From Clostridia bacterium (GTDB taxonomy: Bacteria > Bacillota > Clostridia > Oscillospirales > Acutalibacteraceae): a stretch of DNA of 32,000 bases. Positions 1-32,000 of this stretch are shown in pieces. The notes below the pieces were generated by a model. It worked only from the letters and a program-made list of their open reading frames with translations, was not told the origin of the DNA and did not search any database. A program made the translations under genes and the position numbers. How positions within the stretch are numbered: the stretch's first letter is position 1; each line of letters opens with the position of its first letter. The stretch covers positions 95,858 through 127,857 of the forward strand of contig JAFQRY010000017.1 in the NCBI GenBank assembly GCA_017409845.1, written 5' to 3'.

Positions 1-601
1 AATCCTTGAGAAGCTGAGTTTTTTCGGGCTCAACCTGAAATGTCCATGTTTTTCCGGGCAGAGGCTCTCCCCTCTCGCCGATTGTGAATTCGTTATTTAT
101 AAGGAACACGTCGCAGGCATTCAGGTAGTCAACAACCGCTTTATCAATGCAATTGAGCACTCCGCCCATTTCGTTGGCGTGCACCATCGGGCGGAAATCC
201 TTATCAAAAAGTATGTCGCCGACAAAGGCAACGCTGAATGTGCTCTTGCCGTTGTTGCCGCAATCCTTTATATTATCGGCATTCAGACTGCCCGAAAGCA
301 TATCTTTGATAACATGGTATGAATATCCCGTCAGCGAAAGCCATATTTTTTCATTATATGTGCCCGAATCAATGGAAGAAACAAGCTTTTCAGCAATGTT
401 TTCACCCATGCTCTCAAGGAATTGTGGGGTCATATCCAGACCGGAAGCATCAGAAATCTTAACAGAGGCGGAAGAATAATCAAAGCCTGCATCCGTTTCT
501 GTTGCAAGCGGAAGTATCACGGGATCTGCTTTGAAGGAACATGCAGACAGGCTGAAAATCAGCAAAACAGTTAATAATAGTTTATATGTTCTTTTAAACA
601 T
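1..601 (-). CDS. CapA/PGA_cap-type metallophosphatase-family lipoprotein (partial; C-terminus lies beyond window start)
   Basis: Absent from the ORF track because it runs off the window edge. Manual reverse translation from ATG 601-599 gives MFKRTYKLLLTVLLIFSLSAC (lipobox LSAC) ... STFSVAFVGDILFDKDFRP ... DVFLINNEFTIGERGEPLPGKTWTFQVEPEKTQLLKD, open to position 1. FVGD..D and NxE motifs are typical of CapA-like proteins. The start shares 1 nt with the upstream stop (TAATG). Confidence 0.75.
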   Translation of the reverse strand, partial: MFKRTYKLLLTVLLIFSLSACSFKADPVILPLATETDAGFDYSSASVKISDASGLDMTPQFLESMGENIAEKLVSSIDSGTYNEKIWLSLTGYSYHVIKDMLSGSLNADNIKDCGNNGKSTFSVAFVGDILFDKDFRPMVHANEMGGVLNCIDKAVVDYLNACDVFLINNEFTIGERGEPLPGKTWTFQVEPEKTQLLKD

Positions 602-1119
602 TAAAGTACACCCTCTAATTTGCTTCTGAGCTCAATGATATCGGCTATCTCCTCACTGACAGCCTTCATATATTCAAGCATTTTTTCGTCACGGACAAGA
701 TAAAGAGCTGCTTTTCTGACTTCTTTGATAAAGGAGCGGTCAAGCGGCATTTTTTCTTTTGCTATGGGACACATGGTTGCTCTCGGGTCATAGATAACCT
801 CAATTTTAACCTTGCCGTCAACCTCCTTAACGAGCGGAAAAAGAGGAAATATGCGACATGCAAGCGGTCTTTCCTCTCTGTTGCATTCACCTGAACAAAT
901 CACCATGGGATAACCGTAATTACCTTCGGTTTCACAGACTTCAAAACCTTCCTTGCCGATAAAAAGCTCTTCTTCTCCGGGGTAAAGCCACATGCCTTGA
1001 CAGTCACCGCGGCAGCAAAGGCCGTCACACAGTCTGCCGCAGTTATAAAATCCGAGCGGAGTTTTATGATATAAACGCTCATAGGCTTCACGCAGAGCGG
1101 AATTTTTTATTACATTCAT
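601..1119 (-). CDS. YkgJ/UPF0153-like cysteine-cluster protein (putative Zn/Fe-S binding)
   Basis: 172-aa ORF. CGRLCDGLCCRGDC plus further Cys residues resemble the YkgJ cysteine cluster. ATGA overlap with the upstream GH84 gene. Confidence 0.55.
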   Translation of the reverse strand: MNVIKNSALREAYERLYHKTPLGFYNCGRLCDGLCCRGDCQGMWLYPGEEELFIGKEGFEVCETEGNYGYPMVICSGECNREERPLACRIFPLFPLVKEVDGKVKIEVIYDPRATMCPIAKEKMPLDRSFIKEVRKAALYLVRDEKMLEYMKAVSEEIADIIELRSKLEGVL

Positions 1120-2777
1120 AATGTCTGCATCCTTTCTGCAAATGCCTGCAATGAAAAATCACATAATGTTTTGGGATGACTGAGATATTTTTTCAGAACA
1201 GACCTTGCATTTTCTCTGTTTTCATCGGAATTATCGCCGAGAAGAGAAAGAGAAGATTTGATAACCTCGAGGGCAATAACCTGCTTTTCAGCCCATGGTC
1301 TGAGCTCGGAAATCAAAGGAATATCAAGGGTTTCGAGTGCTTCACAGCATTTTTCAAGCTTCGCCGTGTATTCAGCCATCACGCCGAAAGCACCCATCAT
1401 ATTTCCTGCAAAGAGCATCTGCTGAGCATCATTGAGTGCCGCATTCATCATGGGCGAGTTTTCAACCTTAAGGCAGGAGGTCAGAAGGTTATCAAGGAAG
1501 GGCATGAGGGTTTCCTTATGCTCCCCGAGAACCGTTTCACACGCTTTCTGCCACGATTCAAAGCCGTCATAAGAAAGCGGATTCCAAAGATAATCGCACA
1601 CCGTCTGTAAAGGTATTATGCTTGACATGGGGTATTCCATAACATTTGAAATTATACCTTCGGAATATCGGAACAAATCCTTATCCCTGCCGTTTATATA
1701 GCCGATATGCATCTCGTTATACATTTCCGCATCATTTACGGGGAAGTTATCCCAGTAAAGAGGCTTGTGGTTGGTAGAATTTTCAAATATGATTGCTTCC
1801 TTGACAGTAAGCTCCTGCGAGCAGATATTCCTGCCCGTCCAGAAAAGGCTGACATCGGAGGGTATTCCCCTGCCGAGCTTTGAAATATAGTATTCTTCAC
1901 CCGTTCCGTGATAAACAAGAGGACACACGGTCAGACCGCATTCACCGTCAAGCTCTTTCAGGAATGCATAAAATTTATTGACAAGATAAACATGAGCGTT
2001 CACCGCTTCACCGTCAAAAGCCGCTTTATCTTCATCGAAATAAAGATTTTCGGGAATATCATCAACAAGCAGTCCGAAATTCTTCACTCCGACCATGTAA
2101 AGCTGTTTAACTTTACAACAAAGCTTATCAAAATCTTCTTCGGAAGAATATTTCATGCTGAGACCGGGAGCGATGCAATAATGAAAATCAACAAAATTTT
2201 CACGGCACAGCTCTGAAATTTCAGAAAGCTGCGAGAGTTCATTTTCGGGATATAATTCATCCCATTTATCTCTGTGATAAGGGTCATCCTTCGGGGCATA
2301 ATAGTATGTGTTCATGCCGCTCAGTGCCATTTTTTCTATCATAAATCTGCGCACGTCATGCGGCCACGGATTGCCGTAAAACCCTTCTATATAGCCCCTT
2401 TTGGCAAATAAAGGATAATCCTCTGCCATTCCGACGGGGAAGCTTGAAGCATTGCTCATTCGCACGATTGAAGCAAAAGCTCTGTAAAGGGATTTTTTAC
2501 CCGATACGGTAACGGTAAGCTTCATTCCGTCTTCGTATTTTTCACCCGTAATAAAGTATTTTTCGTCGGTAATTCGGTATGCTTCTTCTGTGTATTCCGT
2601 TCTTCTTGTGTTTTCTTTGACGATATCAATGTAAAGTGTTTCACCTTTACGCTCGGTGAGGATTTTTTTGCTCAGTTCAGCGGCATAATCGCTTTCAAAT
2701 CCGTTGACAACAGCCTTGCAGGGCAGAAAATTCACCCATTCGGTAATGCTGCTCTTCTGAAATGCAGGATAAATCAT
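1116..2777 (-). CDS. GH84 beta-N-acetylglucosaminidase (O-GlcNAcase-like), apparently cytoplasmic
   Basis: 553 aa. GH84-like motifs are GFYGNPW, YYAPKDDPYHR and the Asp-Asp pair in LLVDDIP. The N-terminus MIYPAFQKSSITEW has no signal peptide. ATGA overlap with the SIS gene. Confidence 0.85.
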   Translation of the reverse strand: MIYPAFQKSSITEWVNFLPCKAVVNGFESDYAAELSKKILTERKGETLYIDIVKENTRRTEYTEEAYRITDEKYFITGEKYEDGMKLTVTVSGKKSLYRAFASIVRMSNASSFPVGMAEDYPLFAKRGYIEGFYGNPWPHDVRRFMIEKMALSGMNTYYYAPKDDPYHRDKWDELYPENELSQLSEISELCRENFVDFHYCIAPGLSMKYSSEEDFDKLCCKVKQLYMVGVKNFGLLVDDIPENLYFDEDKAAFDGEAVNAHVYLVNKFYAFLKELDGECGLTVCPLVYHGTGEEYYISKLGRGIPSDVSLFWTGRNICSQELTVKEAIIFENSTNHKPLYWDNFPVNDAEMYNEMHIGYINGRDKDLFRYSEGIISNVMEYPMSSIIPLQTVCDYLWNPLSYDGFESWQKACETVLGEHKETLMPFLDNLLTSCLKVENSPMMNAALNDAQQMLFAGNMMGAFGVMAEYTAKLEKCCEALETLDIPLISELRPWAEKQVIALEVIKSSLSLLGDNSDENRENARSVLKKYLSHPKTLCDFSLQAFAERMQTL

Positions 2778-3511
2778 AATGCCTTAATCTCCCCGCTGTA
2801 TTTTTTGATGAATGCCTCATTGATCTCGTCGCCGCCGTCAACGTTGCTGCTTGAGAACACCTCAGGCATATATCCATCATCAACCATGATTTCAACCGCC
2901 CTTGCTTCGATTGCATTGAGAATTGCCGCTCCCGCCGCTGTTGAGGTCGGAGCAACATTCCTGCCGATTTTTTCAATAGTCATTGAAGCGTCGCCGATAC
3001 AGCCGCAGTTATCAATAACAATGTCTCCTGCTTCATAGAGCTTTTTGCCGCTTGAATGGCGGGATTTGCCCTGCATTGTATGAAGCATATTTGTTATAAC
3101 AACGGTTTTAACGCCTCTTTCTTTTGCGATAAGAGCAAGGTCAATCGCAACACCGTTTCTTCCCGAATTTGAGAAAAGGAAAAGAACATCCTTCTCTTTT
3201 ATATTGTTAAAGTCAAAAATTATTTCGCCGTAGCCCTCAAGTCTTTCGAGAGCAGTGCTTTTTGATGCACTTTCGTGCAGCATGAGCCCCGATTCAAGAA
3301 TGGGATTGACATTGACCAAACCACCCGCACGGTAAAATATTTCTTCTGCGAGCATATGGGAGTGACCTGTTCCGAACGCATGAATTCTTCCGCCGTTTTC
3401 GAGGCAGTCCGCCACCGCTCTTGCGGCATTCTCTATATTACCAAGCTGCTCCGTCATTATGCGGCTCATTATTCTCTGAATATTTTCAAAATATTCAACT
3501 GCTTTTGACAT
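2774..3511 (-). CDS. SIS-domain sugar-phosphate isomerase/binding protein (UPF0309-like)
   Basis: 245 aa. IHAFGTGHSHMLAEE and FLFSNSGRNGV resemble SIS-domain motifs. GGAGGG RBS at 3518-3523 (minus). Confidence 0.8.
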   Translation of the reverse strand: MSKAVEYFENIQRIMSRIMTEQLGNIENAARAVADCLENGGRIHAFGTGHSHMLAEEIFYRAGGLVNVNPILESGLMLHESASKSTALERLEGYGEIIFDFNNIKEKDVLFLFSNSGRNGVAIDLALIAKERGVKTVVITNMLHTMQGKSRHSSGKKLYEAGDIVIDNCGCIGDASMTIEKIGRNVAPTSTAAGAAILNAIEARAVEIMVDDGYMPEVFSSSNVDGGDEINEAFIKKYSGEIKAL

Positions 3512-3540
3512 GGAAATCCCTCCGAAGTTTTATTTCTTCT

Positions 3541-3569
3541 ATTCTAATATCTCTGCGTTAAAATATCAA
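3541..3569 (-). promoter_or_regulatory. candidate sigma-A promoter of the SIS-GH84-YkgJ-CapA operon
   Basis: On the minus strand: TTGATA (3569-3564), 17-nt spacer, TAGAAT (3546-3541). Confidence 0.4.
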
Positions 3570-3644
3570 GTTTTTTATAAAATTACTTTATTTTTCTTTT
3601 TTACTGTGTTATACTGATATCAATTTAAAATGAGGTGTACCCAT

Positions 3645-5078
3645 ATGAAACGACAAAGCGGCATTCTGATGCATATTTCTTCTCTTTACGGCGATTATTC
3701 AATCGGCAATTTCGGAAAAAATGCATTGGAATTCATTGATTTTATCAAAGAAAACGGTTTTTCGGTGTGGCAGGTGTTGCCCTTCACCGTTACCGATGAA
3801 TACAATTCTCCATACAAATCCTTTTCGGCGTTCGGCGGAAATCCTTATTTCGTTGACCCCGAAAAGCTTTTTGAGGACGGACTTATTTCAAGAGCAGACC
3901 TTGAAGCCTGCAGACAAAAGGCCCCGTATTCCGCAGAATTCAAAAGACTTGCCGAAGAAAGAATCCCCCTTCTGCGCAAGGCATACAAAAATGTCAGGGA
4001 TACTTCGGATATTGATGCTTTTATTGAAAAGCATCCGAGAATCGAAGCCTTCTGCCGTTTTATGACCCTTCGTGAGCAAAACGGGCTCACACCCTGGCAG
4101 GAATGGAAATCCGATGAAATAACAGACACCGAAACTCTCGGCATGTGGAAATTCATTCAGTATGAATTCTTTACTCAGTGGAAAAAGGTCAAGGATTACG
4201 CAAATTCAAAGGGAATAAGCATAATCGGTGATATTCCCATCTATGTTTCGGATGACAGCTGTGACGTTTGGGAAAACAGAAATCTGTTTCAGCTCAACGA
4301 AAAAGGATATCCCTCAAGAGTTGCGGGAGTTCCGCCCGATTACTTTGCGGAAGACGGTCAGCTCTGGGGCAATCCGCTCTACGACTGGGATGAGCTGAAA
4401 AAAGACGGCTTCGGCTGGTGGAAAGAAAGAATGGATCACGCTCTTGAAATGTTTGACGGCGTGAGAATCGACCATTTCAGAGCGATCGAGGCTTACTGGT
4501 CAGTTGATGCTTCCGAAAAAACAGCAAAAAACGGAAAATGGATAAAGGGTCCCGGAATTGATCTTGTGAATGCCATAAAAGCAGGCCACGAGGATAAGCT
4601 TATCATTGCAGAGGATCTCGGTGATATAACAAACGAGGTGCGTGCTCTTGTTGAAGAAAGCGGCTTCCCGGGAATGAGAGTTTTCCAGTTCGGCTTCCTC
4701 GATGACGGAAACAGCATTCATATGCCGCATAACTATATAAAAAATTCCGTTGCCTATTCGGGCACACACGATAACAACACTATTTTCGGATTCCTTTGGG
4801 AAAGCGACGATGACACACGCAAAAGAGCACTTGATTATTGCGGATTTGCAGGCGGTGACTGGGGCGGAGCATCTCCCCTCTTCCTGAGAGCAATCTTCGC
4901 AAGCGTCAGCGACCTTGTTGTTATTCCGATTCAGGATTTTCTCATGTACGGTTCGGATACAAGAATCAATACTCCCGGCGTTGCAGACGGCAACTGGAGC
5001 TACAGAGTAACAAAAGAACAGCTTTCAAACGCTGACAAGAAATTTTTCAAATCACTCAACAGAATTTACAAGAGGTAA
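3645..5078 (+). CDS. malQ: 4-alpha-glucanotransferase (amylomaltase, GH77)
   Basis: RQSGILMHISSLYGDYSIGNFG..A..FIDF....GFSVWQVLP is the classic MalQ N-terminus. The ATG at 3645 is preferred over the track start 3630 because GAGGTG (3633-3638) lies 6 nt upstream of it. Confidence 0.9.
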   Translation: MKRQSGILMHISSLYGDYSIGNFGKNALEFIDFIKENGFSVWQVLPFTVTDEYNSPYKSFSAFGGNPYFVDPEKLFEDGLISRADLEACRQKAPYSAEFKRLAEERIPLLRKAYKNVRDTSDIDAFIEKHPRIEAFCRFMTLREQNGLTPWQEWKSDEITDTETLGMWKFIQYEFFTQWKKVKDYANSKGISIIGDIPIYVSDDSCDVWENRNLFQLNEKGYPSRVAGVPPDYFAEDGQLWGNPLYDWDELKKDGFGWWKERMDHALEMFDGVRIDHFRAIEAYWSVDASEKTAKNGKWIKGPGIDLVNAIKAGHEDKLIIAEDLGDITNEVRALVEESGFPGMRVFQFGFLDDGNSIHMPHNYIKNSVAYSGTHDNNTIFGFLWESDDDTRKRALDYCGFAGGDWGGASPLFLRAIFASVSDLVVIPIQDFLMYGSDTRINTPGVADGNWSYRVTKEQLSNADKKFFKSLNRIYKR

Positions 5079-5080
5079 AA

Positions 5081-6346
5081 ATGGAACTGAAAAGATTTTT
5101 TGATATAAGCGAAAGAATAAAAATTGCGAGCGATGCCGCTCTTGAAAAAGCAAAAGCAAAATTTGATGAAATTGACGATATAACAGAATATAATCAGCAG
5201 AAGGTGCTTTCCGCATTCATCGAAAACAGAGTAAGCGACACCGATTTTGCAGGCTCAACGGGCTACGGCTACGGCGACACGGGCAGAGAAAAGCTTGACA
5301 GAATTTATGCCGACATTTTCGGTGCAGAGGATGCGATAGTCCGTCACAGCTTCACCTGCGGCACTCACACTCTTGCCGTTGCTCTTTTCGGAATTCTCAG
5401 ACCCGGTGACACCATGCTCTGCGTTACGGGAACACCCTATGACACAATTCACAGCGTTATCGGCATAAGCGGAGAGGGCATGGGTTCACTCAGGGATTTC
5501 GGAGTGAATTACGCTCAGGTTGACCTTGACAAAGACGGCAGACCCGATATGGCAGCTATTGAAAAGGCTCTTGAAATGAAGCCGAAGATGGTTTATATTC
5601 AGCGTTCGAGAGGCTACAGTCTGCGTCCGAGTCTTTCGGTTGCAGAAATCGGAGAAATCGCGGAGCTTGTTCATTCTAAATGCGATGCGGTTGTTATGGT
5701 TGACAACTGCTACGGTGAGCTTGTTGAAAAAACAGAGCCTACCGAGGTCGGTGCAGACCTCATGGCAGGCTCTCTCATAAAAAATGCAGGCGGCTCGATT
5801 GCAAGAACGGGCGGCTACATAGCAGGCAGAAAAGAGCTTGTTGAGCTTTGCGCATACAGAGCAACAACTCCCGGACTCGGTAAAGAGGTCGGCTGCACTC
5901 TCGGCGAAAACAGAAATATGTTCATGGGTATTTTCCACGCTCCGCATGTTGTGGGAGAATCTCTCAAAGCTGCTGTTTTTGCGGCATCACTCTTTGAAAA
6001 TCTCGGTTTTAATGTCACTCCTACGAGCGATGAAAGCCGTCACGATATTATTCAGGCTCTCTGCCTTGAAAATTCAGAAAGACTCGTTGAATTCTGCAGA
6101 GGAATTCAGAGCGGTGCACCCGTTGATTCTTATGTAACTCCCGAGCCGTGGGATATGCCGGGCTACGACAGCAAGGTTATCATGGCGGCAGGTGCGTTCA
6201 TCCTCGGCTCATCAATCGAGCTTTCGGCGGATGCTCCCCTGCGCGAGCCCTATGCGGTATGGATGCAGGGAGGCATCAACTTCCATTCGGCCAAGGTTGC
6301 AATCATGCTTGCCGCCGAGGGTCTCGCAAAGAAAGGGCTGATATGA
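5081..6346 (+). CDS. PLP-dependent methionine gamma-lyase-family / aluminium-resistance (YnbB-like) protein
   Basis: 421 aa. The N-terminal region (..QKVLSAF...VSDTDFAGSTGYGYGDTGREKLD.IYA.IFGAEDA) is characteristic of this family. AGAGG RBS; only 2 nt separate it from the malQ stop. Confidence 0.75.
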   Translation: MELKRFFDISERIKIASDAALEKAKAKFDEIDDITEYNQQKVLSAFIENRVSDTDFAGSTGYGYGDTGREKLDRIYADIFGAEDAIVRHSFTCGTHTLAVALFGILRPGDTMLCVTGTPYDTIHSVIGISGEGMGSLRDFGVNYAQVDLDKDGRPDMAAIEKALEMKPKMVYIQRSRGYSLRPSLSVAEIGEIAELVHSKCDAVVMVDNCYGELVEKTEPTEVGADLMAGSLIKNAGGSIARTGGYIAGRKELVELCAYRATTPGLGKEVGCTLGENRNMFMGIFHAPHVVGESLKAAVFAASLFENLGFNVTPTSDESRHDIIQALCLENSERLVEFCRGIQSGAPVDSYVTPEPWDMPGYDSKVIMAAGAFILGSSIELSADAPLREPYAVWMQGGINFHSAKVAIMLAAEGLAKKGLI

Positions 6347-7029
6347 TGGAATACAAAGGAATAACCCGTGATGCCCTGTTTCTTCTGGCAGACAACCGAT
6401 TCAGGGATTCAAAGGCTTTTTACGAAGAGCATAAAGAAGAAATAAAAAGTAATGTTACCGTTCCCATGCGTCAGATTGCAGGCATTATCGGTGAAGAGCT
6501 TTCGGCAATCGACCCTCTTATGAATACCATTCCCACAAAAATGGTTTCGAGAGTACGCCGTGACACACGCTACACCAAGGATAAAAGCCTTTACCGCGAA
6601 AATATGTGGATAATGTTCATGCGGCCCAAGCGTGAGTGGGTCGGCTATCCCTGCATGTGGTTTGAGGTTACTCCCCGTGAATATTCAATGGGTGTCGGCT
6701 TTTACGGCGATGAACCCGGTCTGCTTGAAACGTTCAGAAAAAACCTTCGTGAAAGACCGGATGAATTTAAAAAAGCGGCGGATTCATGCAAAAAAGCGGG
6801 TTCGTATTTCTTCAAAAGACAATATAAAAGACCCTTCCCCGACTGCCCCGAGGGGCTTGAAGAATACTACAATGCAAAGGATGTGGGCTTCATCTCCTTT
6901 TCGGGCGATCTTGACGACCTTAAAGACGAAAAGATAATCGAAATATTAAGGGGAATATATAAATTATACACTCCTATGTATAAATTCCTTCTCAGCGTAT
7001 CCGATGAATACTTCTCGAAAGGTGAGTAA
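6343..7029 (+). CDS. DUF2461 (TIGR02453) family protein
   Basis: MMEYKGITRDALFLLADNRFRDSKAFYEEHKEEIK matches the DUF2461 N-terminal pattern. The ATG at 6343 overlaps the upstream stop (ATGA). The track start at 6148 lies inside the previous gene. Confidence 0.7.
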   Translation: MMEYKGITRDALFLLADNRFRDSKAFYEEHKEEIKSNVTVPMRQIAGIIGEELSAIDPLMNTIPTKMVSRVRRDTRYTKDKSLYRENMWIMFMRPKREWVGYPCMWFEVTPREYSMGVGFYGDEPGLLETFRKNLRERPDEFKKAADSCKKAGSYFFKRQYKRPFPDCPEGLEEYYNAKDVGFISFSGDLDDLKDEKIIEILRGIYKLYTPMYKFLLSVSDEYFSKGE

Positions 7030-7032
7030 TAT

Positions 7033-8550
7033 ATGGATTATTCAAAATTCAAAAGCGGCAGCGACATAAGAGGCTATGCTCTCGGTAATGAAACAAATCC
7101 GCTTTTTATGAGTGATGAAATGGTCATGCGTTCCGCATCGGCATTTGCGGCATGGCTGAAAAAAAGATGCGGCAAGGAGAATCTTTTTGTTTCTGTAGGA
7201 CACGACAGCCGTCTTTCCGCAGAAAGAATAAAAAACGCCGTTATCAAAGCCCTTACATCAAACGGTGTTTCTGTTGCCGACTGCGGACTTTCTTCCACAC
7301 CGGCAATGTTTATGACAACGGTTGAGATGAGCTGCGACGGTGCGGTGCAGATAACTGCAAGCCATCATCCCAAAGACAGAAACGGACTTAAATTCTTTAC
7401 CCGTGACGGCGGACTTGACGGCTCGGATATTGCGGATATTCTTGCTTGTGCAGGAGAAATGCAGTCACCGCTCGGAAACGGCAGCGGAAAATGCGAAAAG
7501 TATGATTTCATGGCAAGGTATGCCGAAATTCACAGAAACATGATAATCGAAGGCGTTGACGACAAAAACGACCGTGAGCATCCGCTGAGCGGAATGAAAA
7601 TTGTTGTTGATGGCGGCAACGGAGTCGGCGGATTTTATGCAAAAGATGTTCTTGCTCCTCTCGGTGCGGATGTTTCCGACAGCATTTATCTTGATCCTGA
7701 CGGCAATTTCCCCAATCATGCACCCAACCCCGAAAATGCACAGGCTATGGATTGCGTGTCAAAGGCAACAATTGAAGCAAATGCCGATTTCGGAGTTATC
7801 TTTGATACCGATGTTGACAGAGCTGCATGCGTAGGTAAGGGCGGATTTGAAATCAACAGAAACCGTCTTGTGGCTCTTGCTTCAAAAATCGCACTCACCT
7901 CCTGCCCCGGCGGAACGATTGTTACCGACAGCGTAACATCCGACGGACTTGCGGAATTTATTGACGCAAACGGCGGAAAGCATCTCCGCTTCAAAAGAGG
8001 CTACAGAAATGTTATCAACAAGCAGATTGAGCTTTGCAAAAACGGAATTGACTGCCCTCTTGCAATGGAAACCTCGGGTCATGCCGCTTTTGCGGAAAAC
8101 TATTTTCTTGATGACGGTGCATATCTGATAACAAAGCTCATCATTGAAGCCGCCGCACTTTCAAAGCAGGGCTCAAGCCTTGAAGAGCTTATCGGAAGGC
8201 TTCGCGAGGCAAAGGAAGAAAAAGAGCTGAGATTCAGAATTCTCTGTGACGATTTTCGTCCCGAGGGAGAAAAAATCATTGCTCTTTTTGAAAAAGCGGC
8301 TGCAGAGAAAAACGGCTGGACAGCCTGCACCGACAATCACGAGGGAATCCGCATCAATGCCGATTCTTCGTGCGGCAACGGTTGGTTTCTTATCCGTCTG
8401 AGCGTTCACGACCCGATTATCGTTCTCAACTCCGAAAGCGATGAGGAAGGCGGCACTCTCAAGATGTGCAAGGATATTTTTAAGGTTGTTTCAGGTGCCG
8501 AAAACATTGATAAGCTTGATATTTCGGCACTTGCGGAATATACAAAATAA
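7033..8550 (+). CDS. phosphohexomutase (phosphoglucomutase/phosphomannomutase family)
   Basis: 505 aa. Phosphoserine loop ITASHHP, metal loop FDTDVDRA, sugar loop METSGH. AAGGTGAG RBS. Confidence 0.85.
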   Translation: MDYSKFKSGSDIRGYALGNETNPLFMSDEMVMRSASAFAAWLKKRCGKENLFVSVGHDSRLSAERIKNAVIKALTSNGVSVADCGLSSTPAMFMTTVEMSCDGAVQITASHHPKDRNGLKFFTRDGGLDGSDIADILACAGEMQSPLGNGSGKCEKYDFMARYAEIHRNMIIEGVDDKNDREHPLSGMKIVVDGGNGVGGFYAKDVLAPLGADVSDSIYLDPDGNFPNHAPNPENAQAMDCVSKATIEANADFGVIFDTDVDRAACVGKGGFEINRNRLVALASKIALTSCPGGTIVTDSVTSDGLAEFIDANGGKHLRFKRGYRNVINKQIELCKNGIDCPLAMETSGHAAFAENYFLDDGAYLITKLIIEAAALSKQGSSLEELIGRLREAKEEKELRFRILCDDFRPEGEKIIALFEKAAAEKNGWTACTDNHEGIRINADSSCGNGWFLIRLSVHDPIIVLNSESDEEGGTLKMCKDIFKVVSGAENIDKLDISALAEYTK

Positions 8551-8563
8551 GGAGAGATAAAAA

Positions 8564-9460
8564 ATGATTGACAAAATTATCAGTGCATTTTTTGCGGTTG
8601 TTACGGCGGTTATGATGCTTTTTTATACCCCGACTCCCGTAACGGTTGTCAGCCCCGAAAAAGTTCCCGAGGCAAAAATCACACAGGACATAACCGTTAT
8701 GAGCTATAATGTTTATATCAAGGGCTCAGGCGAAAAGTCACCCGAAAACAGAACCCCGCTTGTTGCGGAAAACATAAAAAAATACTCCCCCGATTCATTC
8801 GGCCTTCAGGAGGCTGACGAGGGCTGGATGGAAAGACTTCCCGCAATAATGACAGACTATGCTTATGTCGGCATCGGCAGAGATTCAGATGAGGGTGGCG
8901 GAGAGGCAAGTCCGATTTTTTACAAAAAAGACAAATATGAGTTGATTAATTCGGGTACATTCTGGCTTTCAAAAACTCCCGAAAAGGCTTCGAGAGGCTG
9001 GGATGCAATGTTCAAGAGAGTCTGCACCTTTGCAATTCTCAAGGATAAGCAGACGGGCTTCACATACGCTCATTTCAATGCACATTTTGACCATCTCGGC
9101 GTTATTGCAAGGCTTGAATCCGTTGCTGTTGTTGCAGCAAAGATAGCTGAAATCGCCCCCGGACTTCCCGTTGTTTTCTCGGGCGACCTCAACGATTATG
9201 AAGGCGGCGATATGTATAACAGAGTGCTTGAAAGCGGTCTTAAGGACACAAAATATCTTGCAGAAACCGTAAGCGGCGGAAACGTTACATATCACGGATA
9301 TTCCGAACTTGTTGAAAAGGCTGCACCCATTGATTTCATTTTCACAAATGCTCTTTCAACAAAGGTTCAGAGCTATGCGGTTGTCAGCGAAGAAATCAAC
9401 GGAATTTACGCATCCGACCATCATCCCGTAGTTGCAACCATGACCATGATTAACGGATAA
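8564..9460 (+). CDS. endonuclease/exonuclease/phosphatase (EEP) family protein, paralog 1, N-terminal signal/anchor
   Basis: 298 aa. Hydrophobic N-terminus IISAFFAVVTAVMMLF. Motifs SYNV, FGLQE, HFN.H.DH, SGDLN and C-terminal SDHHPV are typical EEP catalytic motifs. Confidence 0.8.
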   Translation: MIDKIISAFFAVVTAVMMLFYTPTPVTVVSPEKVPEAKITQDITVMSYNVYIKGSGEKSPENRTPLVAENIKKYSPDSFGLQEADEGWMERLPAIMTDYAYVGIGRDSDEGGGEASPIFYKKDKYELINSGTFWLSKTPEKASRGWDAMFKRVCTFAILKDKQTGFTYAHFNAHFDHLGVIARLESVAVVAAKIAEIAPGLPVVFSGDLNDYEGGDMYNRVLESGLKDTKYLAETVSGGNVTYHGYSELVEKAAPIDFIFTNALSTKVQSYAVVSEEINGIYASDHHPVVATMTMING

Positions 9461-9472
9461 GGAGATATAATT

Positions 9473-10402
9473 ATGTATTTTAAACTTATGCAGAAGGTTG
9501 TTGCTTTTTTTGCTTCGCTCATCGCAATTTTCGCACCCGTTGAGCCTTCAGAAGGCATCGACCCCACTCTTCCTCTCAAAAATGTTAACCCCAATCCCGT
9601 TGCTGAAGCAGCGATGTCGCAGGATTTAACAATTATGTCATACAATGTCAAAATCACCGGTGACGGTCTGCGTTCAAACGAAAAAAGACTTCCTCTTATA
9701 GTTGATACCTTTCTTGCCGAAGCACCCGATTCATTCGGTCTTCAGGAGGCAGACAAAGCATGGGTTGAGGGAATTGCCGCAGGTCTGAGCGATTATGCAT
9801 ACATTGCAAAATACAGAGATGACGGCATTTCCGAAGGTGAATCCTCCGCAATTTTTTATCTTAAAGATAAATATGAGCTTGTGAATTCCGGATTCTTCTG
9901 GCTTTCCGAAACTCCTGATGTGCCTTCAATGGGCTGGGATGCCGCATGCAACAGAATCACCTCATATGCAATCCTCAAAGACAAATCCACAGGCTTTACA
10001 TATGCTCATTTCAACACTCACCTTGATCATGTAGGCGGTGTTGCTCAGGCTGAATCTATTGCACTTATCTCTGCTTATATTGCGGAAATTGCACCTGATA
10101 TCCCCGTTGTTCTCACGGGTGATTTCAACTTTGCCGAAGGCACATACAATTATGATACCGTTCTCAAAGCCGGACTTAAAGACTCAAAATACATGGCAGC
10201 GGAATATGATGACCATGCAACCTATCACGGCTATCATGTTATCATGCCCGACAACAAGCCCATCGACTATATTTTTGTCAACGGCTACTGCTCCTCGGTT
10301 AAATCCTATTCAATAAATTCCGACTTCACTCACCATATTCTTGCATCCGACCATTTCCCCGTTACGGTTGAAATGACACTCTTTAACGGAGGTGCAAAAT
10401 AA
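9473..10402 (+). CDS. EEP family protein, paralog 2, N-terminal signal peptide
   Basis: 309 aa, aligning with paralog 1 along its whole length (roughly half the residues identical by eye, e.g. PDSFGLQEAD, KDKYEL.NSG.FWLS.TP, ILKDK.TGFTYAHFN.H.DH). Signal-like VVAFFASLIAIFAP. SDHFPV at the C-terminus. Confidence 0.8.
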   Translation: MYFKLMQKVVAFFASLIAIFAPVEPSEGIDPTLPLKNVNPNPVAEAAMSQDLTIMSYNVKITGDGLRSNEKRLPLIVDTFLAEAPDSFGLQEADKAWVEGIAAGLSDYAYIAKYRDDGISEGESSAIFYLKDKYELVNSGFFWLSETPDVPSMGWDAACNRITSYAILKDKSTGFTYAHFNTHLDHVGGVAQAESIALISAYIAEIAPDIPVVLTGDFNFAEGTYNYDTVLKAGLKDSKYMAAEYDDHATYHGYHVIMPDNKPIDYIFVNGYCSSVKSYSINSDFTHHILASDHFPVTVEMTLFNGGAK

Positions 10403-11158
10403 ATGTACCGTATTCTTTCCTTCAACTTACTCTGTGCAGGTAAAGAACAGAGAACATGGCAAAAAAGAGCACCAAAGGTTATCAGCATAATCAGAGAAGC
10501 AAATCCGGATTCATTCGGTGTTCAGGAAGCCCATTGGGAATGGATGGAAACACTTTCTCAGAATCTTCCCGAATACAGCTATGTAGGCGTAGGCAGGGAA
10601 GACGGCAAAAAGGATGGCGAATTTTCCGCTGTTTTCTATAAAAAAGATAAATTCACGGCGAGCGAAAGCGGAAATTTCTGGATTTCTGAAACACCCGAAA
10701 AACCGTCAAAGGGCTGGGATTCAGCATGCACAAGAATTGCAACCTTCGTCAAGCTCACCGACAAGGAAAACGGCAAGGAATACATTCATTTCAACACTCA
10801 TCTTGACCATGTGGGAAGAATTGCACAAATCAACGGTGCAAGGATGATTCAGGAAAAAGCGGCCTCCTTCGGCGGTCTGCCTGTTGTCTGCACGGGTGAT
10901 TTCAATGTTTTTCAGGATTCCGACTGCTACAACACTATGGTCAGCGGCAACATGAAGGACGCAAGAAAGCTCGCACCCGACAGCGATGAATGCTACACCT
11001 TCCACGGCTTCAGACCCGATGAAATCCACGAAAGAATCGACTTCGTTTTCGTTGATGAAGCAACGGTAAAGCCCGTCAGCTTCAAGGTTATCAATAAAAT
11101 GGTTGACGGAGATTTTTACTCTGACCACAATGCAATTTATGCAGATGTAGAAATATAA
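10403..11158 (+). CDS. EEP family protein, paralog 3, no signal peptide (cytoplasmic)
   Basis: 251 aa. Same motif set (SFNL, PDSFGVQEA, FN.HLDHVG, TGDFN, SDHN) but it starts directly with the catalytic domain. The start abuts the paralog 2 stop. GGAGGTG RBS. Confidence 0.8.
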   Translation: MYRILSFNLLCAGKEQRTWQKRAPKVISIIREANPDSFGVQEAHWEWMETLSQNLPEYSYVGVGREDGKKDGEFSAVFYKKDKFTASESGNFWISETPEKPSKGWDSACTRIATFVKLTDKENGKEYIHFNTHLDHVGRIAQINGARMIQEKAASFGGLPVVCTGDFNVFQDSDCYNTMVSGNMKDARKLAPDSDECYTFHGFRPDEIHERIDFVFVDEATVKPVSFKVINKMVDGDFYSDHNAIYADVEI

Positions 11159-11170
11159 GACATAAAGCAT

Positions 11171-11213
11171 CCCCGGAAAAGAGCGGACTCTTTTCCGGGG
11201 GTATACTTTTATT
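11171..11213 (+). terminator. intrinsic terminator of the malQ...EEP operon
   Basis: Perfect 12-bp stem CCCCGGAAAAGA (11171-11182) / TCTTTTCCGGGG (11189-11200) with a 6-nt loop, followed by a T-rich stretch. Confidence 0.7.
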
Positions 11214-11221
11214 GACAAGTT

Positions 11222-11525
11222 AAAAGTTAATAGTGAAGAGTGAACAGTTTCGGAAGGGCTTCGCCCTTACCCGATTTTTATATCGTAGGGAACGGCCTGA
11301 AGTGCCGTCCCGTTTTTAATGCAAGGTGCAAAGTTAAGGATAGGCTCTGCTTATGACCGATTATATAATAAAATGTGCAATTAAGTGTAGGGCGGGATGC
11401 CCACATCCCGCCGATGATCAGGGGCAGTTTTTTCTGCGGGAGTTTAATCATTTTTTGCGGAGCAATTATATTTTCGGAGCGAAGCGACCCTTAACTTTTC
11501 ACTTTTCACTCTTCATTCGTTAATA
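11222..11525. repeat. REP/MITE-like intergenic hairpin cluster bounded by imperfect inverted repeats
   Basis: Inverted repeat TGAAGAGTGAA (11234-11244) / TTCACTCTTCA (11505-11515), with extended imperfect arms that include GGGCTTCGCCC-like motifs. Two internal (C/T)GTAGGG-hairpin units: GGGAACGGC..GCCGTCCC (11288-11311) and GGCGGGATG-CCCA-CATCCCGCC (11391-11412, perfect 9 bp). No ORF. Confidence 0.5.
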
Positions 11526-11539
11526 AAATTATACTTTTA

Positions 11540-13204
11540 TTAACGGACTTCGCCGTCTTTGATTATCTGACCTGTCTTGATATTGAAAACAAGCTCCTTC
11601 TTCACGCCGTTTTCATCAATCTTGATTTCGATAACATCCTTTGTTACATATTCTGCAGAGGTAATCTTTTCGTTGGTCTTCTTGAAATACTTCTTGAGAA
11701 GACTCATCTGAACCTCATCATAATCGCCTGCATTATCCGAAACAAAAAGAACATTGCCGCAAAGATTATTTATTCTTGCGAGAAGCTTTTTCTGCTCCCA
11801 TGTGAATTTGAGATTGTTGTTTCTCAGGAAGAAAACATCGGGGTCATTCATAAATGCCCTGCCGTTAAGATGGCGGCGGAATACGGAGTTATTGATTGCA
11901 CTCTGTGCACTGAGTATCTCATTGCTGACCTGGATGTGATTATAAATCTTACCCTTGTAAGTAAGGTCAACGTCACAACTGATACGGCAGGCATCACAGA
12001 TACCGTATGCCGAGCTCATGGGAATACCGCAGCCGAGAAGAAGCTTATCGCCGACACATTCTCTGAGGAATGCCATTGCTTCGTGCATGATTTCGCCCCT
12101 GCTCTTGCCGTATCTGGGGGTTACGCATTCGCTGTAAAGGAAGTCGAGCTTGACCATATCATAGCCCCATTCGTTGAGAACGGTATCAAAAACCTTTTTG
12201 ATATAAGCTCTTGCTTCTTCGTTATAAAAATCAAGGGTATATGCACCGCCCCATGCGATACATCCGAGCTGAGGCTTTCCGTTTTCATCCCTGATAAGCC
12301 AGTCGGGATGCTCCTTTGCAATTCTTGAAACCTTCTGGCAGCTGAAGGGAGCAATCCAGATACCTGCAAGATATCCTTTATCGTGAATCTTATCGGCAAT
12401 ATATTTCATGCCGTTGGGGAATTTGTCACAATAATCAAGCCAGTCACCTACATAGGGCTCATAGCCGTCGTCAATCTGAAAAATCGAGGTTTCGTCCTTT
12501 GCTCTGTCAAGACCGTCAAGGTCACGAAGAATAATTTTTTCGTCAATCTTCTGGAAATAGTTATACCATGATGTATAACCGCTCATTGCACCCTTTCTTG
12601 TTTCGGGCATATCAAAAAGTCCGAAGTATTTATCAAAAACCTCGTCATATGTACCCTCAAAATAAACAACATCAAATATTTTGAGTGATTCGGTTACCTT
12701 TTTGCCGAGAACATCCTTGCGGATTGAGAAATAATTCTCGTTCATCTTTACCTTGAAATAGGTATAGCCCGTGCTCTCGCAGAGCGAGCCCCAGAGCTTC
12801 ATCTTTTCACCGTTTCTGATATAGGTATAGCAATGGCTGTGAAATTCGCCGGGCTTTTCGCTGTATTTGACTATTCTTTCGTCACTTGTGATGCTTGCAT
12901 AATGTCTGAGATAGGGATGAATGTGAGAAAGCTTGATTGTACCCTTTCTGATTTCATCGGAAGTAAATTCTCTGGTATTTGTCCACGACTGATAGCCGTT
13001 TGCAAAAAACTTGTCGCCCTGCTTGAATTCATAATCAAACTTTACATAAAAATCAACAAGCTCAAAATCCTTTTTGGGATTGAGGGTTACGGTGTATCTT
13101 TCGTCTGTTTCGACTATGTCGAGCGAATAAAAATCATTTTCGGTTGCGTTTGAAGTAATAGTCTTTCCGCCTGCAAGATATCTGACAACATATTTCTTTT
13201 TCAT
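11540..13204 (-). CDS. GH36-family alpha-galactosidase
   Basis: About 554 aa. IFQIDDGYEPYVGDW, IWIAPF and VKLDFLY resemble GH36/melibiase motifs. The ATG at 13204 is preferred because GGAGAG lies 8 nt upstream; the track start at 13213 is a GTG inside that RBS. Confidence 0.75.
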   Translation of the reverse strand: MKKKYVVRYLAGGKTITSNATENDFYSLDIVETDERYTVTLNPKKDFELVDFYVKFDYEFKQGDKFFANGYQSWTNTREFTSDEIRKGTIKLSHIHPYLRHYASITSDERIVKYSEKPGEFHSHCYTYIRNGEKMKLWGSLCESTGYTYFKVKMNENYFSIRKDVLGKKVTESLKIFDVVYFEGTYDEVFDKYFGLFDMPETRKGAMSGYTSWYNYFQKIDEKIILRDLDGLDRAKDETSIFQIDDGYEPYVGDWLDYCDKFPNGMKYIADKIHDKGYLAGIWIAPFSCQKVSRIAKEHPDWLIRDENGKPQLGCIAWGGAYTLDFYNEEARAYIKKVFDTVLNEWGYDMVKLDFLYSECVTPRYGKSRGEIMHEAMAFLRECVGDKLLLGCGIPMSSAYGICDACRISCDVDLTYKGKIYNHIQVSNEILSAQSAINNSVFRRHLNGRAFMNDPDVFFLRNNNLKFTWEQKKLLARINNLCGNVLFVSDNAGDYDEVQMSLLKKYFKKTNEKITSAEYVTKDVIEIKIDENGVKKELVFNIKTGQIIKDGEVR

Positions 13205-13239
13205 GCCGCACACTCTCCATTTTATATTTTGGCATTATC

Positions 13240-13268
13240 ATTATAACAAAGGCTGTTGATTAATTCAA
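13240..13268 (-). promoter_or_regulatory. candidate sigma-A promoter of the GH36 gene
   Basis: Minus strand: TTGAAT (13268-13263), 17-nt spacer, TATAAT (13245-13240). Confidence 0.55.
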
Positions 13269-13370
13269 GACGAAAATGCATGTCAGATGTGTTTTATTTG
13301 CATTTCATCCGAAAAAGCCTTGATTTTGTCAGAAACTGCTTAAAAACATGTAAAAAATCGTATAATTATC

Positions 13371-13399
13371 TTGTAATTTGTCAAACGGTGAATTATAAT
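13371..13399 (+). promoter_or_regulatory. candidate sigma-A promoter of the zinc-ribbon membrane protein pair
   Basis: TTGTAA (13371-13376), 17-nt spacer, TATAAT (13394-13399). GAGAGGAAG RBS before the ATG at 13439. Confidence 0.55.
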
Positions 13400-13438
13400 T
13401 TTACCAAGGTTGAAAATTTTATATGAGAGGAAGATAAT

Positions 13439-14683
13439 ATGTATTGTCCCGAATGCGGCACCCCTAATCCTGAAAGCAGTGAATACTGTGCCAACTGCGG
13501 AGCTGAGCTTGTAGAGCATGTCGGCGGAAGGAACCAAAGCTCTGCTGAAAGCATCGCACAATATGCACAGGCGGTAAAATCGGTCGATTACCGGAAATAT
13601 TTCAAAGGATTTGCAGATTTTATCGTCAGATACAAAAAGATTATTATTCCCGTTTTCTGCATCATTGTTGTTCTCGGCGTTGCAGGAAAAATCGGCAGCA
13701 GCCTTTCATCCCCTGAGAGAGTTGCCGAAAAATATTTCGAATCACTCGTTGACAGCGATTACGAAAAAATGTTTGACTATGTTATGGTCAGCGAGTCGGA
13801 TTTTATTGATGAAGAAAGATTTGTCAGATACATGCAGAATGAAAACCCCCTCGGAGGAAGAACAATTGCCAACTATGAAATGGGCGGAATTTACAAAGAG
13901 GGCGGAATGGTCACAATCTGCAATGTCAGTTATCTGCTTGAAGGCACGGTTTATGAAAGCACCATGCAGATTCCTCTTATGAAGGAAAGCAAGAAAAAGC
14001 TGTTTTTCTTTGACAGCTACAAGGTAGGTCTTGAAAACATTCTCTCAACCAACTTCACCATTACCGCTCCCGAGGGACTCAAGGTTGAGATTGACGGCAT
14101 TGAGGTTCCATGCACATCAACCGAAGAAGGCTATGCTCAATATACCGTTGACCGTTTCTTCAGCGGTGAATATTCAATCAAAATCACCGGAAGTCTCATC
14201 GAGGATTTCGCCGGCAATATTTATATGAGTACAAACGACGGCTACTATGCAAATGACCTCAGGCTTAACCAAAACACCGTCACCTCGCTTCAGAATAATG
14301 CTCAGGAAGCTCTCGGCATAATTTTCAAGGGCGTTACCGAAGGTAAACCGTTTGAAGAACTTCAGGCTCCCGAGTGGTTCACCGCCGAGCTTGCCGATAC
14401 ATATCAGAGCGTTCTCGGAAACTATTACCATGAAGACGGAACAGGTCTTGCAGGTGTAAGCTTTACGGATATCACGGTAAGTGAAATTCCCGGATTCAAC
14501 GCAAGCGGCACGGTTAATCTTTATCTCAGATACAAGAGCACAACCGTTATGAATAACAGAAGCTGGTACAGCGACGAAATCGAAACCGTGACAAATGAAA
14601 AAGAAACAAGATCAACCTTCACCTTCAGCTTTGCAGACGGAAAATGGCAGCTTATTTCTATTGATAATCTTTATATTCATTAA
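13439..14683 (+). CDS. zinc-ribbon / single-TM protein with large extracytoplasmic domain (NTF2-like/DUF4878-like segments)
   Basis: 414 aa. N-terminal MYCPECGTPNP..YCANCGAEL (CxxC...CxxC zinc ribbon), TM IIIPVFCIIVVLGVAG, then AEKYFESLVDSDYEKMFDYV-type and C-terminal FTFSFADGKWQLISID segments. Confidence 0.6.
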   Translation: MYCPECGTPNPESSEYCANCGAELVEHVGGRNQSSAESIAQYAQAVKSVDYRKYFKGFADFIVRYKKIIIPVFCIIVVLGVAGKIGSSLSSPERVAEKYFESLVDSDYEKMFDYVMVSESDFIDEERFVRYMQNENPLGGRTIANYEMGGIYKEGGMVTICNVSYLLEGTVYESTMQIPLMKESKKKLFFFDSYKVGLENILSTNFTITAPEGLKVEIDGIEVPCTSTEEGYAQYTVDRFFSGEYSIKITGSLIEDFAGNIYMSTNDGYYANDLRLNQNTVTSLQNNAQEALGIIFKGVTEGKPFEELQAPEWFTAELADTYQSVLGNYYHEDGTGLAGVSFTDITVSEIPGFNASGTVNLYLRYKSTTVMNNRSWYSDEIETVTNEKETRSTFTFSFADGKWQLISIDNLYIH

Positions 14684-14700
14684 TAAAGGAGTTATATATA

Positions 14701-15903
14701 ATGGCTAATTTTTGCACAAAATGCGGCAACCCCATCAACGAGTGCACCTGCACAGGCACAGCAGTACCGAAAAAACAGAATTTTATGACAATCAGGGATT
14801 TCTTCGGTGTAAGAGAATCCGACAACCATCTCAGCACTGCAGACTGTTTTGAAAGAGACAAGCAGATCGTTCCTGATCTTATCAAGCTTTCCGAGGGCGA
14901 ACAGCCCATAAAGCAGTATGAAATCGGCCGTGTCCGTTCAAGATCAACCCTTTCATGGGGCTATTCGAGAATTCAGATTACAAACAAGCGTCTTATTCAG
15001 AGAACCGTCGGCCGATCGGCAATCGGCAAGGACATAGGATACCGTGAATATGCAATCGACGATATCATCGGTCTCAACTACACAAGAGGCAAGCAATTCT
15101 CCTTCAACGATTTTTGCATCATCGCATTGATTTCGCTTGTTTTCATTGCACTCGGAACTCTTATCGGTCTTCTCGGCATCGTTGTTCCTATCCTCGTTTC
15201 GGTTCTTGCAATCGGCTTCCTCGTATTTATGCTCGGGATTCAGAAGCAGTCAAACAATTTCCTTTGCACTCTTGTTTCGGCCTTCACCCTCGGTTCATGG
15301 GCAGGCACTGTTGCAAAAAATGTCCGTAACTTCAACTTTTCAGAAGAACTTTATACCGTTTGTGCCGCATTTGCCGCTGTATTCCTTATCTGCAGTCTGT
15401 TCTTTGCAATCAGATTTGCTCTTCTTCCGAGCATTTCGCTTGTTATCAGAACAAAATCATTCCAGACTGCCGCCACAGCGGTTATAACAAGAAGAGCCCT
15501 TCCCATCACAATGCCGGAAACCGTTCTTCCCGGTAAGGATACGGAAAAAGCAATCAAAGAAATCGGTGCAATAATCACCGATATTCAGAATCTCGGTGAC
15601 AGTGCTGTTGAAAAGTGGAAATACGCACCCCGAAGACCCCCCCGTCAGGCAGCTCTCACTCCTCAGCACGCTCCCGCTCCCAGACATACTCCCGCTGAAC
15701 AGAGACCCGTTCAGCAGGATATTCCCATGCAGAAGCCCATCCATCAGGCTCCCGCCGCTCAGAAGCCCGCACAGAGACCTGCTGCACCCGTGCAGACTCC
15801 CGTTCAGCAAAGACCCGTTCAGCCTGCAGCTCCTCAGCAACCAAAGGCTGAAAAGAAATACGATTTCGAGCTTGATTTTGATTTCGATATTGATAATTTA
15901 TAA
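14701..15903 (+). CDS. zinc-ribbon / PH-like / multi-TM protein with Pro/Gln-rich C-terminal tail
   Basis: 400 aa. FCTKCGNPINECTC; a bacterial-PH-like segment (YEIGRVRSRSTLSWGYSRIQITNKRLIQR); 3-4 hydrophobic helices; a low-complexity PxxQ(K/R)P tail; and an acidic-aromatic end YDFELDFDFDIDNL. AAGGAG RBS. Confidence 0.6.
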   Translation: MANFCTKCGNPINECTCTGTAVPKKQNFMTIRDFFGVRESDNHLSTADCFERDKQIVPDLIKLSEGEQPIKQYEIGRVRSRSTLSWGYSRIQITNKRLIQRTVGRSAIGKDIGYREYAIDDIIGLNYTRGKQFSFNDFCIIALISLVFIALGTLIGLLGIVVPILVSVLAIGFLVFMLGIQKQSNNFLCTLVSAFTLGSWAGTVAKNVRNFNFSEELYTVCAAFAAVFLICSLFFAIRFALLPSISLVIRTKSFQTAATAVITRRALPITMPETVLPGKDTEKAIKEIGAIITDIQNLGDSAVEKWKYAPRRPPRQAALTPQHAPAPRHTPAEQRPVQQDIPMQKPIHQAPAAQKPAQRPAAPVQTPVQQRPVQPAAPQQPKAEKKYDFELDFDFDIDNL

Positions 15904-15908
15904 TAAAA

Positions 15909-16340
15909 ATGCAGCTCTTCCCGATAACGGAAGGGCTGTTGCTTTTGAAAAGTGGTGATTATACCGTTGTTAAAATGACGATGAATCCGCAGACAGACCC
16001 GATTCACGCAGACCAATATACAGGCACGGCGGGTCATGCAATAACAGTTCTCGGCGATATTTCTCTCGTGCTTTCGGAATTCCCTCAGTATGATGTTGAT
16101 GTTGAAAACGCGGTTATTGATATTCATTATGTCAATCCGACCGTAAAAGGTTAAAATCAACAAAGACGGTTACATTGAAAAAGGTATGTGGAAATATACA
16201 TGTGATTCCGAAATCAGAAATCTTGATATAAGCGGAATAATGATAAAGAAGGCTGACGCAAAAATTGATTACATGATCACGGTCAGCGGAGGCATTTGGA
16301 AATACGGGGAACAAATCGCTCAAACGGTTCGTTCCTTTTT
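15909..16340 (+). pseudogene. possible truncated and frameshifted papain-like (C39-like) peptidase remnant
   Basis: The 81-aa ORF contains GHAITVLG ... IHYVNPTVKG (a His ... N/D-P..G layout like the C-terminal half of C39/papain-fold peptidases) but has no catalytic Cys region. Its ATG lies inside the upstream terminator. The reading continues in the +1 frame from 16153 (KINKDGYIEKGMWKYTCDSE...TVRSFL*) to about 16340. Confidence 0.3.
15912..15946 (+). terminator. intrinsic terminator after the zinc-ribbon pair
   Basis: 10-bp stem CAGCTCTTCC (15912-15921) / GGAAGGGCTG (15929-15938) with one U-G wobble that pairs only in the plus-strand RNA, followed by TTGCTTTT. Confidence 0.6.
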
Positions 16341-16390
16341 ATAATAAAAAAACGCCGAAGCCGTAACAGCTTCAACGAACAAATACAATA

Positions 16391-16448
16391 TAAAAAAAGA
16401 AATAGCCCTTGATGATGTTTCTTTACACAGTCATCAAGGGCTATTTCT
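16391..16448 (-). terminator. strong intrinsic terminator (minus strand)
   Basis: Perfect 18-bp stem (16398-16415 / 16431-16448) with a 15-nt loop. The A-run at 16392-16398 on the plus strand gives a U-tract only in the minus-strand RNA. Confidence 0.65.
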
Positions 16449-16665
16449 CGGAACTCTTGTTATCTAACATCTTTGTTTACCTCTCTTTCTGCTGTATCGT
16501 CCAATCTTAAACTCCGCGATATCTGATTTTCGTTTTATTCAAGATTGTTGGATTAAGACCTTATAATTTCAACTCATCGGTTTAGTTTTTATTTTATTTT
16601 GATTTTGTATTGAAATCTTTCAGGTCTTAAGGTTTTTACCTTCTCATTGGTATCACCCTTTCCTT
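16391..16665 (-). ncRNA. candidate ~275-nt small RNA (promoter to terminator, no ORF >=60 aa in the supplied track)
   Basis: Minus-strand promoter TTGAAA (16700-16695), 17-nt spacer, TATATT (16677-16672). Predicted hairpins include UUAAGACCU/AGGUCUUAA (9 bp) extended by AUUUCAA/UUGAAAU, and UCCAA..AUCUU/AAGAU..UGGA. It ends at the 16391-16448 terminator. Only tiny ORFs are present (e.g. MLDNKSSEK, whose stop lies in the terminator stem). Confidence 0.35.
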
Positions 16666-16700
16666 GACTATAATATAGCATAGAATTTCATGGTTTTCAA
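16647..16700. promoter_or_regulatory. overlapping divergent promoter pair
   Basis: Plus: TTGGTA (16647-16652), 16-nt spacer, TATAAT (16669-16674). Minus: TTGAAA (16700-16695), 17-nt spacer, TATATT (16677-16672). The two -10 boxes overlap. Confidence 0.4.
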
Positions 16701-16854
16701 GATGGGATTTTGTACAAAGTTATGCCGTTTTGATTATATAAAACAGAGATTTTTAGCTATTATGCACACAAATCAGCAATTTCATATTGACTTCGAGAAA
16801 AGCGTATGATATCATTTAAGTGTTGGGGCTGTAAAAACAGCCCCTTTTTGTTTT
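16681..16854 (+). ncRNA. candidate ~170-nt small RNA
   Basis: It would start downstream of the plus promoter above and end at the hairpin GGGGCTG-TAAAAA-CAGCCCC (16825-16844) followed by TTTTTGTTTT. No ORF with an RBS. Confidence 0.3.
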
Positions 16855-16887
16855 ATAAAAATCCGCCGTATTATTCACACGCCCTAA

Positions 16888-16910
16888 AAAACACTCCGCT
16901 GGAGTGTTTT
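16888..16910. terminator. hairpin with A/T flanks (bidirectional terminator-like)
   Basis: AAACACTCC-GCT-GGAGTGTTT, stem 8-10 bp, flanked by an A-run upstream and a T-run downstream. Confidence 0.35.
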
Positions 16911-16944
16911 CTTCACGGGCTTTCGAATCCATTCAAACAAATCA

Positions 16945-16977
16945 AACCTGCACCCGTTAACAGAGTGCAGGTTTTTC
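16945..16977 (-). terminator. terminator downstream of the BlaR1-like gene (bidirectional hairpin)
   Basis: 9-bp stem AACCTGCAC (16945-16953) / GTGCAGGTT (16965-16973). T-rich sequence follows on both strands. It lies 30 nt beyond the stop at 17008. Confidence 0.55.
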
Positions 16978-17007
16978 CTTACCTCTTTTCAGATAATCGC
17001 TTTGTAA

Positions 17008-19500
17008 TTAGTCTGGAGTTCCATCAAGATAAACTATATTTGCATTTTTCAGGTGTGTGTTATCTTCGCTGACCTCAATAGATTCCCATTGTTCCTTGGT
17101 ACCGTAATAGTAAACGGTGTTAAGTTCTTTGTTATCATTGAACGCCGAATCACCAATTATTCTGACATTTGAAGTAAAGGTTAAAGTTTTAAGGTTTTCA
17201 CAAAAAGAAAAGCACTCCTGCGGTATTTCGGTAACACCTTTTCCGATTGATAAAGATTTCATACCCCTGCAACCCGTAAAAGAATTTTTTCCTAAATATT
17301 TTGCACTGTCAGGAATATCTATGCTTATCAGGTTTTCGCATAAGAAAAAAGCGTGGTCCTCAATGATTTCAACACCCGCACCCAGGTCAACCGTCTTTAA
17401 AATTTCACACATACTAAACGCATTCTCACAGATAATCTTAACGGAATCGGGAATGATTAAGTTTTCTATGCTTCGATTATTCGCGAAAGCCCCACCGCCT
17501 ATCAAGGTTGTTCCGTTTTTTATTTCAAGCCTTGACGAACATTTTTCTTCTTTTGAATCAATCAGATAATTGTCAAGATACAAAACACCGTTTTCCCAGT
17601 TTGATTCATCAAGCCAATAACCGGTGTGACCGAAAACATAACCGCCCAGATGCTTTATATTTGAACCTATTTTTATATCTGTCAAACCTCTGCTTTCCCC
17701 AAATGCCGCTCCGCCGATACTTTCAACACTTTCAGGAATAACAACACTTTTAAGGTTATAGTTCCCTGCACAGTTTGAAAACGCACCGTAAAAATCATAA
17801 CCGTTATCACCAAAAATATATTTTACGGTATTCGGTATTTCATATTTCTCTATATCACTTGCAACGGGAAATCTTATCAATTCCGTTTTGTCTTTATTGA
17901 AAAGAACTCCATGGGAATCATTGCTGAGAAATTCATTTTCAGGGTCAACAACAAATCTTTTTGCGGGAGTTACAAAAGAAGAATATAAAAAATCTTTAAC
18001 GCCTTTACCTATTTTTATGGTATCAAAATCTCCGGAAATTGCATCAGGTCCAAGCTTCTCGACGCTGTCGGGGATGACAAGCTCTTTTGCGGATGCCTGA
18101 CAAAATGCAGCATAACCTATTTCTTTCAGACCGTCATTCAATTTCAAATCTTCAATAGGGCAACTGCAAAAGGCACAAGCACCTATATATTTAACGCTTT
18201 TCCCGAAATGAACCTGCTTTAAACTTGTTAATCCGGGGAAAGTATAGCTTCCGATTTTTGTAACACCGTCACCTATAATCATTTTTTTGACTTTGTCGGC
18301 ATGATGATGCCATGGCGTTATCTCCATCTCAGGGCCTTCAAAATCACGAAGCTCACCCTCACCGTCAAGGCGGAAGGTTCCTTTTTCATCAATGCTCCAT
18401 GTCAGAGTGCCGATTTTTCCGCTGTACGGCATTGCCTGCGCAACCGTTAACGATACTTGCGACTCTGTCATACTGTAAGTCGGCTTAGTTGATGTCGGCT
18501 CCGTCCGACCGGTTTCGGCTTGTGTTGTTGACAAAGTCGTCATTTCATCTGAAGCAGGTTGGCTTTCAGGGTCTGTTATAAAGAACACGGCAAGCAATAC
18601 AGCAGCAAGAACCGATACGATAATTACCCAAAACGTCGGTTTTTTGTAGTTCAGAATATTCCTGATTCTGTCCTTAACCGCAACCTCTCCGAATGCAAGA
18701 GGATAGGAGTAAACTTTTTTTCGGCTGACGCTGAGATCAAAAAGTGTTTTTGAATACTGCTTCTTATCGACAGTATCGAATTCTTTTATTACCTTTTCAT
18801 CACAGGCAAGTTCAATATCCACGCAAAAAAGCTTATATGCTATCCAACAAATCGGGTTAAACCAATGAACGGTCAATAACACATAGCCCAAAAGCTTTTG
18901 TAAATGATCAAAGCGTTTAAGGTGTGCTTTTTCGTGAGCTATTACATATTTCGCCTGCTCTGCATCTATGCTTGACGGAAGAACAATTTTAGGCTTAATA
19001 ATACCGATAATGAACGGCGTGTCAATACCATCGCAACAATAAACGCCTTCTGTCAATTCAACGCTTTCTTTTAATTTTATCGAAAGTCTGATATAGCTGA
19101 CGAGCGAAAAAATTACAATAGCAGCAATTCCCACAAACCAAATTATCGAACAGATAAAAAGTAATATCTGAACAGGGTTTACGCTTTCACCTGTTTTGGG
19201 GGCAAGATTTTGAGATATAATCGGATTTATAACACTGTCAACTGTTTCAAATCCGCTGTTGACAGAGGGAGAAGGAGAATAAACAATATCTTCGGGTATT
19301 GGTTTTGCACTCGGAATAAGGCTGACCACGCTTTTAATTGACCAAGGAAATACAAGGCGGAAGGCAACTAATCCCCAAAGGGCCTCACTTATATATTTTG
19401 GCGATTTTTTCAGTAAAAAACGGACAAATATAACCGCAAAAATCAGCCAAGTAGCAGAGAAACTCATATTAAGGATTTTTAAGAATAAGTCCATAATCAT
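17008..19500 (-). CDS. BlaR1/MecR1-type M56 metallopeptidase signal transducer fused to a BspA-like leucine-rich-repeat ectodomain
   Basis: 830 aa. N-terminal TM helices, the zinc motif AHEKAHLKRFDH, then WFNP and ELACDE as in M56 sensors; a further TM (FWVIIVSVLAAVLLAVFFI) and a Thr/Ser-rich linker. About 480 aa of repeats follow, of the form IP.SV..IG..AF..C..L (LRR_5/BspA type). No penicillin-binding-type sensor domain. Confidence 0.8.
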   Translation of the reverse strand: MIMDLFLKILNMSFSATWLIFAVIFVRFLLKKSPKYISEALWGLVAFRLVFPWSIKSVVSLIPSAKPIPEDIVYSPSPSVNSGFETVDSVINPIISQNLAPKTGESVNPVQILLFICSIIWFVGIAAIVIFSLVSYIRLSIKLKESVELTEGVYCCDGIDTPFIIGIIKPKIVLPSSIDAEQAKYVIAHEKAHLKRFDHLQKLLGYVLLTVHWFNPICWIAYKLFCVDIELACDEKVIKEFDTVDKKQYSKTLFDLSVSRKKVYSYPLAFGEVAVKDRIRNILNYKKPTFWVIIVSVLAAVLLAVFFITDPESQPASDEMTTLSTTQAETGRTEPTSTKPTYSMTESQVSLTVAQAMPYSGKIGTLTWSIDEKGTFRLDGEGELRDFEGPEMEITPWHHHADKVKKMIIGDGVTKIGSYTFPGLTSLKQVHFGKSVKYIGACAFCSCPIEDLKLNDGLKEIGYAAFCQASAKELVIPDSVEKLGPDAISGDFDTIKIGKGVKDFLYSSFVTPAKRFVVDPENEFLSNDSHGVLFNKDKTELIRFPVASDIEKYEIPNTVKYIFGDNGYDFYGAFSNCAGNYNLKSVVIPESVESIGGAAFGESRGLTDIKIGSNIKHLGGYVFGHTGYWLDESNWENGVLYLDNYLIDSKEEKCSSRLEIKNGTTLIGGGAFANNRSIENLIIPDSVKIICENAFSMCEILKTVDLGAGVEIIEDHAFFLCENLISIDIPDSAKYLGKNSFTGCRGMKSLSIGKGVTEIPQECFSFCENLKTLTFTSNVRIIGDSAFNDNKELNTVYYYGTKEQWESIEVSEDNTHLKNANIVYLDGTPD

Positions 19501-19859
19501 TCCTCCTTAAAAGAATCAATCATCGCTCTGATTTCATCAATCTCTTCATTTGAAAGTGCTTTTTTTGCAGTGAAAGCAGCAAGAAAGGCAGGCAGAGAAC
19601 CGTTAAAGTTTTCCTCAACATAATTGTTGCTTTGCATTGAATAAAAATCACTTCGAGATATGAGTGAGGTTACGGTGCCTTTTTCATTTTTGAAAATACC
19701 TTTATTGCATAGCCTTTTTAACACCGTGAAAGAGGTTGTTTTTTTCCATTTTAGTTTCTGTTCGCTGATTTTCGCAAGTTCAGAAGATGTGATTGGTTCA
19801 TTTGACCAAATAATATCCGCAAAATTCGATTCAACAGAACCCATTTGCAAAATTTTCAT
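19497..19859 (-). CDS. BlaI/MecI/CopY-family winged-helix transcriptional repressor
   Basis: 120 aa. IIWSNEPITSSELAKISEQKLKWKKTTSFTVLKRLCNKG matches the BlaI-family wHTH pattern. ATGA overlap with the M56 gene. AAGGAG RBS. Confidence 0.8.
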   Translation of the reverse strand: MKILQMGSVESNFADIIWSNEPITSSELAKISEQKLKWKKTTSFTVLKRLCNKGIFKNEKGTVTSLISRSDFYSMQSNNYVEENFNGSLPAFLAAFTAKKALSNEEIDEIRAMIDSFKEE

Positions 19860-19877
19860 AGCAACAACTCCTTAATT

Positions 19878-19931
19878 ATTCTACACATTGTAGTATGCCT
19901 CTATACTACAATGTGTAGAATGAAATGTCAA
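19878..19931 (-). promoter_or_regulatory. promoter overlapped by a double BlaI-type operator
   Basis: Perfect 18-bp inverted repeat TTCTACACATTGTAGTAT (19879-19896) / ATACTACAATGTGTAGAA (19903-19920). Each arm contains a TACA-N-TGTA dyad of the BlaI/MecI operator type. Minus-strand TTGACA (19931-19926), 17-nt spacer, TAGTAT (19908-19903) lies within or next to it. Confidence 0.65.
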
Positions 19932-20105
19932 GGGCTTTTCAAAGATTTCTCACGATAGATTGTTTGTGTTTTCTTCAAAAACAAGTGAGAAAAATATTTG
20001 CAAAAGATTGGTTGAAAGAGATTGATTTATAAATTGCTGCATACTTTCGATTATTTTTTTAAAGATTGATAAGCAGTAAAAAGCCATTCTGCAAATGAGA
20101 ATTTT

Positions 20106-20211
20106 TGGAGAAGAAGCAGAGATTCGACTTGTACTCCTGAGGTCGCTTGGTCGCTCGCGGTCACGACAGCCCACCGGACAGTTGCTCTGTACCGCTCGTC
20201 CTTCGAAACCC
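20106..20211 (-). repeat. 106-nt conserved element, copy A (tRNA-3'-end-like terminus on minus strand)
   Basis: Core 20146-20211 matches 28522-28587 at 62/66 positions. The 40-nt tail (20106-20145) has the same length as in copy B and about 26/40 identity. The minus strand ends UCGAAU-CUCUG-CUUCUUC-U-CCA. Confidence 0.6.
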
Positions 20212-20228
20212 TTCTTAATTTCTGCAAA

Positions 20229-20268
20229 CAAAAAAGAACAGACACCACAAGGGTATCTGTTCTTTTTT
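20229..20268 (-). terminator. intrinsic terminator downstream of the 20450-21853 gene
   Basis: 12-bp stem AGAACAGACACC (20235-20246) / GGTATCTGTTCT (20252-20263), with one position that pairs (G-U) only in the minus-strand RNA. A/T runs on both sides. Confidence 0.6.
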
Positions 20269-20449
20269 ATGTTACGAGTGTTAACAGATTCAATGAATTA
20301 ATTGTTAACAGCGGTTAAACACACATTGTTTCAAGCTGTCAGTAACAACTGAAAGAATTGCAGATTATGAAAAACAATATTATATATTATGAATTCAACA
20401 TTGATACTGCATGTATTGCCGTCGAAAATGAATGTGCAAACAATATGTA

Positions 20450-21853
20450 TTAAGCACCGGTTGTTAAACGGATATTATCAAAGCTTTCACGCATTTCGTC
20501 AACCGTACCGGTTGCGATATAGTAATTATATTCGCTCGGAACGAAGCTTCTGAAAGTGTTATGCTTAACAGCAGCAATATATGATGTTTGCGGTGCTACG
20601 GACGGGTCTTTATCTGTGGTGGTTTCTCTTGCCAGGACACCGGCGAGGAAATTTCCGTGGTGAGGCGTATAAATACCGATTCCGAAGCTGTCGTCAAACT
20701 CTCCGATAAATGCCGACCAGTTTTCCGTTGCCTGGAAATTGGGGTAGCCTGCATCGGGCCAGAAAATGAGTTCATTCTGATATGAGTAATTTTTATCTCC
20801 GGTCCAGGGTGCGTCGCCGCCGTAATAAACGAATCTGTTGAAGGGCTCTATGCAGTAAAATGCGGGAAGCTCCTGAGTTGTGTAATATTCGGGATAACCC
20901 GAAAAATCAACGAATCTGCAGGCTATTTCAACGGCACCGTCGCAGATGCTGTAGGTTGCCTCCATATATGAGGGGCTCATGTCCGTCGCAGGCTTTGCCC
21001 AGTCAAGAGGTCTGCACTTAATATAGATATAGTCATCGCCCACAACAAGGTCAACTATTTTGCTGCTCTCGTTATACTGATTGCCGCCCTGCACGGGGTT
21101 ATAGTTCCACTTGTTTTCACCGTACATGGCACCCTGATAAGCATCGCAATCAAAGGTGCCGTAGTAGGACTGCTGAACAAGTCTGCCCGTATCGTGACGG
21201 TTAATGAGATTAACGTTGTTGTTGACGGATTTTACACCGTATCTCTCCGAAGCATCCGAATCAACCTTGGTCAAGCCGTCAACCATAACCGCCTGCACGT
21301 CGGAATCCAGGTCTTCAAGGTAATCAAGTGCGCCGCCCCAGAGAAGATTGACGCCGATTTTATATTCGCTGTTCTGAAGATAAACGTTTTTATCGGGCAC
21401 TTCACGGTTGAATACATCAACGCCGACAAGCTCAAACACCGCCGCGTCCTTATCAAGAGGCTCAAGCGTTATTTTGCAAAGAGTGTTTGATTTGGTCTTA
21501 TCAAGCACACCGTCAATAAAGCTGTAAAAAGGCTTTGTGCCGTCCGAAGGTTCAAGGAAGAATTCCTCGGAATACTGTTCACCTTTGAGCATATATGTAA
21601 TTACACCTTTCATATATGCGTCGGATTTATAGCTGATGCCGTAATAATTGAACCAGCCGCAATCGGCATTACCGAAATCAATCTCGGCTTTTTCTGATAT
21701 AATACCGTTTTCAATTCCGCTCACGGACACGATTGCAATTGCCTCAATTGCAAAATCCGTATCTGCTTTTGACGGCAGAAAACTGAAAAGATATGAGGGA
21801 AAAAGGAAAATAAACGAAAGAATAGCGGAAAGAATTTTTTTCAAAGCAATCAC
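20450..21853 (-). CDS. secreted protein of unknown function
   Basis: 467 aa. Signal-peptide-like N-terminus (KKILSAILSFIFLFPSYLFSFLPSKA). The true start may be the TTG at 21844, 6 nt after AAGGGTGA. I cannot assign conserved-looking segments such as INRHDTGRLVQQSYYG and WNYNPVQGGNQYN to a family. Confidence 0.6.
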   Translation of the reverse strand: MIALKKILSAILSFIFLFPSYLFSFLPSKADTDFAIEAIAIVSVSGIENGIISEKAEIDFGNADCGWFNYYGISYKSDAYMKGVITYMLKGEQYSEEFFLEPSDGTKPFYSFIDGVLDKTKSNTLCKITLEPLDKDAAVFELVGVDVFNREVPDKNVYLQNSEYKIGVNLLWGGALDYLEDLDSDVQAVMVDGLTKVDSDASERYGVKSVNNNVNLINRHDTGRLVQQSYYGTFDCDAYQGAMYGENKWNYNPVQGGNQYNESSKIVDLVVGDDYIYIKCRPLDWAKPATDMSPSYMEATYSICDGAVEIACRFVDFSGYPEYYTTQELPAFYCIEPFNRFVYYGGDAPWTGDKNYSYQNELIFWPDAGYPNFQATENWSAFIGEFDDSFGIGIYTPHHGNFLAGVLARETTTDKDPSVAPQTSYIAAVKHNTFRSFVPSEYNYYIATGTVDEMRESFDNIRLTTGA

Positions 21854-22040
21854 CCTTTTATGATATTTTTTAATTTCTGCAAGCCCGTAATCCGAGAAGC
21901 TGCAATTATTTTTTTGATCGGTTTTGTAACAACACCTTACGGTTGAATTACATATTTGATATAACGCAAAGCAATTTGATTTGCCCGAACTGTTTTATCA
22001 TTACATCAGTATTAAGGCATAAACAATCGCCTGCATTCTG

Positions 22041-23117
22041 TTACAGTATATCTTCGGTGTCGGGCGTCAATTGATCCGGATATATAACCTGCGAGCCCTG
22101 CCAGGAAAGATAGTTTTTCTCTACACCGATTTCTTCAATCCATGCACGAACTTCAGGCGTCAGGAGCACAAGAGTTTCGTGGGAGTTGTTCCACACCCAT
22201 GAAGGCGTAGGCCACAGACAGATTTCGGGGTCAACAGCTTCATAGAATTCTTTCGATACACCGGCCTGTCCGTGGTGTGACATTTTACATATATCGCAAT
22301 CCAGAAGTTCCTTATACTCGGGGTTCTCAAGCACCTTGTTGCCTGAGCTTACACCGGCATCACCCGTAAACAATATGCCTTTTCCGCCCAGATCCATGCG
22401 GAATATCAAAGAGGCATCATTAACGTTTGTGAATGCAGGGTCAAAGGTGAAAAGTGTGGTTATTTTCGCAGCACCGATATTGAAAACATCGCCGTCATTG
22501 ATAATCTGAACTTTTTCGGGGAAAGCCTTACTTATTCTGTCAAACTCGCCCACCATTTCCGCACCTTCCGTTGAGTTGATGGAAGCGTAAAAGTCATACG
22601 GAGCATATTTAAGAATAATCTTGTCAAATTTCACCTGATTTGTGCGGTTTTCAGCCACTTCGTTGAAAACCTGAACATGGTCAGTGTGGGGATGAGTCAG
22701 AAACCAAGCGTCAATTTTCGGCACAAGCTGCCCCGTGACAGCCCTGAGATACTGAATGAAGTAATCGGTTTCAAATTTATAACCGCCATCAATTGCAATA
22801 ACCTTGCCGTCCTCGGTTGTGATAATAAAGCTGTCGCCTATAGCGTCTTCAACAGATTTGAGTATATGTATTGCGTTTTTGTTCATAGTGTTGGGAACAC
22901 CCTCTTTTTTTACCACGAAACAGTACTTCACACTTCCGAAAAACGCTCTGATTTTTGCAAACAGCTTATCGAAGAAAGCGATGAATGCACTGTCGCCGTT
23001 TTCTTCCGCTGCAGCAGATACAGCTGTCTGCTCAGGCTCAGCCTGAACGGCAAATGCAGGTGCAGCACATGCATACATCATAACCGTTACAAGTATAATT
23101 GAAATAAATCTTTTCAT
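22041..23117 (-). CDS. secreted metallo-beta-lactamase-fold hydrolase
   Basis: 358 aa. Signal peptide MKRFISIILVTVMMYACAAPAFA. MBL motif FLTHPHTDHV, later SHHG. GGAGG RBS. Confidence 0.75.
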   Translation of the reverse strand: MKRFISIILVTVMMYACAAPAFAVQAEPEQTAVSAAAEENGDSAFIAFFDKLFAKIRAFFGSVKYCFVVKKEGVPNTMNKNAIHILKSVEDAIGDSFIITTEDGKVIAIDGGYKFETDYFIQYLRAVTGQLVPKIDAWFLTHPHTDHVQVFNEVAENRTNQVKFDKIILKYAPYDFYASINSTEGAEMVGEFDRISKAFPEKVQIINDGDVFNIGAAKITTLFTFDPAFTNVNDASLIFRMDLGGKGILFTGDAGVSSGNKVLENPEYKELLDCDICKMSHHGQAGVSKEFYEAVDPEICLWPTPSWVWNNSHETLVLLTPEVRAWIEEIGVEKNYLSWQGSQVIYPDQLTPDTEDIL

Positions 23118-23265
23118 ATCAGCCTCCGTTATGTGTTTGTTGAGTTAATCAGCATGTTTTCACCAACAGACAACTTAATTTTATCATTAAGATACAGAGA
23201 AGTAAATGACACATTTTAGTTGAAAAAGCGTCCTTATTCGCTTGATTGAATTATACCGCAATTTC

Positions 23266-24207
23266 TTATTTGGCAACTTTTTTGTCTCTGTATTTTTTTG
23301 GCGACACACCATGGAATTTACGAAAAACACGGTGAAAATAGCTGATGTTTTCATAACCCACAAGCTGCGAAATTTCCGAAATTCCGAGATTTGTACTTTC
23401 AAGAAGAAAACAAGCGTGAGATATTCTCTTTTCCTGAACAAGCTCCGTATAGGTTTTGCCCGTCAGCTTTTTAATCTGCTTTGACAGTGCGTTGAAATCG
23501 TAAAAAAGTATCTGCGAAAGCTCTGTCAGGCTGCCGCCCGCAAAATGCGCCTCAATATATTTCAGTACATGGAATATAAGGCTGCTGTCGTCGCCGCTAT
23601 AATCAAGGTCATCAATGTGACTGAGAAGCTGAAGCAAAATAAGACCCATTGTTGTTTCGTTTATATTCCTCTGCTCCTGACGCTCATCAAGCAAATTCCA
23701 GATAAGATTTTCAATAAGATTCTGCACAGGCAGTACATCTGAAACTCTGAAATGAAGATAGCTCGATTTACCGTTATCGCCTCGCAAGCATTGAATTATA
23801 AAACTGTGCAGCAATGATTCCTCGCTGTTCAGCATTTCAAGAGCTTTCTCGAAAAAATGAGGCAGAACAATGAAATTGACCGCTATATCCTGTTCGGTTG
23901 AGGGCAGATTTTCCTGCCTGCAATTCTGGGTCATAAAAAGGATATCGCCCTTATTGAGAACAACGGTTTCATTGTTTATAATATTGGTTTTCGTTCCTTG
24001 ATACATATAAATAATCTCAACATAATCGTGGCTGTGTTCCGGAAAATGATTGGTATTTGTATCGGCTCTTACCGCAATAAGCTTTTCTTTTTTCATTAAC
24101 TTGGAGCCCTCAATGATGATTCTCTCATCATCATTTTTATTTTTTAGCAAAAAAGATGGATTTTTATATGTGTGCATGATAAGTCTTTCTATCAGGTCAT
24201 TTCTCAT
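23266..24207 (-). CDS. AraC-family transcriptional regulator (cupin sensor plus HTH)
   Basis: N-terminal cupin-like FPEHSHDYVEIIYMYQG. C-terminal HTH_18 pattern ISEISQLVGYENISYFHRVFRKFHGVSPKKYR. The ATG at 24207 is preferred over the GTG at 24216, which sits 2 nt from the RBS. Confidence 0.8.
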   Translation of the reverse strand: MRNDLIERLIMHTYKNPSFLLKNKNDDERIIIEGSKLMKKEKLIAVRADTNTNHFPEHSHDYVEIIYMYQGTKTNIINNETVVLNKGDILFMTQNCRQENLPSTEQDIAVNFIVLPHFFEKALEMLNSEESLLHSFIIQCLRGDNGKSSYLHFRVSDVLPVQNLIENLIWNLLDERQEQRNINETTMGLILLQLLSHIDDLDYSGDDSSLIFHVLKYIEAHFAGGSLTELSQILFYDFNALSKQIKKLTGKTYTELVQEKRISHACFLLESTNLGISEISQLVGYENISYFHRVFRKFHGVSPKKYRDKKVAK

Positions 24208-24659
24208 AACAATCACCGCCTCTTACAGACAGTATAACTTATTGCGGATGCTATTTCAACTATTTTGTTGCAAATAAGGACACTTTTCGCTCTAATAATG
24301 ACCTTTATTTTTTCTGTATAAAATGATAAAATTTAAAATACAAGGAGTAAAATGGGAATGATTATCTCGGCAAATCTTGCTTTTTACATTGTTTAACAGC
24401 GGTAATTCCTGGTTTTTTAGCAGACTACGCCAAAGGAAATGATTATTTACGAAAACAAATTGTGAGAAGAAAATACAAATTGCCTTGATTTTTTTATCCG
24501 TAATACACTTCTGACAGCTGAGAAAGAAGGTGAGGATTCCTTTACTCCGTGGGAATACAAAGCAGGCACAAAGACTCTGTTCTGATCAGCATTGCAGCAA
24601 CAAACCGTTAAAATTTTCAAACAATTATTTATTAAAATTACAGAAAGCCGGGTGAAATT

Positions 24660-26174
24660 ATGTCAGCAGAAAGAGAATTTGTTGAAACTACCGATAAATC
24701 TATACTTCTTAAAAACAGACGATTTGTCGGCATAAAAGAAACTGTTGCTTATGTTCTTGAGGATACTGCTCAGAGCCTGAATATCAACGATTTCAAAGAG
24801 CGATACATATATGATGTTGTAAAAATTGATTTCAACTATCTTGCAATTCAGAACATTGTTGCAACCGTGTGGGATACCTTCAACGATACCTTTATCGGTG
24901 TTATTGTTGAAAAGACCAGAACCCGTTGGGGTAAATTCAGACCCTATCTTCTTCTCGCTCAGTTTCCCCTCACTATTCTGGGATTATGGTATTGGCTGAT
25001 TCCCTTTATTTTCCCCGATACTCCGGGAGATTACCTTCCCAAATGGATTTTCTATTTTGCAATGTCAATCATTACCGAAACCGCCAACACCTTCACCGGC
25101 ATTGCCCGTTCAGGCTTCGGCTCAACAATAACGCCCGAGCCATTGGACCGTTCGAGGCTTATTGCGACGGCTAATCTGATGTCGCATTTCGTTGAAGACG
25201 TTCCGAGGCAGATTTTCGGTATCATCTATGACCTTGTAATCAACAACAAAATTAAGATCAAGCTTCCCAAGCTTTTCGCAACCTTCGGTGTTTCATTTGC
25301 AGTTCTCGGTGCTGTCTTCTGCCTTTATTTCTTCCTCACCACAAGAGAAAGAGTTGCACAGACCATTAATAAACCGAGCGTAATTCAGGGATTAAAAGCT
25401 ATCATCACCAATAAGCCTATGTTTATTTGTGTGCTTTCAAACTTTTTCAACGGTTTCTCTGTCGGCACAGGCCGAGCAAACTTCTATATCGACGTTATCG
25501 GCTCTATCACCTGGCAAACCATTGTCGGTATTCCTGCCTTCCCGATTAAATTTATCAGCTACAGCTTCGTCGAGCCTCTCAGAAAGAGATTTTCAACAAA
25601 GGCTCTGTGGATTTTCGAAGATGCCTGGACTGACTTCCTGTGGTTGACTGTTTTCGGATTAGGTTCAATCAATAACAACTTCCAGAAAAAGCATATTATT
25701 CTGCCGATGATGGGTATTGAAGAAATCTTCGAAATGTGCGTTTACGGCTTAAGACGAGTTATTCCCGCAGAAATAGGCAACGAAACAATGGACTACTGTG
25801 AATGGAAGAATGGCTACCGTGCGGAAGCTATGCTCGGTGTTGCACAAACAACAATCGCAAAGCTTCAGATGGCAGTTATGGGCAGTATCAACAGCCTCAT
25901 TCTTAAGGGTATCGGCTACGTTCAGGGCGCTACTATCGGAACACAGAGTGACAGAACAAAATGGTGGATTTTTGCTCTTGGCACGGGTATTCCCCGCATC
26001 ACGGGTGCTCTCGGTATCGTTCCCAAGCTTTTCTATCCCATTACTGCTGAAAAGCGTGACATTATGTATGCCGAGCTTCGCGAAAGAAGAAGCAAGGTTG
26101 CCGATAAGATGAACAAGGCTACAACAGCTGAAGAAATTGCGGAAATCGCAGATTCACAGTTTATTGTTAAATAA
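24660..26174 (+). CDS. GPH-family (glycoside-pentoside-hexuronide:cation) symporter
   Basis: 504 aa, multi-TM. GPH signature WDTFNDTFIGVIVEKTRTRWGKFRPYLL. Confidence 0.8.
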   Translation: MSAEREFVETTDKSILLKNRRFVGIKETVAYVLEDTAQSLNINDFKERYIYDVVKIDFNYLAIQNIVATVWDTFNDTFIGVIVEKTRTRWGKFRPYLLLAQFPLTILGLWYWLIPFIFPDTPGDYLPKWIFYFAMSIITETANTFTGIARSGFGSTITPEPLDRSRLIATANLMSHFVEDVPRQIFGIIYDLVINNKIKIKLPKLFATFGVSFAVLGAVFCLYFFLTTRERVAQTINKPSVIQGLKAIITNKPMFICVLSNFFNGFSVGTGRANFYIDVIGSITWQTIVGIPAFPIKFISYSFVEPLRKRFSTKALWIFEDAWTDFLWLTVFGLGSINNNFQKKHIILPMMGIEEIFEMCVYGLRRVIPAEIGNETMDYCEWKNGYRAEAMLGVAQTTIAKLQMAVMGSINSLILKGIGYVQGATIGTQSDRTKWWIFALGTGIPRITGALGIVPKLFYPITAEKRDIMYAELRERRSKVADKMNKATTAEEIAEIADSQFIVK

Positions 26175-26181
26175 TTTTTAA

Positions 26182-26210
26182 TTGCGGACCCTGAATATTA
26201 GGGTCCGCAA
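26182..26210 (+). other. intercistronic stem-loop without U-tract
   Basis: 11-bp stem TTGCGGACCCT / AGGGTCCGCAA with a 7-nt loop, between the transporter stop (26174) and the esterase RBS GGAGAG. Confidence 0.5.
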
Positions 26211-26229
26211 AATATATGGAGAGATAAAC

Positions 26230-26859
26230 ATGAAAACATTTTTGTTTCAGGGTGATTCAATAACAGATGCAAACAGAGATGATGAGGAACAGATCAATTC
26301 CGGCTTAGGCTGCGGATATGCGTTTTTTCTTGCTTCTGAAATTGAAAAGAACAACAAAGATAAAATCAAATTTATCAATCGCGGCAAAAGCGGAGACAGA
26401 ATCACAGATGTTTATGCGAGAATTAAGGAAGATATAATAAATTTAAAACCCGATTATATGTCAATTCTCATAGGTGTCAATGATGTTTCTCACGAACTTA
26501 CTATGAACTGCGGTGTCAGCCCGAAAAAATTCAGAATGATTTATGAGATGCTCATTGATGAAATCAAAGAAAGTCTGCCCGAAATTAAAATTATAATTTT
26601 AGAACCTTTTATCCTAAAAGGTGCCTGCACAGAAAAATTATGGAATGATTTTATTTCAGAAGTAAGAAAAATGGCTGAAATATCAAAGCAGATTGCAGAA
26701 AAATATAATTTTGATTTTGTTCCGCTTCAAAAAAGATTTGATGAATTATCCGCTGACGGTAACACAGGTTATTGGACCGCTGACGGCATTCATCCCACTG
26801 TCGAAGGACATCGTATTATTAAAGAAGAATTACAGAAAGTTATTGAAAAATACATATAA
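26230..26859 (+). CDS. SGNH/GDSL-family hydrolase (esterase)
   Basis: MKTFLFQGDSITD (block I GDS), GVNDV, DGIHPTVEGH (block V DxxH). The ATG at 26230 follows GGAGAG. The track start at 26182 lies inside the stem-loop. Confidence 0.8.
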   Translation: MKTFLFQGDSITDANRDDEEQINSGLGCGYAFFLASEIEKNNKDKIKFINRGKSGDRITDVYARIKEDIINLKPDYMSILIGVNDVSHELTMNCGVSPKKFRMIYEMLIDEIKESLPEIKIIILEPFILKGACTEKLWNDFISEVRKMAEISKQIAEKYNFDFVPLQKRFDELSADGNTGYWTADGIHPTVEGHRIIKEELQKVIEKYI

Positions 26860-26949
26860 ATACTGTGTCCGTAAGATTATCGAAAAAAGCAAAGCCGAAA
26901 AAGAAAGAATATCAAAAATGTGCAATAATTCAGTAAAGGCGGTGGTTGG

Positions 26950-27672
26950 ATGACCGAATCAATCTGGAATGGTTTTAAGCGACTTGATTTTCTGTTTGAG
27001 GGAAGAGAAGCTGTTCTTGTTTTTCCCGAAAAGGCAAATGAAAACAAAAACTGGTTATTAAAAACTGAATATTTCGGTGCTTTTCCGGAATTTGAAATTG
27101 AAATGGTGAAAAAGGGTTGGCATCTTGCCTTTATAAAAAATATTACCCGTTGGTGTCTTGACGAAGACCTTGATTTAAAAAAGCGTTTTGCCGCTTATTT
27201 ATCGGAAGAATACGGCTTATATAAAAAATGCGTTCCCGTCGGCATGAGCTGCGGCGGACTGATAGCAAGCAAATTCGCAGCAAAATATCCGGAATGTGTT
27301 TCAGCTCTTTATCTTGATGCACCGGTAATGAATCTCCTTTCGTGCCCCGCCGGCTTCGGAAAAGCAAATAATGAAATGCTGCCGGAATTTACAGAAGCAA
27401 CCGGCATGGATTTGTCGCAGCTTATCTGCTACAGAGAGCATCCCATTGATAAAATGCAATTGCTTCTGGAAAACAGCATTCCCGTTATACTGGTGTACGG
27501 AGATTCCGATAACATTGTTCCTTACGAAGAAAACGGTGCCGTTCTTGAAAAGTATTATCGGAAAAACGGCGGAATAATCGTTTCCATCGGCAAAGCAAAC
27601 TGTGCACATCATCCCCACGGGCTGGATGACAATACACCTATCATAGAGTTTGTTGAAAAATTTTCCGAATAA
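26950..27672 (+). CDS. alpha/beta-hydrolase-fold esterase
   Basis: 240 aa. Nucleophile elbow GMSCGG; YGDSDNIVP (acid) and CAHHPHG (His) complete a plausible triad. Confidence 0.7.
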   Translation: MTESIWNGFKRLDFLFEGREAVLVFPEKANENKNWLLKTEYFGAFPEFEIEMVKKGWHLAFIKNITRWCLDEDLDLKKRFAAYLSEEYGLYKKCVPVGMSCGGLIASKFAAKYPECVSALYLDAPVMNLLSCPAGFGKANNEMLPEFTEATGMDLSQLICYREHPIDKMQLLLENSIPVILVYGDSDNIVPYEENGAVLEKYYRKNGGIIVSIGKANCAHHPHGLDDNTPIIEFVEKFSE

Positions 27673-27731
27673 TACCGCATTTTACCGATTGAGCACACGG
27701 AATTTTAATGTTTCGTTATAAAAAAACAATT

Positions 27732-27776
27732 AATCCGAAACTTTTACCGATTGGTGAAGTTTTCGGATTGTTTTTG
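27732..27776 (+). terminator. intrinsic terminator after the esterase genes
   Basis: AATCCGAAACTT ... AAGTTTTCGGATT stem (about 12 bp, one bulge) followed by GTTTTTG. Confidence 0.6.
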
Positions 27777-27842
27777 CTTGGTTTATCGTTGTCTTTTTTA
27801 TCATCGGAAGTGGTTTTCAGATACACTTTGCAGTGACTGGAA

Positions 27843-27881
27843 ACATAAGAAAGCCCCACAGAAGTTATTGCTTCTATGGGG
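27843..27881 (-). terminator. intrinsic terminator of the 27889-28380 gene
   Basis: 11-bp stem 27854-27864 / 27871-27881, with one G-U pair that forms only in the minus-strand RNA, followed on the minus strand by CUUUCUUAUGUUU. Confidence 0.55.
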
Positions 27882-27888
27882 TTCAATA

Positions 27889-28380
27889 TCAAATGTTGTT
27901 ATGAAAATAATATAGAATTTGTGCGTCAACATCAAAATAATAAGCAGAATAATTATCAAATTTACCGTATGTTCCTTGACCGATTGGTTCGCCGTCTTTA
28001 GTTTCGATATAAAAGAAATCTCCCTCTGTTACAATGGTTTTATCAAAGTCATAGTTTTCCTTGAGTTCTCCGCCACAAGCTTCAACCCATGCTTCAAAAT
28101 CGATAATATGTAAAAGTATTTCTTCAACATCATCAGCGGTTGTTATTGTAAAATATTCTGAAGATTTAAGATCTTCAATTGTTATGTTGTCATAAATATA
28201 TTCAGCATAATCAGTATAATCCTGAAAACCACCGGAAGTAAAAAATTCTTTGCTTTCATAATCAGGCAAAGAAGAAATTACAGAGTTTTGATGAGAATAT
28301 AAAAATCCCAAAAACATCATAGACACTAATAAACAGATTCCCAAAATAATTGCTGATATAATCAAGCAAACTTTTTTCAT
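27889..28380 (-). CDS. small N-terminally anchored protein of unknown function (AT-rich orphan)
   Basis: 163 aa. TM anchor VCLIISAIILGICLLVSMMFLGFL. AGAGGTGATGAT RBS and a TGTTATAAC extended -10 upstream. Visibly more AT-rich than its neighbours (by eye). Confidence 0.6.
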   Translation of the reverse strand: MKKVCLIISAIILGICLLVSMMFLGFLYSHQNSVISSLPDYESKEFFTSGGFQDYTDYAEYIYDNITIEDLKSSEYFTITTADDVEEILLHIIDFEAWVEACGGELKENYDFDKTIVTEGDFFYIETKDGEPIGQGTYGKFDNYSAYYFDVDAQILYYFHNNI

Positions 28381-28445
28381 ATCATCACCTCTATTGCTAT
28401 GTTATAACAAAATTATTAATTTTCTATTACATATATTTAAATAAA

Positions 28446-28478
28446 TAAAAAAGCCGCAAGAACCTTAGTTCTTACAGC
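28446..28478 (-). terminator. intrinsic terminator directly after copy B of the 106-nt element
   Basis: 11-bp stem 28453-28463 / 28468-28478 containing two positions that pair (G-U) only in the minus-strand RNA, followed by UUUUUUAUUUAUUU on the minus strand. Confidence 0.65.
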
Positions 28479-28481
28479 TTC

Positions 28482-28587
28482 TGGCGGAGAGTCAGGGATT
28501 CGATTCGCGCCGCTGCGGCGGCTTGGTCGCTCGCGGTCACAACAGTCCACCGGACTGTTGCTCTGTACCGCTCGTCCTTCGAATCCC
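28482..28587 (-). repeat. 106-nt conserved element, copy B; 3' end identical in layout to a tRNA-Ser 3' end
   Basis: See copy A. The minus strand ends UCGAAU-CCCUG-ACUCUCC-G-CCA (GGAGAGU-type acceptor complement, discriminator G, as in Firmicute tRNA-Ser). No T-stem 5' strand, D arm, anticodon arm or 5' acceptor strand exists upstream. Confidence 0.6.
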
Positions 28588-28596
28588 ATTTATCAC

Positions 28597-28637
28597 AAAA
28601 AAACAAAAAAAGAAGCAATTTCTTCGAAATCACTTCT
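28597..28637 (-). terminator. intrinsic terminator after the tRNA-Arg fragment
   Basis: 12-bp stem 28611-28622 / 28626-28637 with two G-U pairs that form only in the minus-strand RNA, followed by UUUUUUGUUUUUUUG. Confidence 0.6.
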
Positions 28638-28642
28638 TTTTA

Positions 28643-28687
28643 TGGCGCGCTGCAAGGGATTCGAACCCCTGACCTTTTGGTTCGTAG
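28643..28687 (-). pseudogene. 3' half of a tRNA-Arg(ACG) gene (anticodon loop to CCA); 5' half absent
   Basis: The minus strand reads CUACGAA-CCAAA-AGGUC-AGGGG-UUCGAAU-CCCUU-GCAGCGC-G-CCA. That is anticodon loop, anticodon-stem 3' strand, variable loop, complete T arm, acceptor 3' strand, discriminator and CCA. Upstream sequence (28688 onward) cannot form the anticodon-stem 5' strand, D arm or acceptor 5' strand. Confidence 0.7.
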
Positions 28688-29114
28688 CGGCATACGCTAT
28701 GTGGAACGATGTTCCGTTTCGTGGTAACTTGCAGAATTTTGTGCCATAAGGTCAATTTCAGCAACCAAAAGGCCAATTTCTGCAAGTGTTGATATGCTTG
28801 GATTCATGCAAAAACTCATTTTTCGTCCGTTTGTTAGAATTTTGTTAGAACAAACAATGCCGTCCTTTTGGCGCAGGATTTCCTGCAGAATGTAATTTAT
28901 TAGGAAAAGTCAGTCTTTTTGACGGCCTTTTTTCTGTTCTGAATGATAATAACAAGCTGTTATCCAGATATAACCGATAATTCCTGCTGTTGCAAATGGA
29001 AATTTGTTTTGACCGATTAATAAAATATTTTATAAAATAATGCACCGTATTACTTTGTTAAAAGTGCAAAACTTTAAAGCGATAAAGCAAATAATTTTTT
29101 GTGAAATTTTGCAA

Positions 29115-29143
29115 TTGACGGCAGTTTTTCACGGTGCTATAAT
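29115..29143 (+). promoter_or_regulatory. sigma-A promoter of the ilvA-ridA-leuA leader
   Basis: TTGACG (29115-29120), 17-nt spacer, TATAAT (29138-29143). Confidence 0.7.
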
Positions 29144-29170
29144 GACAACAATTCAATAACTCATAAACGC

Positions 29171-29365
29171 AATGACGAGGAGCGGCAGATCAATCCCGCA
29201 TCAGAGAGCCGATGGTTGGTGTGAATCGGCGGACGGATTTATCAAGGCTAAATCACCTCAGAGCGGCGAGCCTGAAAGAATTTTTGAGTAAGGCAGACGG
29301 AGCCCGACCGTTACAGCGGGGAGCGATGTTAGTCGTGTTTTTTGTAGTTTACTACCATAAAAGCT
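29171..29365 (+). promoter_or_regulatory. T-box leader unit 1: Stem I/II/IIA-B only, probable Ile (AUC) specifier, degenerate T-box sequence
   Basis: AUGACGAGGA K-turn strand; AGAGAG bulge (29203-29208) and GGUGUGA distal loop (29218-29224); AUC-A directly before the CCUC stem strand (29252-29259); F-box CCGUUA (29308-29313). The T-box position reads AGUUUACUACCAUAA, with no UGGN bulge and no clear terminator. Confidence 0.55.
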
Positions 29366-29653
29366 ATGACGAGGAATAAGCGGTTTGTACCTGCTTCAGA
29401 GAGTTGACGGATGGTGCGAGTCAACGGAAGGTCTTATTTGCGAGCTCTCCTCCGAGCAGCCTACCCGAACCAATCTTTTGATACATAGGGAGGACGGAGC
29501 CTGACCGTTACAGCAGGGCGCGATGTTGGTCGCAGTGAGTGGTCGCCTTTCGGGGCGGCAAGAAGAGTGGTACCGCAAGATTTTTAATTATTTTGTATTA
29601 GAAATCCTGTCTCTTTACTATTTATTAGTTCAGAGGCAGGATTTTTTGTTTTT
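29366..29653 (+). promoter_or_regulatory. T-box riboswitch unit 2: complete, probable Leu (CUC) specifier, with antiterminator and terminator
   Basis: AUGACGAGGA; AGAGAG (29398-29403); GGUGCGA (29413-29419); CUC at 29445-29447 before CCUC; F-box (29505-29510). T-box AGAGUGGUACCGCAAG (29564-29579) has a UGGU bulge. Terminator stem 29602-29613 / 29633-29644 plus a U-tract; its 5' strand can alternatively pair with the T-box sequence. Confidence 0.75.
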
Positions 29654-29788
29654 CTGACTGCCGATAAAGGCGACGGAAACGCCTTTTCCCCTTCGACGTA
29701 TCCGCATACGTCCTCAGGTGAAAAAACGCCCCCGTCATCCTTTCTCAACAGCCATAATTATAATTTGTACGGATTGGAGTGTAGTGAA

Positions 29789-30985
29789 ATGTTGACGCTT
29801 GACAAGATTTTTGAAGCACAGGTGGTGCTCAAGGACATTATAAGAGCAACAAAGGTTGTTCCCTCAAACGGAATTGCGGCGGATTGCCGACTATATCTGA
29901 AACCCGAAAACCTACAGAAAACAGGCTCTTTCAAGCTGCGAGGCTCAGGCTATAAAATAGCTACACTTTCCGATGAGGAAAAGGCAAGAGGAGTTATAGC
30001 CTGCTCGGCAGGAAATCACGCTCAGGGCGTTGCTCTTGCGGCATCGAAGCACGGGATCAAATCTCTGATTTGCCTGCCCGACAGTGCTCCGATTTCAAAG
30101 GTTGAAGCAACAAAAGGCTACGGCGCAGACGTTTGCCTTGTCAACGGTTGCTATGACGACGCTTATGCAAAGGCACTTCAGCTGAAGGATGAAATGGGTT
30201 ACACCTTTGTTCATCCGTTTGATGACGAAGCGGTGATTGCAGGACAGGGAACAATCGGTCTTGAAATTGCAAGCGACCTTGATGACGTTGATGCGGTTAT
30301 CGTTCCGATTGGCGGCGGCGGTCTTATTTCGGGTGTTGCTTATGCACTAAAATCAATCAGACCCTCAATCAAGGTTTACGGCGTTCAGGCGGCAGGCGCT
30401 CCGAGTATGTTCAACTCGCTGAAAAGCGGAAATATTGAGTGCCTTGATTCCGTTTCCACAATCGCAGACGGTATTGCCGTCAAACAACCCGGTGAACACA
30501 CCTTTGAGTTAATCAACAAGTATGTTGATGATATCGCACTTGTAACAGAGGATGAAATCGCAGGCGCAATTCTTGAACTTATCGAAAAGCAGAAAATGAT
30601 TGCCGAAGGTGCGGGAGCTGTTTCCGTTGCGGCGGCAATGTTCAATAAATTTCCGATTCAAGGGAAGAAGGTTGTAAGCCTTGTTTCGGGCGGAAACATA
30701 GATGTTACAAGCCTTTCAAGAGTTATCAAACGAGGCCTTATCAAATCGGGCAGGACTTCAAGTATGCTCATTGAACTGATTGATAAACCCGGTCAGCTTA
30801 AGGATGTTTCAAGAATTATCGCAGACTGCGGCGGAAACGTTACCGGCGTTCATCACGAGCGTGCAGGCAGCACGGAGAGCGTGAACGGCTGTTATCTGCG
30901 AATCACAATGGAAACCCGTAATTATGACCACGTTCTTGAAATCAAAGAAGCACTTAAAGCAGAAGGCTTCAAAATAGTAGAATAA
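29789..30985 (+). CDS. ilvA: threonine ammonia-lyase (threonine dehydratase) with C-terminal ACT-like domain
   Basis: PLP-lysine motif QKTGSFKLRG; GNHAQG; GGGGLISG; a C-terminal regulatory domain of about 80 aa. The ATG at 29789, 9 nt after GGAG, is preferred over the TTG at 29765. Confidence 0.9.
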   Translation: MLTLDKIFEAQVVLKDIIRATKVVPSNGIAADCRLYLKPENLQKTGSFKLRGSGYKIATLSDEEKARGVIACSAGNHAQGVALAASKHGIKSLICLPDSAPISKVEATKGYGADVCLVNGCYDDAYAKALQLKDEMGYTFVHPFDDEAVIAGQGTIGLEIASDLDDVDAVIVPIGGGGLISGVAYALKSIRPSIKVYGVQAAGAPSMFNSLKSGNIECLDSVSTIADGIAVKQPGEHTFELINKYVDDIALVTEDEIAGAILELIEKQKMIAEGAGAVSVAAAMFNKFPIQGKKVVSLVSGGNIDVTSLSRVIKRGLIKSGRTSSMLIELIDKPGQLKDVSRIIADCGGNVTGVHHERAGSTESVNGCYLRITMETRNYDHVLEIKEALKAEGFKIVE

Positions 30986-30996
30986 GGAGAATTATT

Positions 30997-31374
30997 ATGA
31001 ATACTGTATATACAAAAAACGCACCCGACGCAATCGGACCGTATTCGCAGGCAATTGTTACAAACGGATTTGTTTTCACATCGGGTCAGATAGCCATTAA
31101 CCCCGAAAGCGGTGCGGTTGAAGCACAAACAATTACAGAGCAGACCGAGCAGGTTTGTAAAAACATAAAAGCTGTTCTTGAAGCGGCGGGCAGCAGCCTT
31201 GAAAATGTTGTTAAAACGGTTTGTTTCCTTAAGGATATGAGTGATTTTGCCGCATTCAACGAGGTTTACGGCAGATATTTCACGGGCAAGCCTGCACGCT
31301 CATGCGTTGCAGTTAAAGAGCTTCCGAAAAACGTGCTTGTTGAAATTGATACCGTTGCGGAGGTATCGGAATGA
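30997..31374 (+). CDS. ridA: RidA/YjgF-family reactive enamine/imine deaminase
   Basis: 125 aa. APDAIGPYSQAI....VFTSGQI and ARSCVAV..LP....VEID are RidA family signatures. Confidence 0.9.
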   Translation: MNTVYTKNAPDAIGPYSQAIVTNGFVFTSGQIAINPESGAVEAQTITEQTEQVCKNIKAVLEAAGSSLENVVKTVCFLKDMSDFAAFNEVYGRYFTGKPARSCVAVKELPKNVLVEIDTVAEVSE

Positions 31375-32000
31375 TGGATTCAACCAAATACCGAGTGGGA
31401 TATTATCCCGTAGAAAAAAGATATAACAAATGGGTCAACAAAGACCATATCGAAAAAGCTCCGCAATGGTGCAGCGTTGATATGCGTGACGGAAATCAGA
31501 GCCTTGTTATTCCGATGAGCCTTGAGGAAAAGCTTGAATTTTACAAACTTTTGCTTGAGGTCGGATTTAAAGAAATCGAGGTCGGATTCCCTGCTGCATC
31601 GGAAACGGAATATGAATTCCTCCGTACTCTTATTGATAACAATATGATTCCCGACGATGTAACCGTGCAGGTGCTCACCCAATGCAGAGAGCATATTATC
31701 AGAAAAACCTTTGATGCCTGCAAGGGTGCGCCGAGTGCGATAATTCATTTTTACAATTCCGTCAGCGTTGCCCAGCGTGAGCAGGTTTTCGGCAAATCCA
31801 AAGAAGAAATCAAGAAAATTGCCGTTGACGGTGCAAAGCTTGTGAAAAAACTCGCAAGCGAATACGAAGGCAATTTCAGATTTGAATATTCGCCCGAAAG
31901 CTTCACGGGAACCGAACCCGAATATGCTCTTGAGGTTTGCAATGCCGTTCTCGATGTGCTTGAGCCGAGCGAAACAAATAACGTTATCATAAATCTTCCC
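31371..32000 (+). CDS. leuA: 2-isopropylmalate synthase (long LeuA type), partial; continues beyond window end
   Basis: Absent from the ORF track (no stop within the window). Manual translation gives MMDSTKYRVGYYPVEKRYNKWVNKDHIEKAPQWCSVDMRDGNQSL..EEKLEFYKLLLEVGFKEIEVGFPAAS..E. The DMRDGNQ and EVGFP motifs identify LeuA. ATGA overlap with the ridA stop. Confidence 0.85.
   Translation, partial: MMDSTKYRVGYYPVEKRYNKWVNKDHIEKAPQWCSVDMRDGNQSLVIPMSLEEKLEFYKLLLEVGFKEIEVGFPAASETEYEFLRTLIDNNMIPDDVTVQVLTQCREHIIRKTFDACKGAPSAIIHFYNSVSVAQREQVFGKSKEEIKKIAVDGAKLVKKLASEYEGNFRFEYSPESFTGTEPEYALEVCNAVLDVLEPSETNNVIINLP

Follow-up and report, generated by a model that had tools for sequence, protein, structure and literature searches.

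A small structured element that repeats tRNA 3′ ends in gut Clostridia and may be a guide-bearing insertion element

Two 106-nt sequences on the minus strand of a 32-kb stretch of clostridial DNA (the whole of which we call the window) are rearranged copies of a small structured element that had not been described before and is frequent in a single family of gut Clostridia. On the comparisons presented here, we lean toward interpreting it as a non-autonomous, guide-bearing insertion element for tRNA and tmRNA genes, one that may move via an RNA intermediate and of which the 106-nt unit would be the right-hand part. Both copies in the window are orphans whose tRNA has been lost. The case for this interpretation is built mainly on relatives of the two copies, where the element can be seen beside its tRNA gene.

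Results

Two orphaned copies in the window

Copy A (20211 to 20106, minus strand) and copy B (28587 to 28482, minus strand) form D1, the longest direct repeat found by a repeat search of the window. The first-pass annotation had described them as a single unit, and this holds, with 62 of 66 positions identical in the first part, 26 of 40 in the second, and 88 of 106 overall. A covariance model built from 76 distinct copies in relatives matched the window only at these two places, with scores of 122.7 bits for B and 95.9 bits for A. Neither copy could be assigned to a known RNA family, as that annotation had also said: Rfam 15 returned nothing at the gathering threshold, and when filters were permissive and E <= 10 was allowed on small sub-windows, only terminator look-alikes came up.

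Each copy ends in a tail with the layout of half a T-loop, the 3′ strand of a T-stem, seven nucleotides, a discriminator, and CCA (UCGAAU / 5 nt / 7 nt / N / CCA), which agrees with the earlier description. Its label of “tRNA 3′-end mimic” needs correcting, since in relatives the tail is a true duplication of nt 55–76 of the tRNA gene directly upstream. As had been noted, the D arm and anticodon arm are absent upstream of the tails in the window; the acceptor 5′ strand of a cloverleaf is absent as well. With only nt 55–76 present and no ARAGORN call, we rejected a tRNA gene or pseudogene as the identity of the unit. A tmRNA was likewise rejected: the tmRNA mode of ARAGORN was negative, and the real tmRNA found in a related locus (L001) is a target of the element. 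ARAGORN detected no tRNA or tmRNA gene anywhere in the 32-kb window, and the cognate tRNAs of both tails are missing from it.

Copy B (28482–28587, minus strand) consists of a 5′ arm, a conserved core, and the duplicated tRNA end, and its closed domain folds with −47.1 kcal/mol (z = −3.0). The arm (GGGAUUCGA, 28579–28587) is the reverse complement of tRNA nt 55–63 and forms the 5′ strand of helix P1, as indicated by the covariation of that helix. The core (28504–28578), defined from alignment A2 and its pair counts, runs in the order junction A, hairpin P2 (28525–28577, with an AGA bulge and a GGU triloop), junction AA, the variable GC hairpin P3 (28509–28522), and junction GCGAA. The tail (UCGAAUCCCUGACUCUCCGCCA, 28482–28503) copies nt 55–76 of a tRNA-Ser-type gene and recurs identically, together with the terminator downstream of it, in L080, L074, and L153. 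Terminator-like hairpins lie on either side of the copy on the minus strand. The upstream one, T1 (28607–28641), follows an intact tRNA-Arg(ACG) in L113 and L071; the downstream one, T2 (28449–28481), is orthologous to T2 of L002, L080, and L109, and its U·G pairs work on the minus strand only.

A third orphan tRNA 3′ end, absent from the first-pass annotation, is found just upstream of B (28688 to 28643, minus strand). This is a 5′-truncated tRNA-Arg(ACG) whose homology to the intact genes in L113, L102, and L072 starts in the anticodon loop (CUACGAACC...GCGCGCCA). ARAGORN was negative on 28643–28688, and the BLAST start points agree with the truncation. It looks like a conventional attR-type remnant, probably left by an island that integrated in the anticodon loop. 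About 250 nt of its upstream flank (to approximately 28960) are shared with L105, and similarly truncated tRNAs are present in L020, L025, and L008.

Copy A (20106–20211, minus strand) is decayed. Its core (20128–20202) has mismatches in P2 and P3, its tail (20106–20127) is degenerate, and with its arm (20203–20211) its fold is no more stable than that of shuffled sequences (z = +1.2), as expected of a copy in decay. An ortholog, L035, has the same degenerate tail. Upstream of A is a T1 terminator hairpin (20229–20270, minus strand), followed by the spacer GUUUGCAGAAAUUAAGAAG; this type of T1 is also found after tRNA-Ser(GGA), tRNA-Arg(ACG) (L080), and tRNA-Gln (L057). Next to it, 20271–20325 (minus strand) is tentatively a decayed remnant of the 3′ part of tRNA-Ser(GGA), based on a weak alignment to intact loci; it is shared with L035, and ARAGORN was negative on it. 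The terminators described earlier on both sides of each copy are present on both sides of B. For A, the upstream one stands (−24.2 kcal/mol, with a U-tract), and the downstream one amounts to essentially nothing (−3.7 kcal/mol). The complementarity of AAGAAG to CUUCUU reported for A exists there, but it is absent from L035 and from other copies, and we treat it as incidental.

In its upstream half, B has the T1, spacer, arm, and P3 type of Arg(ACG) loci (L113, for example), and its tail and T2 match the Ser-type locus L080, with flanks 94–97% identical. In L122, which is from the same species as the window and has an identical downstream gene, a truncated tRNA-Trp and a Trp-type arm are joined to the tail of B. 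A Trp-type upstream half in one strain and an Arg-type half in the other, on one and the same tail, imply that copies recombine through the core. The best reading of the window would be that A is decaying where a Ser(GGA)-type site once was and that B is a recombinant between copies, located beside the truncated tRNA-Arg(ACG). Three origins had been offered in the first-pass annotation, the first being a family of small RNAs derived from tRNA. “Recombination scars” suits the copies in the window, given the Arg(ACG)-type upstream half and the Ser-type tail of B. The “end of a tRNA-targeting mobile element” comes closest for the family, but not as the end of a larger island, because the whole unit is only about 150–190 bp and gene-less. 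Upstream of the truncated tRNA-Trp, L122 (1–2900) encodes a 991-aa RVT_1-like protein and an MNT/HepT toxin–antitoxin pair; this island end differs from that in the window and is joined to a B-type tail via the element core.

The tail is a duplicated tRNA end

Relatives of the element occur in more than 200 loci from Acutalibacteraceae, other Clostridia genomes, and gut metagenomes. In most of these loci, an intact tRNA or tmRNA gene precedes the element by 40–79 nt on the same strand, and nt 55–76 of that gene recur exactly, in direct orientation, as the tail. Whether tails always resemble different tRNA ends had been raised as a question; across relatives, they duplicate at least 20 tRNA types. 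The targeted isoacceptors include Ser, Trp, Met, Arg, Leu, Ala, Pro, Lys, Gln, Val, and Asn, and in L001 the upstream gene is tmRNA. Such exact repetition marks the tail as a copied gene segment and not as an evolved or convergent mimic. Insertions into tRNA genes classically leave a duplicated 3′ segment of the gene as their footprint.

We carried out a census of the tail in 144 distinct full-length copies. The repeat starts at T55 throughout, CCA is present at the tail end in 125 of the 144, and a cognate 3′ end is found upstream in 76. While the T55 end of the target duplication is fixed, the other end is variable, and the repeat length is bimodal: either 22–33 nt, to CCA plus a few A-rich bases, or 58–79 nt, to the T-run of the terminator. 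The shorter class matches the mature tRNA 3′ end, and the longer one matches that of the primary transcript. The longer duplications can also be explained by tandem duplication and then deletion through the repeats. The tail mismatches the upstream tRNA in many copies (for example L080, L113, L147, L122, and B in the window), so homologous recombination between copies explains part of the pattern.

A complete unit behind an intact tRNA gene

Read in the direction of the tRNA, a complete unit is approximately 150–190 bp long, has no genes, and begins 0–2 nt after the tRNA CCA. It consists of an A-tract, terminator hairpin, and U-tract (together T1), then a 6–19-nt spacer, the arm, the core, and the duplicated tRNA end. 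A direct copy of tRNA nt 55–76 stands on either side of the unit, so that the upstream tRNA stays intact and gains a new terminator. The element is always co-oriented with its tRNA, and no promoter was found between T1 and the element. The T1 hairpin GAACAGAUACC...GGUGUCUGUUC is common to tRNA-Ser(GGA), tRNA-Arg(ACG) (L080), and tRNA-Gln (L057) sites, and T1 travels with the unit.

Filled and empty sites can be compared directly. In L185, a unit made up of A-tract, hairpin, U-tract, spacer, arm, core, and nt 55–76 separates tRNA-Leu(CAA)-CCA from GAAAAAAGCAC..., while in L194, with the same flanks, tRNA-Leu(CAA)-CCA runs straight into GAAAAAAGCAC... The two loci therefore differ by an indel of one unit flanked by exactly 22 repeated bases, which could be a deletion through the repeats instead of an insertion. 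Similarly, tRNA-Gln has a unit in L057 and none in L007. Different subfamilies can be stacked in tandem behind one tRNA, as in L030, L071, and L029. From these patterns, we infer that the element is, or was, mobile.

Another dispersed repeat family appears to share this location. In many of the loci L141–L217 (e.g., L194, 7900–8000), numerous tRNA genes and element tails are followed by a recurrent terminator (AAAAAAGCACUUCUUCGGAAGUGCUUUUUU), then by another conserved hairpin (AUCCACCCUUCGGGUGGGU) and some 200 nt of repeats.

A target-complementary arm

The arm is an exact reverse complement of tRNA nt 54–66. Its length ranges from 9 to 16 nt, usually 9–12 nt, with 16 nt in L064 and L107. The arm of Trp loci reads GAAGG at the position where their tRNA reads GAGGG. 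We considered whether the arm could be a leftover T-stem 5′ strand with T-loop and rejected this, because its loop portion is complementary, not homologous, to the T-loop, and the G·U of the tRNA is missing from its stem portion. In the variant L071, the arm keeps 14 nt complementary to nt 54–67 and the tail starts at nt 61. An arm that is longer than its pairing with the tail fits a guide better than a purely structural helix. Copies in which the arm mismatches the tail, or the tail the tRNA, persist.

A constrained three-way junction

On the tRNA-sense strand, the core of about 75 nt folds into a three-way junction of P1 (arm with tail), P2 (a long irregular hairpin), and P3 (a variable GC hairpin). 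Both helices proposed in the first-pass annotation are borne out by the relatives. The 5′ GGG(A/U)UUCGA pairs with the 3′ UCGAAUC(C/U)C in a helix that covaries perfectly, and the hairpin ACAGUCC-GGU-GGACUGU is real and conserved. Covariation across homologs is strong; with this, and with no known RNA family matched, the refuting conditions set in that annotation do not apply. In alignment A2, 96.4% of cells are paired and 19 of 37 pairs have changed on both sides; none of 500 shuffles reached the observed pairing values, and no slid register came close. Columns 5–13 and 93–101, which form P1, are paired in 96–100% of cells, and the both-sided changes track tRNA type. P3 varies freely by compensating changes, and its variants also track tRNA type across genomes. 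A G31·U53 wobble in 70 of 76 sequences (G-C in others) identifies the folded strand as the tRNA-sense strand, the minus strand of the window.

P2 has an invariant AGA bulge and a CC-GGU-GG tip. The AGA bulge with GCAACAGUCC-GGU-GGACUGUUG is the most conserved module of the element and is kept in at least four otherwise different subfamilies, and large insertions are found only in the P2 loop and around P3 (L028, L001, L030, and L041). At the base of P2, one variant, L190, has CGA/GAG changed to GCC/GGC. This single sequence suggests that tandem G·A pairs replace the register of the minimum free energy (MFE) fold, which we rejected because L190 supports C18-G62, G19·A61, and A20·G60. U25 is C in most metagenome copies, so that 25 and 55 are not a pair.

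Several other structural likenesses were considered. Pairing of the GGU loop with NCC of the tail was discarded, as no covariation with the discriminator base was seen by eye. The resemblance of ACAGUCC and ACAGAG to the hairpin ribozyme does not hold, since here the two pair with each other and the topology differs, and hammerhead, twister, and other junction motifs were absent from the element by eye. A T-box Stem I was suggested by the AGAGA bulge and GGU-rich loop, but a 10-bp helix with a 3-nt loop does not fit it.

The core is also conserved relative to its surroundings. Between L002 and L080, the core is 100% identical, the adjacent gene 82%, and the intergenic DNA 72%; the core must therefore be constrained, whether for the host or for the element's own propagation. 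Taken with the tracking of tRNA type by P3, this conservation could equally mean that the element is a host-selected, vertically inherited RNA.

Distribution and linked genes

An 18-nt piece of the core (GGACGAGCGGTACAGAGC) was found in at least 119 stretches of one-genome-per-species contigs. Nearly all of these matches are in metagenome-assembled genomes (MAGs) of Acutalibacteraceae or unclassified Clostridia from gut and rumen, with several per genome, some in tandem, and many at contig ends. A 25-nt piece of the apical hairpin was found in 91 stretches in gut metagenomes. Viral contigs, INPHARED phages, and PLSDB plasmids had no match to the element, and literature searches by keyword and by core sequence returned nothing relevant to it. 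A large share of the element matches (L001–L119, L130–L220) lie within about 100 nt of a contig end, and the element evidently breaks short-read assemblies of these genomes.

We looked for genes that might move the element. Among the first ORFs downstream of 86 copies, Pfam identified no integrase, transposase, or reverse transcriptase, and no family was enriched; the neighbors of the window copies likewise had none of these. Among 92 downstream ORFs listed, 40 are on the same strand and 52 on the opposite strand, with unrelated functions. The loci retrieved and the phage and plasmid collections contained no autonomous relative.

These data bear on which class the element could belong to. Related loci have the direct repeat of a tRNA 3′ segment that characterizes tRNA-targeting islands. 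An integrase-type island was rejected, as between the repeats there are only a terminator, spacer, arm, and core in place of an integrase with kilobases of cargo, and no Phage_integrase was found in the 86 downstream ORFs. Like a miniature inverted-repeat transposable element (MITE), the element is short, non-coding (it has no ORF), multi-copy (more than 200 loci), and flanked by a repeat. The flanking repeat, at 22 nt, is much longer than the usual MITE target-site duplication. The inverted repeat of the element consists of the arm and the target copy, and it changes with tRNA type. A derivative of IS200/IS605 or a TnpB guide RNA was rejected because of the 22-nt duplication, a left flank that is not the 5′ part of the tRNA, and the lack of Y1 or TnpB nearby. 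A retron ncRNA would also have a closing helix, but no reverse transcriptase gene is adjacent in 86 loci and the order of hairpins is unlike msr-msd. We rejected a riboswitch or T-box leader as well, as there is no promoter after T1 and the downstream ORFs lie on both strands with unrelated functions.

Other features of the window

T-box leaders are present elsewhere in the window. Two tandem leaders (29163–29331 and 29357–29617, plus strand) scored 55.6 and 92.6 bits against a gathering score of 93; they lie upstream of a PALP+ACT (threonine dehydratase-like) gene at 29765–30985, and repeat family D11 is this tandem arrangement. At 17008–19859 (minus strand), a BlaI-type repressor is encoded with a BlaR1 (M56) sensor that has an unusual C-terminal BspA-type leucine-rich-repeat domain, and a perfect palindrome at 19880–19921 overlaps a TTGACA/TAGTAT promoter. 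Three tandem paralogous genes of 298, 309, and 251 aa (8564–11158, plus strand) are the source of repeat families D2, D4, D8, and D10. Family D3 (15671–15823, plus strand), in or near ORFs 14701–15958, consists of short 45-nt repeats, tandem or interspersed, with many CCCG and CAGA motifs.

Discussion

The features that we would explain by insertion are a unit placed immediately behind an intact tRNA gene, a direct repeat of the end of that gene, and an arm complementary to it. In the mechanism we propose, the arm would be a base-pairing guide that selects the T-loop and T-stem of a given tRNA; this would explain both the complementarity of arm and tail and the existence of element lineages specific to tRNA type. 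The RNA would most likely arise when transcription from the tRNA promoter reads through into the element, and tRNA 3′ processing would set it free. A hypothetical trans-acting reverse transcriptase could then copy the tRNA 3′ end to nt 55 and continue onto the element RNA. Insertion at the DNA level by a guide-directed recombinase is a possible alternative. We favor the RNA route because the unit starts just behind the mature 3′ end, the repeat stops at the 3′ end of either the mature tRNA or the primary transcript, and the unit has no promoter of its own and is always co-oriented with the tRNA.

A more specific form of this proposal is offered tentatively, as one possible account. The element might be a bacterial SINE-like retroelement or RNA-guided element that rides tRNA genes, in which the read-through RNA pairs through its arm with nt 54–66 of the cognate tRNA or its gene, and a trans-acting enzyme, copying first the tRNA 3′ end to nt 55 and then the element, rebuilds the element and tRNA end behind the tRNA gene. 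The conserved AGA-bulge/GGU hairpin could serve as the handle for that enzyme. To our knowledge, no bacterial element of this kind is known, and a SINE-like target-primed mechanism is without precedent in bacteria.

The main rival is a host-selected non-coding RNA residing in the 3′ external spacer of the tRNA, made by read-through of T1 and presenting a mimic of the tRNA 3′ end. We judge it rather unlikely, but it is not cleanly separated from the mobile-element interpretation, and the two are not mutually exclusive. P1 would hide the T-arm half and expose a single-stranded acceptor 3′ strand with NCCA, so that the RNA could divert enzymes or toxins from tRNA 3′ ends by acting as a decoy, or could serve as an external guide sequence for RNase P. 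As a natural external guide, it would pair with the 5′ acceptor strand of a tRNA, and the duplication would be merely the origin of the RNA. Strong covariation, the G·U conserved on the tRNA-sense strand, and a core fully conserved beside a gene that has diverged are all what such an RNA would be expected to show. So are length-variable insertions confined to the P2 loop and the surroundings of P3, as in functional RNAs, a terminator after the tail, and a tail that stays identical to the tRNA, including CCA, in 125 of the 144 copies. Against it stand the lack of a promoter, a strong terminator directly upstream, and the persistence of copies with mismatches between arm and tail or tail and tRNA. 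Presence/absence variation and tandem stacking look selfish, the GGU loop does not covary with the discriminator base (by eye), and the element has no known partner linked to it.

A folded single-stranded DNA attachment site is, in our view, quite improbable. Here, a forked hairpin would imitate the T-loop and T-stem of the target, and a tyrosine recombinase of the host or a helper would exchange one strand, as for CTX-phage attP or integron attC. Integration of the CTX type leaves an inverted target copy, about 80 nt, and a half-site that continues into the chromosome, and the element, with its inverted target copy, roughly 80 nt, and target half-site running into chromosomal DNA, resembles such a leftover. 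Pairing that is strand-specific, including G·T, is compatible with this origin, and the boundary in the T-loop is a classical integrase crossover site. Against these similarities, conservative recombination would need the correct tRNA end on every element, and duplications that run to the end of the terminator are unexplained. In addition, there are no replication or packaging genes, no linked recombinase, and no match in phages, plasmids, or viral contigs.

We consider it very improbable that the copies are attR remnants of ordinary prophages or islands that were later deleted, with a conserved island end and a displaced 3′ end of the tRNA left behind. Integration of this sort is normally recognized by a directly repeated tRNA 3′ segment, partial tRNA genes are a common outcome when genetic elements integrate (PMC9897764), and a real attR-type remnant, the truncated tRNA-Arg, adjoins B, but more than 200 loci have one cargo-free unit of about 150–190 bp with a near-identical core at 20 or more targets and no integrase, and different islands would not all decay to identical boundaries.

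If the insertion-element interpretation is correct, a widespread gene-less element in gut Clostridia inserts harmlessly behind tRNA genes, bringing its own terminator and a sequence complementary to its target. Targeting would be by base pairing with the T-arm, and the hypothetical enzyme could be programmable. In its RNA-guided or SINE-like form, it would represent a new class of guide-programmed mobile element. Whatever the mechanism, the element is a new conserved family of structured nucleic acids with at least four subfamilies, absent from Rfam. It accounts for orphan “tRNA 3′ ends” that confuse tRNA annotation, and its copies are dispersed repeats that break metagenomic assemblies. These copies also recombine between strains, reshuffling the neighborhoods of tRNA genes and the islands located there.

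The element has partial counterparts among known systems. Islands and prophages with tyrosine integrases, whose attL/attR duplication begins in the T-loop or the anticodon loop, also target tRNA and tmRNA genes, repeat the 3′ segment from the T-loop, keep the gene intact, and accrete in tandem. Unlike them, the element is 150–190 bp without integrase or cargo, uses one core for at least 20 tRNA types, has an arm complementary to its target, and has a repeat whose limit falls precisely at CCA or where the terminator stops. Target-primed retrotransposition of SINEs by LINEs shares non-autonomy, a borrowed promoter, and a duplication with one fixed and one variable end, and the 3′ region of the element RNA would likewise pair with the nicked target. 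However, our element resides in bacteria and lacks poly(A), the loci surveyed contained no partner reverse transcriptase, and the mechanism is deduced from sequence boundaries only.

IS200/IS605 elements with TnpB guide RNAs (omega or reRNA) offer another parallel. The guide of a TnpB guide RNA is the DNA flanking the right end of the IS200/IS605 element. Such RNAs thus resemble our element in having a conserved scaffold followed by a variable 3′ segment that is flanking target, and they too have non-autonomous derivatives. In contrast to the element, IS200/IS605 elements insert after a fixed tetranucleotide without target duplication; no TnpA or TnpB is near the element, and the first half of its “guide” is paired with the arm. 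The forked hairpin of CTX-phage attP and integron attC share inverted arms around a loop of about 80–90 nt, strand specificity, and compensating changes. The loop of the element, its core, is highly conserved, whereas that of attC is variable, and the element has no R-box consensus and no linked recombinase or phage genes. Finally, viral tRNA-like structures and external guide sequences of RNase P similarly place an acceptor 3′ strand with NCCA beside a T-stem-like stacked helix. The element differs from these in that it has no acceptor 5′ strand, and therefore no helix that could be aminoacylated, and in that its tail is copied from a tRNA gene and not evolved.
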